Assembly (NCBI GenBank): GCA_963663865.1
Contig: OY760686.1
Location: 2,080,001-2,144,000, forward strand
DNA length: 64,000 nucleotides
Reading direction: 5' to 3'
Origin: Spirochaetota bacterium
GTDB lineage: Bacteria; Spirochaetota; UBA4802; UBA5550
Part shown: piece after piece, positions 1 to 64,000 of the stretch
Numbering within the stretch: the first letter of the stretch is position 1
How the letters are laid out: every line of letters starts with the position of its first letter
The notes under the pieces: model-generated
Database searches by the model: none
Seen by the model: the letters and a program-made list of their open reading frames with translations, nothing else
Told to the model about the DNA's origin: nothing
Program-made: the position numbers and the translations under genes

Positions 1-1
1 G

Positions 2-322
2 CCATGTCTTCCCAGGTTCGTTACATTCAAAAACAAGGGGGCCGCTCTGAATATGCGACGGGTCATTAATGCATCTTTCAACACCGGTAATTCTCCCAAG
101 CTCAGGTATACTGATATCAAACCAGAATTCGGCCGGCGAAGAATCACGAAAGGCAAGACGGGCAATGAGAAAAACTCCGTTTGAGGAAAATCCGGAAAAG
201 AAAAATGAATCGCAAAACCCGCTCAAGCCGTTAATCTGCTGCCGGGATTCTATAGTTGAATCATCCAAACGCGGTAAAGGCGGTTTTTTTAATTTTATGT
301 ATGCACTTAAAGTTTTAAGCAT
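2..322 (-). CDS. Hypothetical protein, 5' part only (runs off left edge); possibly AttH/CrtC-like beta fold
   Basis: Manual translation from ATG at 322 gives an open frame to the edge: MLKTLSAYIK...FCDSFFFSG...FLIARLAFR...EFWFDISIPELG...GPLVFECNEPGKTW; purine-rich GGGAAAAAG upstream. Not in the ORF track. The fold guess is weak. Confidence 0.65.
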   Translation of the reverse strand, partial: MLKTLSAYIKLKKPPLPRLDDSTIESRQQINGLSGFCDSFFFSGFSSNGVFLIARLAFRDSSPAEFWFDISIPELGRITGVERCINDPSHIQSGPLVFECNEPGKTW

Positions 323-592
323 AATCTTTTTCCCATTTCCGACTGAGACTGGTCTTTTTTTAAACGCACGAATAGAATAATGTCAATAGTTTTTAAAAAA
401 TACTCATTTTTTTATGTTGACAACATTTTCATGTCCCTCCTGCACACCATTTCACCTCAAAATCAACTAAAACATCACTTAAAATCAAACGAAGTCCTAT
501 CGTACTCGCGACTTTGGGTCATAAAATTTCCTTGCAAATAGAACAGTTAAATAAATTAATATCCATTAACTTATTTCATACGGGGAAAGAAA

Positions 593-2350
593 ATGTACGG
601 AAATTTTAAAATCATAGAAAACAAAATAATTCTAACATCAAAGGGACGTCTGTGCGAAACCCCCGAAGAGCTTATCAACAGTGAACTCTTCAGGGAAATT
701 TTATCGCGGTTCACAGCTCATCTCGAAAAGAAAAAGTCAATCCTGTTGAAGATGAAGAAAAATGGACATTTCTCAGACGAAGATATTTCAGTCCTTATCA
801 AGGTGCTTTTACAGCTCACTAAAAATGAAATCAGTGTTGTTCCGGGGATAGTACCAGATTCAGATGAATATCTCAACAATCCGCAAATGCTGAATGATTT
901 CGTAGAACAGCTATATAATTTCTGGCGAGACTATGAAAGATATGTAATATGCGATTCTGAAGGAGACTCCCTGCACAAAAGGCCCTACAGAACCTTCAAT
1001 GAAACCATCGACAGGCTGACCAATGTCGTAAGAAAAACCTACAGGGAAGTTCAGGAAAACATATCCGGAACTCATCCAAGAATATACAGGCAAGTCGAGG
1101 CAGGAGCCAAGTTCGGAGCTATATCTGTTCCAAAAAACATCCCTTATCCCTCCGGTTCGTACGAGAAACTCAGGGACATGCCGATTATCAGGCATATCCT
1201 TATGAATCCTCCGCTGATTCTTGACCCGCCAATGAATAAAAGAACCGGTAAGTTTGTTAAGATAAATACCAACCCGCTTGACGTAGTGGAGTTGGATCCT
1301 TCTGACTGGCTGTGCTATCCCGTGAAAGCAGGTGATCTCATTATACATGTTTATTTCCACTACAAGTTTGCCGAGCTTGGTTTCTCGCTCTGCAACCTTT
1401 TTGAAATAGCGGATGAAGAAGACATGAAAAAGAAACCTGACGGTCTTTACCTGTATGGTGTTCCCGGAGGTGCCATTGACAGTCTTTCTGAACTTCCAAC
1501 AGTATTCTATGAAGATGAAGAAAACGGAATTTTCGTCGGTGCGTGCCCTAATGATGCAAAATTCGGCTACTTCGGCTATCTCAAAAAAATGATACTTACT
1601 CTTCATAATTCCAAAAAGATGAAAACAGGCAAGATGCCCTTCCATGGTGCGCTCGTCAGACTTTATCTCGACAACGAAAAAGAGGCGACAATACTCTTTA
1701 TAGGCGACAGCGGCGCAGGAAAATCAGAAACCCTTGAAGCTCTCAGGGCGCTTGAAACCTCAAAAATCCGGGACATCAAGATTATTGCCGATGATATGGG
1801 TTCGCTTGAAATTGCCGGGAACGGCGAGATAATAGGCTACGGCACTGAAACCGGAGCATTCCTCAGGATAGACGACCTCAAAGACGGTTACGCATTCGGG
1901 CAGATTGACAGATCAATTATAATGAACGCGAGCATGGTAAACGCGAGAATCATAATGCCTGTCACTTCATTTGAAAATGTGATAATGGGACACAAGATTG
2001 ATTTTGTTCTTTACGCCAACAACTACGAAGAAATTGACGAGGATCACCCTGTAATTGAAAAATTCGACAGCGCCGAAAAGGCCAGGAGTGTTTTCAGAGA
2101 GGGCACTGTCATGAGCAAAGGCACAACCACCTCAACTGGAATTGTGCACTCATACTATGCAAACGTTTTTGGTCCGCCTCAGTACAAGGAACTGCACGAC
2201 ACCATCGCAGAAAGATATTTCGATGCCATGTTCAAAAAAGGTATCTTCGTCGGACAGATGAGAACAAGACTCGGAATACCAGGTTGGGAAATGAACGGCC
2301 CCGGAGAATCAGCAAAAGCTCTGATTGAGCTCGTCTGCGGAGACAAGTAG
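593..2350 (+). CDS. Divergent ATP-dependent PEP carboxykinase-like protein (PEPCK/HPrK P-loop superfamily)
   Basis: YFGYLKK (cf. PEPCK YxGExKK), PFHG, Walker A GDSGAGKS, kinase-2 IADD, GTETGAF. Confidence 0.7.
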   Translation: MYGNFKIIENKIILTSKGRLCETPEELINSELFREILSRFTAHLEKKKSILLKMKKNGHFSDEDISVLIKVLLQLTKNEISVVPGIVPDSDEYLNNPQMLNDFVEQLYNFWRDYERYVICDSEGDSLHKRPYRTFNETIDRLTNVVRKTYREVQENISGTHPRIYRQVEAGAKFGAISVPKNIPYPSGSYEKLRDMPIIRHILMNPPLILDPPMNKRTGKFVKINTNPLDVVELDPSDWLCYPVKAGDLIIHVYFHYKFAELGFSLCNLFEIADEEDMKKKPDGLYLYGVPGGAIDSLSELPTVFYEDEENGIFVGACPNDAKFGYFGYLKKMILTLHNSKKMKTGKMPFHGALVRLYLDNEKEATILFIGDSGAGKSETLEALRALETSKIRDIKIIADDMGSLEIAGNGEIIGYGTETGAFLRIDDLKDGYAFGQIDRSIIMNASMVNARIIMPVTSFENVIMGHKIDFVLYANNYEEIDEDHPVIEKFDSAEKARSVFREGTVMSKGTTTSTGIVHSYYANVFGPPQYKELHDTIAERYFDAMFKKGIFVGQMRTRLGIPGWEMNGPGESAKALIELVCGDK

Positions 2351-2986
2351 TTGCCCGAATCAGATCCAATAGAACTTCCGGAACCCCTTCCAGGACGCAT
2401 CAGCAAGGAGTACATCCTTTCAATGCCGATTCTGGAATACGGGGGGCCGATAAAACTTGTCGACAGCGTCGATTCTTTGCAAGAATGCGTTTTGTCGCTC
2501 TCGAAGGCTGACATTCTCGGATTTGATACTGAATCAAGACCCTCATTCAGAAAGGGCGAAAGCCACCCTGTATCCCTTATCCAGCTTGCCGACAGTGAAT
2601 CTGTATATATTATTCAGATCTCAAAAACGGGATTCCGCAGAGAGTTGATCAGGCTTTTTGAGAACCCGCAGATTATCAAAGTTGGTCTTGCTGCTGCTGA
2701 TGACATTGCAAAGCTTAAAGAGCTTCGCAATTTCTGCCCCGAGGGCTTTGTAGATCTATCGGACATCGCCCGCTCCAAAGGCATTGTACAGACAGGTCTC
2801 AGGGCTCTTTCAGTAAGATACCTTAAGCATCGTATTTCCAAAACAACACGCACTACCAACTGGGCAAATCCCGATTTAACAAAAAGACAGCTTATTTACG
2901 CCGCAACAGACGCCTGGATTTGCCTGCAGCTCTATCCCCATGTCAAAAATGATATAAATGATTATCATGAAGAGAGTGGCGAATAG
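2351..2986 (+). CDS. 3'-5' exonuclease (DEDDy, WRN/RNase D-like)
   Basis: GFDTE (ExoI), AADD, NW...L...QLIYAATDA (ExoIII); TTG start directly after the upstream stop. Confidence 0.9.
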   Translation: MPESDPIELPEPLPGRISKEYILSMPILEYGGPIKLVDSVDSLQECVLSLSKADILGFDTESRPSFRKGESHPVSLIQLADSESVYIIQISKTGFRRELIRLFENPQIIKVGLAAADDIAKLKELRNFCPEGFVDLSDIARSKGIVQTGLRALSVRYLKHRISKTTRTTNWANPDLTKRQLIYAATDAWICLQLYPHVKNDINDYHEESGE

Positions 2987-3943
2987 CTAAAGGACTATCT
3001 CCATCCCCTCATAGGCGATATCAACCTGCAACGAGCCGTTTTTTGAAGCATTCATCTTCTGATATATTCTGGAATTTGCCAATACGATATCCAACTTCTC
3101 ATCGCTGTAATCCGGATCATGGTGAAAGAGTATCAGCCGTTTAACATTGAATCTGCCGGCAATATCAATCGCGATTGTTGCCGATGAATGGCCCCAGTCA
3201 GTTTTGTTTATTGACTCTTCGAAGGTGTACTGAGCATCAAACAGGACAACATCGGCATCGCTGAAAAGCGGAGAATAATCCATAACGTGCTCGGCCTCAT
3301 CAAGGCTGAACTCACAGTCGCTTGTATAGACAAAGACCTTTCCTTCATGCTCAATTCTGAATGCGTATGCACCGCCCGGATGAGGCATTTTTTTGATATA
3401 AACCGTTAGATCATTTAATTCAAAGTATTCCTCGGGGGTGACAGTAAAATAATTCTTTTCAGCAGGCATAAAGTCCAGTGAAATCGGGAAATGACTCGGC
3501 GAGTGTTGATATTGAAGTCTTTCCATAAGATCAGCGAAAGGTGAGTAAAAGTTAAAGCTGTTCCCTTCAATGTAGAATGGCGCGAAAAATGGTATTCCCT
3601 GTAGATGGTCCCAGTGAGTATGAGTCATAAAAATACTGGCTGTTCCCTCGCCCCGGGCAAAACTGCCCTTCATAAGCTCTTTTCCAAGACGGGCGAGTCC
3701 TGAGCCGCAATCAAGGATAACTTCATCCCCGGAATTCGTTACGACCTCAATGCAGGTGGTATTCCCGCCGTATGTGCTCATGACTGAAAAAGGCAGCGTG
3801 TCAATAAAGGAGTCCACCGCTTCCTCAGAGCTAATATCACCGGGTCTTGCCGCCAGCAAAGCCCTCCTCACCTTCTGTTTTACCGCGTCCCCATTAAGAG
3901 GTGTGGGGATAGAGCCCCTTACTCCCCATAGCTTAATCTTCAT
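2987..3943 (-). CDS. MBL-fold metallo-hydrolase
   Basis: WGVRGS, GGNTTC, LDCGSG, THTHWDHLQG, HPGG, WGHS, FHHDP. Confidence 0.9.
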   Translation of the reverse strand: MKIKLWGVRGSIPTPLNGDAVKQKVRRALLAARPGDISSEEAVDSFIDTLPFSVMSTYGGNTTCIEVVTNSGDEVILDCGSGLARLGKELMKGSFARGEGTASIFMTHTHWDHLQGIPFFAPFYIEGNSFNFYSPFADLMERLQYQHSPSHFPISLDFMPAEKNYFTVTPEEYFELNDLTVYIKKMPHPGGAYAFRIEHEGKVFVYTSDCEFSLDEAEHVMDYSPLFSDADVVLFDAQYTFEESINKTDWGHSSATIAIDIAGRFNVKRLILFHHDPDYSDEKLDIVLANSRIYQKMNASKNGSLQVDIAYEGMEIVL

Positions 3944-4126
3944 TATTTTTAATACCCGTTAAGTTACAATATTCGGCGGCTTATTTCGTTAGTCTATTTC
4001 TGAAAGCTCAAGTAGTAAAGTAATTTTTAGAAAGATGCTCTATTCCCTAAAAGAACTTGACACATATATAATCTGTATTTTTCTAACTCAGCACATCAAC
4101 ACAAAAAATATTAACAGGGGAGAAAA

Positions 4127-5341
4127 ATGAAATTCTCAAACAGGATCCTGGATGTAAAGCCTTCGCCTACTCTCGCCGTCACAGCAATGGCAAAAGCAAT
4201 GAAAGCTCAGGGAATTGATATTCTCGATTTCGGCTCTGGTGAGCCTGATTTTGACACTCCGGAATTCATCAAAAAAGCAGCCATTGAAGCTATAAACTCA
4301 GGTAAGACAAAGTACACTCCAGCCGGCGGCATTCCTGACCTGAAAAGAGCTGTAATAGAAAAACTCAAGAGAGACAACAATCTTGACTTTTCGATTGATG
4401 AGATTACAATAAATTGCGGAGGAAAGCATTCATTTTTCAATTTAATGCAGGTACTTCTGCAGCCCGGCGATGAAATACTGATTCCCTCCCCCTACTGGGT
4501 TTCGTACCCGTCAATGGTATCGCTTGCCGACGGAGTACCCGTTGTAATTGACACAAAAGAAGAAACCGGCTTTAAGATTACTCCGAATCAGTTAAAATCC
4601 GCCATTAACCACAGAACCAGGGGAATAGTGATAAACTCGCCGTCAAACCCTACCGGTTCTGCCTACACAAAAGAAGAGCTCCTTCAGCTCGCGGAAGTAC
4701 TGAAAGGCACCGATATCCTCATTCTTTCCGATGACATATACGAGTCAATCGTATATGACGGATTTAAATTTCACAATATTGCGTCTCTTGTCCCTGAGCT
4801 TCAACCTCAAACAATTGTCCTTAATGCTGTGTCAAAGACATATTCAATGACAGGCTGGAGAATTGGATATATCGCCGGACCAAAAGAGATTATTAAACAC
4901 GTCGAAACCCTCCAGAGCCAGTCAACCTCGAATCCAACGTCGATATCACAATGGGCGGCAATTGCGGCAATCTCTGGCGACCAGAGCGTTATCGAAACGA
5001 TGCTGGAAGCCTTTACCAGGCGGAGAAAGATTATCGTTGACGGGCTTAACTCCATTCCAGGATTCTCATGCCGGATGCCGGAAGGAGCATTTTACGCATT
5101 TCCAGGCTTCTCAGATTTACTTAACAATCCCGGCTGGAAGGAAATAGAAGGCCAGTATGAAGGCAGCGACAACTCTTCAAAAGTCTGCTCCTTTCTCCTT
5201 AAGGAAGCAAGGATTGCCGCGGTACCCGGAATAGCTTTCGGTATAGATAATTACATGAGGCTTTCCTTCGCGACATCAGACAGCAACATTACAGAAGGAA
5301 TTTCAAGAATAATGGAAGCAGTTAAAAAGATTTATAAATAG
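4127..5341 (+). CDS. aspC: Aspartate aminotransferase (PLP, class I)
   Basis: GEPDF, PYWVSY, NSPSNPTG, SDDIY, SKTYSMTGWRIG. Confidence 0.9.
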   Translation: MKFSNRILDVKPSPTLAVTAMAKAMKAQGIDILDFGSGEPDFDTPEFIKKAAIEAINSGKTKYTPAGGIPDLKRAVIEKLKRDNNLDFSIDEITINCGGKHSFFNLMQVLLQPGDEILIPSPYWVSYPSMVSLADGVPVVIDTKEETGFKITPNQLKSAINHRTRGIVINSPSNPTGSAYTKEELLQLAEVLKGTDILILSDDIYESIVYDGFKFHNIASLVPELQPQTIVLNAVSKTYSMTGWRIGYIAGPKEIIKHVETLQSQSTSNPTSISQWAAIAAISGDQSVIETMLEAFTRRRKIIVDGLNSIPGFSCRMPEGAFYAFPGFSDLLNNPGWKEIEGQYEGSDNSSKVCSFLLKEARIAAVPGIAFGIDNYMRLSFATSDSNITEGISRIMEAVKKIYK

Positions 5342-5366
5342 TTTCACATTCTGAACAATGACACAT

Positions 5367-5393
5367 AAAAAGCCGGATTTTTTCCGGCTTTTT
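5367..5393. terminator. Bidirectional intrinsic terminator
   Basis: aaaa-agccgga-ttttt-tccggct-tttt between convergent genes. Confidence 0.8.
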
Positions 5394-5997
5394 ATCCAGC
5401 GATCCAGGTGAAAACGCCGACTGAAGCAAGTATTACGCAGAAAAAGACTATTATCCCGGTGATAAATCCTGGTGCAAAATAGATAACAGCCGACTTTCCG
5501 CCTCCAGCCTGGTTCATCTCTGATATTGCCAGAACAGCAATCAATACCGACCAGACATACAGACCAAGTGCAAAAAAATAGTAAAAGAATATCGGGGCAA
5601 ATCCTATTGTGTAAAAAACATATACGGCAGGAAGAAGAAATATTTTAGGAAACATCGCATAATTTATGACCGTTATCAGAGTCATAGTATTGCCTTGATA
5701 TCCCATTACTTGAGAGATAAAATCTCTGACAGAAGAGGCAAAGACAGTCACAAAGATCAGTATGATGCAGCTGAGAATCCAGCCATAGGTTATCTTGTAT
5801 GAAAAAAAAGCTGACTGTTCTTCAAGCAGTGAGGATGAAAGAATCTCGCTTAAAGTATAAAATATGGGCACAGCGAAACTGAAAGCGAACTGCCTCTTGC
5901 GGCTTCTTTCAATGTTTCGAAGCATCGCTCTCGGATCTGTAAGCGCAAAGAGAAAAGAATCCGCCCAATCAATTGAAATGTTTCTTATCGACTTCAT
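5392..5997 (-). CDS. Yip1-like multi-pass membrane protein
   Basis: ALTDP N-terminal motif and about 5 hydrophobic helices; directly downstream of sppA. Confidence 0.6.
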   Translation of the reverse strand: MKSIRNISIDWADSFLFALTDPRAMLRNIERSRKRQFAFSFAVPIFYTLSEILSSSLLEEQSAFFSYKITYGWILSCIILIFVTVFASSVRDFISQVMGYQGNTMTLITVINYAMFPKIFLLPAVYVFYTIGFAPIFFYYFFALGLYVWSVLIAVLAISEMNQAGGGKSAVIYFAPGFITGIIVFFCVILASVGVFTWIAG

Positions 5998-5999
5998 AA

Positions 6000-6947
6000 C
6001 TATCTGTATTCCATGTTATAGTTATCGCTTCGACCAAAAAATAGGGAAGGTATTGAAAAGGCCTGGTAGAGATTATCAAGAGTCATCAAAAACTTCTGTA
6101 TCGGCTGCTGCTCCGCATCATAAACAGGCGCGTCATCAGGCAGCTCAGCCATTTTTTTTGCGGTTGATATCGCATCTTCGAATGTTCCAACCGAGTCGAT
6201 CAATCCCGCTTTGAGGGCCGTCTCGCCGTTCATAACACGGCCGTCGGCGTAAGGCTCAATCGCTGACTGAGCCATATTTCTTCCTAAAGCAACATCAGCG
6301 ATAAACTTTTTGTATGAAGAATCTATCATATCCTGAATAAGTTGCCTTTCAGCGGGAGTCATATCGCGGTGAGAAGACAGGATATCCTTATACTTTCCGC
6401 TTTTTATGACATTCATGGTTATACCGAATTTATCAAAAAGCTGTTTAAGGTTAGGTGAATATGCTATGACTCCAATTGAACCAGTAATTGTTCCATGATT
6501 TGCCGTAATGTGGTTGCAGGCAGCCGCGGCATAATAACCGCCTGAGGCCGCGACATCACCCATGGAAGCGATAATAACTATATTGTCCTTGCGAACTTTC
6601 AGTATCTTCTGAAAGATTTCCTGCGTTGCTGCTACAGATCCGCCAGGGGAGTTAATACGCAGTACAATTGCTTTTATTCTGGAATCTGAAGAAAGCTCAT
6701 TTAACCTTTTTATGACAGCCTCAGCGCCGCCCAGAAAACCGAAAGGATTTGTTTTTACGCCGAACTGTATCGGCCCTTCAAGCCTGACAATTCCAACGCC
6801 TTTTCCCATTGAAGGAAATTTCACTGAAATATGTTTTTCTTCAGTCTTATTCACGGTGAGTCCGATGTTTATTATCGCAAGTACCGATGAAAAGAGCATC
6901 AATAAAAGTATCGAAATTAATATTTTTCGGTTTTTTTCCATATACAC
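6000..6947 (-). CDS. sppA: Signal peptide peptidase SppA (36K type, S49)
   Basis: LRINSPGGS, AASGGYY, TGSIGV, SGKYKD, ADGRV, GLID; N-terminal TM. Confidence 0.93.
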   Translation of the reverse strand: MYMEKNRKILISILLLMLFSSVLAIINIGLTVNKTEEKHISVKFPSMGKGVGIVRLEGPIQFGVKTNPFGFLGGAEAVIKRLNELSSDSRIKAIVLRINSPGGSVAATQEIFQKILKVRKDNIVIIASMGDVAASGGYYAAAACNHITANHGTITGSIGVIAYSPNLKQLFDKFGITMNVIKSGKYKDILSSHRDMTPAERQLIQDMIDSSYKKFIADVALGRNMAQSAIEPYADGRVMNGETALKAGLIDSVGTFEDAISTAKKMAELPDDAPVYDAEQQPIQKFLMTLDNLYQAFSIPSLFFGRSDNYNMEYR

Positions 6948-6967
6948 TTACCAGAAGATTTCATATT

Positions 6968-7282
6968 TCAGTACGAATCGGTACCGATGCAAATGCAATG
7001 ATAGACTATATTTCTCGGAGGTTCGCACGAACCATACTCATATTCAAAGCCCTCTCCTGACCACTTTCCTTTTTTTACGAGGGTTTTCAGCTCCCTGTCA
7101 ACACCTTCGCATTTACATGAACTTGCCCTGTATAGCTCCTTCCTCGTGACTATAGTCCGGGCGCTTAACTCAGCCATAGTCATCCCTGATTCACAGACAT
7201 AGACTCCAACTGTCTGATATCCGCTATAAAGAGCATTGGCCGCAATCAGCACAGCCGCGAGAACCAAAACCAATCTTTTCAT
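6968..7282 (-). CDS. Small exported Cys-rich hypothetical protein
   Basis: Signal peptide, 6 Cys (CKC, CIC), GGAGG RBS. Confidence 0.6.
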   Translation of the reverse strand: MKRLVLVLAAVLIAANALYSGYQTVGVYVCESGMTMAELSARTIVTRKELYRASSCKCEGVDRELKTLVKKGKWSGEGFEYEYGSCEPPRNIVYHCICIGTDSY

Positions 7283-7343
7283 TCAGGTACCTCCATGTTT
7301 AGATAATCAAACCGGACCCGTTACAGATAGATTTTAAAAAAAA

Positions 7344-7712
7344 GGGGACCATAAGCCGAATTCTGTCTTTGCGACCATCTATCTTGCGGCAATGTTACCA
7401 TTACCGTCCTTGCAGCCTACCCTCAGCCTCGGACGAGCAGCCCTCAAGCAGCTGACTACTTGGCTTTGCACCGGGCGGGGTTTACACTGCCGCAGCCATT
7501 ACTGGCTGCGCGGTGAGCTCTTACCTCGCCATTTCACCCTTACCCAGCCCGCTCAGGGAATTAACCCTTCTGCGGTCAGGGCGGTATATTTTCTGTTGCA
7601 CTTTCCATCGCCTCACGACGCCCGGGTGTTACCCGGCACCCTGCTCTTCGGTGTTCGGACTTTCCTCACTCTCTTTCCATAAAGAAAAGATTTGCGCGGC
7701 CGCTCGGTCCCC
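7344..7712 (-). ncRNA. rnpB: RNase P RNA
   Basis: Minus strand has GAGGAAAGTCC near the 5' end and ACAGAATTCGGCTTA near the 3' end; terminal P1 helix GGGGACC/GGTCCCC. Confidence 0.95.
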
Positions 7713-7801
7713 TTTTTTATTTGCGTTATAAGCTCTGATGCTATAACCCTTAAATCAAGTTAAATGCAAACTATGAATTAGTCAACCTATAAAAGAAGCA
7801 G

Positions 7802-8281
7802 CTACATAGTTGTTTTTACCGGCCATTTTGTAGCCCTTCCATCAGGATAAATAATTATTACGGCTTTCTTCTGGTTTTTCGCATATCTTATCGCCATCCA
7901 TGTCTCAGAGTTTTTCTGCTCTCTTTCCTCCCGGGGGACTGCTATAAGAACCCTGGCAGATTCAATCATTCTTCTGTTTTTCTCGAAAACGCTGGGATAG
8001 CTCTTCTCAGCATATCGAAACCTCTTGATTGAAAGGTCATATACTTCACTCACTTTAACACTGACACCCTTTTCCTCATCAGAGTAGTACACTGTAAGCC
8101 CCTGCGCTAAACTGTTCTCAAGTATAGTCGGGAGAACAGTCCTGTCAGAGGCGGAAGAAGCCCCTATATGCAGCGATATGTTTTCGTAAACATGAATGTA
8201 CTTCTTCAATACAGTAAGCAGTTTATCATTCTGCTGACGGGTTATCAAAGTATTATTCCCTATAAAAGCCAGATCTACCAT
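7802..8281 (-). CDS. Small SLOG-superfamily (DprA/YspA-like) protein
   Basis: KNRRMIESARVLIAVP...SETWMAIRYAKNQKKAVIIIYPDG resembles the SLOG RN...SGT..T.RYA...KP C-terminus. Confidence 0.55.
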   Translation of the reverse strand: MVDLAFIGNNTLITRQQNDKLLTVLKKYIHVYENISLHIGASSASDRTVLPTILENSLAQGLTVYYSDEEKGVSVKVSEVYDLSIKRFRYAEKSYPSVFEKNRRMIESARVLIAVPREEREQKNSETWMAIRYAKNQKKAVIIIYPDGRATKWPVKTTM

Positions 8282-8347
8282 ACAGTCCTGTCATTCTCCT
8301 TAACTCCTGCCGCTATTTATTAAACAGGATAATATTGTTTGTCTTTA

Positions 8348-8734
8348 TCATTGGAGCTTGTTTTGATGTTTCTCAAGATAATCTGAAGCCTCATCTCTCG
8401 TCTGGAAAACAGGTATCGAATCTGAAAAATATGAATTGATTTTCCTCGCTACCTGATTTTTAGCTACAAGAACCAGTTCTCCCGTTAACCCTGCTTTTCG
8501 CATTCTGCCAGCAAGCACCATCAACCCGCCTGCAGCAGAGACATCAGCATCTTCAAGCATCTCAGCCAGAAGCACAATATGCACAATTCCTTCCCGTCCC
8601 AGACCTGCATTGTAACTGAGCAGATCCATCACATTGGTCATATTTACTGACCTTACCTGAAGTTTTATGTAGAGAGTATTATTGTCCACTTCATGTGTAA
8701 CCAACGGGAAATCTGCCATTAGCTTGACCGCCAA
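8348..8734 (-). CDS. STAS-like (anti-anti-sigma) domain protein
   Basis: 128 aa; DADVSAAGGL resembles the STAS DSSG loop; ends IPVFQTRDEA. Confidence 0.5.
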   Translation of the reverse strand: MAVKLMADFPLVTHEVDNNTLYIKLQVRSVNMTNVMDLLSYNAGLGREGIVHIVLLAEMLEDADVSAAGGLMVLAGRMRKAGLTGELVLVAKNQVARKINSYFSDSIPVFQTRDEASDYLEKHQNKLQ

Positions 8735-8833
8735 TTATATTCCTTTACAATAACTCAAAATAATATAATCAGAATGTCTTTGTCAAGTGTGAGTATAGAT
8801 TATCTTCATATTTTTGTGATATTCTTTAAATAC

Positions 8834-10138
8834 CTAATACTGGCTTATCATTGAGTCAATTCCCTTCAGCAGCCAGTATGTATCCATCACTCCGGTTGTC
8901 TCCCTTATTGAATGCATTGAAAGTGACGGTATTCCTATGTCTATTCCCCTAATTCCGAGCGCAGAAGATATTATCGGCCCGACAGTACTGCCGCATGGAA
9001 TATCATTTCTTGCAGAAAAATACTGAACTGGCACGCCTGCCCTGGAACAGGCGCTCTGAAACATTAAACGGGTCACGTCGGAGGATATGTACTTGATCCT
9101 TGAATTATATTTGATTACAGGCCCCCCGTTTAACACAGGAGAATGCCCTGTATCATGAACATCGGGAAAGGCCGGGTGAACTGCATGAGCACTGTCAATT
9201 GAGATAAGCAGGGCATCGCGAATCGAAGAAGCATAGTTTTCATAATCATCAAAGATTCTTCTAATTATTGAATACGGGAAATCGCCATCTGCTCCTTTCA
9301 GACTGACACTGCCGACCTCCTCATGGTCTGTAAAAAGCGACATAACCGGCAATGCCGGATCAGCCCCTGCAAGAGACATGGCGGCGACGTAGCAGCCCGC
9401 AAGATTGTCAATACGAGGCCCATTAATCAGAGAGCTGTTTATCCCCGTAATCAGAGCAGGTTCCGTGTCATATAAATAAAGGTCGTTTGAAAGACCTGTA
9501 CAGGCATCCGGGCTGATATCAAAAGGAGACATGAGAAAGTTATACAGCTCGCGTTCGCCCCATTCTGGAGAGGAAACGGCATCGAATACGAGCGGGTTAA
9601 TATCCTTCTGAAGATTTATTTCTTTTTTTGCTACCGAATCGCGTTCAAGGTGAACAGCAAGGCCGGGTATCACAGCTACAGGACTCTCTGAGTCAACGAG
9701 TATGCTGCCGATAGTATAATCAGCATCAGAATAAGTTATTCGGCCGGCAATACCCAGACTCCTGTCAATCCAGGTTGAAAGAACAGGCGATCCGTACACC
9801 TCGACCGACAGCATACCATATTTCATTTTTTCCACAACAAAACACGGCCGAAGTTTAAGCGAAGGGCTGTCTGTGTGAGCAGCAATTATCTTTAATCCCT
9901 TACCGTTATAATTTTCAGGAAGATTGAATGCCGCAATCGCCGACCCGTCTCTGACGCAGTAATACCTTCCAGAGAGAGGCTTATCCCATTCAGCGGTTTC
10001 GTCAAGTTTCTGAAATCCCGCACGGATCAGTATATCCTCAATGTTTGCCGCAGCATGATATGGCGTTGGAGAGGAATTCAAAAAGTTTATAAGTCCTCTG
10101 TTGAAGTCTTTGAGTGAAACATCTTCGGAATCAATCAT
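8834..10138 (-). CDS. apeB: M18 aspartyl aminopeptidase
   Basis: SPTPYHA, AHTDSP, RIDNL, DHEEVGS, DSAHAVHP, CGSTVGP, LSMHSIRE. Confidence 0.92.
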   Translation of the reverse strand: MIDSEDVSLKDFNRGLINFLNSSPTPYHAAANIEDILIRAGFQKLDETAEWDKPLSGRYYCVRDGSAIAAFNLPENYNGKGLKIIAAHTDSPSLKLRPCFVVEKMKYGMLSVEVYGSPVLSTWIDRSLGIAGRITYSDADYTIGSILVDSESPVAVIPGLAVHLERDSVAKKEINLQKDINPLVFDAVSSPEWGERELYNFLMSPFDISPDACTGLSNDLYLYDTEPALITGINSSLINGPRIDNLAGCYVAAMSLAGADPALPVMSLFTDHEEVGSVSLKGADGDFPYSIIRRIFDDYENYASSIRDALLISIDSAHAVHPAFPDVHDTGHSPVLNGGPVIKYNSRIKYISSDVTRLMFQSACSRAGVPVQYFSARNDIPCGSTVGPIISSALGIRGIDIGIPSLSMHSIRETTGVMDTYWLLKGIDSMISQY

Positions 10139-10194
10139 ATTACCCCTTTATGGCTGTATCAGGCCAGTCTAAAGCTTTTTCTTCAGCGATATAC

Positions 10195-11577
10195 TTAATC
10201 GAGGATCCTGGGTGTTCTTGGATAAGGAATCACATCACGTATATTCTGCATCCCGGTGACGTACTGAATCATCCTCTCGAACCCAAGCCCGAATCCCGCG
10301 TGCGGAACTGAGCCGTATTTTCGCAAATCAAGATAGCGTCGGTAGTTCTCAGGATTCAATCGGGCTTTTATCATTTTTTCCTTTAGAGCTGAGATATCGT
10401 TTTCCCTTTCGCTTCCGCCTATTATTTCACCAAGCCTGGGTACAAGAACGTCCATTGCCCGCACAGTCTTGCCGTCAGCATTATCCTTCATATAAAATGC
10501 CTTTATCTCGGCCGGATAATCTGTCAGGATTACCGGACTTTGACATATTTTCTCCGTTAAAAACTTTTCATGCTCGCTCTGAAGGTCGCATCCCCAGCTG
10601 ACAGGAAACTCAAAGGCTTCACCTGAAGCTCTGAGCCTATCTACTGCTTCGGTATAGCTCATTTTCACAAAATCGCTGCCCGCCACCCTATCAAGAGATT
10701 TGATCAAACCCGGAGAAATCCTCGAATCAAAAAACTCCATCTCGTCCGGGCATTCCGCAAGCGTTCTCCGTAAAAGCACCCTGATGAAATCCTCTGCCAG
10801 CTCCATATTGTCTGAAATGTCGGAAAATGCCATTTCCGGTTCAATCATCCAAAACTCTGAAAGGTGTCTGGCGGTATTTGAGTTCTCGGCCCTGAAGGTT
10901 GGACCGAATGTGTATATCCTCCGCAGCGCAAGGGCAAGCGCTTCACCTTCAAGCTGACCGCTTACCGTGAGCGACGCCTTTGCCCCGAAGAAATCCTGGC
11001 TGTAATCGGGAAGCCCTTCCGCCCGCGGCACTTCATGCAGAGGAAGTGTTGTTACCTGAAACATCTCTCCCGCTCCCTCACAATCGCTGCCGGTAATAAT
11101 TGGCGTATGCACAAGAAAAAAACCGCGCTCAGAAAAGTACTGATGAACCGCCATACTGAGGAAACTTCTCAGCCTGAAAATTGCTCCAAATGTGTTTGTT
11201 CTTCCTCTTAGGTGCGGAACAGTCCTTAAAAAATCAAATGAATGTCTCTTTTTCTGAAGTACATAATCCGAATCGGCCTTTCCTATCACTCTAAGCTTTT
11301 CAGACTGAAGTTCTGAAGACTGTCCCTGCCCTGGAGAAACGACGAGTCTGCCTGTAATCTCTACAGAAGCCCCGGTTCCAAGCTCATGCCTTAATGAGCT
11401 GAACATTTCAGAATTTGATGAGAAAACCGCCTGAATGCTTTTCGAAGTTGAACCGTCGCCTATCTCAAGAAACACGACATTTTTTGACTCCCTCAGAGTC
11501 CTTATCCATCCGGTCAGAACCACTTCTTTTCCGTCCGGTTCTATCTCAATAATCTCTTTTACTGAAAGGTATTTCAT
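10195..11577 (-). CDS. asnS: Asparagine--tRNA ligase
   Basis: OB-fold GWIRT, HLRGRTN, LTVSGQL, TFGPTFRAENSNT.RHL.EFWMIEPE, PHAGFGLGFER. Confidence 0.97.
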   Translation of the reverse strand: MKYLSVKEIIEIEPDGKEVVLTGWIRTLRESKNVVFLEIGDGSTSKSIQAVFSSNSEMFSSLRHELGTGASVEITGRLVVSPGQGQSSELQSEKLRVIGKADSDYVLQKKRHSFDFLRTVPHLRGRTNTFGAIFRLRSFLSMAVHQYFSERGFFLVHTPIITGSDCEGAGEMFQVTTLPLHEVPRAEGLPDYSQDFFGAKASLTVSGQLEGEALALALRRIYTFGPTFRAENSNTARHLSEFWMIEPEMAFSDISDNMELAEDFIRVLLRRTLAECPDEMEFFDSRISPGLIKSLDRVAGSDFVKMSYTEAVDRLRASGEAFEFPVSWGCDLQSEHEKFLTEKICQSPVILTDYPAEIKAFYMKDNADGKTVRAMDVLVPRLGEIIGGSERENDISALKEKMIKARLNPENYRRYLDLRKYGSVPHAGFGLGFERMIQYVTGMQNIRDVIPYPRTPRILD

Positions 11578-11867
11578 TTTAATTCAATCCCGATACCAAA
11601 TTATTCCGCTTCGCTCTGCCTTTAATGAAGAAATTGAGAACATATTGAAGATTATATAGCAACATCAAAATAACCAATACATCACTGTATCAAGCAAATA
11701 TTCCAAAAACTTTGTACTTTGATCAAATTTTAAACTTTTTTAGAAATTATTTTTCCATATACTTACTCATAGAAGTTAACTTATTCCACTTCAAAACGAA
11801 AAGTGGTTGAATATTCAATACAGTCATATTAAAATGCAGTGAATGTTATATATTTGGAGGCTTGTTT

Positions 11868-12047
11868 TTGAATCTAACGGTCGTTTTCAGAAAGCTTGTC
11901 CTCTTTGTTCAAACATTTATCCTGCTGGTAGTTTTTCTGGCAGCATCTTTTTTTATGCTTTATTGCGCAAAAACATTTCTCGGAATAGACTTGTTAAGAA
12001 ATGTGCACATTGAGGATTTTATCGAAGACGTAAACCATCAGCCATAA
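11868..12047 (+). CDS. Small membrane protein
   Basis: GGAGG 7 nt before TTG at 11868; one TM; first gene of a co-oriented run. Confidence 0.5.
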   Translation: MNLTVVFRKLVLFVQTFILLVVFLAASFFMLYCAKTFLGIDLLRNVHIEDFIEDVNHQP

Positions 12048-12065
12048 AGTCAAAACGGAGGTTAC

Positions 12066-13331
12066 ATGAAGAGACTTTTTATTATATCTGCTGCCGCAGC
12101 CCTTTCCTCGCTTCTATTTGCCGGAAATATTTCCGCTTCAGAAAAACGGACTGTTGCTGTAATGAACTTTGCTAATTACGGCAGCAACGATTTAAAACAG
12201 CTTTCAGGTTCACTGCCAGATACAGTTTCGTCGGCTATGTCTTTAACAAACAAAGTCACCGTTGTAGAGAGAAGACAATTAGGCAAGGTAGTGGACGAGA
12301 TTGCCCTCGGGCAAACAGGGCTTATCAATACTGGTAAAGTAGCCCAGGCGGGAAGACTCTCTCAGGCGGATATACTGGTTGTGGGTTCAGTTTCAGGTTC
12401 GAACCGGGAAGTAATAGTGACGATTAAAGCCGTCGAGGTTGAGACGGGAAAAATCCTGGATGCCCGTTCTTTTAAAGGCCCATTTTCATCAATAAGTGAA
12501 TTAGCATCCATGTCGGCAGGCGTTATGGCCTCGGTTGTTTCAGGTGCTGCAATTGGAACCCTGTCCGTTTCTTCTAAGCCCGCCGGCGCGGCGGTTTACG
12601 CGGACGGGGCAGAGATAGGCCGCACGCCGATTGTAGAACACAGTCTTACAGAGGGCAAACACCGTATTAAAGTTGTCAAACAGGGTTTTATCGATTACGA
12701 GACCACACTGAGTATAACACCCGGAAAAGATAAACAGATTAATCCGTACCTTATTGACGAAAATGCAGCTGACAGGTTCGAGTTTGATGCATCAGTCTAT
12801 TATTTTGTTCCTTTTAATTCTGATTTCGAACAATCAATACTCTATTCGATTTTCTGGGGATATACCTTCGATGTTTTTCTGATTGGTTTTGAGGGCGGAG
12901 CATCAATTTTTCCCCATGATCAGGAGGTCGAGAACTTTCCTTTTGACGACAATCTCATGGCCCGCGATTATATGCTTATTTCTCTAATGGGTCATCTCAG
13001 CATGCCTGTGATTCCACGCTCCTGGGCTATCTCACGTTATATTCAACCCTTTGCAGGCATAATGATGGGATACAACATGCTTCAGGACCGTTCAGACAAT
13101 TATGACAATACCTCAAGCCACCTCTTTGCCTATGGTATCAAAGCTGGTGTAAACCTCTTTCCTTATTCAGCCTTTTCACTTTTTGCTGAATGCAGAATTA
13201 CGTCGGTTTACCCGCGTTTAAAGCGAACTGTTTATGAAGGACAGGGTTTCACGGGCGGCTTGATAACCAGGGAAGAGAAAGTAGCATTTACCGCTCTAAG
13301 CCTTGGCGGCGGAATAAGGATTTATTTTTGA
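12066..13331 (+). CDS. Exported CsgG/FlgO-like + PEGA domain protein with C-terminal outer-membrane beta-barrel
   Basis: Signal peptide; VAVMNF..VVERRQL...EIALGQTG; PEGA SSKPAGAAVYADG...GRTP; C-terminal aromatic strand GGGIRIYF. Confidence 0.75.
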   Translation: MKRLFIISAAAALSSLLFAGNISASEKRTVAVMNFANYGSNDLKQLSGSLPDTVSSAMSLTNKVTVVERRQLGKVVDEIALGQTGLINTGKVAQAGRLSQADILVVGSVSGSNREVIVTIKAVEVETGKILDARSFKGPFSSISELASMSAGVMASVVSGAAIGTLSVSSKPAGAAVYADGAEIGRTPIVEHSLTEGKHRIKVVKQGFIDYETTLSITPGKDKQINPYLIDENAADRFEFDASVYYFVPFNSDFEQSILYSIFWGYTFDVFLIGFEGGASIFPHDQEVENFPFDDNLMARDYMLISLMGHLSMPVIPRSWAISRYIQPFAGIMMGYNMLQDRSDNYDNTSSHLFAYGIKAGVNLFPYSAFSLFAECRITSVYPRLKRTVYEGQGFTGGLITREEKVAFTALSLGGGIRIYF

Positions 13332-13342
13332 GGGATACCATA

Positions 13343-13822
13343 ATGAAAATAATTAATATTTATCTTTTAACCATACTTGTTTTTTCAGGAGGTTGCCTTG
13401 CTGAATCAACAGATGACGAAACACCCGTTCCGGTAACGCCGGTTTTTCCGGATACAACGCGCATTGAGCTTCAGCTGCCTGCCCATCAGTCCACTGTCAC
13501 AACCGCAACAGAATTCATGTGGGATGAGAGCGAGGATTTGAGTATAGTTTTTGCTGTTTTCAGTTCACAGCCTGTTGTTGATGCGAATACCTTAAAAATC
13601 AGCAACAATGAAAGCATCGTAGCTGGAACTCACACTGGAAGGGAAGGTCTTTCACGAGGCAGCCTGGTTCTATCTGAAACTTACGTCTACAATCCTGACA
13701 CTGATAGATTTACTGAAGAGAAATTCCTGCCGCCTGCTGGCACGTACTACTGGTGCCTCTGGGGATTTAAGGGCGCAGTATTAAAATATTCCAGCCCAGT
13801 ATGGCAGTTTACTATAGAATAA
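13343..13822 (+). CDS. Putative lipoprotein (Ig/Fn3-like beta domain)
   Basis: MKII...VFSGGC lipobox; GTYYWCLWG...SPVWQFTIE. Confidence 0.65.
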   Translation: MKIINIYLLTILVFSGGCLAESTDDETPVPVTPVFPDTTRIELQLPAHQSTVTTATEFMWDESEDLSIVFAVFSSQPVVDANTLKISNNESIVAGTHTGREGLSRGSLVLSETYVYNPDTDRFTEEKFLPPAGTYYWCLWGFKGAVLKYSSPVWQFTIE

Positions 13823-13835
13823 CGGAGTTTGTTAT

Positions 13836-14831
13836 ATGAAGACTAAATTACCCTCAATTTGTTTTGTTGGATGCGGCTCTATCGCGGCAAGTCACGCAAA
13901 AACACTTAAGTCGCTCTACCCTGATATTGAGCTTTCATTCGCAAGCCGCGATGGTGCCAAAGCAGAGGAATATAGATCACTCTTCAAGGGAGTTAAATCC
14001 TTCAACAAGTATGAAAAAGTTTTTAAGGATCCTGACTGTGATATTGTCTTTATCACCACACCTCATGCTTATCACAGCAAAATAGCTGTTGAAGCCGCAG
14101 ACTCAAAGAAAGATATCATAATCGAAAAGCCCGTAACCCGATCTTTAACCGAGCTTGACGAAATTCTTAAATCTGTCAAAAAAAACCGTGTAAGATGTTC
14201 CGTTGCCGAAAACTATATGTTCAAACCTATTATTCCCAAAATCCGCAAAGCTGTAAACGACGGACTTATCGGTGAAGTTCTCTATATCGAAATCAACAGG
14301 ACACACCTCAACCCGGTAAGCGGCTGGAGAGCAGACAAAAAAATGATGGGCGGAGGAGCTCTTCTGGAAGGCGGTGTTCACTGGATTAATTTTCTCGCTT
14401 CCCTTGCCGATTCAAAACCCCTTGATGTAATTGCCGTTAAACCAGATGTCAAATATGACAGCAAAGTCCCCTTCGAAGACACGCTTATGATTAATGTTAA
14501 CTTTTCAGGCGGTTGCGCCGGAAAACTGCTCTATTCATGGAAAATACCCAATCCTCTCAAAGGTCTTTCACACTCAAAAATATACGGAACAGAGGGAGTA
14601 ATCACCTTTGAAACAAATGGACTGTACGCGTCAGTTTACGGGAAAAAAAGGCGCTTTCATATTACAAATTTTTCAGATTTCCTCGGCTTCAGAGGCATGC
14701 ATAGAAGTTTTATTGAAAACTACATGAACGGAGAGCCCTGGATACCGTCAATGGATAGAATAAAAACAGAGCTCTCCCTGGTTGAAAAGGCTTACGCTTC
14801 GATAAAAAGCAAAAAGTTTGAGAATATCTAA
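13836..14831 (+). CDS. Gfo/Idh/MocA family oxidoreductase
   Basis: VGCGSIA, TTPHAYH, IEKP, GGGALLEGGVH. Confidence 0.9.
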   Translation: MKTKLPSICFVGCGSIAASHAKTLKSLYPDIELSFASRDGAKAEEYRSLFKGVKSFNKYEKVFKDPDCDIVFITTPHAYHSKIAVEAADSKKDIIIEKPVTRSLTELDEILKSVKKNRVRCSVAENYMFKPIIPKIRKAVNDGLIGEVLYIEINRTHLNPVSGWRADKKMMGGGALLEGGVHWINFLASLADSKPLDVIAVKPDVKYDSKVPFEDTLMINVNFSGGCAGKLLYSWKIPNPLKGLSHSKIYGTEGVITFETNGLYASVYGKKRRFHITNFSDFLGFRGMHRSFIENYMNGEPWIPSMDRIKTELSLVEKAYASIKSKKFENI

Positions 14832-14851
14832 AACAGTATTATAGTCATAAA

Positions 14852-14901
14852 AAACATAATATCTTCTGTCTCATAGTTATGAATCAGGAGATATTATGTT
14901 T
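14852..14901. terminator. Long hairpin between convergent genes (probable terminator)
   Basis: aaacataatatcttctg ... caggagatattatgttt with inner tcata/tatga pairing. Confidence 0.65.
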
Positions 14902-14938
14902 CGACCCGAGAAGAAAAAATTTCTCTTTCAAATGATTC

Positions 14939-16294
14939 TTAAAATAATCCTTTAAAATACCTGTAAATTTTACCGCACTGTGATTCATTTACTCCTTCGC
15001 ATATTATCCTGAAAATAGGCTCTGTATTTGAGGGACGAAGATGAATCCACCCGCCTTGAAAATCAGGGTTGCGGTTAAAATCTACACGAAGACCGTCCAG
15101 TTCTGATACTGTCTCACCCGGGAATGTAGCTTTTATTTTTCTGTATATATCTTCGACTGAAAGGGATGAATCGACTTTGACCTTGCCTTTTTTCATTACA
15201 TATGAAGGTAAACTCGCCGCAAGTTCAGAAACAGTTTGCCTGCGCAACGCAAGAAGACTTAAAATGTATGCTATACCAACAAGGCTGTCTCTTCCATAGT
15301 GAACTTCGGGAGAGATTACGCCGCCATTCCCCTCACCGCCAATAACAGATTTTTTTTTCTTCATCAACTCAACTACATTTATTTCGCCGACCATGGATCT
15401 GCTGAATGAAGCGTTATGACTTTTCGCAACATCTTCAACAGCCCTGGTTGTTGAAAGATTAACCGCTACATGTCCATTTGTTTTCCCAAGTAAATACTCA
15501 ACCGCGAAGACTACAGTGGTTTCCTCTCCAAGAGGATTTCCATTTTCATCAACTACTGCAAGACGGTCAGCATCAGGATCTTGAGCAAAACCTATATGAG
15601 CTTTATGTTTTTTTACTGCTTCCGAAAGCTCCTGAAGATTTTCAGCAAGAGGTTCGGCTCCCCTCGGGAACAGTCCGTCAGGTACACAGTTAACTGGTAT
15701 CACCTGACAACCGAGTTTTTTCAGCAACTCCTGCGTTATTATTGAACCAGCACCATTTACTGAATCAATAACTACCTTGAATTTGTTCTTCTTTACAGCT
15801 CTAACATCAATCTTATCGAGAACCTTCTGAATATGAATTGAACCGACTGAAAAATCCTGTTTAACAGATCCGACTTTGTCCCACTTTGAAGAGGATACAG
15901 GCCTTTCCATCATCGAAAAGAATTTTGCAATTTTTGATGAATTTAAAAATGAACCATCAGAAGAAATCAGCTTAAAGGCATTCCATTCAACTGGATTGTG
16001 TGAAGCCGATATTACGATTCCGCCCGCAGCTCCAAGTTCTTCTACCATGAGCTGAACAGTCGGAGTCGGAACTATGCCAATATCAATAACCTCGCATCCA
16101 TTTAAAGCTAAAACAGAAGCAGCCTGATTTAAAATCAACTCACCTGTTGGCCTGGAATCCCTGCCAATCACAACCCGGCCCCTTTTCACATAATTGGCAA
16201 AAGCCCCTGCAACACTGGTGATAAGCTCTGGCGTCATCGTTTCTCCAACAACACCTCTAATCCCTGATACGCTTTTCATTAGAACTGATGACAT
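14939..16294 (-). CDS. glmM: Phosphoglucosamine mutase / phosphohexomutase
   Basis: SGIRG, GRDSR, VISASHNP, DPDADR, GGEGNGG, RPSNTEP. Confidence 0.85.
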   Translation of the reverse strand: MSSVLMKSVSGIRGVVGETMTPELITSVAGAFANYVKRGRVVIGRDSRPTGELILNQAASVLALNGCEVIDIGIVPTPTVQLMVEELGAAGGIVISASHNPVEWNAFKLISSDGSFLNSSKIAKFFSMMERPVSSSKWDKVGSVKQDFSVGSIHIQKVLDKIDVRAVKKNKFKVVIDSVNGAGSIITQELLKKLGCQVIPVNCVPDGLFPRGAEPLAENLQELSEAVKKHKAHIGFAQDPDADRLAVVDENGNPLGEETTVVFAVEYLLGKTNGHVAVNLSTTRAVEDVAKSHNASFSRSMVGEINVVELMKKKKSVIGGEGNGGVISPEVHYGRDSLVGIAYILSLLALRRQTVSELAASLPSYVMKKGKVKVDSSLSVEDIYRKIKATFPGETVSELDGLRVDFNRNPDFQGGWIHLRPSNTEPIFRIICEGVNESQCGKIYRYFKGLF

Positions 16295-16297
16295 TTT

Positions 16298-19039
16298 TTA
16301 CCTTCTGTTTCTTCTGGATTTTTTCCTCTTAACGCCGCCTGTAGTCGGAGCCTGGTCTTTTTTCTTTTTTGCGGCTGAAGACGGATTATTGGCTGTCACT
16401 CCGTCAAATATGTCACCGCCGGTAAAACTTGATGCTTCCGGATGAAATTCTTCCCCAACAGGAATATAATCTTCGCGAAGTTGTTCTTCTCTTCTCTGAA
16501 TCTGTACCTTTGCGAGATACTCAAGAATATCTTCTTTTATAGATATTAAAAGTTCCTTGAACATTCTAAACCCTTCGAGTTTATACTCTACGAGAGGGTT
16601 TTTTTCGCCATAGCCAAGAGTCCATATGCCATCGCGAAGCTGATCCATATTGAGAAGATGCTGCCTCCATTTATTGTCTATCACCTGAAGTGACAGGATT
16701 CGTTCAAGAGCTCTCATATCCCTTGAGCCGAAATGTGATTCCTTCTGTTTGAAAACGTCCTTGATCGCCTCAGAGGCCTTTTTCGCAAGTTCATCCGCAG
16801 ACAGTTCATCGGGTATAATTCCAGTTTCATCAAAATCAACAAGGAGTTTGTTTTTAAACCAGACCTTCATCCCCGGAATGTCCCACTCTTCCGGATGACG
16901 CGCGCCGCCTGTAAAATTTAATAATGCGTTATTAACTATTTCTGTAATGTAATCATTTATTCGACCGGAAACGTCCTCACCCTCAAGAAGGTCATTCCTC
17001 TCATTATAGATATAGTTCCTCTGAGCATTCATTACATCATCATACTCAAGAAGGTGCTTCCTGATTTCAAAATTCCGGCCCTCAACCCTCTTTTGCGCAT
17101 TGGCAATCGCCTTTGAGACCATCTTGCTTTCTATTTCCTGCCCTTCCTGCATTCCAAGACGCTGCATGATATTTGAAATTCTCTCTGAGGCAAACAACCT
17201 CATAAGCTCATCATCAAGAGAAAGGTAAAACCTCGATGAACCGGGATCTCCCTGTCTTCCTGATCGCCCTCTGAGCTGGTTGTCAATTCGTCTCGACTCA
17301 TGCCTTTCCGTACCGAGGATATGCAGTCCGCCAGCCTTCACCACCAGTTCATGATTTTCAGTCCATTCACGGCCTGATTTCACAATCTGTCTTGCTCTTG
17401 CTCTGTCCTGGCCTTCAAGCTCTTCAGCAAGCGTTTCAGCTTTATCAAAGTTCGAGGTGAGCATCAAATTTTTATATTGCGCCCACTTTTCCGGGCTGTG
17501 AACTGGTTCGTGTGACTCGAGCTCTTCCATGAAGTCTTTTTTGCCGCCGAGAACAATGTCGGTTCCGCGACCGGCCATATTAGTGGCTATAGTCACTTTT
17601 CCGGCTTTTCCTGCTTCCGCGATTATTTCAGCTTCTTTTTCATGATACTTTGCATTTAGGACATTGTGAATAATCCCTCTGCTCTTTAAATACGCCGAAA
17701 TCTTTTCTGATTTCTCTATGGATATGGTTCCAACAAGAACAGGCTGGCCCTTCTCGCTTAGTTCAACTATTTCATCAACAATTGCCTTGTATTTCTCTTT
17801 TTCAGTTCTGTAGATTCTGTCGGAATAATCATTTCTCTGAACCAGTCTGTTCGGCGGAACAACAACGACATCAAGTTCGTAAATTTTCTTAAACTCAATT
17901 GCCTCTGTATCGGCTGTTCCAGTCATACCCGAAAGTTTGTTGTACATACGAAAAAAGTTCTGAAATGTTATTGAAGCAAGAGTTTGGCTCTCTCTGGCAA
18001 TTGTAACGTTTTCCTTCGCCTCAAGCGCCTGATGCAGTCCATCCGAATAACGCCTTCCAGGCATTAGTCTTCCGGTAAACTCGTCTACGATTACAACCTG
18101 ACCTTCCTTGACCGTATAATCAACGTCTTTCTGAAACAGGGTGTGTGCTTTCAGGGCCTGATTAATATGGTGAATAATCTCAATATTCTGGTTGTCATAC
18201 AAATTGTCAATTTTGAGAAGTCTTTCAACATGCCTTACTCCATCCTCAGTGAGTACGACATTTCTGTCTTTTTCATTTACTTCATAATCTTCGCCGTCTT
18301 TTAGGCTGGGAATAATTTTGTTTATAAGGTAATATTTTTTTGTCGATTCCTCTGTGGAACCAGAGATAATAAGAGGCGTTCTCGCCTCATCGATAAGGAT
18401 AGAGTCAACCTCGTCAACGATACAAAAATTTCTTGATCTCTGCACCCTGAGCGAACGGTGCTCAACCATGTTATCCCTGAGATAGTCGAATCCGAATTCG
18501 TTATTAGTACCATATGTGATGTCGCAGGCATATGCCTCCTGCCTGGCATGGTGGTTCATATTGTGGAGAATGACTCCAACACTCAACCCGAGGAACTTAT
18601 ATATGGTCCCCATCCACTCCGAGTCTCTTCTCGCCAGATAGTCATTAACGGTTACTACATGCGCCCCTTTCCCTTCAAGAGCGTTAAGATAAACCGGAAG
18701 GGTTGCCACCAGTGTTTTACCTTCACCAGTTTTCATCTCAGCAATCCGTCCCTGATGAAGAACAATTCCACCCATCAACTGAACGTCAAAATGCCTCATC
18801 CCCAGAGTACGAATTGAAGCCTCTCTGACAACCGCAAACGCCTCAGGCAGAATATCCTCAAGGGTTTCACTCTTTGCAAGTCTTTGCTTGAAAACACTGG
18901 TCATTGCCTTCAGTTCATCATCGTTCATTTCCCGAAAGCCCTGTTCAAGGCTGTTTATTTTTTGAACTACAGGTTTTAATCTCTTAACATCCCTGTCATG
19001 CTTAGTTCCTACAAGAAGACTGATAATTCCGTTAATCAT
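16298..19039 (-). CDS. secA: Protein translocase subunit SecA
   Basis: [54 protein letters not shown]. Confidence 0.98.
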
Positions 19040-19318
19040 TTTTCTTTTTCACCTTTCCCTTTCAAAAGACCGGCCCATCTGCTGACAGACTGGATATTTC
19101 CATAAGTCTGCACGGCCGCGTAACATATACTCTGTTATATTTTCGATTTATCTTGTTTTAGCACTCAAATTGTAACAAGAAACAAAGATCAAAACAGAAT
19201 TTATTGTAAAGAATCTACCTATTAAGCTCAGGATGAATCTTACTGAGTCAAAATGTCAAGATTTGTAAAAAAGAGTATTATTTCAAGCATGATTTAGGCA
19301 TCATCTTTTTTTTCATAC

Positions 19319-20470
19319 TCAGATATTTTCAGAACCTGTAATTTTTTTTGTTTTTGCTTCTATCAGAGCTACCGTTTCAGCGATTCGTATTTTAAGCGCT
19401 TCTATCCCGGCTCCAGTATGAACAGAACCGCTTACAGCATCCCTGAATTCCCCTCGGGTTAATTCAACTATGGATTCATCATCCAGAAGATCTGTTTTAT
19501 TCAGAAAAACAATAACCGGTTTTTCGCCGCAATCAATATGATTAAGCTCCAGATTCACAGTCGCGATATTAACGGATACATCAGCCGCGGTGATATCTAC
19601 AACATGAACGAGATAATCCGACCTCGCTATGTCTTCCAGTGTTGATCTGAATGATTCAATAAGATTTGCCGGTAGATTACGTATGAAGCCCACCGTGTCA
19701 GTAAGGAGCGTTGAGAGTCCGGGATTCAGATATACCGACCTTGTGTACGAATCAAGGGTCGCGAAGAGTCTGTCTTCCACAAAAAGATCGTCCTTTGCCA
19801 GCAGGTTAATAAGACTCGATTTACCTGCATTTGTATAGCCAACAACAGCGCCTGTAATTACGGCAGCTCGTGATTTCCTTACAGTCTCCCTGTGGCGTAA
19901 CTGCCGCCTCATTTTATCTGTAAGAGTCTTAATTCTGCGTTGAATATGTCTCCTGTCTGTCTCAAGCATTTTTTCACCCGGACCGCGTGTTCCGATACCG
20001 CCGCCAAGCCTTGAAAGAACACCGCCAAGCCCCTTTAATCGCGGAAGAATGTACTTTAGCTGCGCAAGCTCGACCTGCATTTTAGCCTCAGAGCTCCTCG
20101 CCCTCCTTGCGAAAATATCAAGTATTACCTCATGTCTCCCTATTACTCTGCACTTGAGCAAATCTTCAAGATTTCTTATCTGGGCAGGCCTTATACCATT
20201 CAGGTCAAAAACAATTAGCCTGATACTTTTTTCCTCAACTATCTCCCTGATTCTGTCAACATATCCCCTGCCAAAGACATAAGCCGGGTCAATTTTTTCC
20301 CGTTTGATAATGATAGTTCCGGCTACAACACCACCGGCTGTCTTTACAAGCATAGAAAGCTCTTCAAGAGAATACTCAAGTTCTTTCTGGCCTTCAAAAC
20401 CGGTCTTTATCCCTATCAGGAAAGCCCTTTCGTCTTTTGATGACGGTATTCTATTTACTGAAGCGTCCAA
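19319..20470 (-). CDS. hflX: GTPase HflX
   Basis: ILDIFARRA, GIGTRGPGE, GYTNAGKSS, LFATLD, DTVGF, NKTD. Confidence 0.96.
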   Translation of the reverse strand: MDASVNRIPSSKDERAFLIGIKTGFEGQKELEYSLEELSMLVKTAGGVVAGTIIIKREKIDPAYVFGRGYVDRIREIVEEKSIRLIVFDLNGIRPAQIRNLEDLLKCRVIGRHEVILDIFARRARSSEAKMQVELAQLKYILPRLKGLGGVLSRLGGGIGTRGPGEKMLETDRRHIQRRIKTLTDKMRRQLRHRETVRKSRAAVITGAVVGYTNAGKSSLINLLAKDDLFVEDRLFATLDSYTRSVYLNPGLSTLLTDTVGFIRNLPANLIESFRSTLEDIARSDYLVHVVDITAADVSVNIATVNLELNHIDCGEKPVIVFLNKTDLLDDESIVELTRGEFRDAVSGSVHTGAGIEALKIRIAETVALIEAKTKKITGSENI

Positions 20471-20912
20471 TCGATTTAATCCTGCAGCCTGCTGTTATAT
20501 TATTTTTTTCAAACCACCCACGGTTCATCTCAAGAGCATATTTTGACTTATAAACCGATGGATATGTTTTTTCCTGAAGTGGTTCCATGTGGAGAATAGA
20601 GACAATGACTCCCTGTGAATCAATGTAAGCAATACTCAGAGAAATATAAGTATTTTTCATCCAGAAGTAGAGCTGCTGCTCTCTTTCAAAAACGAACAGC
20701 ATGCCCCGGTTTTCAGGGAGATGCTTTCTAAACATGAGACCCCTTGATCTCTGTTCCATGGTTTTTGCAATTTCAACCTTTGCGGCAACATCCCCCCCAG
20801 AAGAATTAAGAATGGTAATATCCACAGTATCCAATTCAACGGGAAAAGAGCAAACTGGAAGGAACAACAAAACGATTGCGGTTAATACTTTAAAAAATAC
20901 CAACATATTCAA
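20451..20912 (-). CDS. DUF192 family protein
   Basis: VEIA...RSRGLMFR...GMLFVF...FWMKNT...YALEMNRG. Confidence 0.92.
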   Translation of the reverse strand: MNMLVFFKVLTAIVLLFLPVCSFPVELDTVDITILNSSGGDVAAKVEIAKTMEQRSRGLMFRKHLPENRGMLFVFEREQQLYFWMKNTYISLSIAYIDSQGVIVSILHMEPLQEKTYPSVYKSKYALEMNRGWFEKNNITAGCRIKSIGRFSK

Positions 20913-21645
20913 TTTTCAATATTCTATTTATTGACTCGCCCGGCTGGTATAAAAAATCAAACTCAATCCCAAGTCTCTGCATGTAAGTATAACGCATCCC
21001 AAAATTAAACAGCCATTCGTCCCCATCCCTGAAATCCCAGAACACCCTCTCTATTTCCGTCTTGACCCTGAACATATCATTTAGAGGAAAATCAAGCGCC
21101 AGAAAATACGACGATTCGTCTGGTTCATAGTCAGGCTGCGTCGGCATTCTAAATCCATAGCTCACATACTGCTCTCCTCCGAGAAGGTATATTGGCTTTG
21201 TAAAAGCAATATAGGGGCCATATATGACCCTGTCAACTTCATTAGATGACTTTTCACGCATCCCCTGACGGCCGATGTAAAACGAATCGTACCCTGCTGC
21301 TATTGAAATCGGCCATGAATCCCATCCGTCAGTGAACTTCAATCTTGCAACAACTCCTGGCACATTGAGCTTTGGCGTTTCACTCCCGATTGCGTTCTGA
21401 AAATCAAGTGATACTCCCAAAAACAACATGTCGTGGAGCCCCAACAGTGTCTTAATCTCAATTCCGCCATTATCATATCCCATTAGCGAAAGTGCATAAT
21501 TTCCGCGCCCGAGTGTAAAAGCGGTCGGTGAATCAATATTTGTCAGATTTCTGGTTTGCGAAAACGATGACCCGGCAGCCAAAATTACAAAAAATATGCT
21601 GATAGTAAAAAGCCTTATTGTTCTCATAGAGAAATTATCTTCCAT
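20890..21645 (-). CDS. Exported hypothetical protein, probable outer-membrane beta-barrel (YjbH-like)
   Basis: Signal peptide, IDSPTAFTL, alternating beta strands, C-terminal Phe. Confidence 0.6.
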   Translation of the reverse strand: MEDNFSMRTIRLFTISIFFVILAAGSSFSQTRNLTNIDSPTAFTLGRGNYALSLMGYDNGGIEIKTLLGLHDMLFLGVSLDFQNAIGSETPKLNVPGVVARLKFTDGWDSWPISIAAGYDSFYIGRQGMREKSSNEVDRVIYGPYIAFTKPIYLLGGEQYVSYGFRMPTQPDYEPDESSYFLALDFPLNDMFRVKTEIERVFWDFRDGDEWLFNFGMRYTYMQRLGIEFDFLYQPGESINRILKIEYVGIF

Positions 21646-21699
21646 AACATATTATATATAGCACAGGGATTTCTATTTAAGTCTACCTGTTTCATTTAA

Positions 21700-21727
21700 A
21701 TATCGGCGGATAGTAACTTTATATTTA
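21700..21727 (-). promoter_or_regulatory. Candidate sigma-28 promoter
   Basis: Minus strand TAAA-N16-GCCGATAT upstream of the 21645 gene; spacer 1 nt longer than consensus. Confidence 0.35.
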
Positions 21728-21760
21728 TCGTTATGCCGTTAAACTCAGGACTAAAACCGG

Positions 21761-22960
21761 TCACCTCTGGTTCTGAATCTCGTTCTCCAGAATAATATTT
21801 TCGTTCATAAGTTGCTTTATCTCCTGAAGGTCATCAATCTTTTTATCTATGTTTCGGTAATATGGGTCATAATCACGGGCCGTCTTAAATTCTCTAAGCG
21901 CAGTATCCAGATCATTCGCAACAAAAAATCTTATTCCATTGCGGTAATGCCTTTCTGCCGCAACTCTGTCTTCGTATGTGATGACTTTCGGGATAAGCTT
22001 AAAAGTCAGATTTATTGAATAGTTTGGACCGAATATGCCGGCATCTTCGTAAGAGGTGTCAAAGCTGAAAGCCACGTTTTTTATCGCATAGTTAAAGCCC
22101 ATACCAGCCGAATACGAACCGCCGTCATTTATTCTGTATCCGCATCTCAATGCAATGAGATCAAGATAGGTAACCTCCAATCCGAACTTTACCCTGAGGC
22201 TTTCATCAAATCCATATGTGAAATCATACAGGTCCGAAAAATCGATGAGACTCTCGGAAACGTCAGTATTGAACGATAACCAGTGCGTCAGCTTATATGA
22301 AAGCCCAAGATTTATTCGTCTGGGAAGCGGATCATCGCCTGCGCCTGTACCAAGATTCAGCACACTTAATCCGAGATGGAAATTCCTTACCGGCGCCTCA
22401 AAAGGAGAATACAGATACATCCCCTTCAGAACACCAAGATCGATTGCCGCAGAATTGACAAACATTGAATCAATCTTCTGATATATGTATTTGATTGATG
22501 CTCCAGCGTACATAAACTCAAAATCGTATCCGTACCCGGCAGTAAAGGCTCCATTCATGAATGTTACATCCCCGGCGGAATTTCCGTTTATGTCAACGCG
22601 CTCAAATGGTGGAACCCAGAATACTGAGTTTGAAGCGGCCAAATAACCTCCCATTAGAGGATATGCCGCGCTAATGCTCTCAAACCTGGAATCTGTTATC
22701 AACTCTTGATGCTGAAGAGACAGCACCGGGAACTGAATGGAACCCAATCCCGCGGGATTGTAGTATAAAACGCTCAAATCGTTGGTTTGCGCGGTAAACG
22801 CTCCCCCCATAGCAAGAGCCCGTGCTCCAACCCCGAGATCAAGGAAATCAGCTCCCGAAACTCCGGCAGTACCCGATGCCTCAAGCTTGCCGGATGACAA
22901 ATAGAAAAAAGCAACCAGCAAAGATATCATTAAAACGTATTTATTTTTCATCTGTTCCAA
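21761..22960 (-). CDS. PorV/UPF0164 (FadL-like) outer-membrane protein with C-terminal TPR
   Basis: FLDLGVGARALAMGGAF, YYNPAGL, AAIDLG; TPR-like HYRNGIRFF...ALREFKTARDYDP. Confidence 0.8.
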   Translation of the reverse strand: MEQMKNKYVLMISLLVAFFYLSSGKLEASGTAGVSGADFLDLGVGARALAMGGAFTAQTNDLSVLYYNPAGLGSIQFPVLSLQHQELITDSRFESISAAYPLMGGYLAASNSVFWVPPFERVDINGNSAGDVTFMNGAFTAGYGYDFEFMYAGASIKYIYQKIDSMFVNSAAIDLGVLKGMYLYSPFEAPVRNFHLGLSVLNLGTGAGDDPLPRRINLGLSYKLTHWLSFNTDVSESLIDFSDLYDFTYGFDESLRVKFGLEVTYLDLIALRCGYRINDGGSYSAGMGFNYAIKNVAFSFDTSYEDAGIFGPNYSINLTFKLIPKVITYEDRVAAERHYRNGIRFFVANDLDTALREFKTARDYDPYYRNIDKKIDDLQEIKQLMNENIILENEIQNQR

Positions 22961-23054
22961 ATCACAGCGGAATTTAGACCCGGTTCATCAAGGACATTAA
23001 TCGCATTCTTGTATTTGAATTTCTACACTCAACACTCTATAATGCAATGCTTTT

Positions 23055-24194
23055 TTATAAAAAAACCATTTCATACACCGCTCTTGATACAGCATCAGAA
23101 TGAATATTAAGCTGGTTTACCCTGAAACCGTCTCCGTAACCCCCCTTTTTAGAAAGCACTGCATCTACACACTGATGATGATCCTCAATTGATGAAAGAA
23201 AGAGGATTCTGCCAGGTCTAACCCTTATTGCCTGAATATTTTTAAAGTTTGATCTGACAAAAGATTTGAAATAATCAATGCCTGCAAGACTGGTCAGATC
23301 AGAATTATTTTCAATTGATATATCCAATCCTCTTGATAAGCCTGATTCAACAGCATGTCTGATAATCAGTTCATACTTGGAATAAATCTTTTCGGGGCTG
23401 TCTCCTGAGCAGGGATAAAATGAAGATAAATCAGAAACCCTGAGCAGATAGAGCGGCATAGCAGCTCTGCCCGCAAGCAGCTCTGACAACTCGTTCATTC
23501 CTGAAGAATTCTTTTTAAATATGAGAGCAAGTATCGGCGAATTAATACTGAGTTTCGTAGAAGAAAGACCGGGACTAATAACCTTAAACAGGGGATTCAA
23601 GATAGTGTCAAGCATCATAAATGCTACAGAAAATTCAGCATCCTGTTCAGAATAAAGCGTTGTGATTTCGTCAAAACCTGTAACTGTTATTCCGTTGTTT
23701 TCTCTTATTATTTTCGAAAGAAGTCCATCATGTATCCCGATTTGAAACGTTTCCGGTAATATATTTTGCCGAGATACAAAAGTCTGTAAGTATGATGCCG
23801 ATTTTAGATTATACCTAAAAACTGAAAACCCTGTTATTCCGACAGCCTCAAAAATTTCAGTCAAATCTTCAGATGGATCATAAACCGTATCTGCCTCTGA
23901 CGGCCGCAGTAAAAACGGATTAAAAGAATCAGCCCTCTGCCCTGACTCAACCGCCGATCTTGCTCTATAAAAAAGTCTGTGCATTTCCTCCAGAACTCTG
24001 CTGCCGTCGTTATGACTGTGCAAGTTCCTGTCACTATCAGGGATTTCTTTTTTTTCAACAGCCTGGCCATGCCCCGTCACCCTTCCAACGAGATTCCTGA
24101 GTTCGTCGTTAAACGTCCTTTTTCGAATCAGGTTAATCATACCTGCTTCCGAATTAAGTCCTGATATGTTTTCCATCAAGTTGTCTTTATCCAA
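23055..24194 (-). CDS. Hypothetical protein
   Basis: 379-aa ORF directly downstream of nadA; no confident motif. Confidence 0.6.
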   Translation of the reverse strand: MDKDNLMENISGLNSEAGMINLIRKRTFNDELRNLVGRVTGHGQAVEKKEIPDSDRNLHSHNDGSRVLEEMHRLFYRARSAVESGQRADSFNPFLLRPSEADTVYDPSEDLTEIFEAVGITGFSVFRYNLKSASYLQTFVSRQNILPETFQIGIHDGLLSKIIRENNGITVTGFDEITTLYSEQDAEFSVAFMMLDTILNPLFKVISPGLSSTKLSINSPILALIFKKNSSGMNELSELLAGRAAMPLYLLRVSDLSSFYPCSGDSPEKIYSKYELIIRHAVESGLSRGLDISIENNSDLTSLAGIDYFKSFVRSNFKNIQAIRVRPGRILFLSSIEDHHQCVDAVLSKKGGYGDGFRVNQLNIHSDAVSRAVYEMVFL

Positions 24195-24204
24195 AATCTA
24201 TTCC

Positions 24205-25110
24205 TTAGTATGAGAGTTCAAGCATCCGCTGTAGCGCCATTCCGGCCCTCCGGGCTATTTCTTGAGGAACAGTGATAACCGGGATTTCATTCAGCAATGT
24301 ATCATAAAGCTTGCTCAACGTAATCTTTTTCATGTTAGGACATACGAAATCTTTCGAAGCAGGAATATAATTAATATGCCCGGCCACCATTTTGAGGCGG
24401 TGAATCATATCTTTTTCAGTGCCTATTATTATACTTATTGCGTCTGTTTTCTGAACAAAATCCACCATCTCTCCGGTTGATAAAACTTCATCAGCCATGT
24501 CAACTACCTCAGGCCTGCATTCAGGATGTACAACAACAAGTGCACCAGGATTATCCGCTTTTACTTTTTCAAGATCTACGGCAGAAAAGCGTTCATGTGT
24601 CGGACAAAAACCTTTCCACAGTATAATCTCCTTGTCGGTATGTTTGCTTACGAAATTTCCCAGATTTTTGTCAGGAAGGAAAATTATCCTGTCAGACTCA
24701 ACCCTCTGAACAATTCTAACAGCGTTTGATGATGTACATATAACGTCAGACTCAGCCTTTACCTCCGCAGAAGAGTTTATATAAGTAACTACAGCCGCGT
24801 CCGGATAATCCTTTTTCAGCTGTATAACATCCTCAGCTGTTATCATATCAGCCATCGGACATCCAGCTTCAATATCAGGAAGCAGGACTTTTTTTTGCGG
24901 TGAAAGCATTGAAGCTGACTCTGCCATAAAATGTACACCGCAGAAAACGATTATATCAGCGTCATTAGAGGCCGCTTTTCTTGAAAGTTCCAGAGAATCC
25001 CCACAGAGATGCGCTATTTCCTGTATCTCTCCAGGCTGGTAATTATGGGCAATAATAAGCGCATTTTTTTCAGCTGCGATTCTGGATATATTTTCTTTTA
25101 TTTTTTCCAT
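24205..25110 (-). CDS. nadA: Quinolinate synthase
   Basis: AHNYQ, GDSL, FCGVHFMAE, GCPMA, YINS, CTSSNA, HPEC, CPNMK. Confidence 0.97.
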   Translation of the reverse strand: MEKIKENISRIAAEKNALIIAHNYQPGEIQEIAHLCGDSLELSRKAASNDADIIVFCGVHFMAESASMLSPQKKVLLPDIEAGCPMADMITAEDVIQLKKDYPDAAVVTYINSSAEVKAESDVICTSSNAVRIVQRVESDRIIFLPDKNLGNFVSKHTDKEIILWKGFCPTHERFSAVDLEKVKADNPGALVVVHPECRPEVVDMADEVLSTGEMVDFVQKTDAISIIIGTEKDMIHRLKMVAGHINYIPASKDFVCPNMKKITLSKLYDTLLNEIPVITVPQEIARRAGMALQRMLELSY

Positions 25111-25306
25111 GATAATATTTTCTCCAATTCATATTAAGTCAATTTCTTAGCCTATCCAATAGACTGTAAAGAAAAAATCCGGGATAGTCAATAATGTATC
25201 AGATTGCGTGCCAACTACTTCAAAAAAATCCATCTCTGGAAATATTTTTTGTTGACACAGAAGCAGCCGATCAGTATGTATCTATTTATTGACGATATGA
25301 ATATAT

Positions 25307-25379
25307 TCCCCTGTAGCTCAGTTGGTAGAGCAAATGGCTGTTAACCATTGGGTCGTAGGTTCGAGTCCTACCGGGGGAG
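25307..25379 (+). tRNA. tRNA-Asn (GTT)
   Basis: TCCCCTG/CGGGGGA acceptor stem; AATGG-CT-GTT-AA-CCATT anticodon arm; TTCGAGT T-loop; no encoded CCA. Confidence 0.97.
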
Positions 25380-25440
25380 CATAGTTCAATTTATAAAGTT
25401 GACTTTTTTGGTCTGCCCCTCACCTCCAAGAAGGGGCTAT

Positions 25441-25478
25441 AGAAAAGGGTTTCAGATTGATCTGGAGCCCTTTTCTTG
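25441..25478 (+). terminator. Intrinsic terminator after tRNA-Asn
   Basis: agaaaagggtttcaga-ttga-tctggagcccttttct hairpin. Confidence 0.65.
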
Positions 25479-25706
25479 TACACCACGGCTTTTCACCATT
25501 GCCCCCCCTTTTTTATCAATTCCACTACTTCAGAAACTCAACATTGAACTGTTATATTTTGTTGAAAGCACTTGACAAAAACCTTACCCGAAAAAAATAA
25601 TATTACATGAATCATAAAAACACATCTGACCTTCCCCCTCCATACTCCTGATGCAGTCATAAGATATTCCCAACTTAATACAATAACGCTTAAACGGAGA
25701 CAAGTA

Positions 25707-26528
25707 ATGGATTTAGATTTTTTTATAGGGAAAAACCAGGTTATTGAAGTAAGCGAAAATGAAAAGCAGGCTGTGATTAGAGAGATGATAGAAAAGCTCA
25801 ACAGCCTGTCCGTAATTGAGAACAAAGAAAGATATTATGCCCAGATAATACACAGAGAATCCCTTGAAAATACTTACCTCGGAAGCGGTTTTGCCATTCC
25901 TCATGCCAGAACCGATTCAGTAGGAAAATTTATTTCAATTCTCGGCATCCATCGAAAAGGTATTGATTACCACACAGAGGAAAGCTCGCCCGTACACTAT
26001 ATTCTTCTTACTCTTTTCCCGACACATATGAGCACATCGTATCTCTATCTGATAGGCATGATGGCTCGAATATTTTCATGTGAATCCAGAAAAAAACTCC
26101 TCGATTCAGCAAATTCCCCTCAAGCAGTACACGATATACTAAAAAAAGAAGCAGAGATGTACTTTAACTCCATATCTCAAAAAGAGATTATTCATTCTGA
26201 TGAACCCGAGACTCTAAGCGGAATGCCGTCGTCCGACCTGGATCTTTTAATCCGCCTGGACAGACTCTACAATATGTATGACAACAGCAGAGAACAGAAA
26301 GAATCCTTAACAAAGAAAATTGACGGGCTTAAAGCTTTAATCAACAATCGATCCCTGACATACTATGAAAGAATGAGAAAAAAAAGCTCCAATCCGTTCG
26401 CTATTGTTGACAAGACGAGCTGCAGCGGATGCCACATGGAGATACCTCCGGTATATCTAAAACAGATTAGCGACAGAAATGAGTTAACGGTTTGTTCTTA
26501 TTGCGGCCGCTTCCTCATTATGGTTTAA
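25707..26528 (+). CDS. PTS EIIA (Ntr/Fru-type) domain fused to a C4 zinc ribbon (CT398/HP0958-like)
   Basis: RESLENTYLGSGFAIPHAR (phospho-His); C-terminal YYERMRK...AIV...CSGCH...CSYCGRFL. Confidence 0.85.
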   Translation: MDLDFFIGKNQVIEVSENEKQAVIREMIEKLNSLSVIENKERYYAQIIHRESLENTYLGSGFAIPHARTDSVGKFISILGIHRKGIDYHTEESSPVHYILLTLFPTHMSTSYLYLIGMMARIFSCESRKKLLDSANSPQAVHDILKKEAEMYFNSISQKEIIHSDEPETLSGMPSSDLDLLIRLDRLYNMYDNSREQKESLTKKIDGLKALINNRSLTYYERMRKKSSNPFAIVDKTSCSGCHMEIPPVYLKQISDRNELTVCSYCGRFLIMV

Positions 26529-26543
26529 ATCATGAATTAAACA

Positions 26544-26581
26544 AGATAAAGAGGGCCTGCTCGATTCAGACCTCTTTATCT
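26544..26581. terminator. Hairpin between convergent genes
   Basis: agataaagagg ... cctctttatct. Confidence 0.6.
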
Positions 26582-26599
26582 CATAATTAAGATTACCAG

Positions 26600-27349
26600 T
26601 TATTTTTTTACTGTAAAAGCTGACATAATATCAATGGGTATAGGGAAGAGCGTAGTTGAGTTGTTTTCCGAGGCAACCTCCCGCAGTGTCTGCAAATACC
26701 TCAGCTGAACTGAAACCGGATGTTCTTCCATCATCTTAGCTGCCTCGACCATCTTTTCGGCAGCCTGGAACTCGCCTTCAGCATTGATCACCTTCGCCCT
26801 TCTTTCCCTCTCTGCTTCAGCCTGCTTGGCCATTGCTCTCTGCATTTCCTGAGGAAGATCGACATGTTTCACCTCAACCGCCGATACCTTGATTCCCCAC
26901 GCGTCTGTTTGAACATCAAGGACGTTCTGAAGTTCGGAGTTTATCTTTTCCCTGTGACCCAAAAGATCATCAAGCTCGACCATTCCCAATATACTTCTCA
27001 GCGTAGTCTGTGCCAGCTGAGAGGTAGCATAAAGATAATCGTCCACCTCGGTAATCGCTCTATTCGGGTCAACTACGCGAAAGTACAAAACGGCATTCAC
27101 CTTCACTGAAACATTGTCTTTCGTGATAATATCCTGCGGAGGAACATCCATCGCAATAAGCCTTAAATTCACCCTCTCCCATTTATCAATCAGCGGAATA
27201 ATTACAATTATTCCTGGCCCCTTGGACTTTTTGAGAAGCCTACCAAGTCTGAATACAACCGCCCTTTCGTACTCCTTTACAATCTTAACTGAAAGCAAAA
27301 CAAGTATTACAGCAAGAATAACCAGTGTCGGCACAAATCCCAGTGTCAT
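26600..27349 (-). CDS. Slipin / stomatin-like SPFH protein
   Basis: [51 protein letters not shown]. Confidence 0.95.
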
Positions 27350-27395
27350 AATCCCCTCCAGAGTTATAAATATAATATTGGATTGCTAAATCCAT

Positions 27396-28736
27396 TCACT
27401 TCCTGTTCACAACAAGCAACATCCCCCTTACTTCCTTGACTGTTAGCGGATCGCCTTTTTTAATACCAATTTCATCAGATTCTGCGTTCCATATTTCACC
27501 ATGAACAGATACCTTCCCCCTCCTGTCTGAAAAGTCAAGATATGCGGAGCATTCAGAGTTAACCATTCCCTCAGCTCCGGTCGAAACCTGCTCTTTATGC
27601 GCCTTTATACCGAGCCTGAGCACCAGAAAAACAAAAGCAAGAATAAATATCACAGCCGCAACTATCGACTCCAACGGGAGCCTCCCTCCGGCAAGCGGTG
27701 AATCAAAAAGAATCATTGAGCCAATTACAAATGCCACAACACCTCCCAGGGTCAAAAGCCCATAGCTGATAAACTGCACTTCAAGCACGAATAGAACAAT
27801 TGCAAGGAGGATAAGAAGAACGCCAAAAGCATTAACAGGCATAAACCTTGATGCAAGGAGAAATAAAAGCAACGATATTCCCCCCAGCGCACCCGGAACA
27901 ATCATTCCCGGGTTCTTTAGCTCCATCCATATCCCGGCGACAGCTATTATTAAAAGGAAGAATATTACCTGAGGATCAGCAAACCTGTTCAGGAAACGAT
28001 CCTTCCAGTCCATAGCAATAAACTCGGCTTCCAGAGAAGAAGTACTAAGTGTGATGCTCCTTTTCCCGATGTTGACTTTACGACCGTCAAGTTTTCTTAA
28101 TAAATCGCTCATGTCGTCTGCAATCAAATCGACAACACCGAGAGACAGGGCTTCCGAGTTTGTATTCGATACCGCTTTTCGAACAGCTTTTTCTGCCCAT
28201 AAGACATTTCTACCCTGCTTTTCAGCAAGGCTTCTGGCGTAGGCAACCGTATCGTTAAGGACCTTCTTTTCCATTGCGCCTTCCGGATCACCGTCCCTGT
28301 CTTTTTTCATAAAATCCAGCGATGGTGATACGGGATGCATCGCACCGATTTCTGTCCCGGGAGCCATTACCGCCACATGAGCAGATAGCATAATAAAAGC
28401 ACCAGCTGAGGCAGCCCTCGCGCCTTTTGGATAGGTATAAACTACAACAGGAACATCTGATGAAAGTATAGCCTTAATTATATCTCTCATCGGCTCCATC
28501 ATCCCGCCGGGGGTATCAAGCTGCAAAACGGTAAATTGAGCTCCACCCTTTGCAGCGTTATTGATGGCTTTTACAGCGTAGTCCGCCGATACTGCGTTAA
28601 CTGATCCGGTCAGATTTAAAACAGCATAGTGTTCTTTTCTATTAGTTTCTTCATCAGCAGACACCTTGCCTGAAATCATAAGAAATACGGAGCCTGATAA
28701 TAGTACAAAAATAAAAACAAATCTTCTAAATTTCAT
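27396..28736 (-). CDS. nfeD: NfeD long form (ClpP-like protease + TM + OB)
   Basis: LDTPGG, AASAG, GTEIGAMHPV, EKK, TM region, GEIWNA OB domain; paired with the slipin gene. Confidence 0.93.
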   Translation of the reverse strand: MKFRRFVFIFVLLSGSVFLMISGKVSADEETNRKEHYAVLNLTGSVNAVSADYAVKAINNAAKGGAQFTVLQLDTPGGMMEPMRDIIKAILSSDVPVVVYTYPKGARAASAGAFIMLSAHVAVMAPGTEIGAMHPVSPSLDFMKKDRDGDPEGAMEKKVLNDTVAYARSLAEKQGRNVLWAEKAVRKAVSNTNSEALSLGVVDLIADDMSDLLRKLDGRKVNIGKRSITLSTSSLEAEFIAMDWKDRFLNRFADPQVIFFLLIIAVAGIWMELKNPGMIVPGALGGISLLLFLLASRFMPVNAFGVLLILLAIVLFVLEVQFISYGLLTLGGVVAFVIGSMILFDSPLAGGRLPLESIVAAVIFILAFVFLVLRLGIKAHKEQVSTGAEGMVNSECSAYLDFSDRRGKVSVHGEIWNAESDEIGIKKGDPLTVKEVRGMLLVVNRK

Positions 28737-28757
28737 AATCTACCCACCAGAAAAGCA

Positions 28758-30182
28758 TTAACTGCCACATGGAATCCCTTCGACCGAACGGGACGAGCTC
28801 AGTCTTTCTTTTAGCCTGTCGTAAATACCATCGAATCCGCCATTTGACATTATGAGATATACTGATTTAACTCTTCTACAGTTGAGAGTCGTTAAACTAT
28901 CTATAATTGGATTGATATCGTCATATATTGAAGCTTCAATCCCCATACTGTTTATATCAGAAGCAACTTTCTCAATGTCGAGCCTTTCATCCTCTGGGAT
29001 TGAATTAATGCCATAAGGCGTCTTAAGAATTACCCTGGCCGCATCCGCAAAGGATGAGGGCAAATCATTTTGAAAAACCTTTCTTCGGCTTGTCGCAGAA
29101 CGGGGCTCATAGACAGCAGTAATCTCTGACTCAGGATACCTCTTTGCCACGGCGCTCATTACAGCTTTGATGGCAGTAGGATGATGCGCAAAGTCCTCCA
29201 GAACAGTCAGATACTCATCGTGAAATATTACTTCCTGCCTGCGCCTTACTCCCTTGAATTCAGAAACGGCTTGCGCAGCCAATTCGGGCCTGACACCCAT
29301 CTGAAGCGCCATTCCAACAGCCGCGGCAATATTTGAGTAATTGTATTCGCCATGCAATGTTGTCCTGAGTTGAAGCCTGCCGTGCGATTTTGTTTGCATC
29401 TCTAAAAGAGACCACATGCCTTCAAAACACTGAAACGTGATCTCAAAATCAGTTGAACTGTTTCCGTAAGAATAGACCGGCCCAACCGCGGCAGAAGCTA
29501 CATCCTCAAGATTATGATCTTGACCGGAATAGACAATTTCACCTGCGGATGGTATTACATTAACAAGCCATTTGAACCACTTTTTTATCTCCGCCAAACT
29601 CCCGTAGATATCGGCATGATCGAATTCAAGAGAAGTCATAACCAGGTGCCTCGGTCTGTAGGAAATAAACTTTGGATACTTTTCAAAGAACGCAGAATCG
29701 TATTCGTCCGCTTCTATTACAAAATGACGTCCTTTCCCCAGGCGATAATTTGCTCCGTAATTAGATAAGACAGCCCCGACAAAAAAAGAAGGATCTTCGC
29801 CTGCATAATCAAGAATAAATGACAGTAGTGCTGCAGTTGTAGACTTTCCGTGAGTACCGCAAACGGCGACAACCTCGCGGCCTTCCAAAAAAAACTCCCT
29901 CATCATAGCCGCAAAAGATCTGTATGGTATATTATTGTTCAGAATATACTCAACCTCAGGGTTTCCTCGACTGACCGCATTACCAATAACTGCGATGTCC
30001 GGGCTGCCAACATTCTCAGGGGAGAATCCTGTGTAAACAGCGATTCCGACTTCTTCCAAAAGAGTGCTCATGGGGGGATATATACCAGAATCGGAACCTG
30101 CTATTATATGTCCGCAATCCCTCAGCATACATGCAAGCGTTCCCATAGCAACACCACATATGCCTACTATGTGTATATTCAT
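28758..30182 (-). CDS. mpl: Murein tripeptide ligase Mpl (MurC-like)
   Basis: IHIVGICGVAM, YPPMS, GTHGKSTT, EADEYDSAFF, EFDHADIY, DFAHHPTA, MSNGGFDG; start moved to the ATG at 30182, which has an RBS. Confidence 0.92.
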   Translation of the reverse strand: MNIHIVGICGVAMGTLACMLRDCGHIIAGSDSGIYPPMSTLLEEVGIAVYTGFSPENVGSPDIAVIGNAVSRGNPEVEYILNNNIPYRSFAAMMREFFLEGREVVAVCGTHGKSTTAALLSFILDYAGEDPSFFVGAVLSNYGANYRLGKGRHFVIEADEYDSAFFEKYPKFISYRPRHLVMTSLEFDHADIYGSLAEIKKWFKWLVNVIPSAGEIVYSGQDHNLEDVASAAVGPVYSYGNSSTDFEITFQCFEGMWSLLEMQTKSHGRLQLRTTLHGEYNYSNIAAAVGMALQMGVRPELAAQAVSEFKGVRRRQEVIFHDEYLTVLEDFAHHPTAIKAVMSAVAKRYPESEITAVYEPRSATSRRKVFQNDLPSSFADAARVILKTPYGINSIPEDERLDIEKVASDINSMGIEASIYDDINPIIDSLTTLNCRRVKSVYLIMSNGGFDGIYDRLKERLSSSRSVEGIPCGS

Positions 30183-30193
30183 AACTCTCCCGC

Positions 30194-30559
30194 TCAGTTG
30201 GTATAACCCGACCATTTACCGCAATAGCCTGGTCTGAGAATTATGATTTTCTTCAAAGGATTGTCCTTTATCTTTAGAAATGTAACCTTAACCTTCTGAC
30301 AGAGAGATACCTTCAAAGACATGGGCTTTCCGCTCTTGTTTTCCACACGTGTAGATTCAAGAATTCTAAACTTCTTTTCTACAGCACCGCTTTTTATCTC
30401 AAGCTTGCTTTGATCAACATAGACCACTATCCCCTCAAATTCATCTTCCACCACTTCAGCATTCTGCGCATAGAGCCCGGAAAGCAGTGTAAAAAATAAA
30501 AGCAGCAGTGTAAAAATCATATTTTTTTTCACGACACACCCCTGTTTACAGTAATTCAA
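30194..30559 (-). CDS. Small exported OB-fold-like hypothetical protein
   Basis: Signal peptide ending LYA; beta-rich; true start probably about 30521-30532. Confidence 0.55.
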   Translation of the reverse strand: MNYCKQGCVVKKNMIFTLLLLFFTLLSGLYAQNAEVVEDEFEGIVVYVDQSKLEIKSGAVEKKFRILESTRVENKSGKPMSLKVSLCQKVKVTFLKIKDNPLKKIIILRPGYCGKWSGYTN

Positions 30560-30642
30560 AATATAATCATCTATCGATAATAACTGGAAAGTACCAGCGA
30601 TTATCTCTTAATTCTATTGACAACGCATGCAAGAACTTTACG

Positions 30643-31218
30643 GTGACCAGTTACATTTTAACACATATATGGAAAAATATCAAGGAGATTCTCACAATAA
30701 GCGTTATGATTATTTTTTCACTAATCACATCCCTTCTGATAAGCACTCACTCGATTCCATCTCTTCTTAATATCAATTGGGATGAAAGCTTTGAAGAGAT
30801 TAGAGTGAGGACGGAATCAAAACAAGGCTTTCATGTTTTCAAGCCGTCGGAGAAATCAGGATACAAAAACAGGATTTATGACCATGTAAAGGCTATATCC
30901 TCAGAATCAGCCAATTTATCAACCGTTATAGAATACGGACATAATCCATCAACAGACTGCCTTTTTATAAAAAAAAGACTCGTATCCGTTATGTATATCT
31001 GGAAAAAACAGAGTCTCAGTGATACTAACAGACTAAAAAAAGAAATTGAAAAAATTACGGGCAAACCTGTCTCCGATAAAACGAAAGCTTCCCATTACTC
31101 TTATGAAATAAAAGGCATGAAAGCTTTTCTCCAAATACGTCTCGATGGAAACGGGGGTTATACATGCAAATTCCAGGCCTACACAAACCGTCTGTTTAGA
31201 ATTTTAATGTTTGATTGA
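30643..31218 (+). CDS. Hypothetical exported protein
   Basis: N-terminal hydrophobic stretch; fills the gap before rpsT; start uncertain. Confidence 0.55.
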   Translation: MTSYILTHIWKNIKEILTISVMIIFSLITSLLISTHSIPSLLNINWDESFEEIRVRTESKQGFHVFKPSEKSGYKNRIYDHVKAISSESANLSTVIEYGHNPSTDCLFIKKRLVSVMYIWKKQSLSDTNRLKKEIEKITGKPVSDKTKASHYSYEIKGMKAFLQIRLDGNGGYTCKFQAYTNRLFRILMFD

Positions 31219-31341
31219 TAGATTTAGCTTTGGATTGAAAATTTATTTAATTTTCATTTTTGATCCTTAATTATTGTTGACAGTTTTCATATCTGATTAC
31301 ATATATCCATACATATCAACATAAAATAAAAGGTGCTCAAA

Positions 31342-31620
31342 TTGGCTAATATAGATTCACAGAAAAAAAGAATCCGACAAGATGAGAAGAGAAAAGCTAA
31401 CAATTCTCATGTACGTTCAACTCTTAGAACTGCCAGCAAGAAGGTTTTAAAGGCAATAGAATCAAAGGAAGAAACCAGCAAAGATATTTTGGTTCAATAT
31501 TTCAATTCCTATGTCAAGGCCATTGACACAGCAGCAAGAAAGGGTATTTTACATACAAATACTGCTGCGAGAAAAAAATCTCGACTCGCCAGAAAGATTA
31601 ATACCTATTCACAGGCTTAG
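31342..31620 (+). CDS. rpsT: 30S ribosomal protein S20
   Basis: ANIDSQKKRIRQ...RSTLRT...IDTAARKGILHTNTAARKKSRL; TTG start after AAGG. Confidence 0.96.
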   Translation: MANIDSQKKRIRQDEKRKANNSHVRSTLRTASKKVLKAIESKEETSKDILVQYFNSYVKAIDTAARKGILHTNTAARKKSRLARKINTYSQA

Positions 31621-31628
31621 GAGAGAGT

Positions 31629-31907
31629 TTGACAAAAACCGAGATCATTAATACCATCTCGTACAGGTATGGTATTAAAAAGTCTATAGTTCAGGAAATT
31701 ATCGATACTTTTCTTGACGAAATAAAAAGTAGTGTTGATAATGACGAAAGTGTTGAGATAAGATCATTCGGTACTTTTTACAAAGCGGAGAAAAAGGCTA
31801 GACGGATTCAATCTCCCATAGCCGGGAGAGAGATTGAAGTCGAACCGAGGTCAGTTTTAGCTTTTAAAGGTAGTAAATCTACTGTAAAAATAATAAAGGG
31901 CGCTTAG
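31629..31907 (+). CDS. HU/IHF family DNA-binding protein (Hbb-like)
   Basis: MTKTEII...VEIRSFGTF...KAR...P..G..IEV...AFK; follows rpsT; stop codon lies inside tRNA-Val. Confidence 0.9.
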   Translation: MTKTEIINTISYRYGIKKSIVQEIIDTFLDEIKSSVDNDESVEIRSFGTFYKAEKKARRIQSPIAGREIEVEPRSVLAFKGSKSTVKIIKGA

Positions 31908-31970
31908 CTCAGCTGGGAGAGCATCTGCCTTACAAGCAGAGGGTCGGCGGTTCGATCCCGTCAGCGCCCA
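31898..31970 (+). tRNA. tRNA-Val (TAC)
   Basis: GGGCGCT/AGCGCCC acceptor stem; TCTGC-CT-TAC-AA-GCAGA; TTCGATC. Confidence 0.97.
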
Positions 31971-31980
31971 AGAAACTTAT

Positions 31981-32017
31981 AAGAAAACCTGTTCAAAAGA
32001 TCAGGTTTTCTTTTTTT
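31981..32017 (+). terminator. Intrinsic terminator of the rpsT-HU-tRNA-Val unit
   Basis: aagaaaacctg...caggttttctt followed by a T tract. Confidence 0.8.
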
Positions 32018-32037
32018 ATTAAATCTACACTTTCTAT

Positions 32038-32481
32038 TCAACTTACATAATGAACATAATAGCCTGTCTTCCAGAGAGCATTCCCCTCTCCAGTTAAATA
32101 TAAGGATGTCAGCTTCTTAAAAACTGCAACGGCCATTTTTATTGGATTAAGAAATTCCTTTGATGACTCACCCCCGGCAGATTCAAACAATATTTCATTT
32201 ACACCAACTGTCAGATGGACTCTGTCTGATTTAATCGCTATCCCCTTCCCTGAAAGAATATTGGATATCATTATCACTGAATCAAATATCTCCCTGATTA
32301 CCTGTTCATTATCCTTTGGATTTTTTTGTTTGTTTTCAAAATCAATCCTGCTGCTTAATAAGTCTTTTTCGGCCACAATTGAAACAAAATAATTACCGGG
32401 TATAATCAGGTCATGACAGTACCTGCTTATAGAATTATGATTAAATTCGTCGTTTTTTACCATAGCTTTCCTCCTGAACAT
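32038..32481 (-). CDS. Hypothetical protein
   Basis: 147-aa ORF filling the gap; no motif recognised. Confidence 0.5.
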   Translation of the reverse strand: MFRRKAMVKNDEFNHNSISRYCHDLIIPGNYFVSIVAEKDLLSSRIDFENKQKNPKDNEQVIREIFDSVIMISNILSGKGIAIKSDRVHLTVGVNEILFESAGGESSKEFLNPIKMAVAVFKKLTSLYLTGEGNALWKTGYYVHYVS

Positions 32482-32564
32482 ATAACGGGCCAGGTGGAAA
32501 TAGATTAAATATTTTTGGAATAATTCTGATATTTTTGAGGGTTCGGAAGAAAGTTGGGATTATG

Positions 32565-32638
32565 CACGCCAGTCAGGATTCGAACCTGAGACCTACGGCT
32601 TAGAAGGCCGTTGCTCTATCCAGCTGAGCTACTGGCGC
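32565..32638 (-). tRNA. tRNA-Arg (TCT)
   Basis: GCGCCAG/CTGGCGT; ACGGC-CT-TCT-AA-GCCGT; TTCGAAT. Confidence 0.97.
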
Positions 32639-32649
32639 GTATAAACTCT

Positions 32650-32723
32650 TCGGGGCGAGAGGATTCGAACCTCCGACAACTCGGTCCCAAACCGAGGACT
32701 CTACCGGACTGAGCTACACCCCG
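32650..32723 (-). tRNA. tRNA-Pro (TGG)
   Basis: CGGGGTG/CGCCCCG; CTCGG-TT-TGG-GA-CCGAG; TTCGAAT. Confidence 0.97.
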
Positions 32724-32929
32724 TTGATATAAGTCAAATTAGTACCCACCATGAAATGTGTCAATGTTTTTCTGAATTATACTCTCTAATTTTCATTCTT
32801 TATGTTTTTATCTTGCATCAAGAAACAGCATTTCAAATAAAATAATTATTCCAACTTTTTTTTGGTTTAAAAAGGACACTTCACGTAGAATCAGGTGTTT
32901 AAATAATATATTGATAAAGGTGTTCATAT

Positions 32930-33433
32930 ATGAAAAATGAGATCGATATCGAATCTTATTATCACAAGTACGGGCCTATGGTTTACCGAAGATGCGTTTC
33001 GATTCTTCACGACGATGACAGAGCCTATGACGCCCTGCAGGAGGTTTTTATGAAGCTGATTACAAATTCGGCAAAGCTGGATGGATATTATCCATCAAGC
33101 CTGCTCTTTACGATCGCGACAAATGTATGCCTTAATATGCTCAGGGCAGACAGACACGCTCCGGCATACATAAATAGCGATGATATAGCCGAAAAGCCAA
33201 ATCCTGTGTCAGACAATATTGAAAACCGAGTAGCCGATACTGACTTGCTGGATAGGATATTCAGCCGTCACAAAGAGTCAACACGACTTATTGCATACCT
33301 GCATTACCGTGATGGAATGACGTTGAAAGAAGTCGCTGAGATCGCGGGCCTGTCTATTTCCGGTGTTAGAAAACGGCTAAGGAATCTTAAATTGGACGCC
33401 CTTCAATACATCTCTGTGGAGGAAGTACAATGA
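32930..33433 (+). CDS. ECF RNA polymerase sigma factor
   Basis: YGPMVYRRC...AYDALQEVF...LFTIATNVCLN; region 4 HTH DGMTLKEVAEIAGLSISGVRKRL. Confidence 0.92.
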   Translation: MKNEIDIESYYHKYGPMVYRRCVSILHDDDRAYDALQEVFMKLITNSAKLDGYYPSSLLFTIATNVCLNMLRADRHAPAYINSDDIAEKPNPVSDNIENRVADTDLLDRIFSRHKESTRLIAYLHYRDGMTLKEVAEIAGLSISGVRKRLRNLKLDALQYISVEEVQ

Positions 33434-34314
33434 AAATTTCAGATATATCTGATATCAAACTGGAACGTTTTCTTCTTGGTGAATTGCCTGACAAAGAAAT
33501 GCATGAAATTACTGCTGCCATTAAAAACACAGAGCTAAAAAATAGGATTGAAAGGATAAATAAACAAACCAGGAATTTCCAGAACGATTTTCGTACCTTT
33601 AATACCTTAAAACATCTAAAAATGTCAATTAAGGATAATAATCAAACAGTTAATATCTCAAAATATTTATTAACGATTGTTCCCGCAGCAGCAGCAGCGG
33701 TAATTATTCTTGTTATAAATTTCAACAACACACCGCATACAATCAACAACACCTCTGTGTCTTCAATCGCCGCAAATAGTAACAACACCACAGTTGCAAA
33801 TATTAAGAACAATTCTGTTATATCCGCATACAATCCAACAGATCATTCCAATGATACAACACGTATCAAGGGCGAACCCTCAATCTATCTATACTTAAAA
33901 GAACGTGGGAAGGTCAAACTACTGGAACCCGGATCGGAAGCCCATCAGGGCGATCTAATTCAAATAGCCTACTCTGTCCCATCTGACTGCTGGGGAACAA
34001 TTCTTTCATTAGACGGAAGGGGTGCTATTTCAACCCATTTGCCTCTGGACACATCAGGAAAAACAGCAATCAAGGCTGGCGGCAAACAACTTGTAAGTCA
34101 CTCATACGAGCTTGATGATGCGCCTCATTTTGAATACTTCCTATTTATTACATCACCAAAAGAATTTGAAATTAATCAAATATTAGAAGCCCTAAAGCTT
34201 GAGACAGATAAAATCATAAGTAATATAAACAATTCTGAAACTCCCGTTTTTAACCCTGGCAAGGAATATAAAATTTCCTCAATAATTATCAAGAAGGCAA
34301 GTTATGAAAAATAG
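33430..34314 (+). CDS. Putative anti-sigma factor: N-terminal helical domain, TM, periplasmic DUF4384/ActD-like domain
   Basis: LERFLLGELP, single TM (LLTIVPAAAAAVIILVI), RIKG, GDLIQIAY, SLDGRG, SYELDDAPHFE; ATGA overlap with the sigma gene. Confidence 0.75.
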   Translation: MKISDISDIKLERFLLGELPDKEMHEITAAIKNTELKNRIERINKQTRNFQNDFRTFNTLKHLKMSIKDNNQTVNISKYLLTIVPAAAAAVIILVINFNNTPHTINNTSVSSIAANSNNTTVANIKNNSVISAYNPTDHSNDTTRIKGEPSIYLYLKERGKVKLLEPGSEAHQGDLIQIAYSVPSDCWGTILSLDGRGAISTHLPLDTSGKTAIKAGGKQLVSHSYELDDAPHFEYFLFITSPKEFEINQILEALKLETDKIISNINNSETPVFNPGKEYKISSIIIKKASYEK

Positions 34315-36655
34315 TGCAAATATATACAGGATTCTAATTATTCTTTCATCTCTATTACTCTTTGTAGGCCTTGCAAATGCCGAGAGTAAAAATCATATAA
34401 GAAGGTTTTGCTTCGTTGCAGGAGCTAATGATGGTGGTATCGAAAGAGTAAAACTCAAGTACGCGGTAAAAGACTCTTATTCATTTTCCGGACTACTACA
34501 TTCAATAGGAGGAATATCGAAAGACGACTCACGTTTGCTTGTTAATCCACGAAGGGATGCTTTTTTAAAAGAGTTAACAGATTTTGCATCTTCAGTAAGC
34601 TCCATATCAAACAAAGATGAACGAACAGAGTTTTTATTTTATTATTCGGGACACTCAGATGAAAAATCAATTCTGCTTGGCAACGAGAATGTCAGTTATA
34701 CCGAAATCAGAGACATTATCAACCGAATTGATGCAGACGTAAAAATTGCCATACTTGACTCATGTTCATCAGGCGCTTTTACCCGGCTTAAGGGCGGCAA
34801 ACTACGCTCCCCCTTTTTAGTCGATGCAGCACACAACATGAAGGGTTTTGCTTTCATGACTTCAAGCTCCGTAGACGAAGCTTCACAGGAGTCCGACCGA
34901 ATCCGTGGTTCGTTTTTCACTCATTATCTTTTAACCGGACTTAGAGGTGCAGCTGACCTCAATCGCGACGGGAAAATTACTTTAAATGAGGCTTACCAGT
35001 TTGCTTACTTCGAAACCCTTGCCGGTACACAGCAGACTCTTGCCGGTCCGCAGCATCCGAACTATGCAATTCAAATGACTGGAACAGGCGACGTTATCAT
35101 GACTGACATTCGTCGAAGTTCATCTATTCTTGTAATTCCAGCAAGTATACACGGCAGACTCTATGTCAAAAACAGCAATGACATCCTCGTCTGTGAGCTC
35201 AGAAAAATGCCGGGCCAGGATATTGAACTTGGACTTGAAGAAGGAGATTATACAGTACTTCTTTCCCAGGAAGCCACTCTTCTCGAAGGGGAACTGGTCC
35301 TGCAGGAAGGTGAGAAAACTGAACTTAAATTAGATCTGCTCACCAGAGCTGATACCGAGTATACTCTTCAAAGAGGCACTAATCCAATGCCTGATATTCA
35401 AAAAAGTCAACATCAATATAATTTTGAGGAACAGGTGTGGTACTTCTCGCCAATATACCGCAAAAGCGGAAGAGAAAATATTCAAAATCGATTTGTTTTT
35501 AATCTCTTTGGGAGTTATTCTGCTGCAATCGACGGATTTAGTTTTGGTTTTGGCCCTACAGTAACAGAATATGACATGACAGGTTTTCATTGTTCAATAA
35601 TAGGGAACTATGCGGGCGGCAACGCAGAAGGCCTGTTATTCAGCAATATTTTCAATGTTGTTTGTCAAGATTTTGCCGGTGTTGAACACAGTGGTCTTTT
35701 TAACATTAATTATGGTGATACAAAAGGATTACAGTTAGCCTCACTGTTCAATATGTCCGACGGCGAAACCAAATGGGTCCAGATTTCAGGCCTTTTTAAT
35801 ACATCCGGGAAAGATTTTTATGGTTTCCGTATTTCTGGCCTTTTCAACTATGGTGGTAATAATTCCCACGGCTTTTCAGCCACTGGATTATTTAATCAAA
35901 CAGTCAATGACTTTTCGGGTGTAAACATTGCCGGCCTATACAACATATCTGGTGGTAAGGCTTCCGGTTTCCAGGCAGCCGGACTTTTTAACTATTCAGA
36001 GAAATCATCTTCAGGATTCAATGCCGCTGGACTGTACAATATAACACAAGATTCCTTCAAGGGTGTTAATATTGCCGGACTGTTCAACAAAGCTGACAAT
36101 ATTACCGGCGCTCAGATTGCACCAGTAAATATTTCTAAAAACGTTAAAGGTCTTCAACTCGGAGTAATCAACATAGCCGAAGAATCCGGAGGTCTTCCGA
36201 TTGGTATTATAAATGTATCAGGTGACGGCGGAATTGAGCTGGTCTGCTGGAGCAGCACAACCATGCTTTTAAATACAGGCTTTCTGTTCCGATCAGGATA
36301 TTTTTACTCAATCATTGCGGGTTCAACATTCAATTCAGAGTTCAGTGGCAAGGGTGATTCTTTCGGATACAGCTATTATGCCGGTGTACAGATACCTGTT
36401 TCAATATTATTTTTCAGCGTTGACGTGGGCCAACTGACAGTGGACAACAAAAAGATTTTTGACTACTCTTCATCGAACGACTTCCAGGTACTTCAGGGAA
36501 GATTGTCTGCTGGGATAAAAATATTGAATCGAATCTCATTTTTTGGCGGAACATCAATAAACTATAAATATACCTATGACCGATTTAAAGACGGAAAGCT
36601 TGAGGCTGAATACTTTGGAGGAGTTAGACTGTCTGTCTTCGGTAAAAATTTATAA
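34304..36655 (+). CDS. Exported caspase-like protease (C14) with beta-solenoid repeats and probable C-terminal beta-barrel
   Basis: Signal peptide (ANA-E); FYYSGH117, ILDSC154; GSFFTHYL..GLRGAAD.NRDGKITLNEAY; GxxxxGLFN repeats. Confidence 0.88.
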   Translation: MKNSANIYRILIILSSLLLFVGLANAESKNHIRRFCFVAGANDGGIERVKLKYAVKDSYSFSGLLHSIGGISKDDSRLLVNPRRDAFLKELTDFASSVSSISNKDERTEFLFYYSGHSDEKSILLGNENVSYTEIRDIINRIDADVKIAILDSCSSGAFTRLKGGKLRSPFLVDAAHNMKGFAFMTSSSVDEASQESDRIRGSFFTHYLLTGLRGAADLNRDGKITLNEAYQFAYFETLAGTQQTLAGPQHPNYAIQMTGTGDVIMTDIRRSSSILVIPASIHGRLYVKNSNDILVCELRKMPGQDIELGLEEGDYTVLLSQEATLLEGELVLQEGEKTELKLDLLTRADTEYTLQRGTNPMPDIQKSQHQYNFEEQVWYFSPIYRKSGRENIQNRFVFNLFGSYSAAIDGFSFGFGPTVTEYDMTGFHCSIIGNYAGGNAEGLLFSNIFNVVCQDFAGVEHSGLFNINYGDTKGLQLASLFNMSDGETKWVQISGLFNTSGKDFYGFRISGLFNYGGNNSHGFSATGLFNQTVNDFSGVNIAGLYNISGGKASGFQAAGLFNYSEKSSSGFNAAGLYNITQDSFKGVNIAGLFNKADNITGAQIAPVNISKNVKGLQLGVINIAEESGGLPIGIINVSGDGGIELVCWSSTTMLLNTGFLFRSGYFYSIIAGSTFNSEFSGKGDSFGYSYYAGVQIPVSILFFSVDVGQLTVDNKKIFDYSSSNDFQVLQGRLSAGIKILNRISFFGGTSINYKYTYDRFKDGKLEAEYFGGVRLSVFGKNL
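35534..36229 (+). repeat. About 15 protein-level repeats (mostly 16 aa; G-x4-G-L-[FY]-N), LA_2272-like surface repeat
   Basis: e.g. GFRISGLFNYGGNNSH / GFSATGLFNQTVNDFS / GVNIAGLYNISGGKAS / GFQAAGLFNYSEKSSS. Confidence 0.85.
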
Positions 36656-36666
36656 AACATAAATAC

Positions 36667-36697
36667 AAAAAACCGCGGTAAAAAACCGCGGTTTTTT
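36667..36697. terminator. Bidirectional intrinsic terminator
   Basis: aaaaaaccgcggt-aaaaa-accgcggtttttt. Confidence 0.85.
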
Positions 36698-36701
36698 CAT
36701 G

Positions 36702-36775
<74 letters not shown>

Positions 36776-36840
36776 ATATCCAATTACAATGTTATCTTGA
36801 GCTCTGTCTCTGTCAATTAAAATGCGAACCGAGTGTCAAT

Positions 36841-36878
36841 AATTGAGTATATCTGTCTCTAAACAGATATACTCAATT
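36841..36878. terminator. Perfect 16-bp inverted repeat after the PPDK-like gene
   Basis: aattgagtatatctgt-ctctaa-acagatatactcaatt; weak U tract. Confidence 0.6.
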
Positions 36879-36884
36879 AGATCA

Positions 36885-39494
36885 CTAAACGTCTACATTT
36901 TCCATCTCGATTATATTGTTCTGTGCGATCGCAAGCTTTGCAAGTGGGATTGAATAAGGCGAACATGAAACATAATTCATCCCTGTATTCATACAAAATC
37001 GGATATTATCCGGATTTGCACCATGTTCACCACACAGCCCCATCTTGATATCCGGCCTGGTCAGTCTGCCCCGTAGAGCAGCCAGCTCTATCAGCTCCTT
37101 GACTTCATCGCCAAGTAGATTAAATGGATTGTGTTTCATTAAGTCATAAAGAGAATAATCCGGGAAGAAAGTCGTAGAATCATCTCTTGAGAGCCCATAA
37201 GTTGTCTGAGTCAGGTCATTGGTGCCGAAGCTGAAAAATTCCGCATATTGTGCTATATTTCCAGCACCCAGAGCGGCGGCAGGAAGTTCAATCATTGTTC
37301 CAATTTTACAGTCAAGATGGTCAATACCGTATTCTTCTAGAACCTCTTTTTTTACATCAAGGATTCCCTTAACCATTTGACCTTCAATTTTTTTGCCATT
37401 TTTAATAAACTTAACTTCCTGTTCACTCATAACGATAGGTATCATTATTTCTGGTAAAACTTTTACGCCTTCTTTTTTGAGCATACATGCTGCCTCAAAA
37501 ATTGCTCTAACCTGCATTTCGTAAATCTCTGGATATGTTACAGCTACACGGCATCCTCTATGCCCGAGCATCGGGTTCATTTCAGCAAGATCAGAACATC
37601 TTGCCTTTAGATCTGCCGGCTTAAGGTTTTTCTGCCTCGTTTTCATGTATGTGATGAATTCATTCATACTATCATCTGTTCTCGGCAGAAATTCATGTAG
37701 CGGGGCATCAAGAAGACGGATAGTTACAGGCTTATCCGACATGATTTTCAACAGTTCATAAAAATCTGCTCTCTGCATCGGTTTTAGTGCATCAAGGGCC
37801 TTAAGTCTATCTTTATCATCTGTAGCAATTATCATTTCACGGAATTTCATTATGCGTTTTTCATTAAAGAACATGTGTTCAGTTCTGCAAAGTCCGATTC
37901 CAACAGCCTTAAAATCACGGGCAACTAAAGCATCTCGCCCCTGATCGGCGTTTGCGCGAACATTAAAATCTGTGACATATCCATCAACTATTTCCAGGAA
38001 ATCATTAAGCCCATTTGTTTTAAAATCAGGCTGGATCAAACCGACTTTTCCAAGATAGATCGTCGGATCTTCGTAGTAAGGGACATTAATTGAAATATAG
38101 TCGCCTTCTTTTACTGTTTTCCCGCCAATAGTCAGTGAATTTTTCGTCAGCTTCATGTCAGGTTGAACCATGGCGACCTTTCCAAGGCTTCTTGCAACAA
38201 CAGGAGCATGAGATGAGAATCCTCCCTCAGTCGTGATAACACCCTGAGCAACCTCAATAGCCTTAACATCTTCTGCAAAAGAAGACGGAAGTACCAAAAT
38301 GAGATTTTTATCCTCGCCGTGCATTATTGCTTTTTTGTATTCATCGAGAAGCCTTGGCGTAGAGAAGAAAACACGGCCTATAGCAGCTCCAGTTGATCCT
38401 GCGATTCCTCCCTTTATTGATTTAACTGTTTTAATTGTTCGAGGATCAATAACTGGATGGAGAAGTTCGTTTAATTGATTGGGCTTAATTGTTTTAATCA
38501 GCTCTTTTTTCTCTATTATACCACGGCTGCATAAATCAAGGAGAGTTTTTATCTGTGCCTGTGTTGACTTTTCATCACACTCTCTCTGTTCGACAAGCCA
38601 GAAATCATTCTCTTCAATAGTAAACTTTACATCTCTAATCTCATGAAAGTTGTCTTCAATACTCTGGGCCATCTGTGAAAGCTTTTTTAAGTACCCTTTG
38701 TCTATCGAAGACAATGCTCGTGCCTTGCCTTTCGTCAGATCAAATTCATTTTGCAAATATTGTCCTTGAATTTCTTTTTCTCCGGTGATTATATTACGAG
38801 TGTAAAAATTACCCGCATACGAATTGTCACCAAAATTACCATAAACCATAACTTGAACAATTATAGACATTGAATCATCAACGTCTATTTCAGAATCGCA
38901 GTATTTTGAAGCTGCCTGTTTCAATATCAGACTAAGTTGATCATAAGGGTCTAGCATGAATTCTTCGCCAAATTCCTTTAAATACGCACTAATCATTTCA
39001 TCTGATTTTTCCTTTGTACCTTTTTTTGCCGCAAACGGCGCTTCAAACTTCTTAATCTCATCTGCGGTCATATCGAAAAGATACTGCCCGACCCTCCTTA
39101 GTAAAAACAAAAATTCACCGTTTGCGAAATCCCTGTCAGTAAATTTTGCAAACCCTTTTACGGTTTCAAAGTTTAGCCCGATATTGTGAATTGAAGGAAA
39201 AAATGGTATATTGAGGTCAGAACTCAACACTACCTTCAGAAGAAGAGGTTTGTTTGAATCACCATACTTCTTCTTTGTTTCTTTTTCAAGATTTGTGATG
39301 TGTGACTTTAGCATTTCCTTTAGATTTACATTTGGAAGCTTTTTCGTTAAAACCGAATCTATAATAAAGCCTGGAGCTATTGGCAATCCCATCAATGCAA
39401 GATCAACTGCTCTTCTGCCCCTGATACCAATTTTCTCTTTTTGCTTTGCAGGTATTTCTTTTAAATCTTTATTGAAATAAATAATATTTTCCAT
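36885..39494 (-). CDS. ppdK: Pyruvate phosphate dikinase homologue with degenerate nucleotide-binding domain (PEP-utilising phosphotransferase)
   Basis: Intact: GGFSSH429APVVAR, GLCRTEHMF, IRLLD, NPMLGHRGCR, MIE, SFGTNDLTQ, CGEHG. Altered N-domain: GIRG, LKVVLSS, no GEDVVAG, DVKF. Confidence 0.85.
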   Translation of the reverse strand: MENIIYFNKDLKEIPAKQKEKIGIRGRRAVDLALMGLPIAPGFIIDSVLTKKLPNVNLKEMLKSHITNLEKETKKKYGDSNKPLLLKVVLSSDLNIPFFPSIHNIGLNFETVKGFAKFTDRDFANGEFLFLLRRVGQYLFDMTADEIKKFEAPFAAKKGTKEKSDEMISAYLKEFGEEFMLDPYDQLSLILKQAASKYCDSEIDVDDSMSIIVQVMVYGNFGDNSYAGNFYTRNIITGEKEIQGQYLQNEFDLTKGKARALSSIDKGYLKKLSQMAQSIEDNFHEIRDVKFTIEENDFWLVEQRECDEKSTQAQIKTLLDLCSRGIIEKKELIKTIKPNQLNELLHPVIDPRTIKTVKSIKGGIAGSTGAAIGRVFFSTPRLLDEYKKAIMHGEDKNLILVLPSSFAEDVKAIEVAQGVITTEGGFSSHAPVVARSLGKVAMVQPDMKLTKNSLTIGGKTVKEGDYISINVPYYEDPTIYLGKVGLIQPDFKTNGLNDFLEIVDGYVTDFNVRANADQGRDALVARDFKAVGIGLCRTEHMFFNEKRIMKFREMIIATDDKDRLKALDALKPMQRADFYELLKIMSDKPVTIRLLDAPLHEFLPRTDDSMNEFITYMKTRQKNLKPADLKARCSDLAEMNPMLGHRGCRVAVTYPEIYEMQVRAIFEAACMLKKEGVKVLPEIMIPIVMSEQEVKFIKNGKKIEGQMVKGILDVKKEVLEEYGIDHLDCKIGTMIELPAAALGAGNIAQYAEFFSFGTNDLTQTTYGLSRDDSTTFFPDYSLYDLMKHNPFNLLGDEVKELIELAALRGRLTRPDIKMGLCGEHGANPDNIRFCMNTGMNYVSCSPYSIPLAKLAIAQNNIIEMENVDV

Positions 39495-39530
39495 TTTTTT
39501 CTCCAGTATTTCTTCTTTAGATTAATAATC

Positions 39531-40433
39531 CTAGAAAAGATTAAGCACTTTACCCACTCCGATTTTCAAGAACTGCTCAAATCTGTGGCTGGCGCCTTCA
39601 TAAAGATATTTCTGCAGCTTTGAAATGCCGCGAATATCCTCTCCTGCCACCTGGAAGAAAATTGAATCACCATGTTTAACCTTCCCCCATTTAAAAAGCG
39701 CATTTATGTCATTTATGAGTTCATTCTGGTGGTATATATATACCTTCAAGTCAGGATATTTCGTTGTGAAGCTTTCAATTATCTTCTTCCATGCTTCTAC
39801 ATTTCCATTGTGAAATAATTCGTTTGAAACCTGCACCGCATATTTGGGCGTTACATTCTTTTTAGATGGTGCGGCCTGAGTAACCGGTTTTTTTACCGGC
39901 AATTTCGGAGCAATAGTTTGATCAATAAAATCTGGACTTATAAAAACATCTTTTCCAGACATCATCTCCTCAATAGCATTAATGGCGTCCTGCTCAACTT
40001 TTTTATCATTTTGTTTTATAAACCTTGCGTAAATAACCGCAAGCTGATCCTGCACTATTTCACGAACCCTTTCCCAGTGTTCCGGATTCTTTGGATTAAT
40101 CAGCAATACCTTCCCGCCTGACGTAAAGTAAACGATAACGATATCAACAGCGGTCCACTTCATCGTTTCAGTATATATACTTTCAAATTCATTGAGATTT
40201 GAAAGGAGATTTATTGATCTTGCTGAATAACCGTAACGGTCTCGCAACAATGCCCCTACAACTGGCAATATCTGATCTTGACTAACTTCCTCTTCATCAA
40301 GAAAAGTATTCATAACATCCGCCAGGTTTCGTTTCGCTTCCATATCAGCAACTACATCGTTAACAGAATAAAAATGCCTCAATGCCTTGTTGAAATTACT
40401 CTTTGTAGCCAGCGAATAATATGTGGTGTCCAT
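39531..40433 (-). CDS. Hypothetical protein with C-terminal HPr-like domain (His208)
   Basis: VQVSNELFH...NALFKWG.VKHGDSIFFQVAGED aligns by eye to HPr (ITAPNGLH...KSLFKL...GTVVTISAEGED). ORF is clear; fold is inferred. Confidence 0.75.
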   Translation of the reverse strand: MDTTYYSLATKSNFNKALRHFYSVNDVVADMEAKRNLADVMNTFLDEEEVSQDQILPVVGALLRDRYGYSARSINLLSNLNEFESIYTETMKWTAVDIVIVYFTSGGKVLLINPKNPEHWERVREIVQDQLAVIYARFIKQNDKKVEQDAINAIEEMMSGKDVFISPDFIDQTIAPKLPVKKPVTQAAPSKKNVTPKYAVQVSNELFHNGNVEAWKKIIESFTTKYPDLKVYIYHQNELINDINALFKWGKVKHGDSIFFQVAGEDIRGISKLQKYLYEGASHRFEQFLKIGVGKVLNLF

Positions 40434-40469
40434 ACCAAATCTCCTTTTTGCAATTTTACGTGATAGAAT

Positions 40470-40498
40470 ATACTATGATATTGCACTATAATATGCAA
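40470..40498 (-). promoter_or_regulatory. Sigma-70 promoter of the HPr-like/PPDK-like genes, with overlapping inverted repeat
   Basis: Minus strand TTGCAT-N17-TAGTAT; TTGCA-N8-TGCAA palindrome at 40481-40498. Confidence 0.55.
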
Positions 40499-40519
40499 GT
40501 ATTTTGAAATATTTCCTGT

Positions 40520-40549
40520 AAAAAAAGGGGAAGCCTAACCGGCTTCCCC
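40520..40549 (-). terminator. Intrinsic terminator after cfpA
   Basis: Minus strand GGGGAAGCC-GGTTA-GGCTTCCCC-TTTTTTT. Confidence 0.88.
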
Positions 40550-40576
40550 CTGTATTTATGCTGATTCATTGCTTGG

Positions 40577-42526
40577 TTATATCTCAGTAAGGCCTGATCT
40601 CTTTTTTCTTCCCTTTGATGCGGATGGAAGCTCAACAGATCCTGAAGCTTCGCTATCGGACTGTGCGCTATACGCTGCAGCAAAAAGATCATCACCAGTC
40701 GCTCCTTCATCGGCGAAAGACTGCGTAATATCTTCCCGCATTGTTGAACGTCTTCTGCTGTAAGTAGCGAATGCTGCATCTGCAAATCCTTTTGAAACAC
40801 TGTAAAGAAACTCATTAAGTACGTTTGACATACCCTTAAGCATATACTGCTTACGTTTAATTGTTGTTATGTCAATATCAAGGATAAGTCCCGGCTGAAT
40901 ATGATGAGGATTTACCAGATATGTAAACTGGTTGAATCTCTTCTCAAGGAAGTTTATTCTTTCATCAAGGATAACACGCTCAACGGGATTCTGATATCCA
41001 TGCATTCCTTTAAGCAGGTCTTTCAGGTAAACAAGCTTGCCTTTAAGATTTTTAATTCTCTGCTCATAAGTTCTGTTATTCTTTTCAACAAATGTATCTT
41101 CATTGTATAGCTCTCCGACCTCATTCCATATTATTGACTCAGGATCAGCCTCTCTCATTTTCTTCTCACGCTTCCAATCCTTATTCATGAGTCTGCCGGC
41201 GAGATCATCAAAATCCTTCAGAGATCTAAATCTCTTTCTGGATTCATAATAAGCATGGACTACTTCCCAAACTGCCATTATCTCAGTTGTGAATGCCGAC
41301 ATTTGCTTGTCGTACTCTTTTTTCTCCTCTCTAAGCTGATTCTGATCGAGAAATGCGAGCCTCATTCCATATCTTTCATCAGGCAGAAGAGTGTGATCTA
41401 CCTCTTCATATTCTCGAATATTACATACCCTTGCGTTTTTCATGTTATCGCAAACCTGATATCCGAGTTTACTTGTATCGAGAATTGAAGTTATCGAGTT
41501 AATACATGTGTTGTATCCCCTGTTTCGAATATTCTCTTCATCAATTATATGCTTGATATTCTCACGGATATTCAGCGGGTCAAACTCATCAAGATCTATC
41601 TCGGCTCTAAGGCCCTCAATTTTATCAAGGAATTTTTTAGCGAGGATAGTATATCGTTTCGATTTCTCATCCTCTTTCTCGTCGTCAGTGAATCCCTCTA
41701 TTCTCTTAACTTTTTCAAACATTTTCTCGGCAGCTGTAAGTTCATTCTTTCCCTGATCGACGAGCTCATCATTAAATTGCTGAACCTGTCTGTCGATAAG
41801 ATCCTGGATATGCTTCTGGATCGCATCTTTCATCAGAGCTTCTACAGTTGTCTGATAATGGTACATTGGACTAACAAGCTCACTGTCGAGAATGTTAATT
41901 GAAAGTTTAACATCATAAACATATTTAGGACGGAGTTCATTGTCTTTAAAAACGCATTTTAGAATCGCGTAGGCGTTCTCGCCTCTGACGAAAGCTCCAA
42001 CATCTGTCTTCTGTCTTAAAATTGCGTTTGTTTCTGTTTCCAGATCATTTACACCTCTCTGAATATGTCCCTGAAGGTGGCCATACATGTTTACAATGGA
42101 CTTTTCTATCTCACCGGTATGAAACTTGTCAGCGCCGCCAATTTTGTCCAGCATCTCGACAATCTCTTTCGGTGTATACCTGGCAAGACCCTTTGATTCT
42201 TCTTTATCAACAAAGTCCCTGACCTTTTTGATAAACTCATCTTCCATTGTAACCGTGTAGCGGTTAAACATATTAACATATGTCTGGTTGATGTAGTTAT
42301 AAAGCTTCTCCTTCAAACCGCCCATTACATCAAGCTTTTCAAGGACTTCGTCCGGGAGCTTGGTAAGAACCTGATTTAAAATCTTGTCAGCTGTTTCATC
42401 AACGATCAGCTTTCCTTCTTCTACCTTATTTCGGCCTTCCTGTGCCAGTGATTCCCTTGAACCAACCGCATTGGGAATGGTAGGGTGGACTTTATTCGGG
42501 CTTTTTGGAAATTGAGTTAAAGACAT
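40577..42526 (-). CDS. cfpA: Cytoplasmic filament protein A
   Basis: N-terminus PKSPNKVHP..P.AVGSR.SLAQ matches Treponema CfpA as I recall it; coiled-coil-rich; AGGAGG RBS. Confidence 0.88.
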   Translation of the reverse strand: MSLTQFPKSPNKVHPTIPNAVGSRESLAQEGRNKVEEGKLIVDETADKILNQVLTKLPDEVLEKLDVMGGLKEKLYNYINQTYVNMFNRYTVTMEDEFIKKVRDFVDKEESKGLARYTPKEIVEMLDKIGGADKFHTGEIEKSIVNMYGHLQGHIQRGVNDLETETNAILRQKTDVGAFVRGENAYAILKCVFKDNELRPKYVYDVKLSINILDSELVSPMYHYQTTVEALMKDAIQKHIQDLIDRQVQQFNDELVDQGKNELTAAEKMFEKVKRIEGFTDDEKEDEKSKRYTILAKKFLDKIEGLRAEIDLDEFDPLNIRENIKHIIDEENIRNRGYNTCINSITSILDTSKLGYQVCDNMKNARVCNIREYEEVDHTLLPDERYGMRLAFLDQNQLREEKKEYDKQMSAFTTEIMAVWEVVHAYYESRKRFRSLKDFDDLAGRLMNKDWKREKKMREADPESIIWNEVGELYNEDTFVEKNNRTYEQRIKNLKGKLVYLKDLLKGMHGYQNPVERVILDERINFLEKRFNQFTYLVNPHHIQPGLILDIDITTIKRKQYMLKGMSNVLNEFLYSVSKGFADAAFATYSRRRSTMREDITQSFADEGATGDDLFAAAYSAQSDSEASGSVELPSASKGRKKRSGLTEI

Positions 42527-42705
42527 TTATGAATCCTCCTTTTCAAACAATTAAACGAGTGTAAAGCGTTAAAAGAGATAAAACTGTTTCAATACATTTA
42601 TTTTGTATATTTACACTATCAGGATAATTAATGTCAAGATTTATTTGCAATTAATCACGAGATAGAATTATTAATTTACACGGGCTTCATAATCCCTTAT
42701 CGGCC

Positions 42706-43806
42706 TTATGAAGCAAAATATTTAAAAGTATAGTTTTTAACCTTAAAAACATCGCCGTCTTCAATAAAGCCCTTATCCTCAGAATTTTTAAACTCCACCT
42801 TAATTCCTTCAGGAACGAGCAATGACAGAGAGATTCCCCCTTTTGCTCCACGGACAGCCTTAAGAGCGAATGAAGCTCTTGCGGCGAACTCTCTGATATT
42901 TAGATGACAACCGGCTCCTTTTCCAATTACTATGACCCTGGAGTTAAACCTGTTAATGTCAAAGTGCTCAACAACTGGATTTAATATTTCATTATTCCAG
43001 TATTCAATCCTGCCATGCGCCTTGAGCTGCGAAAATCTTCTGATAAGCACTATCAATATTATAAGAATTATTATAATAGCTGCTATTATTCCGGCCCCTG
43101 CAATTTCCGAAGAAGACACGCTTCTCGAATCTACGGCTGCTTCAACCTTCTCAAGGCCCTTTAGCGGCTCGTCGCTTGCATCAATGACTCTGACATTACC
43201 CTTTACCGAAGCAGCATCGCCATCACCAGCAGCCCCCTGACTGCCCGCCTTTTCTTGATCGCTTTTCCCTTTTTTTAAACCGGCATAATCCACAATATAT
43301 ACCCACCAATCCTTTCCTTCATAATGGTCGGCTATGTTCTTGATATTTGCCCTTCTTGCGGAACCGGGTGAAGGATCGTCGATACCGTCAGTCATAACTA
43401 CAATAACAACCTGTGAATCGGGATTGTCCATTTCAAGCTCGGCCGCCCTTCTGCGAACTTCTTCAATCATCATCGCGGTATTTGTCCATTTCCCGCGGGT
43501 GGTTGTCATTTTTATAAACTTTTTCAGGATATCCTTGTCGTTTTTGTCCTCGATTTTGACCGTTGGGTATACCTTTACCCTCTCATCAAATGTAACAAAA
43601 GTAACATTATCTGAGTTTGAGAGGCCATCAATGTATGACGATATACTCTCCTTTACCTGATTAATTATGTCCTTGCCTCCCGAGCCGGCCATGCTGTAGG
43701 ATGAGTCCAGGACAAGTATGACGTTTCTGTCCTTTGCCAAAAGCTCAACACCCAAAATCGGGATAACAAGCACAGCAAGGAAAAGGATACTCAATACTTT
43801 CTTCAT
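42706..43806 (-). CDS. vWA domain membrane protein
   Basis: Signal peptide, MIDAS LDSSYSM...T...MTDG, single TM, cytoplasmic beta domain (FHA-like, uncertain). Confidence 0.8.
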   Translation of the reverse strand: MKKVLSILFLAVLVIPILGVELLAKDRNVILVLDSSYSMAGSGGKDIINQVKESISSYIDGLSNSDNVTFVTFDERVKVYPTVKIEDKNDKDILKKFIKMTTTRGKWTNTAMMIEEVRRRAAELEMDNPDSQVVIVVMTDGIDDPSPGSARRANIKNIADHYEGKDWWVYIVDYAGLKKGKSDQEKAGSQGAAGDGDAASVKGNVRVIDASDEPLKGLEKVEAAVDSRSVSSSEIAGAGIIAAIIIILIILIVLIRRFSQLKAHGRIEYWNNEILNPVVEHFDINRFNSRVIVIGKGAGCHLNIREFAARASFALKAVRGAKGGISLSLLVPEGIKVEFKNSEDKGFIEDGDVFKVKNYTFKYFAS

Positions 43807-43888
43807 TTTACCTCTCCTTAAAATGGGTTTGTAGAACCTGAACCAGCACTCACATAACCAGGTGCAGGCAGCTCAGGATACGAAATAA

Positions 43889-44644
43889 TCAATATTCCCT
43901 GTAAGTCTTTTCTGTTCTCACGTATTTTCTAAAATCAATCTCAACTTCAGACTTTACATCAAGATACTCATTCATCAAAATAAAAAACCACATCATTGTG
44001 TCTTCCTGAGTTTCGAGAGCTATAAAGGATCTGGGCTCCCTCCAATTTTTTACTATTATACCTTTATCCGCAATCATCATAATATCAAATTCGTGTTCAC
44101 TATCAATATTGTTATTCGTATAATAATTCAGGATATCATTCTTTATTTCCATCATTCCGCTTGAGGTCCCGCCGGCGATTACAAATGATGGAACACGAAC
44201 GTTTCTGCCGCTCTCTTCATCAGAATACATTGACAGTTTTTTAACCCCGCTGACCCGATTGACAACTTCCTGAAGATTCTTTTTATCTAGATTATCCACG
44301 GCAAAAACTGCCCCGCGAACAATCGAAAAAGGGACACATCCATCCATAATCTTTACTATGTCTCTGCAATATGGATGAAATATCAGCAAATCGGCACCGT
44401 CTGGAGCGAACCCTCCGGCATCAACCGGCCGAGCTGAATCAATAGCAAGATTTGCAGGGATAATACCGCTCAAACTCTCTTTAAGTGATTTCATGTCGAT
44501 CTTGACGGACGTCTTCTTTGACTCGGTCCGTGGCTTTGCCTTTACACCCTTCTTTACAGCGGAGGATGTCTTTTTCGAGGCCGATGCCCTATCTGATTTT
44601 TTTACAGCTTTTTTTAAGAAATTGGCAAAATACTTTTTAAACAT
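43889..44644 (-). CDS. Hypothetical protein, DUF6602-like, with Lys-rich N-terminus
   Basis: ADLLIF...VPFSIVRGAVFAVDNLDKKNL...VKKL resembles the DUF6602 pattern. Confidence 0.55.
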   Translation of the reverse strand: MFKKYFANFLKKAVKKSDRASASKKTSSAVKKGVKAKPRTESKKTSVKIDMKSLKESLSGIIPANLAIDSARPVDAGGFAPDGADLLIFHPYCRDIVKIMDGCVPFSIVRGAVFAVDNLDKKNLQEVVNRVSGVKKLSMYSDEESGRNVRVPSFVIAGGTSSGMMEIKNDILNYYTNNNIDSEHEFDIMMIADKGIIVKNWREPRSFIALETQEDTMMWFFILMNEYLDVKSEVEIDFRKYVRTEKTYREY

Positions 44645-44789
44645 ATATCAATCCTCATTTTGACCAGTCAAACTCATTTAGGACTTTCCCGTTTCAACTG
44701 TTAAACAAAGTAGTTTATAAAAAGTCGAGAAACTGTCAATGAATAAAAAAAAAGTTGCCATATCTGGTGGTATTTTTTTGAATGTTTAT

Positions 44790-44963
44790 GCCTGCATTGC
44801 AGGTGATAGATCAGTCGTATTTTTGAGCCAATACTATACGACTCGGGATCCTTATATCCGGATCACATGGTCAAGCTTCCTTGAGGAGAAGGCCGGACTT
44901 TCCGTGCGGGAACCCACCTGGTTTACCAGGTTCAAAAATCCTCATCTACACGGCAATGCGGGT
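44790..44963 (+). ncRNA. ssrS: 6S RNA
   Basis: 174-nt rod: GCCTGCATTGC pairs with GCAATGCGGGT; TTTTTGAGCC pairs with GGTTCAAAAA; GGGA.../CCCACCTG flank a central bubble, the layout typical of 6S RNAs. Confidence 0.8.
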
Positions 44964-44983
44964 TTTAATAATCGCAAACCAAT

Positions 44984-45015
44984 AAAAAAAGCGGCCCATT
45001 CAGGCCGCTTTTTTT
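44984..45015. terminator. Bidirectional terminator (6S / PFOR)
   Basis: A7-gcggcc-cattca-ggccgc-T7. Confidence 0.88.
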
Positions 45016-45016
45016 G

Positions 45017-48000
45017 TTATTTCCCAGCAAGTTTCTTATACGTCTCATATCTCCACCTGGCGTTCTCTTCAGCAGCCTTGAAAAGCTCCTGAGCCTGCTC
45101 AGGGAATTGTTTTTTAAGAGTTGTATATCTAACTTCTCCGGAAAGAAATTCCTGGAATTTAGACCAATCCGGCTCCTTTGAATCAAGACTGAAAGGATTT
45201 TTCCCTTCAGCTTCAAGCATCGGATTGTACTTCCACAGATGCCAGTATCCGCATTCAACCGCAAGCTTTGACTCCATCTGCGTCTTGCCCATTCCATTTC
45301 TGAGTCCATGGTTAATACACGGAGAGTAAGCAATTACGAGTGACGGCCCCGGATATGCTTCTGCTTCTTTCAGGACTTTGAGATACTGCGCCTGATTGGC
45401 CCCCATAGCAACCTGTGCTACATAGACATATCCGTAAGAAACTGCCATCATACCCAGATCTTTCTTTCTGATCTTCTTACCGGATGCGGCAAATTTTGCA
45501 ACAGCGCCTGTCGGGGTTGACTTTGAAGACTGTCCGCCTGTATTTGAGTAAACCTCAGTATCGAGTACAAGAACATTAATGTCGTCGCCTGAAGCAAGCA
45601 CGTGGTCAAGACCGCCGTAACCGATATCGTAAGCCCATCCGTCACCGCCGATGACCCATACCGATCTTTTCGCAAGATGCTCCTTCATTTCAAGTATAGC
45701 CTTCGCCCTGGGACTTCCATCCTTTCCAAGAAGCTCTATCAGCTTTACCGAAGCCTTTTTAGACTCCTCTCCTTTGTCGGCCACTGCTATAAATTCATCG
45801 ACAGCTGTTTTCAGCTCACCGGAAGCGTCTGCTGAGAAATCCTGAACGAGTTTCAGAACTCTGTTCCTCATATGTTCAGCTGCGATCTGCATTCCGTAAC
45901 CGTACTCGGCATTGTCTTCAAAAAGTGAACTCGCCCAGGCAGGTCCCTCTCCACATGAATTCTTGCAGTAAGGTGTTGAAGGCGCTGATCCTCCATAAAT
46001 TGATGAACAGCCTGTAGCATTTGCTATCATCATTCGATCGCCGAAAAGCTGAGTGATGAGCTTTATGTACGGAGTCTCTCCGCACCCGCCGCATGCTCCT
46101 GAAAATTCAAAAAGCGGCTGAGCGAACTGGCTGCCTTTGACAGTCGCTGTAGAAACATAGTTTGTTTTATATGTGACATTTTTTGTAAAGTAGTCCCATC
46201 TTTCTTTCTCAGGAAGCTGCGACTCAAGGGACTTCATAACCAGCGCTTTTTCTTTCGCCGGGCAAACATCGGCACAGTTGCCGCATCCCGTACAGTCAAG
46301 CGGACTGATCTGAATCTTGAACTTGAGGTTCTCCAGTCCTTTACCGACAGCCTTCAGAGTCTTTGTATCAGCAGGAAGCCCGGCTTCCTCCTTCTCATCA
46401 ATCAGGAAAGGCCTGATTACTGCATGAGGACAGACATAGGCGCACTGATTACACTGAATACAGTTATCAGCAATCCACTCAGGAACATGAACAGCTATTC
46501 CCCTCTTCTCATACTCTGTTGTACCGGCAGGGAATGTCCCGTCAGGATATTGAGCAAAAGCGCTTACAGGAAGATTATCTCCATCCTGTCTGTTAACCGG
46601 ATCACAGATATTCTTGATAAAATCAGGTACGTCAGTTCTTACCGGAAGACCTGAGGCTTTAAGCGATTTCCATTCAGCCGGAACATCAACTTTGACTAAC
46701 CCGTCTGCTCCTCTGTCAACAGCACTGTTGTTCATATTTACAATCTGGTCGCCCTTCTTACCGTATGACTTCTTTATGGCGTCTTTCATATAAGATACTG
46801 CAGCATCATAAGGGATAACATTAGCCAGTTTAAAGAATGCTGACTGCATAATCGTATTGGTCCTGTTGCCTAATCCTATCTCCTCAGCAATCGCAGTAGC
46901 GTTGATAATGTAGAAATTTATCTCATTATCAGCAAGATACTTCTTCACTGAATCAGGAAGCTTTTTCTTTGTCTCTTCGGCATCCCATATACTGTTAAGC
47001 AGGAATGTTCCGCCTTTACGCAGCCCCTTGAGCATGTCGTACTGTTCAACATAAGCAGTAACCGAACATGCCACATAGTGAGGAGATGTGATCAGATAAG
47101 TTGACCTGATAGGCTTCTTTCCAAAGCGTAGGTGCGAAATTGTTATACCGCCGGATTTTTTTGAGTCGTATGCAAAGTAGGCCTGAGCGTACATATCAGT
47201 ATTATCGCCAATAATCTTGATTGAGTTCTTGTTCGCCCCTACAGTTCCATCTGACCCGAGTCCATAGAACTTCGCTTCAAAGATTCCTTCAGCTCCGGCT
47301 TCAACGTTTTCTCCTACCGGCAATGATGTAAAAGTTACATCATCAACGATTCCCAGAGTGAACTGATTCTTGGGCTCAGAAAGCTTGAGGTTCTCATATA
47401 CCGAAATAATTTGAGCCGGAGTCGTATCCTTTGAGCTCAATCCGAATCTTCCGCCTACAATCAGAGGAGCATTTTCTCTTCCGTAGAACACATCACGAAC
47501 ATCAAGGTACAGCGGCTCGCCATTAGCGCCCGGCTCCTTCGTTCTGTCGAGTACTGCGATTCTTTTGACTGATTTGGGAAGCACATTCAGCAGGTATTTA
47601 GCTGAGAAAGGCCTGTACAGATGCACAGATATAAGACCTGTTTTCTCACCCTTTGCGGCAAGGTAATCAATCGTTTCCTTGATTGTTTCGGTTACTGAAC
47701 CCATTGCAATAATAATGTTTTCCGCATCCGGAGCCCCGTAATAAGTAAACGGATGATATTCACGTCCGGTAATCTTACTGATCTCCTTCATGTAGTCTTC
47801 GACCATATCAGGGACAGCATTGTAGAAAGGATTCGCTGCTTCTCTTGCCTGGAAGTAAATATCAGAGTTCTGGGCAGTTCCTCTTGTAACAGGATTCATC
47901 GGGCTGAGGGCCCTCTGCCTGAATTCATCCAGAGCTTTCCTGTCAACGAGCTTTTCGAGATCGCTGTAATCCAAAACTTCGATTTTCTGAATCTCGTGCG

Positions 48001-48535
48001 ATGTTCTGAAACCGTCGAAGAAATGCATGAAAGGCACGCGGGATTTTATAGAAGCCAGGTGAGCGACGCTCGACAGATCCATAACCTCCTGGACGCTTCC
48101 GCTTGCCAGCATAGCGAAACCGGTTTGGCGGGCAGCATAAACATCTGCATGATCACCAAAGATTGACAGCGCATGAGCAGAAAGCGACCTTGCGGTTACA
48201 TGAAAAACACCGGGAAGAAGTTCTCCGGATATCTTGTACATGTTTGGTATCATCAGAAGCAGACCTTGTGACGCTGTGAACGTTGTAGTAAGCGCTCCTG
48301 TCTGCAGCGAGCCGTGAACAGTTCCCGAAGCTCCAGCCTCAGACTGAAGCTCAATAACCTTTACTTCTTCGCCGAAAATATTTTTTTTGCCATATGCGGC
48401 CCACTCATCAACGTGTTCAGCCATAGGTGAAGACGGAGTGATTGGGTAGATAGCAGCAATCTCGGTGAAGGCGTAGGCGACATGGGCAGCTGCCATGTTA
48501 CCGTCCATTGACTTCATTACTTTTTTGTCCGACAT
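45017..48535 (-). CDS. nifJ: Pyruvate:ferredoxin/flavodoxin oxidoreductase
   Basis: AIYPITPSS, QSEAGA, GLGSDGTVG, two 4Fe-4S motifs (CIQCNQC..CP; CTGCGNC..CP), GACGGCGETPY, GGDGWAYDIG; AGGAG RBS before ATG 48535. Confidence 0.97.
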   Translation of the reverse strand: MSDKKVMKSMDGNMAAAHVAYAFTEIAAIYPITPSSPMAEHVDEWAAYGKKNIFGEEVKVIELQSEAGASGTVHGSLQTGALTTTFTASQGLLLMIPNMYKISGELLPGVFHVTARSLSAHALSIFGDHADVYAARQTGFAMLASGSVQEVMDLSSVAHLASIKSRVPFMHFFDGFRTSHEIQKIEVLDYSDLEKLVDRKALDEFRQRALSPMNPVTRGTAQNSDIYFQAREAANPFYNAVPDMVEDYMKEISKITGREYHPFTYYGAPDAENIIIAMGSVTETIKETIDYLAAKGEKTGLISVHLYRPFSAKYLLNVLPKSVKRIAVLDRTKEPGANGEPLYLDVRDVFYGRENAPLIVGGRFGLSSKDTTPAQIISVYENLKLSEPKNQFTLGIVDDVTFTSLPVGENVEAGAEGIFEAKFYGLGSDGTVGANKNSIKIIGDNTDMYAQAYFAYDSKKSGGITISHLRFGKKPIRSTYLITSPHYVACSVTAYVEQYDMLKGLRKGGTFLLNSIWDAEETKKKLPDSVKKYLADNEINFYIINATAIAEEIGLGNRTNTIMQSAFFKLANVIPYDAAVSYMKDAIKKSYGKKGDQIVNMNNSAVDRGADGLVKVDVPAEWKSLKASGLPVRTDVPDFIKNICDPVNRQDGDNLPVSAFAQYPDGTFPAGTTEYEKRGIAVHVPEWIADNCIQCNQCAYVCPHAVIRPFLIDEKEEAGLPADTKTLKAVGKGLENLKFKIQISPLDCTGCGNCADVCPAKEKALVMKSLESQLPEKERWDYFTKNVTYKTNYVSTATVKGSQFAQPLFEFSGACGGCGETPYIKLITQLFGDRMMIANATGCSSIYGGSAPSTPYCKNSCGEGPAWASSLFEDNAEYGYGMQIAAEHMRNRVLKLVQDFSADASGELKTAVDEFIAVADKGEESKKASVKLIELLGKDGSPRAKAILEMKEHLAKRSVWVIGGDGWAYDIGYGGLDHVLASGDDINVLVLDTEVYSNTGGQSSKSTPTGAVAKFAASGKKIRKKDLGMMAVSYGYVYVAQVAMGANQAQYLKVLKEAEAYPGPSLVIAYSPCINHGLRNGMGKTQMESKLAVECGYWHLWKYNPMLEAEGKNPFSLDSKEPDWSKFQEFLSGEVRYTTLKKQFPEQAQELFKAAEENARWRYETYKKLAGK

Positions 48536-48792
48536 TGACATCTCCTTGATTATTTTTGTATATTTTAAAAATTTCAATCAGTCAACCCCCGGACGATCCG
48601 GCCCATCATGGCTAAACCGCAGCTCGAGCCTCAAGCCCGAAAGTCAGCAGATATTTGAAAATAATACCAGAGTTAAGCCAGCCCGCATAGAAATGACTGA
48701 CCGGCCTTACCGGTTTCTTTAAATATATGTCCATTGTCTGTAAAAGACAGTTAAAAAGTCAATGATTTTGCCCCTGATTATGTTATTTCGGC

Positions 48793-48834
48793 AAACGTAA
48801 AGGGACAGCCCAGACAGCTGCCCCCTTTACGTTT
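48793..48834. terminator. Hairpin downstream of the DHQ synthase II gene
   Basis: aaacgtaaaggg...ccctttacgttt. Confidence 0.65.
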
Positions 48835-48858
48835 AATGAATCTTTTTATATACTAATT

Positions 48859-49863
48859 TTACTGCTCAGTTATGGTTTCATCGACTGCCATTCCAAAATG
48901 CCTTCCGCCCGATTCAACATAGCCAAGAACCATGTCGCCAGGCTTAAGGTTTACAACGCTTACCGGACTTCCATCGGGATCAGTCAACCTTATAGTCTCG
49001 GCATTCTGTAGAACGACTGAATGCTCTCTCCCGTCGGGGTCAGAGGCATAAACAACGAGCATTGGCCGTTTCTCAACCTTCGACCTGCCCACATAGACTG
49101 TTACGGTTTCACCGCTTTTATCGACTGCAAGAACCGGATCTCCAGTCCTGAGTTCTCCGAGATAACGGGTCCTGTCATCAGGGACTTTGACGTAGGCATG
49201 CACAGCTCCGGCATTTACTCTGAAAGGCCTTGGAGCAACATACGGGTTTTCAATGTTCTCGGCATGAACGAGAAACAAACCCTGACTCGTGTTGCCGACA
49301 AGGATCCCTTGTCCCATTTCCAGATTTGTACAGGTATCCACACAAACTCTGTCACAGATTCCTATGGTTTTTACAGAGACAACTTTCATGTTGACAAGCT
49401 CAAACCTGTCTGCGGCTATTTTCTTTATATAGCGGACAACCCGACCTATCTCTGACGGATCCTCCGTCTCAAGTATTACTCCCGCAACGCCCTTTTCCAT
49501 AATCCCCGCAGCCAACACCGCATCATCGTAATTTCTAACAAACGTAAAGAGTCTTTCCCCGCCTGACGGTATAAGGTTTTCAATGGGTATGATATCCCAA
49601 TCAGTTGTTCTTACAGCAGTTATTCTTGTTTTCAATGAGGCGGAAGCCCTGTTTTCATCGTCCTTATTGTTAATCTGAATAACATCGACGTCCTGCGGAA
49701 TCGTGAGGTCTCCACCCTTGGGAGATGCAACTGCAATACGGCCGAGCTCCTTAACCTTGGGTACGAGTTCTGTTGTTGTCAGAATTACATCAACCCCAGC
49801 CTCTATTGATTCCGTCACAAGTTCCTTGTTCCATTCAGGCAAATGAAGCCAGCACTGTTTCAT
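48859..49863 (-). CDS. 3-dehydroquinate synthase II (archaeal-type AroB')
   Basis: [63 protein letters not shown]. Confidence 0.95.
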
Positions 49864-50624
49864 TTATTCTCTCCATGTACTATCGCTGAAATTGACTCCA
49901 TGATTTCAGTCGGACACCTGTGCTGAAATATGTTTCTTCCTATTGAAACTCCTGCGCCTCCGGCCTGAACAGCACCCTTCACCATCTCGAGAATCTCTTC
50001 ATCGGTTTCCATCTTTTCGCCGCCGGCAATGACCACCGGGACTGGACAGCCCCTTACAACCTCGGCGAAAGATTCCGGTGTTCCGGTATAATTCACTTTG
50101 ACTATATCAGCGCCAAGTTCGGCGCCTACTCTTGCCGCGTGTTTTACAACGCTCACGTCGTACTGATTTTCAATTTTAGGACCTCTTGTATACATCATAG
50201 CTAGAAGTGGCATTCCCCAGTCACGGCAGGCTCTTGAAACAAGTCCCATGCTGCTCAACATGTCTGATTCGGTGTTTGCTCCAATGTTAATGTGGATTGA
50301 CACGGCATCGGCCCCGAGTCTGACGGCTTCCTCAACGGAACACACAAGCGTCTTGGCGTTGCAGTCAACGGCAAGACTCGTGCTTGCTGAAAGATGGACT
50401 ATCAGACCTATATCCTTACCTGAATTCCTGTGCCCGCTTTCTACCAGCCCTTTATGGAGCAGTATAGCGTTGGCTCCGCTGTTGGATACACAGTCAACCG
50501 TTTCAGATATGTTCTCTATGCCGTCAATCGGCCCGACAGTAACCCCGTGGTCCATAGGAACAATAATGGTACGCCCTGTGTTACGGTTGATTATCCTCTC
50601 TAATCTTATCTTTTTCCCTATCAT
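49860..50624 (-). CDS. 2-amino-3,7-dideoxy-D-threo-hept-6-ulosonate synthase (AroA', DhnA-type aldolase)
   Basis: [43 protein letters not shown]; overlaps the DHQ synthase II gene. Confidence 0.9.
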
Positions 50625-50891
50625 GGATTTTCTCCGATCTTTATTTATGATGACAATTTTATGCGCAAAAAACGTATGTCAAGTCAGTATTTATATTCAT
50701 AAAAAAATGGAAACCATTTTGTTTCTATTAATAAAAACAAAATAGTTAAAAAGCTGATATAAAAACAATGACAGCATTCCATCCGGGTGATAAATGAAGT
50801 CAATCTTTAGCTTGACTTCATAGGGATATTTGCTTAATAATTGTGAAGGTTGATATCCGGCAGATAATTTGAATTTGTTTCATAACCGGTT

Positions 50892-51710
50892 TTGTTAATG
50901 AACGAAGAGCTGAAAAAATATAACGAAACAGACTACACTCTGTTCTGGCAGGACAACCTTCAGCGGCTGGATGAAATATCAGTTTCTACAGGCGCTCTCC
51001 TGGAAGTGCTCGAAAAAGAATACTCGGTTTTTGGAGCAATTTACAGCGATATTGACAGGCAGGTTAAACTACTAAACTCAATCTGCGCCTCATTCAACAA
51101 CATCAGCGGAAGAGAAGAACTTCTTAGACTCTCTGCGGTCATTGAAAGATACCGAAGAAGGTACACGAAAAGCGGTATCGACTTCGAATTAATATACCGT
51201 CTCCTTGACAGAGCTATTGAACTGCGCAACCGGGGATTTACCGATTTTCCATCGACCGTGCATATAAGAGAAACAATTCAAGAGAGACCCGAACGCCGAA
51301 CCGAGAGCAAAAAATACAACTACACCACCTTTAAAAGGAACGGGTCGTGGTTCATAATACCGAAAAGCGTCTCCGGCATTGTCCTGGCCGAAGGATTTCA
51401 GTTTTCGTTCAGCAAAGGCAGCGACACGTCCGGAATTTCCGCGTCCTCCGAATCAGCTTCATATTCGGTAGCGGATTTTTTTTACAATCGCCGCACAGGC
51501 TACACGCCGCCGCGATTCCTTATTTTTTTTGACAATATATTTACCGCGTTTGCTTCGGATGTTGCAGGAAAACGAATATACTCTGACACAGACATTATAC
51601 CATCCCTGCTCAGACCGTACAAAAAATCCGGCGGTTTTAGCTCAACATCAGGAAGGATAAGGCTCTTTGGAAAGCAGCACATCCTGCTCGATAGATTTCT
51701 TCTACGTTAA
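50892..51710 (+). CDS. Hypothetical protein; C-terminus possibly a degenerate CheW-like domain
   Basis: Helical N-half; YTTFKRNGSWFIIP ... GRIRLFGKQHILLD. Confidence 0.55.
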   Translation: MLMNEELKKYNETDYTLFWQDNLQRLDEISVSTGALLEVLEKEYSVFGAIYSDIDRQVKLLNSICASFNNISGREELLRLSAVIERYRRRYTKSGIDFELIYRLLDRAIELRNRGFTDFPSTVHIRETIQERPERRTESKKYNYTTFKRNGSWFIIPKSVSGIVLAEGFQFSFSKGSDTSGISASSESASYSVADFFYNRRTGYTPPRFLIFFDNIFTAFASDVAGKRIYSDTDIIPSLLRPYKKSGGFSSTSGRIRLFGKQHILLDRFLLR

Positions 51711-51720
51711 CCGAATTATT

Positions 51721-51960
51721 CTACTTGTCCTTTTTAAAGAGGTCTGACAGATTACGCAGACTGGCAGGATCAAATTCAGACTTCACGGCCTCGATATTCT
51801 GCCCCTGAATCTCGGCGTAAATCTCCTTTCTGTGAACCGTAACCTTTTTTGGAGCTTTAATTCCCAGCTTGACCTGATCGCCTTTAATATCAATGACAAC
51901 AACCTCGATGTCGTCGCCGATCATTATGCTTTCATTTAATCTTCTTGCAAGTACAAGCAT
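51721..51960 (-). CDS. csrA: Carbon storage regulator CsrA
   Basis: [18 protein letters not shown]...[20 protein letters not shown]. Confidence 0.97.
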
Positions 51961-51963
51961 CGG

Positions 51964-52425
51964 CTACTCCCCAGCCGAAGCTGATTTTTTCATTTCGTCG
52001 AGTATCCTGTGACGAACGTGATAATCTTCGTTAAGAGATATTGCCTGTCTTCCCAGCCTCTTTGCGGCGTTTATTATTACGGGCCCCTGTAGATTGGCTG
52101 TCATCTCTGAAGGATCAGGAGGTATAGTAACAATGGCAAATACAAGCAGTTCTTTCCTGTCTTCCGCGCCAACAGCTTCAAAATCGTTTTGAGACACCTT
52201 CAGACTGAAATCCTTCATGAAGTCCTCAGGCCTGATGACGACAAAAGCGAGCGAGGGCTCACTTACAGCCTGAAGCCACTTAAACGGCGATTTATCATCG
52301 CCCGCGTCAAGTAGAGCGAATCTCTTCACGTAGTCAAAACCGAGGAGCCCTTCCGGAAAATCAATAATCTGCCGTTCATCGATCTCAATCTCTCCGAAGG
52401 GTCTTGAATTAATAGTCTGCTTCAA
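51964..52425 (-). CDS. fliW: Flagellar assembly factor FliW
   Basis: FPEGLLGF, FKWLQAV, TANLQGPVIIN; adjacent to csrA. Confidence 0.95.
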   Translation of the reverse strand: MKQTINSRPFGEIEIDERQIIDFPEGLLGFDYVKRFALLDAGDDKSPFKWLQAVSEPSLAFVVIRPEDFMKDFSLKVSQNDFEAVGAEDRKELLVFAIVTIPPDPSEMTANLQGPVIINAAKRLGRQAISLNEDYHVRHRILDEMKKSASAGE

Positions 52426-52444
52426 ATCTCGCTCCTTATCCTTT

Positions 52445-53707
52445 CTATCTCAGAAAATCCATTAATGTTGGTCTTATTGTTTTTGCTCCAACTGAAAGCG
52501 CATACTGATGCACAGTCTGAAGCCACTGAAAATTCATTATTGACTCCGCGTAATCAATTCCCTCTGTCTTTGAGACCATGTCGAGAACGTATCCTTTCTC
52601 ATATTCACTTCTTCTTGAGAGCTCGTCCGCTCTTGACTGTTTTGCACCGACCGCGGCCGTATGCCTCAGTATGTTATCGAGTGCAAGGTCTATTAGACCA
52701 AGATCCCTACCGCCTACGAGCTCCTGATCTCCTCTGACCAGGTCATCCCTCAGTGTAATCACGGCTTCAAAAATTGACATGCCTCCCACGCTTGCGGTTG
52801 CGTCAAAATTGTTGGGAGGGTTGGGAAACTCTGTGCTTATAATTCCAAGACTCTGAAGCACGGTACCCGCTCCAACATCCTCCAACCATAGCTGATGAGG
52901 AGAAGTAGATTCCATTATCAGATTGTTCAACCCGCCTCTGGAGGCCCTGACGCTTGCACCGGAATTGTTGATCTTATCTATTATAATATCCAGATTGTCG
53001 CCTGCCGTAACAGAAATCTCCTTCCCGTCTATCCGTATTGTCTGATTGGACGGAGCTGAATACGCAGATGAATCTCTATTCGCGCTGATTGTCTGATTTG
53101 TAGCCCAGAATATCTCGTTTCCTGGAATATTAACATCCAGATATTCTCCCTTGGCAACCTCACGCATCTGCCTTCCGGTGTTCCCTCTGTACTCAACACC
53201 GATCATCGCATCTCCCTGATTTCCTGCCGTTAAAGTCTGATATATCGGCACAAAAGGATCGGGAATCTCCTCTGTACCGCGTTGAAAGCCTCCGAATATC
53301 GGCCTGCCTGTGGCACCCTTCGTGTTCGCTATAGCCACAAGTTCCTTCAGGAGCTGATTTATCTCGGTTGCGGCGGCCTCTTTCGTCTCAAAGTTGGAGT
53401 ATATCCCGTTTGCGCCTTGAACCGCGAGGGTCCTTATCCTCTGGAATAGCCTTAATGTTGACTGCACAGCTGTATCAGTTTCGTTTAGCCTGGATTTTGC
53501 CTCATCAATATTGCTTATGTACTGTCCAATCTCCGTGAGCCTGCTGTTATAGATCATCTGATTCGTGGCGGCTATCGGATTATCCCTCGGCATTGTCACA
53601 CTTTTGCCGGTCGCGAGCGAGTTCTGCAGCCTGTCCATCTCGCCCTGCTGTCTGGTCAAATTGTACATCATTGTATTGTTAAGCATCTGATTCGTTACGC
53701 GGTTCAT
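52445..53707 (-). CDS. flgL: Flagellar hook-associated protein 3
   Basis: RVTNQM, LATGK..PRDNP, AVQGANGIY, C-terminal PTLMDFLR. Confidence 0.93.
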   Translation of the reverse strand: MNRVTNQMLNNTMMYNLTRQQGEMDRLQNSLATGKSVTMPRDNPIAATNQMIYNSRLTEIGQYISNIDEAKSRLNETDTAVQSTLRLFQRIRTLAVQGANGIYSNFETKEAAATEINQLLKELVAIANTKGATGRPIFGGFQRGTEEIPDPFVPIYQTLTAGNQGDAMIGVEYRGNTGRQMREVAKGEYLDVNIPGNEIFWATNQTISANRDSSAYSAPSNQTIRIDGKEISVTAGDNLDIIIDKINNSGASVRASRGGLNNLIMESTSPHQLWLEDVGAGTVLQSLGIISTEFPNPPNNFDATASVGGMSIFEAVITLRDDLVRGDQELVGGRDLGLIDLALDNILRHTAAVGAKQSRADELSRRSEYEKGYVLDMVSKTEGIDYAESIMNFQWLQTVHQYALSVGAKTIRPTLMDFLR

Positions 53708-53708
53708 A

Positions 53709-55613
53709 TCAGACTCCCATTCTAATTATTGTCTCAAGCATCTTATCCATTGTATCAATCACCCTTGCGGCAGCATTGTATCCGTGCTGAAACGCCACCA
53801 TGTTGGCCATCTCCTCGTCGAGATTTACGCCGGAAACGGATTCCCGCATATTTGTCAGATTTTTAAGGAGGGTATTCTGGTTTTCAACCCTGTCCTTTGC
53901 CTCTTCGCCCTGTGTACCAAGCTTTGCCACAAGTGATACGTAGAAATCATTAAATGTTGTTTTCCTGTCGACCATGCCGTTTTTATGCCTGATAGCGGCG
54001 ATTTCCAGAGCGTTGTTTCCGTCTCCGATTCCGTTAGTCGTATTATAATCGCCCGTTCCGCCAATATCGTTTCCTTTCGCTGCAGCTATCATATCTACAT
54101 CGTACATAACGCTGTCAGAAACAGCCATATTCGCCGCCGGATTCCCTTTCGGAGTAATTGTTATATGCTCTCCCGGGGCAAGAAACTTTGAAATATCATT
54201 GAGCCTTCTATAGTCAAATGCACCCTCAGCGCCGGACTGCTTCAGGACGCCTGTAAGTCCAACAAGAAACTGTCCCGAATCCTCTAAACGTCTCATGATG
54301 AAGTTTTTTCTGTCATCGTCTTCAGCAGTAGTTGCCTTCAGCGCGATATGGCTATTGTGGTCCAGATAGGCTACAACACCGGCGCCGGAATCATTTATCT
54401 TTCGTATAACAGAGTTAACGGTGTCGTTCTGATTGTAATCCACAAACACTGGAGTCTCAACTTCATTGTTTCTTGAAAATGTCAGAGTTCCTGTGACTCC
54501 TATTGCGGCTGAAGCATCTATTCGATTGCTGCCGGACACCTTAAATACCGCTGTAATCTCTTCAACTCCGTCATTATTGAGGTCATAGTTCCCTACCGGA
54601 CTGTCGCTTGCAGTCAGATGCCTAAAAAAGTCAACATTCGTATCACCACGCCTTCCAAATCCGTCCCTGTGAACTTCGTTTGTCATGTCGGTTATATTTA
54701 CAGCAAATGAGTCAATATCATTCATGTTCTGTCGGAGAATCACATCGCGCACCTCTATAAGGCCTGCAAGGCTTCCCCCGCTTACTTCTACATTTGTACC
54801 GGTGCCTGCCCATTTAACCCCGAAGAACCCTCTGTTGGACGTGTCCTTAACAGCCTCAAGCGGCCTTAAAACCGGCCCCTGTATCATGGTCTCTCCGCCG
54901 ACATAGACCATCAGCTCATCCTTATCGCTTCTACCGACGCTGATGTTTATTTTTTCCGACAGTTTTTCTACAAGTGCGTCACGCCTGTCTTTCAGGTCGT
55001 TGGGATTATCTCCAAGCGCTTCAGCCTTCATTATTCGTTCATTCAAATCACGAATATCACGCGCGAACATGTTGATCTGCTCAACCTCGTGGAACACCTG
55101 TCTGTTCGCGTTTTCTCTTATATCTGAAAGCTGCCTGAAAACTGCGTTAACCTCATTTGAAAGGTTCACTGCTTTCTGCTTAACGACTTCACGGCCTGAG
55201 CGCTCTTCCGGATTTTTAGATAGCTCCTGCCAGGCCGCCCACAGCTGATCGAGCCTGCTTCGTATTGACTGATCTGACGGCTCGTTATATACCGCCTCAA
55301 TCTGATAAATAAAGCTGTCCTTTGTGTTCCAGTAACCAAGCGAGTTCTTTTCAACCATTATACGGTCATCTATGAACGCGTCTCTGATTCTCTCAACTGA
55401 TGATACGACTGAACCCTGCCCTATGTTTCCCGGACTATTCGCCCGGTTCAGCGAAGGTACGTAGAGCGGATCAGCTGAACTTATAACAACGCGCTGCCGC
55501 GAGTAGTCCTTATTTTCCGCATTAGATATATTATGGCCGGTTGTATGAAGCGCCTGCTGATGACTCATCAGTCCTCGCTTTCCGATTTCCATGCCCATGA
55601 ATGTTGAATTCAT
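53709..55613 (-). CDS. flgK: Flagellar hook-associated protein 1
   Basis: STFMGMEIGKRGL, GHNISNA...YSRQRV, NDLKDRRD, SGVNLDEEMANM. Confidence 0.96.
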   Translation of the reverse strand: MNSTFMGMEIGKRGLMSHQQALHTTGHNISNAENKDYSRQRVVISSADPLYVPSLNRANSPGNIGQGSVVSSVERIRDAFIDDRIMVEKNSLGYWNTKDSFIYQIEAVYNEPSDQSIRSRLDQLWAAWQELSKNPEERSGREVVKQKAVNLSNEVNAVFRQLSDIRENANRQVFHEVEQINMFARDIRDLNERIMKAEALGDNPNDLKDRRDALVEKLSEKINISVGRSDKDELMVYVGGETMIQGPVLRPLEAVKDTSNRGFFGVKWAGTGTNVEVSGGSLAGLIEVRDVILRQNMNDIDSFAVNITDMTNEVHRDGFGRRGDTNVDFFRHLTASDSPVGNYDLNNDGVEEITAVFKVSGSNRIDASAAIGVTGTLTFSRNNEVETPVFVDYNQNDTVNSVIRKINDSGAGVVAYLDHNSHIALKATTAEDDDRKNFIMRRLEDSGQFLVGLTGVLKQSGAEGAFDYRRLNDISKFLAPGEHITITPKGNPAANMAVSDSVMYDVDMIAAAKGNDIGGTGDYNTTNGIGDGNNALEIAAIRHKNGMVDRKTTFNDFYVSLVAKLGTQGEEAKDRVENQNTLLKNLTNMRESVSGVNLDEEMANMVAFQHGYNAAARVIDTMDKMLETIIRMGV

Positions 55614-55622
55614 TGAAATCTC

Positions 55623-56126
55623 CTATGCCGTCTGGTTAAATAGTATTGATCCGGATACCGCGCTATTTTCCTTTCCCTTGCTGTCATACCCCGATTGTAT
55701 TGATGTACTGTTTTTCAGTCCATCAATCATAATGTTGAAATACTCAAGGTTGTCAGAGATCAGTTTTGAGTTAGCATTCTTGAGCCTCTCTAGTTTTACC
55801 AGCAGCTGTTTCAGACGCCTTCCTGTCTCATGAAGGGTTTCAGCATCTTCTCCAGTAGTTCTGGCCAGTATGTCAGAAAAAACAACATCTTCGCCGCAGG
55901 GGAACATGGTAAAATGTTTTTCAACAAGTTCGCTTCTCTCTATTTCAAGCCGGCTTATCATTTCAAGAATTCTCTCCTGCTCAATGGACAGACGTTCGAG
56001 CTCTCTCCCGTCGCGCGACGTTACAGCTTCAGTCTTTTCCTGCTCAAGGCAGTAAAGGCTTGAATAGAGTTTTATATCCTCGGAAAAAATCCTGTTAAGC
56101 TCTCTGGCTGGAGTTAATGTCCGCAT
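55623..56126 (-). CDS. flgN: Flagellar export chaperone FlgN
   Basis: Helical; LE.ER, N..LI, Y...G; first gene before flgK. Confidence 0.8.
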   Translation of the reverse strand: MRTLTPARELNRIFSEDIKLYSSLYCLEQEKTEAVTSRDGRELERLSIEQERILEMISRLEIERSELVEKHFTMFPCGEDVVFSDILARTTGEDAETLHETGRRLKQLLVKLERLKNANSKLISDNLEYFNIMIDGLKNSTSIQSGYDSKGKENSAVSGSILFNQTA

Positions 56127-56163
56127 ATTATGCCTCCTGTAAAGATTGGGCTACACCCTTCAC

Positions 56164-56190
56164 GTATCGGCATTTCACGGCATGCGATTA
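56164..56190 (-). promoter_or_regulatory. Sigma-28 (FliA) promoter of the flgN operon
   Basis: Minus strand TAAT-N15-GCCGATAC, 38 nt upstream of flgN. Confidence 0.75.
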
Positions 56191-56289
56191 GTACTTTTCT
56201 TTGATTATGTCTTATTTAATTTCGGGAATGGATGGACTTTTGCTGGAAAACACAGCGAGCGTTGATAATAAAAGAAAGCGGAATCCGGC

Positions 56290-56985
56290 CTAACTGCCGG
56301 ATTCGCTGATCTGACCGTCAATAATACTGACTGTTTTGCCGGTCATTGACGCAAGCTCCATATCATGGGTGACAATTACAACAGTAAGCCCGTATTCCCT
56401 GCCCATCTCGAGCAAAATACCGGCAAGGTTTTTGGAATTGCTGCTGTCGAGGTTGCCTGTAGGCTCATCCGCCATTATAATATCCGGCCTGCCGATTATC
56501 GCCCTTACCACAGCGGCGCGCTGGCACTCACCGCCTGACATTTCCGAAGGTTTATGATCAGCTCTGGAGGAAAGCCCAAAGCGATCCAGCATCTCTGAAG
56601 CAGCCTTCTTTGCTCTGGACCACTTTTCTCTTCTTATCAAAAGAGGAAGCATGCAGTTCTCAAGAGCGGTAAACTCGGGCAAAAGATTATGGGTCTGAAA
56701 CACGAAGCCGACATGCCTGTTTCGGAAGCCTGAAAGATCCTCAACAGAAAGGCTGCTTACATCCTTCCCCATTACCTCAAGACGGCCGCTTTCGAATGAA
56801 TCAATACATCCAAAAAGATTAAGAAGGGTCGACTTGCCCGCTCCCGACGGACCGACAATCGAAACCGATTCGCCCCTCATTATCTCCATTGATATTCCGC
56901 GGAGAACCCTTATAGTATTATTTCCGTATCCGTAATACTTCTCTATGTTTTCAGCTGAAATTACCGCTTCGCTGTTCTGACTCAT
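56290..56985 (-). CDS. lolD: Lipoprotein-releasing ABC ATPase LolD
   Basis: GPSGAGKST, GFVFQTHNLLPEFTALEN, MSGGECQR, ADEPTGNLD, VTHD; follows lolC/E. Confidence 0.88.
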   Translation of the reverse strand: MSQNSEAVISAENIEKYYGYGNNTIRVLRGISMEIMRGESVSIVGPSGAGKSTLLNLFGCIDSFESGRLEVMGKDVSSLSVEDLSGFRNRHVGFVFQTHNLLPEFTALENCMLPLLIRREKWSRAKKAASEMLDRFGLSSRADHKPSEMSGGECQRAAVVRAIIGRPDIIMADEPTGNLDSSNSKNLAGILLEMGREYGLTVVIVTHDMELASMTGKTVSIIDGQISESGS

Positions 56986-56994
56986 TAAACCCTC

Positions 56995-58299
56995 TCACTC
57001 ATACCTTATTGTCTCCACCGGATTCTGCCTTGATGCCTGCCATGCCGGAAAAATTGCCGCGACGGTGGAAAGAAATACGGCAAATATCGCGATAAACACC
57101 ACAAATTCAGGGCTAACCTCTGTCGGAATTGAATCAATATAATATACGTGAGTAGGAACAATACTGATCTTGTAAAATATTCCCATATCAAAGAATTCGT
57201 ATATTCTCGCCCCCAATATATTGACCCACTTCTCTACACATATTATTATTGCCTCAAGATTTAAGGAAGCAGCCAATCCAGCCACCACACCGGAAATCGC
57301 GCCGAACAGGCCGATTAGAAATCCTTCAAGTACAAATATCACCATAATCGACGAAGGCCTGGCTCCCATTGACTTGAGTATTCCAACCGCTTTTTTCTTT
57401 TCCATAACTACCATCACCAGGGTTCCCATTATGGTGAAACCTGCTGAAACTATAACAAGAAACAGTATAATTGTCATTATCAGCTTTTCGAGTTTAAGTG
57501 CGTAAAAAAGGTTCTGGTTCTTTTCTTCCGCGGTCATCGTTACGTAGTCATAGCCCGCGGCCTTGCTCACAGCCTCATTTGTCCGCTCAAGCCCGGAATA
57601 GACGTCCTTTACCTTAACTGCTATTCCCCATGCCACATCACCCACCTGGAACAGCTTCTGAGCATGCGGAAAGGACATGAGTATCAGCTTTGTGTCAAAG
57701 TCATAATACCCTGTCTTAAAGAAACCGAGCACCCTGTATTTGCCAAGTCCCGGAGTTACCCCCTCCGTAGCGGTCAGCCTTCCGCGTGGAACAATTACTT
57801 CAATGTATTCATTTTGCTTTATACCGTTAGTTATCGCCATCTCGGCGCCTATGTAGACCCCGCGTTCCTTTGTATACTTATCCTTTCCCTCTGTTATAAA
57901 TTTGCTTACATCCTCGGGAATGAAATCAGGCGTTCCGGCTCCACGTATCATCACATAGTTAATATTGGTTCTGTGCCTCAAAAGGCCCTGCCCCTGAATA
58001 AATGGATAGGCCGAGCTGACGCCGTCAACGCCGGAGATCTTCTGAGAAAGCTTTCTGTAATCCCTGATAGCACCACCCTGAGTACCATAAAGTGCATTAA
58101 CGGTGATATGTGAATCAATGTCGAGAATCTTGTTCTTGATCTGTGATTGAAAACCGTTCATCACGGAAATGACCACAATAAGAATAAAAACACCCAGTGA
58201 TACGACAAGTATTGACAGCAGGGTGTTAAAGGAGATGAACCCCTGCATTTTTTTTGATTTTAGATATCTGAATCCTATAAAAAGCTCAAAAAGTTTCAT
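56995..58299 (-). CDS. lolE: Lipoprotein-releasing permease LolC/E
   Basis: IGFRYL, SVMNGF, GYYDFD, LKSMGA, YYIDSIP, PAWQAS...PVETIRYE. Confidence 0.9.
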   Translation of the reverse strand: MKLFELFIGFRYLKSKKMQGFISFNTLLSILVVSLGVFILIVVISVMNGFQSQIKNKILDIDSHITVNALYGTQGGAIRDYRKLSQKISGVDGVSSAYPFIQGQGLLRHRTNINYVMIRGAGTPDFIPEDVSKFITEGKDKYTKERGVYIGAEMAITNGIKQNEYIEVIVPRGRLTATEGVTPGLGKYRVLGFFKTGYYDFDTKLILMSFPHAQKLFQVGDVAWGIAVKVKDVYSGLERTNEAVSKAAGYDYVTMTAEEKNQNLFYALKLEKLIMTIILFLVIVSAGFTIMGTLVMVVMEKKKAVGILKSMGARPSSIMVIFVLEGFLIGLFGAISGVVAGLAASLNLEAIIICVEKWVNILGARIYEFFDMGIFYKISIVPTHVYYIDSIPTEVSPEFVVFIAIFAVFLSTVAAIFPAWQASRQNPVETIRYE

Positions 58300-58313
58300 T
58301 ATTTCCGCCCGGA

Positions 58314-58754
58314 TTAAATATTGACCTCGGTTAAAGTCCTGTTGAACATAAGCCACCCCTCTGAAGAGCGCTTCTCGGAATACTTTATCATTGAAACCGA
58401 GCCGTTCATTTTTCTGACCCGCTTTCCAGTTTTACGTGACACAACATAGCACTCAAAGCTGACTTCTCTGCTCCGGAAAAGATTTCCTTCGTGATCCTTT
58501 TGCTGCTCTCCGCTGTCTTTCCGCTCTGATTCAATGACAGTTAAATCATCGTAGTAAAAATCCCGGTAAATCTCAGCAAATACAGCAGCCTGCTTAGGAA
58601 AAGCCTCGCATGAGCGGTAAAGCGAATGGTTGAGCTGCTTTATCGCCAGGGCCCATTTTGCAAGAACCCTTGAAGGCTCTTCAAATTCGGGAGGTTCCTT
58701 GCACGAGAGCAATAAAGGCATGACCATTAAAGCCAGTATAATGATTTTTTTCAT
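58314..58754 (-). CDS. Putative lipoprotein
   Basis: MKKIIILALMVMPLLLSC lipobox at the corrected start. Confidence 0.7.
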   Translation of the reverse strand: MKKIIILALMVMPLLLSCKEPPEFEEPSRVLAKWALAIKQLNHSLYRSCEAFPKQAAVFAEIYRDFYYDDLTVIESERKDSGEQQKDHEGNLFRSREVSFECYVVSRKTGKRVRKMNGSVSMIKYSEKRSSEGWLMFNRTLTEVNI

Positions 58755-58809
58755 TCGCTTCCTGCCAATTCTCTTGTGATAATATATAAACAAAACAATT
58801 CTGAACAGC

Positions 58810-59364
58810 TCAAGCCTTATCCCCGAAGACGATCGCGGTAAACTTTTTAATTGACGTCCCTTCACTCTTCCAGGCATCCCCCGGCAGTCCGGCCTTCAGA
58901 CAAGTGTGGTACAGAAACTGCTCCCTGTTCCAGCCGTACTCAACGGCAACCTGCGGCAGAAGAAGACCCTGTGAAAACTCCCTTGAAATAATGAGACCGT
59001 CCCTTCCCACTACAACATCCTCAATGCTTGAGACATCTTCCAGAGGAGTCAGCACCGAAATCTCAATGTCAATGCCCGGATATTCATCTTTACGCAGAGG
59101 CTGAAACCTTGGGTCCCTGAAGGCTGCCGCAATTGCCATTTCCTCTACGGTTTCCGCAAGACCTCTGACTCCTGTAATATATCCGATACAGCCTCTCAGA
59201 TTTTCGTCCAGATGAATCGTGACAAATGCTCCGCACTTCTTCTGAAAAACATCGTCACTCAGGTCAGGCTTCAAAGATGGCCCTTCAACGCCAAGCCTCT
59301 GAGCTATGACCGCCCTCGCGAGCACGCAGAGCGATTCCTTCTGCTGCAATGTAAGTTCCAGCAT
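58810..59364 (-). CDS. amrA: AMMECR1 / AmmeMemoRadiSam system protein A
   Basis: GAFVT...LRGCIG, AAAFRDPRF, IEISVLTP, GLLLPQV, CLKAG. Confidence 0.93.
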   Translation of the reverse strand: MLELTLQQKESLCVLARAVIAQRLGVEGPSLKPDLSDDVFQKKCGAFVTIHLDENLRGCIGYITGVRGLAETVEEMAIAAAFRDPRFQPLRKDEYPGIDIEISVLTPLEDVSSIEDVVVGRDGLIISREFSQGLLLPQVAVEYGWNREQFLYHTCLKAGLPGDAWKSEGTSIKKFTAIVFGDKA

Positions 59365-59575
59365 TTCTCCCCCCAATTCAAACGCAGCGGCCGGGGTAAG
59401 GCGCACCAGTCAACGCGTTTTGTGGCGAACAGAATTCAATCCAGATAAACCTCTCACTCAGTCCGCTGTTGTCAACCGAAAAGACGTCAGCAATTCAAAA
59501 ATGGAAAGCATCTTTCTATTGTGGGGGGATATCGGCCTCTACCACTCAGGTCAGAGGCCGAGTAATGCGGAACTC

Positions 59576-60805
59576 TCAGTAGAAAGAGATGGTAGCAAGC
59601 GCACCTGCGTACAGGTCGGAGCCCTCCTTGCTGCCGCTGAAATCCTTCATATAATCGCGGTAAGCTATTGAAGGAGTAAGGGCTATCAGGCCTCCAATGT
59701 TGAACTTGGCGTTTATATAGTACTCGATGGCATAGTCCCTATCGGTTCCCTCCATGGGATAATCAGTCATAGAAAATCCGCAGCCGGCAAACAGTGTAGT
59801 CTTCTCAAGCAGAGGCAGAACATATCCGACTTCCGCGTAGGATTGGACATTCCAGGTATCCTTTATCTCGTATTCACCGGTAGCGTCGTTTCTAATCGCA
59901 GCCGCAGCACCTCCGCGGTAGTTGCTGTTGCCCTGTGTCTGAACCTTTAGTCCATAGTTCGCGGGATTAACCGAAAAGCCGCCGCTGAAGTTAAATAGAA
60001 AATCCTCTGCCTGCAGCTCAGCGTAAGCGTAAGTGATATAGGATATTATCCAGTCTTTATCGTACCTTACATCTCCGGTGTTTGTAATCTTGTATGCGTT
60101 GAAAGCCGCGCCTATACCCAGAACATTCTCCTTCGCCTTGAACTCATAGCCCAGAGCTGTTTTCGGCAGGAGCGATTTTATCTTTGACTCCTCCTGTCCA
60201 GTCGTTATTTCCCTCTTGACCTCAATGAGATTGTACTCATCGTAAGCCGGGTCACCTGACGAAGTAGGATTTGACGCAATAGTGTCGTCGTAGGTAGTCA
60301 TTGTGGAAACATTGGGCTGAATAATGTCTATATAAAGACCAATATCTGACGAGAGTTTCAATTGAGTCGCAAGGCTGTCATACATAGCGCCAAAGCCCTC
60401 GGATCTGTGATAGTTCGCCGCTTCATGCGACCACCTTGTATAAGGCGTCCAGTCCTGTCCGATCATAAGTTCGCCGCCGCCGAATTTATAGACACCGAAT
60501 GCCTTTCTGACAATCACCCTGCTCTCATCCTCTGAGTCGCTTACTCCAAGTTCAAATACTCCGTGATACTTCGAGTAGTTAAAGTTGAACCCGATATTGC
60601 TGTTTTCATTAATCCGGTAAATCGTGTCCTTCCCGGTCTCCTTTGTCCCGGCGGCATCGAATTCCTCAGACTGTTGATATCCGAAAAAAACAAAAAGATT
60701 GCCGTAGGGTTTAATTGAGTTTCCCGACTGCGCTGACGCACTGCCCGCCGCGGCAAAAGCTGCTGCAGCGGCAATAAAAACCTTTAACTTGCTCTTGAAT
60801 TTCAT
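59576..60805 (-). CDS. Outer-membrane porin-like beta-barrel protein
   Basis: Signal peptide (ASA-Q), SNIGFNF, ELG, RKAFGVYKFGGGELMIGQDW, C-terminal ATISFY. Confidence 0.7.
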   Translation of the reverse strand: MKFKSKLKVFIAAAAAFAAAGSASAQSGNSIKPYGNLFVFFGYQQSEEFDAAGTKETGKDTIYRINENSNIGFNFNYSKYHGVFELGVSDSEDESRVIVRKAFGVYKFGGGELMIGQDWTPYTRWSHEAANYHRSEGFGAMYDSLATQLKLSSDIGLYIDIIQPNVSTMTTYDDTIASNPTSSGDPAYDEYNLIEVKREITTGQEESKIKSLLPKTALGYEFKAKENVLGIGAAFNAYKITNTGDVRYDKDWIISYITYAYAELQAEDFLFNFSGGFSVNPANYGLKVQTQGNSNYRGGAAAAIRNDATGEYEIKDTWNVQSYAEVGYVLPLLEKTTLFAGCGFSMTDYPMEGTDRDYAIEYYINAKFNIGGLIALTPSIAYRDYMKDFSGSKEGSDLYAGALATISFY

Positions 60806-60836
60806 GGAGTGTCTCCTGTTAGTTCATTAATATGCT

Positions 60837-62678
60837 TTATTCTTCAGGCAAACGGCCTTTCTTTTTTGTGTACAGCGCCCTTGATAAAATCTTTCTGTGT
60901 TCTCCGGAACTCTCTTCCTTGAGAAGCCGCTCAATGGCTTCCCTGACTCCCGGATATTCTCTGTTCCTGAGCAGATACCTGTACATTGTACCGCGTACAA
61001 TGTCATTGTCTTCATTTTCAGCGGAGCTGATTACAGCCTGCACCACCCGATCATCAGGCACATTCTCAATAAGTGAAGTAACTATAGTATTTCTAACATT
61101 CACATTGTTTTCTGTCTCCAGGGCATCGGCAAGCATGCCGTTTGCCCGCGGTGTTTTTATGGCGCCAACCGCCGATGCCGCGGCGCTTCTGACTCTGAAA
61201 TCCGGGTCCTTCACATATCTCGCTACGTCGTCGAGCATCTTGCTGTCGCCGGTATTCCCCGCTGAGTGAATCAGAGCCGTCTTGATGTTGACATCAGCCG
61301 AGCTGTGAAGCTCGCTCCGAATTCTGCCCTTGATTCTGTCGGATATTTTCGATTTATCACTTTGTGCTGCACTCGCGGCCGAAGCTGCCGTTCCGAGGGA
61401 CAGAACGGCCGACGTTCCTACGGACACATCGCCTTCTGCGGCCTCAAGAGCCCGTGCAGAATCGAAGGCTTCCCATAACGAGTCGATAGAACCCTCGCTG
61501 TGTTCAGACACAAAGCCGAAGGAAACAGCAGCCTGAACCCGGCCCGGCCCGGAGATTTCCCTGTCATGCATGATATTCGAGAGCGCCCGCTGTGATTTTT
61601 CACTTCCATTCCTTCCCAGAGCGTGGACAAGCATTGCCTGATGCACCGGTATGAGTTTGACAGTCTTGATGTATTCATGTATCTCCGATGCTGACTCGGG
61701 CCTGAGTTCAAGGTATTTCATTATCATTGCTATTGCCGCCGCGCTGAATCCCGGATTTTCCCTGAACAGGCCGTCTATTATCATTTTCAAAGGCTTATCC
61801 CCGAAGAGTTCCCTGAATCGGCTTTCCCTGATATAATCGTCAGATGAATCTCGGTTCTTCTCATGATAACCCGGGCCTGCTGTTACTATTAAATCAGTGT
61901 CTAATGCAGACGAAGATAATGAAGCAGGCGGCTTAATATATGTAACATTTAAAGACACAGAAGTTGAAACCTTAAAGTAAGGCTCATCCCCCTGATAAAA
62001 AACGAGAAGCTCTTCACCTTCCGCTCCCGCCACCCACGGAGACCTGTCCTTAAAATCAAAGGACATCCTGGACTTTTTAACTTCAATCCTGTTTTCGTTT
62101 TCGGTTATATATTCTATTTTTTCCTTTGAAACACGGCTGCCTTCAATGCGGTAAGAAGCGCTGTAATACCCGTTGGTGTCCGCCTCCTGAGTCTCCCACC
62201 TTCCAAATATAGGGTTGCCGTTTACAAACTGCAAAGTCCTCATAATTCCGGAAAGAAGTTCACGGTCGCGGTCACTCATCCCTTTCATAAATCCAAAGGA
62301 TACAAACCTTCCGCTTCGGTCAATATCCGCGGTAAAAGGGGACATGTAAATTCGCTTAAGCTCATTGCTGTTTACGCCTCCGAGCCTCATTTCAAGCTCT
62401 GAAAACTGAAAACGCGTCCTTACAACATCACGTGAGGTATCAACAATGATGAAATTCAGAAAACCGTGCATCTCGAGATTTTCGCGCATATCGGAAATTC
62501 CCGGTTTATCCGCAAGCATGGCGACTCTAAGCTTTAAAGAGTAAACAGCTCCTGAATTTACCGTAAAGTCGAGCCTGACGCCATCTCCCTTGAAGGCAAA
62601 GAAGAGTAAGGCAATTGCGGCAGCGCCTGCTGCCGCAAGGAGATAGATTGCCCTTTTTTTTAAAGTACCTGACACCAT
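60837..62678 (-). CDS. Membrane-anchored protein with vitellogenin/MTP-like N-terminal beta domain and HEAT-like helical domain
   Basis: N-terminal TM; EADTNGYYSASY; AVLSLGT; IHSAGNTG; RVRSAAASAVG; GGAG RBS before ATG 62678. Confidence 0.7.
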   Translation of the reverse strand: MVSGTLKKRAIYLLAAAGAAAIALLFFAFKGDGVRLDFTVNSGAVYSLKLRVAMLADKPGISDMRENLEMHGFLNFIIVDTSRDVVRTRFQFSELEMRLGGVNSNELKRIYMSPFTADIDRSGRFVSFGFMKGMSDRDRELLSGIMRTLQFVNGNPIFGRWETQEADTNGYYSASYRIEGSRVSKEKIEYITENENRIEVKKSRMSFDFKDRSPWVAGAEGEELLVFYQGDEPYFKVSTSVSLNVTYIKPPASLSSSALDTDLIVTAGPGYHEKNRDSSDDYIRESRFRELFGDKPLKMIIDGLFRENPGFSAAAIAMIMKYLELRPESASEIHEYIKTVKLIPVHQAMLVHALGRNGSEKSQRALSNIMHDREISGPGRVQAAVSFGFVSEHSEGSIDSLWEAFDSARALEAAEGDVSVGTSAVLSLGTAASAASAAQSDKSKISDRIKGRIRSELHSSADVNIKTALIHSAGNTGDSKMLDDVARYVKDPDFRVRSAAASAVGAIKTPRANGMLADALETENNVNVRNTIVTSLIENVPDDRVVQAVISSAENEDNDIVRGTMYRYLLRNREYPGVREAIERLLKEESSGEHRKILSRALYTKKKGRLPEE

Positions 62679-62679
62679 T

Positions 62680-63999
62680 CTACTCCGAATCAGAGGTATC
62701 GAGAGGCTGCAGGTTCTTGTCCTGAAGGTCAATCCAGTTGGTAGAAGTCAGATTCTCATAGTCATCTGAAGCAAACGTCAGAAAATCCATCTCAAACAGA
62801 GGGATTGAGAATGATGAATAGCTGTAAATCTCTTTTGACCACCTTTTTGTAAAGAGTACAAAGTTGATCTCAAAGTAGATGTCAATGTATCCGGCCGGAC
62901 CGGTAAGATAGAGTCCGACCTCCCTGTTAAGAGTTCCCTTTATTTTCCCCTCGTTTTCTCCTGTGCCCAACTCCGTAGTGGTATAGCACTTCTGTGAAAA
63001 GTCAAGTGTCACCACGTCCATGTAGGTGTATAGACCGACTGAGGCAAGGCCTGCAATGCTTGCGCTGGCGTCAGCCTGAGCGCTTCCCAGAAGCTGCATT
63101 GTCTTGTCGACAAGAAGGCTGCCGTCCTCGTTCACGTTCAATGTTAGACCCGGAGTAAAAGTCGCCTCTACACCGGCCTTCAGGGTAAACTTGAAGCAGT
63201 AGTACCACTGGACCTTCTCGAATTCCTTCGTGAACAGCACTATAGGATAAGACCAGTTGTTTTCTGAAAAGCCGCCAGCCGATTCCGATAGAACGACCTT
63301 GCTCGCGGCCTGCACATTCATCTCAAACCCGGAATTCTTAATGTCATAGGGATGGGACTGGGCATTCAGGTAGGTGTTTATCAGGCTCACTCTGTTGTTG
63401 AAAACATAAGCATCTGCATGGACTCCGAGGCTGTAGAGACTGTAGTTGTAGAAGAACATTCCTTCATGCGCCTCAGCCCCGGCTCCGAAGCTTTCATCTC
63501 CCACAGCGAACTCAAAGCCGTCCCAGAAGATAACGATGCTTCTGTAATCAGGGTCCTTCGGGTCCATTTTGCAATACGGGTATGTCTTGATTCCGTCATT
63601 CGGAGAAACCTCTACCTTTTCCAGAGTAAAAACAAGGTCCTCGGATTTGGAATTGTTTGAAGATGATATCTCCCTGCCGGCGTCTCCATCCTGATAGTAA
63701 TCGTCTTCCGAGTACTCGGAGTTATCCTGATTCGGAGAAATAAAGCGTGATTCCTGAACAGAGCCCTCAGGGTTAACAACGGCCTCAATTGTAAACTCAT
63801 GAGAACCGTAATCAGCGGCGCCCATTGAGTGGCGCAGATAACTCAACGGATAATCCTCTTCGAATGAAGAAGGAGGCTCTTCGGGCCATGCCTCGTAGTC
63901 GCTGAAGTAGTTGTAAGCTCCTCTGTCATCAGGAATGCGCAGACCCACAGTAATGCGCTCAGTCGTATTTGCCTTCAGTATTGGTATATAATAGGTCTC
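62680..63999 (-). CDS. Large beta-rich protein, 3' part only (CARDB-like domain then amphipathic beta-sheet region)
   Basis: Frame open to the window edge (ETYYIPILKAN...); AVVNPEGSVQES...DN CARDB-like; GDESFGAG...FTKRWSKEIYSY. Confidence 0.7.
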   Translation of the reverse strand, partial: ETYYIPILKANTTERITVGLRIPDDRGAYNYFSDYEAWPEEPPSSFEEDYPLSYLRHSMGAADYGSHEFTIEAVVNPEGSVQESRFISPNQDNSEYSEDDYYQDGDAGREISSSNNSKSEDLVFTLEKVEVSPNDGIKTYPYCKMDPKDPDYRSIVIFWDGFEFAVGDESFGAGAEAHEGMFFYNYSLYSLGVHADAYVFNNRVSLINTYLNAQSHPYDIKNSGFEMNVQAASKVVLSESAGGFSENNWSYPIVLFTKEFEKVQWYYCFKFTLKAGVEATFTPGLTLNVNEDGSLLVDKTMQLLGSAQADASASIAGLASVGLYTYMDVVTLDFSQKCYTTTELGTGENEGKIKGTLNREVGLYLTGPAGYIDIYFEINFVLFTKRWSKEIYSYSSFSIPLFEMDFLTFASDDYENLTSTNWIDLQDKNLQPLDTSDSE

Positions 64000-64000
64000 A

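What the first reader, a model, noticed from the sequence alone, without database searches (positions are those of the whole stretch)
38580..39494. Nucleotide-binding motifs of the PPDK homologue are systematically replaced
Compared with canonical PPDK motifs (C. symbiosum numbering, recalled): GGKG (K22) -> GIRG; SVRSG (R92) -> KVVLSS; SMPGMMDT -> NIPFFPS; QGEDVVAG missing (QNEFDLTKG); DMEF (E323) -> DVKF; LQTR -> VEQR (R337 kept). The regulatory-Thr context TSH reads SSH. All C-terminal catalytic motifs are intact and the frame is unbroken, so this looks like selective loss rather than a pseudogene. A dikinase annotation, and any metabolic model relying on it, may be wrong. Alternatives: the domain now senses a ligand, docks a protein, or uses Pi only.
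Basis: partly seen in the sequence, partly recalled or inferred. Interest (0 to 1): 0.7.

Follow-up and report, generated by a model that had tools for sequence, protein, structure and literature searches.

The report
Filament-linked PPDK paralogue, remodelled ATP site
This gene is not a decaying copy of the glycolytic enzyme pyruvate phosphate dikinase but a member of an old, well-conserved spirochaete branch of it, the same branch as the only 'PPDK' of the syphilis bacterium, whose ATP-handling pocket has been rebuilt and which travels with the cytoplasmic-filament gene cfpA, so calling it an ATP-making dikinase may be wrong.

Summary
The 869-aa ORF (36885-39494, minus strand) aligns end to end with solved PPDKs. 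The phosphate and Mg residues of its ATP-grasp domain are replaced: K22R, R92V, E323K, Q335E, and the MPGMMDT and QGEDVVAG loops are lost. The swivel histidine and all PEP/pyruvate motifs are intact.

It is not private decay. The same pattern, with new conserved residues (Lys two positions before the lost Arg, a new His), defines an old paralogue clade separated from all canonical PPDKs by one fully supported branch. This genome also has a canonical ppdK and a pyruvate kinase.

The paralogue sits directly after a TP0747-family gene in 20 of 20 related loci. That gene's product is predicted to carry an HPr-like fold. cfpA is usually adjacent too. Outside the order, 66 of 70 cfpA-bearing genomes have the paralogue.

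The orthologue in a 1.14-Mb genome matches T. pallidum TP0746. No canonical PPDK or pyruvate kinase was found there.

In T. denticola the orthologue is reported as a major envelope-fraction protein, as is CfpA, and to be co-regulated with cfpA.

Best reading (about 0.4): a PEP-charged His-swivel enzyme with a non-nucleotide acceptor or docking site, working with the filament module. A modified true dikinase is not excluded (about 0.25).

The parts
36885..39494 (-). ppdkL: 869-aa PPDK paralogue (stop codon included)
   Evidence: ORF. Full-length match to PPDK structures. TIGR01828 scores 695.5 bits, below its 843.45 cut-off.
38475..39494 (-). Remodelled ATP-grasp (former nucleotide-binding) domain, residues 1-340
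   Evidence: Pfam PPDK_N matches only residues 258-314 at 32.8 bits. Mean pLDDT per 10-residue block is mostly 82-95. Thirteen of the 30 family-versus-canonical fixed differences lie here.
39417..39428 (-). G23-I-R25-G26, in place of GGK22G
   Evidence: alignment. R is present in 37 of 38 family members.
39186..39236 (-). K87-V-V89-L-S91 ... P97-F-F-P-S-I-H103, in place of SVR92SGAR..MPG101MMDT..L107
   Evidence: K87, V89, S91 and H103 are each conserved in 37 of 37 family rows, against S, R, G and L in 95-100% of canonical rows.
38739..38753 (-). Q248-N-E-F251-D252, followed by a deletion of about 10 residues where canonical PPDKs have QGEDVVAG
   Evidence: alignment block. F251 versus canonical Q.
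38622..38633 (-). D288-V-K290-F291, in place of D321-M-E323-F
   Evidence: K or R in 37 of 38 family members.
38583..38594 (-). V-E302-Q303-R304, in place of L-Q335-T-R337
   Evidence: D/E at 302 and Q303 are conserved. Position 304 varies across the family.
37995..38474 (-). Phospho-histidine swivel domain (about residues 341-500), with S427-S-H429 at 38208-38216 and the family-specific insertion VPYY 471-474
   Evidence: Pfam PEP-utilizers, 40.6 bits. H429 is invariant. Ten fixed differences lie here.
36888..37994 (-). PEP/pyruvate-binding TIM-barrel domain (about residues 501-869), with all catalytic motifs and the family-specific invariant insertion G700-K-K-I-E-G705 (37380-37397)
   Evidence: Pfam PEP-utilizers_C, 232 bits. 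Motifs. Insertion.
39531..40433 (-). TP0747-family gene (300 aa), 36 bp upstream of ppdkL. Residues 69-161 (39951-40229) are predicted to have an HPr-like fold. Residues 190-300 (39534-39866) form a highly conserved domain with invariant H208 (39810-39812).
   Evidence: Adjacent to ppdkL in 20 of 20 related loci. Atlas names it TP_0747_N at score 0.94. AF2 model pLDDT 83.9. VIA-align top five hits are all HPr/NPr, Z 9.0-6.9. Invariant residues.
40577..42526 (-). cfpA, cytoplasmic filament protein A
   Evidence: NF040882 scores 903.8 bits, cut-off 500.
42706..43806 (-). VWA-domain membrane protein, conserved upstream neighbour of cfpA
   Evidence: Pfam VWA at E 5e-13. Present in 17 of 20 related loci.
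40525..40551 (-). Terminator-like hairpin (11 pairs plus a T run) between cfpA and the TP0747-like gene
   Evidence: This is a consensus scan only.
36667..36697 (-). Terminator-like hairpin (13 pairs) about 190 nt after the ppdkL stop
   Evidence: This is a consensus scan only.

Best explanation
The ORF belongs to an ancient, vertically inherited paralogue family of pyruvate phosphate dikinase. The family is found in cfpA-bearing spirochaetes and includes T. pallidum TP0746 and T. denticola TDE0844.

Shown here:
- The three-domain PPDK architecture, the swivel histidine and every PEP/pyruvate-site motif are conserved.
- The phosphate- and Mg-binding residues of the ATP-grasp domain are replaced family-wide by a different, equally conserved set: R25, K87, V89, H103, R287, K/R290, D/E302. 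The two loops that canonical PPDKs conserve at this site are gone.
- The gene is encoded directly after a TP0747-family gene and usually after cfpA.

Inferred:
- The enzyme still charges its histidine from PEP, or discharges it to pyruvate.
- It no longer carries out the canonical Mg-dependent AMP/PPi to ATP/Pi half-reaction.
- The His domain instead delivers the phosphoryl group to a remodelled, basic, probably metal-free site. That site binds another acceptor or docks a partner.

Most speculative step: the partner is the co-encoded TP0747-like protein, which has an HPr-like fold and an invariant His208. The trio would then form an Enzyme I/HPr-like, PEP-driven module attached to the CfpA cytoplasmic filament rather than a bulk ATP-forming glycolytic step.
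For: Site remodelling is family-wide and conserved:
- The motif table covers 38 cfpA-linked copies.
- There are 30 fixed family-versus-canonical differences, including R25/K, K87/S, V89/R, H103/L, R287/Q and Q303/T.
- Of the 150 best representatives, 42 carry the family pattern, 92 the canonical one and 16 neither.

The replaced residues matter:
[quoted passage not shown] I equate these with R92 and E323.
- PDB holds K22A, R337A and T453A mutant structures (titles only).

Purifying selection:
- N-domain identity among orthologues is 0.65, against 0.75 for canonical copies in the same 15 genomes.
- The His domain is 0.81 and the C-domain 0.79.
- The AF2 model has pLDDT 86.4 and pTM 0.83.

Distinct clade: one branch with SH-like support 100 separates 55 divergent rows from 48 canonical rows. 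The spirochaete canonical copies nest among other bacteria's.

Non-redundancy: G000 also has a canonical ppdK and a pyruvate kinase. At least 29 of 40 relatives show both paralogue types.

Linkage:
- The TP0747-like gene is adjacent to ppdkL in 20 of 20 related loci, and cfpA is adjacent in 18 of 20.
- 17 of 20 cfpA loci outside the order hold all three genes.
- 66 of 70 cfpA-positive genomes outside the order have the paralogue. Only 1 genome has it without a cfpA hit.
- In three small genomes the three genes are dispersed but all retained.

Partner fold: the TP0747-like model's five best matches out of 48,161 chains are all HPr/NPr, with Z 9.0-6.9, rmsd 1.9-2.4 A and about 80 of 85 residues aligned.

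Published experiments:
- TDE0844 'PPDK' is band 1 and CfpA (TDE0842) band 3 among the major envelope-fraction proteins of T. denticola (PMC3931704 Table 2, passages).
- TDE0842-0844 are repressed together (PMC3914990 Table 5, passages).
Against: - No activity has been measured for any family member that I could find.
- The conserved basic residues (R25, K87, R233, K/R290), the retained VQxMVYGN and TRNxxTG motifs and the intact fold could still bind a nucleotide or PPi. K87 may stand in for R92.
- In the genome whose gene matches T. pallidum TP0746 (G133, 99% complete), neither a canonical PPDK nor a pyruvate kinase was found. The paralogue may therefore have to carry real PEP-to-pyruvate flux there. 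A GTP-PEPCK plus oxaloacetate-decarboxylase bypass is encoded.
- The HPr likeness is structural only. None of 36 family members hits Pfam PTS-HPr, and hhalign probability is under 1%.
- The position equivalent to HPr His15 in residues 69-161 is not conserved.
- Z 9 is only modestly above the background the tool quotes for such searches.
- Co-fractionation of an abundant protein in an envelope preparation is weak evidence of attachment.
Confidence: 0.4

Rival explanations
1. It is still a genuine pyruvate phosphate dikinase (PEP + AMP + PPi <-> pyruvate + ATP + Pi). Its ATP-grasp site has been rewired: R25 replaces K22, K87 replaces R92, and a K/R290-D/E302 pair replaces the E323/Q335 metal ligands. 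It may have altered metal dependence or kinetics and be localised at the filament.
For: G133, whose gene matches TP0746, has no canonical PPDK and no pyruvate kinase. The treponeme literature assumes this reaction (PMC10013896, passages). Basic residues are conserved in the pocket, along with retained core ATP-grasp motifs. The whole swivel architecture is kept.
Against: R92, E323 and Q335 are all replaced, and the MPGMMDT and QGEDVVAG loops are lost in every member. A Lys or Arg sits where a Mg ligand should be. Most genomes keep a canonical PPDK and a pyruvate kinase beside it, which argues against a redundant function. It scores below the PPDK equivalog cut-off, at 695 and 608 bits against 843.
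Confidence: 0.25
2. The N-domain is no longer a catalytic site. It is a docking or regulatory domain, binding the filament, the TP0747-like protein or a metabolite. The PEP/pyruvate and His modules would act as a sensor of the PEP:pyruvate ratio, as in nitrogen-PTS Enzyme I, or as a slow PEP phosphatase.
For: The family has specific conserved surface features outside the old pocket: VPYY 471-474 and GKKIEG 700-705. There is the linkage to cfpA and the envelope-fraction location of TDE0844. R337 is not conserved.
Against: The new residues cluster at the old phosphate/Mg positions and are invariant, which looks like a site and not a surface. The His domain is the most conserved part of the protein at 0.81. 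A wasteful PEP phosphatase would be costly at this abundance.
Confidence: 0.15
3. The remodelled site accepts only inorganic phosphate. The enzyme would then make pyrophosphate from PEP (PEP + Pi -> pyruvate + PPi) and feed PPi-dependent glycolysis.
For: The adenosine-side loops are lost while several basic residues are kept or gained at the phosphate end of the pocket. From recall, not checked here: treponemes use PPi-dependent phosphofructokinases, so a PPi source would be useful.
Against: No precedent for this reaction is known to me. It does not explain the linkage to cfpA and the TP0747-like gene.
Confidence: 0.1
4. It is a decaying or functionless duplicate of ppdK.
For: Canonical motifs are missing and a canonical copy exists.
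Against: The frame is open in all 38 copies examined. The N-domain is 65% identical across an order, and the same substitutions are fixed across the phylum. The genome with the TP0746 match (1.14 Mb) keeps it. A published proteome lists the orthologue as abundant.
Confidence: 0.02

Closest known systems
Pyruvate, phosphate dikinase (EC 2.7.9.1; TIGR01828; structures 1DIK/1KBL, 1VBG, 5JVJ/5JVL, 2X0S)
   Same: Same three-domain architecture, collinear over about 850 residues (E 1e-154; Foldseek TM up to 0.78). Same swivel His and the same PEP/pyruvate-site motifs, including the catalytic-loop Cys.
   Different: Scores below the equivalog cut-off. K22R, R92V, E323K/R, Q335D/E, R337 variable, T453S/A, and the MPGMMDT and QGEDVVAG loops are lost. 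New invariant K87, H103, R287. Insertions VPYY and GKKIEG. Forms a separate clade and is linked to cfpA.
T. pallidum TP0746 and T. denticola TDE0844, both annotated 'pyruvate phosphate dikinase'
   Same: Orthologues. The gene order cfpA - TP0747-like - PPDK-like is the same. They are 48% identical to this protein against 34-35% to the canonical paralogue, and carry the same signature. The G133 ORF has Ala869 and Pro655 at exactly the genome positions of the published TP0746 variants.
   Different: They are 901 and about 950 aa long, with small extensions. Position 337 is K. No canonical PPDK or pyruvate kinase was found in G133, unlike this genome.
Enzyme I and HPr of the PEP:sugar phosphotransferase system
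   Same: Homologous PEP-binding and His domains. A PEP-charged histidine passes phosphate to a small protein partner. The gene next door encodes a protein with an HPr-like fold.
   Different: Not a member: TIGR01417 gives 107 bits against a cut-off of 341.7. The N-terminal domain is a modified ATP-grasp, not the helical HPr-binding subdomain. The partner has no sequence similarity to HPr and no conserved His at the HPr active-site position of its first domain.
VadK (Rv1127c) of M. tuberculosis, a regulatory histidine kinase evolved from PPDK (PMC13400623, abstract seen)
   Same: Precedent for a PPDK descendant that left central metabolism for a regulatory, partner-binding role while keeping histidine autophosphorylation.
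   Different: From recall and its NCBIfam-like length only: VadK keeps the ATP-grasp and His domains and lacks the PEP domain. Here the PEP domain is kept and the ATP-grasp site is changed.
Rifampin phosphotransferase and PEP synthase (other ATP-grasp plus swivel-His enzymes)
   Same: Same modular logic, with a His domain shuttling between two substrate domains (weak Foldseek hits).
   Different: Those enzymes keep a working ATP-grasp site and change the other substrate domain. This one does the opposite.

Membership tests
Pyruvate, phosphate dikinase (TIGR01828 equivalog) | Whole-protein score above the curated cut-off (843.45 bits) | tested here: not met
   695.5 bits. The orthologue in G133 scores 608.5. 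The canonical paralogues of three treponeme-side genomes (G054, G337, G345) score 1275-1353. This genome's own canonical copy was not scored against TIGR01828.
Pyruvate, phosphate dikinase | Three domains in order: ATP-grasp, swivel His domain, PEP/pyruvate TIM barrel | tested here: met
   Pfam finds all three domains. Full-length alignment to 1dik. The AF2 model matches 5jvj_A over 900 columns at TM 0.78.
Pyruvate, phosphate dikinase | Catalytic histidine (H455) and PEP/pyruvate-site motifs, including the Cys of GxCGEHG | tested here: met
   H429 is invariant. The motifs are identical or near-identical in 38 of 38 family members.
Pyruvate, phosphate dikinase | ATP/Pi-site residues K22, R92, E323, Q335 and the MPGMMDT and QGEDVVAG loops | tested here: not met
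   R25, V89, K290 and E302; both loops are lost. The roles of these residues are partly recalled. R92 and E323 are supported by PMC5507339.
Pyruvate, phosphate dikinase | AMP/PPi-dependent ATP formation from PEP | not testable with these tools
   Needs an enzyme assay.
cfpA-linked PPDK-like paralogues (TP0746/TDE0844 type; no curated model found) | Signature R22/K90/V92/H107/[KR]323/[DE]335 in C. symbiosum numbering, plus the GKKIEG insertion | tested here: met
   All six positions and the insertion are present. The protein falls inside the clade with SH-like support 100.
cfpA-linked PPDK-like paralogues | Encoded directly downstream of a TP0747-family gene, usually with cfpA | tested here: met
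   The window has cfpA, a 143-bp gap, the TP0747-like gene, a 36-bp gap, then ppdkL. The arrangement holds in 20 of 20 and 18 of 20 related loci.
PTS Enzyme I (TIGR01417) | Score above the cut-off (341.7 bits) | tested here: not met
   107.4 bits, covering the C-terminal domain only.
HPr (PF00381), for the neighbouring TP0747-like protein | HPr fold (beta-alpha-beta-beta-alpha-beta-alpha open sandwich) | tested here: met
   Residues 69-161 give Z 9.0, 8.7, 7.9, 7.2 and 6.9 to HPr/NPr, with rmsd 1.9-2.4 A and about 80 of 85 residues aligned. The next unrelated hit has Z 5.5. This rests on a predicted model.
HPr (PF00381), for the neighbouring TP0747-like protein | Sequence membership and a conserved active-site His15 | tested here: not met
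   None of 36 members hits PF00381. hhalign probability is below 1%. There is no conserved His in the loop before helix 84-90. Whether the C-terminal domain, with invariant H208, is a second HPr fold is inconclusive: its best Z is 5.5 to other alpha/beta folds.
CfpA (NF040882), for the gene two upstream | Equivalog cut-off of 500 bits | tested here: met
   903.8 bits.

The most novel reading that the evidence does not exclude
Spirochaetes with cytoplasmic filaments run a previously unrecognised PEP-driven phosphorelay. The PPDK-derived enzyme would act like Enzyme I, charging its histidine from PEP. It would pass the phosphate, at its rebuilt ex-ATP site, to the HPr-fold TP0747-family protein (candidate acceptor His208) on the CfpA filament. 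That would couple glycolytic state to the cytoskeleton, cell division or motility. A corollary is that the sole 'PPDK' of T. pallidum (TP0746) does not make ATP, so current energy budgets for the syphilis agent would be wrong.
Probability: 0.22. Interest if true: 0.9.

Novelty: new variant of a known kind. Interest (0 to 1): 0.75.

Why it matters
First, hundreds of database proteins of this clade are named 'pyruvate, phosphate dikinase' by some sources. The list includes the only PPDK-type gene found in the genome that matches T. pallidum. Papers on T. pallidum assume it converts PEP, AMP and PPi to pyruvate and ATP (PMC10013896). If the ATP site is not a nucleotide site, energy and PPi budgets and drug-target reasoning for treponemes need revision.

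Second, the persistent pairing with cfpA and an HPr-fold protein, together with published co-fractionation and co-regulation in T. denticola, gives the first concrete candidates for what the enigmatic cytoplasmic filament interacts with. It also makes a link between metabolism and the cytoskeleton directly testable.

Third, it mirrors VadK. There a PPDK descendant kept the ATP-grasp domain. Here the descendant kept the PEP domain. Together they are a useful pair for studying how swivel-domain enzymes change partners.

Tried and rejected
- Complex prediction of ppdkL residues 1-505 with the TP0747-like protein, each as an alignment. The result was 'no answer' (score 0.01, mark 0.32). It counts neither for nor against binding.
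- Sequence tests of the HPr likeness. Pfam scan of all 36 TP0747-like proteins at E up to 10 gave no PTS-HPr hit. hhalign of each half against an alignment of 23 true HPr proteins from relatives gave probability below 1%, and the two halves against each other gave 2.4%. The likeness is therefore structural only.
- The profile search of PDB sequences with the TP0747-like alignment gave nothing below E 0.05.
- Foldseek of the TP0747-like model gave HPr hits only at E 0.05-0.2. The claim rests on VIA-align.
- The pseudogene or decay reading was rejected on conservation.
- Regulatory-threonine reading: no PDRP/DUF299 (PF03618) was found in G000, G133 or G054. The T-to-S/A change is therefore unlikely to concern that regulator.
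- TP0746 as the only possible PEP exit in T. pallidum was rejected. GTP-PEPCK and the oxaloacetate decarboxylase beta subunit are encoded. ATP-PEPCK is not.
- Papers PMC5371819 and PMC8525777 gave nothing decisive.
- Literature searches for any description of the altered ATP site or of TP0747 found only routine mentions. Six papers name TP0746 or TDE0844 and none names TP0747. Subscription journals are not covered.
- A first attempt to add the 150 representatives with MAFFT timed out. It was replaced by hmmalign.
- Earlier-notes look-ups by place and by sequence returned nothing.


Full report
**What is at the coordinates.** The window holds one open frame at 36885-39494 on the minus strand, 869 codons without a stop. 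The finding's span, 38580-39494, covers codons 1-305.

Pfam finds the three PPDK domains with very unequal scores:
- PEP-utilizers_C: 232 bits.
- Mobile His domain: 40.6 bits.
- PPDK_N: 32.8 bits, over residues 258-314 only.

For comparison, this genome's canonical ppdK gives 277, 83.6 and 228.3 bits. NCBIfam's PPDK equivalog TIGR01828 gives 695.5 bits, below its 843.45 cut-off.

phmmer against PDB chains aligns the protein end to end with C. symbiosum PPDK (1dik, E 1.2e-154).
- K22 -> R25.
- S90-V-R92 -> K87-V-V89.
- The MPG101MMDT loop -> IP-FFPS, with one residue missing.
- QGEDVVAG absent.
- D321-M-E323-F -> D-V-K290-F.
- L-Q335-T-R337 -> V-E302-Q-R304.
- T453-S-H455 -> S-S-H429.

The numbering is the one used in the field. 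PDB holds K22A, R337A and T453A mutants (titles). PMC5507339 states that the Flaveria equivalents Arg95 and Glu324 are directly involved in ATP binding (passages). The kinetic effects of K22, R92, D321, E323 and Q335 mutants in C. symbiosum PPDK are recalled from older literature that I did not see. All C-terminal motifs are intact.

**It is a family signature.** The N-terminal 340 residues alone find hundreds of proteins. The best 120 are 59-97% identical to it, mostly from uncultured Spirochaetota. Sources name them variously 'pyruvate, phosphate dikinase', 'PEP-utilizing enzyme' or 'putative PEP-binding protein'.

In 40 relatives of the window's genome:
- 36 have a full orthologue of this N-domain at 53-70% identity, and one more has a contig-cut fragment.
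- The three without a hit are 65-91% complete.
- At least 29 also have a second hit at 26-33% identity in a 900-1060-aa frame, which is the canonical type.

The window's own genome (3.16 Mb, one contig) has a textbook ppdK of 902 aa at C1:443235-445943. It carries GGKG, SVRSGARVSMPGMMDT, NAQGEDVVAG, DIEF, LQTR and TSH. The genome also has a pyruvate kinase.

Paired comparison over 15 genomes of the order gives these mean identities:

| Domain | canonical vs canonical | divergent vs divergent | the two copies of one genome |
|---|---|---|---|
| N-domain | 0.75 | 0.65 | 0.24 |
| His domain | 0.76 | 0.81 | 0.35 |
| C-domain | 0.78 | 0.79 | 0.52 |

The N-domain is therefore under purifying selection, only somewhat relaxed, and it differs from the canonical one in a domain-selective way.

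Thirty positions are fixed differently in the two families (37 divergent and 44 canonical rows):
- Old pocket: R25/K, K87/S, V89/R, S91/G, H103/L, F251/Q, R287/Q, Q303/T.
- His domain: S427/T and an inserted VPYY.
- C-domain: an invariant inserted GKKIEG, and A739/R.

A search of 1.84 billion cluster representatives with the N-domain gave 32 hits at E <= 1e-30. Of the 150 best hits:
- 42 carry the family pattern (R, K, aliphatic, H, K/R, D/E) at all or all but one covered position.
- 92 carry the canonical pattern (K, S, R, L, E, Q).
- 16 carry neither.

A FastTree of 103 full-length rows puts all 47 divergent rows, plus 8 of the odd ones, on one side of a branch with SH-like support 100. The 18 spirochaete canonical copies form one clade (support 98) nested among other bacteria's PPDKs. 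This was a quick method, the tree is unrooted, and long branches were flagged. The paralogue is old and is not a recent duplicate of the resident ppdK.

The AF2 model of the whole protein is confident, with pLDDT 86.4 and pTM 0.83. Most N-domain blocks score 82-95. Its best structural matches are PPDKs over about 900 columns.

**Context.** On the same strand upstream lie three genes:
- A 300-aa gene with no Pfam hit, at 39531-40433, 36 bp from ppdkL.
- cfpA at 40577-42526 (NF040882, 903.8 bits).
- A VWA-domain gene.

A strong terminator-like hairpin follows cfpA and another follows ppdkL (consensus scan only). This suggests cfpA is transcribed on its own, with the 300-aa gene and ppdkL as a pair or as read-through.

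In 20 loci from relatives:
- The 300-aa gene is adjacent to ppdkL in 20 of 20.
- cfpA is adjacent in 18 of 20.
- The VWA gene is present in 17 of 20.
- In the two exceptions cfpA lies on another contig.

Across a 401-genome sample of the phylum, cfpA is found in 148 genomes. Outside the window's order:
- 66 of the 70 cfpA-positive genomes have a strong match to this N-domain (E <= 2e-35).
- One genome has such a match without a cfpA hit. Its contig ends right after the 300-aa gene.
- The 28 weaker matches are of canonical type.

Twenty cfpA-centred loci were taken outside the order. Seventeen hold cfpA, the 300-aa gene's homologue and a PPDK-like gene that is 40-56% identical to this protein and 34-38% identical to the canonical paralogue. 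Sixteen of the 17 have the same order and strand. All 17 PPDK-like genes show the same motif pattern.

In three small genomes (1.7-1.8 Mb) the three genes lie on different contigs, yet all three are present. Co-occurrence therefore does not depend on adjacency alone.

**Link to the treponemes.** One of the 17 loci comes from handle G133, a single 1.14-Mb contig.
- Its PPDK-like ORF (C1:810674-813376, 901 aa) has Ala at codon 869 and Pro at codon 655.
- These fall at nt 810772 and 811414, exactly the positions and residues of the TP0746 variants A869T and P655S reported for T. pallidum (PMC10013896, passages).
- The ORF scores 608.5 bits on TIGR01828. It is the only PPDK-type gene found there.
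- No pyruvate kinase was found there at 99% completeness.
- A GTP-type PEPCK and an oxaloacetate decarboxylase beta subunit are encoded, so a route from PEP to pyruvate that bypasses TP0746 exists on paper.

The same paper states that TP0746 'most likely' makes pyruvate and ATP from PEP, AMP and PPi.

For T. denticola, two papers give the gene order TDE0842 cfpA, TDE0843 hypothetical, TDE0844 'PPDK':
- The three genes are repressed together in co-culture (PMC3914990 Table 5).

That TDE0844 is the divergent paralogue is my inference from its position beside cfpA.

**The neighbour.** The Atlas places the 300-aa protein with clusters named TP_0747 N-terminal domain (PF27497, score 0.94). This is a lead, and it is consistent with the synteny.

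Its alignment (36 sequences) shows a moderately conserved N-terminal half, a variable linker and an extremely conserved C-terminal 100 residues. The C-terminal motifs are NELFH208NGNVEAWK, LFKWGKVKHG and KLxKYLxEGASxRFExFL.

The AF2 model has pLDDT 83.9. Against 48,161 representative chains:
- The five best matches are all HPr or NPr, with Z 9.0, 8.7, 7.9, 7.2 and 6.9, rmsd 1.9-2.4 A and about 80 of 85 residues aligned. All map to residues 69-161.
- The next match has Z 5.5 and covers residues 190-286.
- Foldseek alone was weak, at E 0.05-0.2.

There is no sequence signal. The loop that would hold HPr's His15 is not conserved.

Residues 198-279 have the same beta-alpha-beta-beta-alpha-beta-alpha order as HPr, with the invariant His just before the first long helix. 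Earlier notes of this scan read this as a second HPr fold. I could not confirm that here.

**Mechanism.**

Shown:
- Conserved PEP/pyruvate and His modules.
- Loss of the canonical phosphate and Mg ligands and of the two loops.
- Gain of a different conserved set that is rich in basic residues. This includes a Lys two positions before the lost Arg and a Lys/Arg-Asp/Glu pair where the Glu and Gln metal ligands were.
- Conserved linkage and co-occurrence with cfpA and the TP0747-like gene.

Inferred:
- The enzyme still exchanges phosphate between PEP and its histidine.
- The canonical Mg-nucleotide/PPi chemistry is gone or greatly changed.
- The old pocket is now a metal-free anion or partner site.

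Speculative:
- The acceptor or docked partner is the HPr-fold neighbour.
- The module sits on the CfpA filament.

I put about 0.4 on this reading. I give 0.25 to a rewired but genuine dikinase. That rival is favoured by the finding that G133, the genome with the TP0746 match, shows no other PPDK or pyruvate kinase. I give 0.15 to a non-catalytic docking or sensing N-domain, 0.1 to a Pi-only, PPi-forming enzyme, and about 0.02 to decay.

**Comparison with what is known, and novelty.** The protein works like, and descends from, PPDK. It fails two defining tests of that family: the equivalog score and the ATP/Pi-site residues. It is not an Enzyme I either.

VadK of M. tuberculosis is a published case of a PPDK descendant turned regulatory histidine kinase (PMC13400623, abstract). 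It is a mirror-image precedent.

I found no paper that describes the altered site of TP0746 or TDE0844, or that mentions TP0747 at all. The library lacks most subscription journals.

Earlier notes of this scan on other genomes reached the same reading for other members of the family. Within the scan this is another member. Relative to the literature I could search, it is a new variant of a known kind.

Noticed in passing
window 34304-36655 (+): A 783-aa protein with an N-terminal signal-like segment, a caspase (Peptidase_C14) domain (E 3.8e-11) and a long C-terminal run of GLFN-type repeats. It converges on ppdkL.
   Followed up: no
relatives, e.g. G024:C1:462481-463332, G005:C1:102951-103718, G016:C3:119895-120653: A third class of weak PPDK_N-like matches (26-28% identity) lies inside open frames of about 1470-1490 aa in six relatives. 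It is a much longer protein with an ATP-grasp-like part.
   Followed up: no
representatives P0136, P0144, P0151, P0154, P0166, P0171, P0174, P0175, P0195, P0213, P0216, P0251 and others: Sixteen of the 150 best representatives have neither the canonical nor the family pattern at the six pocket positions. Eight of the 11 placed in the tree fall inside the divergent clade, so some lineages have drifted further.
   Followed up: partly
L033, L036, L037 (G081, G057, G070): Their orthologues are about 965 aa long (open frames 969-971) and carry an insertion of about 100 residues inside the N-domain, between the equivalents of residues 160 and 177.
   Followed up: no
L045:11289-14474 (G332) and L027 (G054): The orthologues are 1062 and 950 aa long, with extensions absent from the window's protein.
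   Followed up: no
L030:10013-10908 (G345): The TP0747-like gene matches in two pieces (query 11-169 and 176-300), and only the C-terminal part lies in one ORF. This may be a frameshift or a split gene.
   Followed up: no
G110, G119, G134 (family code f41, 1.7-1.8 Mb): cfpA, the TP0747-like gene and the PPDK-like gene are all present but on three different contigs. This is the only lineage seen where the pair next to each other is broken.
   Followed up: partly
G358:C1:2249885-2251645 and 2409371-2410372: A cfpA-like match lies inside a 2159-aa open frame with one TAA. A TP0747-like gene lies 160 kb away in two matched pieces. There was no strong match to the divergent N-domain (best E 2.3e-26, canonical type).
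   Followed up: no
window 40486-40815 (-): A 109-aa ORF overlaps the 3' end of cfpA and the terminator-like hairpin. It is probably not a gene.
   Followed up: no

Follow-up and report, generated by a model that had tools for sequence, protein, structure and literature searches.

The question raised by this locus is whether a bacterial operon encodes, on two separate chains, a relative of the large lipid transfer proteins (LLTPs), namely MTP, vitellogenin/lipovitellin and apoB. The passages of PMC6717300 drawn upon here treat LLTPs as animal proteins and suggest MTP as their oldest member. The window, by which we mean the whole stretch of DNA analysed, covers 64,000 nt of a Spirochaetota bacterium (GCA_963663865.1, contig OY760686.1, 2,080,001-2,144,000), and all coordinates are window positions. 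A sequence-only reading had described an operon of three genes (A, cut by the window end, B, translationally coupled to it and coding for a TM-anchored protein, and C, porin-like) and had proposed that A and B form a two-chain LLTP. The reading we prefer, to which we give a probability of about 0.5, is that these genes and a fourth one, Z, constitute an envelope cassette, in which A and B would form a two-chain LLTP-like module for lipid or another hydrophobic cargo, moved between the membranes with C and Z.

The ORF list of the window contains the three genes as described, co-directional and all on the minus strand. Only the 3' part of gene A (residues 298-736) is found in the window, at 62680..64000; its start corresponds to position 64890, and in the whole genome A is a 736-aa lipoprotein whose lipobox reads ...FFPAAG and then C, this cysteine being residue 28. 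The TAG stop of A and the ATG of B are one base apart, which points to translational coupling, and GGAG precedes this ATG. The ORF listed for B spans 60837-62732, and its likely start is the ATG at 62678; the resulting 613 aa agree with a 612-aa relative (P0001), and gene B thus occupies 60837..62678, stop included, on the minus strand. Gene C (59576-60805, minus strand, 409 aa) has AGGAG 8 nt ahead of its ATG and codes for a putative porin-like outer-membrane protein, with a signal peptide ending in ASAQ and a C-terminus ...ATISFY, such a terminal ...SFY/SYY fitting an outer-membrane barrel. Its match to Porin_4 is weak (E 0.018, 15.3 bits, below the cut-off of 27), none of 3 orthologues matches this family, and C has no PDB match; these orthologues, 47-59% identical, lie behind B in 3 other loci. 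Gene Z, which lies just upstream of A and outside the window, gives the cassette the order Z-A-B-C. Its product, a lipoprotein of 672 aa, contains a pair of TAXI-type binding domains (TIGR02122 / NMT1_3, 109 bits against a cut-off of 84, in two stretches), and no TRAP membrane gene was present among the neighbours scanned in locus L032. The sequence-only reading had missed Z, as well as the full 736-aa lipoprotein nature of A and the lack of cysteines in B.

The conservation of this neighbourhood holds for the core of the cassette and not for its flanks. A adjoins B in 5 loci, the order Z-A-B-C is repeated in genome G178 (two copies) and in locus L033 with differing flanks, and in G083 an A-like gene and B stand together at one locus. 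Full-length B was found in 3/201 genomes of the phylum (G000, G083, G178), and A matches occur in these same 3/201 genomes and nowhere else in the sample; 4 further B relatives may likewise share a genome with an A relative, as indirectly suggested by equal lengths of the longest contig. The lolD/lolCE-like genes that had been noticed near the porin gene are indeed located there, at 56290-56985 and 56995-58356, 1.2-3.3 kb from the cassette (best NCBIfam matches, both below their cut-offs). Their proposed functional tie to the cassette is not supported, as the flanks differ in the four other loci. The cassette itself contains no ABC transporter.

The architecture of B was examined on an AlphaFold model built from a 101-sequence alignment (pLDDT 92.5, pTM 0.82). 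It begins with a hydrophobic helix (residues 5-28, 62595..62666, minus strand), preceded by KKR, which would be a membrane anchor or an uncleaved signal; a hydrophobic N-terminal stretch is kept across the family alignment. It is followed by a beta-barrel domain (residues 43-247, 61938..62552, minus strand) with 11 strands and two helices according to DSSP, and by a helical domain (residues 279-603, 60870..61844, minus strand) in which the model has 19 helices forming PBS-type HEAT-like repeats. In the passages of PMC6717300 used here, the MTP barrel domain spans residues 21-297, with strands around a central helix, and is followed by a helical domain (298-603) and a lipid domain (604-884). 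All the motifs previously picked out in B were located (EADTNGYYSASY at residue 165, AVLSLGT at 424, SAGNTG at 472, VRSAA at 496), and they overlie columns that are at least 90% conserved in the 101-sequence alignment (G170, Y176, L426, G429, A472, N475, R497); this alignment also has a conserved motif, W..E.D..G.Y.A.Y, within the barrel. As had been anticipated, B has no lipid-cavity sheets: neither the A-sheet nor the C-sheet is present, and the chain ends at residue 613, right behind the helical domain, and no B relative exceeds 696 aa among the 150 relatives listed. No cysteine is found anywhere in B, so the barrel disulfide, conserved across MTP, lipovitellin and apoB in the consulted parts of PMC6717300, is absent.

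The resemblance of B to the front module of LLTPs was found both by sequence and by fold. Pfam Vitellogenin_N (PF01347) matches B with E 1e-9 (38 bits, cut-off 24) over profile positions 334-586, that is in the helical part only; its cut-off is passed by 16/40 family members scanned, and in one relative (P0023) the match spans positions 89-579 of 590 and reaches into the barrel. The family profile, built from 101 sequences, matches MTP 8eoj_B (E 3.1e-13, with positions 122-586 of the profile aligned to residues 129-603 of the chain in one collinear stretch), MTP 6i7s_G (E 1.1e-12, one stretch) and lipovitellin 1lsh_A (E 1.4e-10, 121-506 to 90-507, one collinear stretch), the alignments covering ~465 positions for MTP and ~385 for lipovitellin and both beginning inside the barrel. 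In a Foldseek search with the model, ranks 1-11 are all LLTPs (MTP, lipovitellin, apoB100, honey-bee vitellogenin), and alphaRep proteins appear from rank 12; MTP is matched with E 1.6e-16 (TM 0.56-0.58 by query length) and the lipovitellin/vitellogenin/apoB100 structures (1LSH, 9ENR, 9E9R, 9BD8) with E 4.9e-12 to 7.7e-8. VIA-align superposes residues 34-613 of the model on 24-633 of MTP, with 509 residues aligned, barrel included. B thus has the N-terminal barrel, the two-layer helical domain directly behind it and a Vitellogenin_N score above the gathering score, and its chain lacks the A- and C-sheets as well as the barrel disulfide. These collinear profile matches and Foldseek ranks set it apart from generic HEAT proteins, and we consider that its resemblance to the N-terminal module of animal LLTPs (MTP, vitellogenin/lipovitellin, apoB) probably reflects common descent.

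For A, the profile found nothing below E 0.25 in the PDB, and Pfam gave no LLTP lipid-domain family in any of 31 A members. The C-terminus of A, for which long amphipathic strands had been described, is enriched in beta-amphipathic 9-residue windows over its last 321 residues (0.073, against 0.022 in shuffles; z 3.2; 1/300 shuffles reach the observed value). This strand-rich domain (residues 416-736, 62683..63645, minus strand), over which 32 A relatives are 47-100% identical, is the candidate partner of B in trans.

In the predicted complex, the C-terminal domain of A docks on the inner face of the B helical domain, with ipSAE values of 0.82/0.82/0.84 (median 0.82), the best of 3 controls reaching 0.00. 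The mark used for a complex is reached by 116/157 solved complexes and by 2/215 mismatched pairs, and this prediction may draw on the model's memory of solved LLTPs. The runs share at least 62% of their contacts, with a partner pLDDT of 66-68. The confident contacts all fall in the B helical domain, at residues 311-593, on every second helix, and on the side of A they involve alternating residues along the strands. This pattern is that of the sheet placement against the helical clamp given in the portions of PMC6717300 used here, where the inner clamp helices carry the C-sheet together with one side of the A-sheet; half of the A-sheet is also described there as packing against the barrel, and no confident contact links A to the B barrel in the predicted complex. 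The predicted interface is no more conserved than the rest of either protein (B 1.51 vs 1.46, p 0.50; A 3.17 vs 2.99, p 0.10) and its residues show no hydrophobic enrichment. The two-chain proposal is supported by the coupling, the genome co-occurrence and the predicted complex; the searches of PDB and Pfam gave no LLTP match for A. We regard A as a candidate for the missing lipid-pocket half of B.

In our main reading, the N-terminal helix would hold B at the inner membrane, with the barrel and the two-layer helical clamp facing the periplasm. The C-terminal domain of A would lay one face along the inner helices of this clamp, so that A and B may jointly hold lipid or another hydrophobic cargo in a putative cavity, the fold of A being itself presumed. 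C and Z would then join them to take up, hand over or deliver the cargo between both membranes, in one direction or the other, and this movement would occur without an energy source of the cassette's own.

B could also be a true LLTP-type front module that serves as a protein-binding scaffold, tethering C, Z and A to the inner membrane in a nutrient-capture or envelope-organising complex, which we hold to be possible, if on balance doubtful. Indeed, the MTP front module appears in the passages of PMC6717300 used here as a protein-binding platform, whose barrel and helical domains bind apoB and PDI, lipid being bound by the C-terminal domain; HEAT repeats are common protein-binding surfaces, as the alphaRep matches recall, and the PDB and Pfam searches give no sequence link between A and the LLTP lipid domains. 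However, the predicted docking site and the alternating strand contacts of A mirror the position of the MTP lipid-pocket sheets, its C-terminal domain, with ~300 residues, is near the size of the MTP lipid domain, and A is more conserved than B between G000 and G178 (66% against 34% identity), like the MTP lipid domain in the same portions of PMC6717300.

It is more improbable that the Gly/Ala-rich amphipathic domain of A inserts into membranes or forms pores, B being its periplasmic holder or chaperone and the module acting on a membrane instead of carrying lipid. A is lipid-anchored, Ser/Ala/Gly-rich stretches occur amid its amphipathic strands (residues 601-620, for example), and an outer-membrane protein gene lies next door; yet A matches no pore-forming family in Pfam or PDB, and the predicted complex buries one strand face of A against B.

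The B signal also has a generic side. Residues 459-600 match HEAT_2 (E 9.6e-17) and alphaRep proteins (E 5.5e-20), the family profile finds alphaRep proteins far better than LLTPs (E 2.5e-60), and the VIA-align Z is ~21 for alphaRep against 17.6 for MTP. In addition, barrel-only and front-only profiles (5 sequences each) find no LLTP, so that much of the sequence signal may stem from the HEAT-like helices. That the resemblance of B to LLTPs is convergent, or a generic HEAT-repeat signal joined to an unrelated beta domain, with neither common descent nor a shared way of working, is nonetheless highly improbable: a match to the two domains in their proper order, over the 509 residues, is confined to LLTPs, which also fill the first Foldseek ranks, the register is consistent among three independent profile alignments that extend into the barrel, and PF01347 is found in 0/9 generic HEAT-repeat proteins (a control on precomputed Pfam lists) while being present in P0001.

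Compared with known systems, the closest is MTP-alpha (6I7S, 8EOJ), the smallest LLTP, in which a barrel precedes a two-layer clamp with the same order and equal size as in B. In the parts of its description used here, its sheets are placed against the inner side of the clamp, and the beta domain of A is predicted to bind B at the corresponding site. The MTP sheets belong to its own chain, whereas B has none and the separate lipoprotein A may supply them. MTP-alpha also has a PDI partner and the barrel disulfide, and the B system has no PDI partner or cysteines; B instead carries an N-terminal membrane helix, belongs to a bacterial envelope and is encoded in an operon that also specifies a TAXI-type lipoprotein and an outer-membrane protein. 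Lipovitellin/vitellogenin and apoB100 share the N-terminal module with B by fold and profile, but each is one chain secreted by animal cells, which runs to 1000-4500 residues and has large lipid cavities or belts, against 613 residues without sheets for B. PBS-lyase-type HEAT proteins (HEAT_2, alphaRep) share only the repeat helices of residues 459-600 and, unlike B, have neither the N-terminal barrel nor the Vitellogenin_N match. Bacterial envelopes transport lipids through the Lol, Mla, Lpt and AsmA-like/TamB systems. The task proposed for the cassette resembles theirs, in that a periplasmic carrier anchored in a membrane, together with a partner in the outer membrane, would move hydrophobic cargo from one membrane to the other, but none of their families matched A, B, C or Z, and the cassette has no ABC transporter.

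Our literature search found no publication on bacterial LLTPs, and bacteria may own, in two pieces, a lipid carrier of a kind known above all from animals. A larger claim, speculative and rather unlikely as a whole, is that this would be an undescribed lipid machine of diderm bacteria, kin to LLTPs by descent, with clamp B and pocket A as separate chains; the two-gene form would possibly be ancestral and fused into MTP, vitellogenin and apoB, and in spirochaetes an outer-membrane channel and a TAXI-type receptor would have been added to it, giving a route for lipid uptake or delivery that spans the envelope and does not depend on Lol, Mla, Lpt or AsmA-like systems. Should A and B bind lipid, bacterial envelopes would have periplasmic lipid carriers of a new class. 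The two-chain form would offer a compact bacterial model in which to study the cooperation of LLTP clamp and pocket. A widespread bacterial family with an LLTP front module would place the origin of LLTPs in bacteria and make it testable. A search with the barrel region alone gave 176 clusters at 50% identity, and Atlas clusters of the family occur in Bdellovibrionota, Bacteroidota, Myxococcota and Pseudomonadota; what the present locus adds is a spirochaete version made up of four genes, two of which code for an outer-membrane protein and a TAXI-type lipoprotein.

Within the window, the final 4.4 kb carry three co-directional genes on the minus strand, here called A, B and C, which belong to a conserved, translationally coupled operon encoding a membrane-anchored front module of the type found in large lipid transfer proteins (LLTP: MTP, vitellogenin/lipovitellin and apoB), that is, a barrel followed by a helical domain. 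Gene A extends past the window end and encodes 736 aa in the genome. Its product has a lipoprotein signal, with cysteine 28 after FFPAAG. Some 270 residues form its N-terminal part, and an acidic linker of low complexity connects this to a C-terminal domain rich in strands, which begins near residue 416. The likeliest start of gene B is the ATG at 62678, which has GGAG ahead of it and lies one base past the TAG stop of A; B is thus 613 aa long, which agrees with the length of its relative P0001 (612 aa). After a gap of 31 bases comes gene C (409 aa), which has an AGGAG of its own. The first gene of the cassette, Z, sits just upstream of A, beyond the window end (minus strand, G000:C1:2144887-2146905, or 12888-14906 of locus L032), and its stop abuts or overlaps the start of A, the exact start codon of which is uncertain. 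Z encodes a 672-aa lipoprotein with two TAXI-family solute-binding stretches (NMT1_3, E 1.6e-32; 109 bits against TIGR02122, for a cut-off of 84), and it is 40-56% identical across three other four-gene loci. No TRAP membrane partner for Z was found among the neighbouring genes scanned.

In Pfam, B matches HEAT_2 (E 9.6e-17) and Vitellogenin_N (E 1e-9, 38 bits for a cut-off of 24), the latter match being confined to positions 334-586 of the 590 in the profile, which correspond to the helical half. The single B sequence matched only artificial alphaRep HEAT proteins in the PDB, so a generic HEAT signal was the rival to exclude; homologue searches with B or with the family alignment also returned almost solely HEAT-repeat proteins. 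When the N-terminal 308 residues of B were searched with the HEAT part excluded, 176 clusters out of 1.84 billion cluster representatives were recovered at E <=0.001 (30 of them at E <=1e-10), which indicates that the barrel-plus-helices architecture is that of a conserved family. The clusters of this family are nearly all of about 600 aa, the longest among the 150 matches listed being at most 696 aa. In the ESM Atlas, the neighbours of B are clusters from Bdellovibrionota, Bacteroidota, Myxococcota and Pseudomonadota, in which 40-75% of the members carry Vitellogenin_N. The Pfam cut-off for this domain is passed by 16 of the 40 B relatives scanned, and in the relative P0023 the match spans profile positions 89 to 579. 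PF01347 was found in none of the 14 control genomes, and it was absent from the precomputed families of the nine strong generic HEAT proteins used as a control.

A profile built from 101 family members matches MTP in a single stretch at positions 122-586 (8eoj_B, E 3.1e-13; 6i7s_G, E 1.1e-12) and lipovitellin at positions 121-506 (1lsh_A, E 1.4e-10). With the 101-member alignment, AlphaFold models B at a pLDDT of 92.5 and a pTM of 0.82. In this model a helix at 5-28 is followed by a region of eleven strands with two helices (43-247) and then by a run of 19 helices (279-603), limits that are consistent with those given for MTP in PMC6717300 (barrel 21-297, helical domain 298-603). All the Foldseek ranks from 1 to 11 for this model are LLTPs, namely MTP, lipovitellin, apoB100 (including its barrel entry) and honey-bee vitellogenin, and the first alphaRep proteins come at rank 12. 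A model made from the single sequence (pLDDT 50.7, barrel unresolved) was discarded. Profiles of the barrel only and of residues 1-455, made from five spirochaete sequences, found no LLTP match in the PDB, so it is the fold, together with the long collinear alignments, that relates the barrel to LLTPs.

The sequence-only reading had proposed that B resembles the LLTP front module and lacks the sheets of the lipid cavity, and both points are borne out, as the chain of B ends where the LLTP lipid-binding sheets begin. B contains no cysteine, so the barrel disulfide common to MTP, lipovitellin and apoB is absent. Since it has the fold and the Pfam match of the front module, but neither the sheets in the same chain nor the barrel disulfide of a full LLTP, B is best called an LLTP-like split module, outside every animal subfamily. 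Such bacterial proteins are already tagged Vitellogenin_N in public databases, and no paper on bacterial LLTP homologues was found among titles and abstract openings.

The same reading had suggested that the upstream gene A supplies the sheets in trans. A does end in amphipathic strands, its C-terminal domain having more beta-amphipathic windows than shuffled sequences (z 3.2). Relatives of this domain number 32, with identities of 47-100%, and A is better conserved than B between the genome of the window and G178, another genome of the phylum (66% vs 34% identity). A has no match in Pfam, NCBIfam or the PDB (nothing below E 0.25 in the PDB profile search), Pfam gives only scattered noise across 31 members of its family, and its Atlas lead is weak (0.83, under the tool's threshold for more than a lead). 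The complex was predicted from B residues 30-613 and A residues 416-736, with a separate alignment for each, and reached ipSAE values of 0.82, 0.82 and 0.84, all three controls being at 0.00; among solved complexes, 116 of 157 reach the mark set for this score, and among mismatched pairs 2 of 215 do. Contacts agree between runs at 62% or more, with a partner pLDDT of 66-68. The confident ones join every second B helix, over residues 311-593, to alternating residues of the A strands; no confident contact between A and the B barrel is reported in the predicted complex. PMC6717300 presents the helical domain of MTP as a clamp that grips the C- and A-sheets from one side and whose C-terminal part is lined by the C-sheet; by that description, the predicted placement of A on B is the LLTP placement. 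The complex may have scored well because the model remembers solved LLTP structures. For A as a partner in trans, the predicted docking speaks in favor (ipSAE 0.82), but A has no sequence match to an LLTP domain and the predicted interface residues do not exceed the rest in conservation or in hydrophobicity. A, a lipoprotein inherited together with B, is predicted to dock on the inner side of the B clamp.

As in MTP, a hydrophobic cargo would be enclosed by the putative sheets of A together with the clamp of B; C and Z would tie this carrier in with a ligand and with the outer membrane. We put the probability that the A-B module handles lipid or another hydrophobic cargo at about 0.5. A scaffold with a non-lipid role is a less probable alternative. 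It is unlikely that A, whose amphipathic strands are predicted to pack against the B clamp, acts on a membrane. That B has no real relation to LLTPs, as the alphaRep matches of the single sequence and the five-sequence barrel profiles would have it, is very improbable beside the 101-member profile and the Foldseek ranks.

Neighbourhood conservation was checked within the phylum Spirochaetota. The order Z-A-B-C was found again, with unrelated flanks, at two places in G178 and once in L033, a MAG of the phylum; a search with the protein P0004 added one of the spirochaete loci to the set. G178 carries two complete diverged copies, L029 (G178:C14) and L030 (G178:C20), whose proteins are respectively 34-66% and 32-47% identical to those of the window. 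A variant module is found in another genome, G083 (L031 7357-12359, G083:C16), where a 780-aa A-like lipoprotein is followed by B and then by a gene for an unrelated 239-aa exported protein; neither Z nor C is present. This A-like protein is homologous to A over its N-terminal 300 residues (hhalign E 1.6e-12), and short motifs common with A can be seen by eye in its C-terminal part. Among 201 sampled genomes of the phylum, three have full-length B (G000, which is that of the window, G083 and G178), and A matches occur in exactly these three; the 19 other matching genomes have partial B matches only, almost all within profile positions 294-602. For four further B relatives the longest contig has the same length as that of an A relative, an indirect sign that the two may lie on one contig. 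Metagenome scans with the proteins P0020 and P0009 found nothing, and tblastn against plasmids gave no match.

C has a signal peptide, a terminal ATISFY and strand-like amphipathic windows (z 3.0); its match to Porin_4 (E 0.018) is under the cut-off, its three orthologues have no Pfam match, and its profile finds nothing in the PDB. Strong matches to C are confined to genomes with the four-gene cassette and weaker paralogues (E 1e-13 to 1e-21) are found in three other genomes, so C probably comes from a local family of outer-membrane proteins and was recruited into the cassette.

The sequence-only reading had pointed to lolE/lolD genes about 1-3 kb beyond the porin. The lolD/lolCE-like, AMMECR1-family and flagellar genes lie downstream here and are unlinked to the cassette in the other loci, where the flanks differ, and for this reason a functional tie to lolDE was rejected. 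Directly downstream of C is a gene for AMMECR1 / AmmeMemoRadiSam system protein A (58810-59406, minus strand; TIGR04335, E 4.9e-54), whose ORF overlaps the next listed one (58314-58877, 187 aa, no match). The lolD/lolCE-like pair (56290-58356) adjoins flagellar genes (52445-56126, minus strand) encoding a flagellin-like protein of 420 aa, FlgK (634 aa) and FlgN (167 aa). On the other side, upstream of Z (L032 15084-18280), are encoded a GHL10-family glycosyl-hydrolase-like lipoprotein of 394 aa and a 646-aa protein in which a BamB-like PQQ propeller is joined to an OmpA-type peptidoglycan-binding domain.
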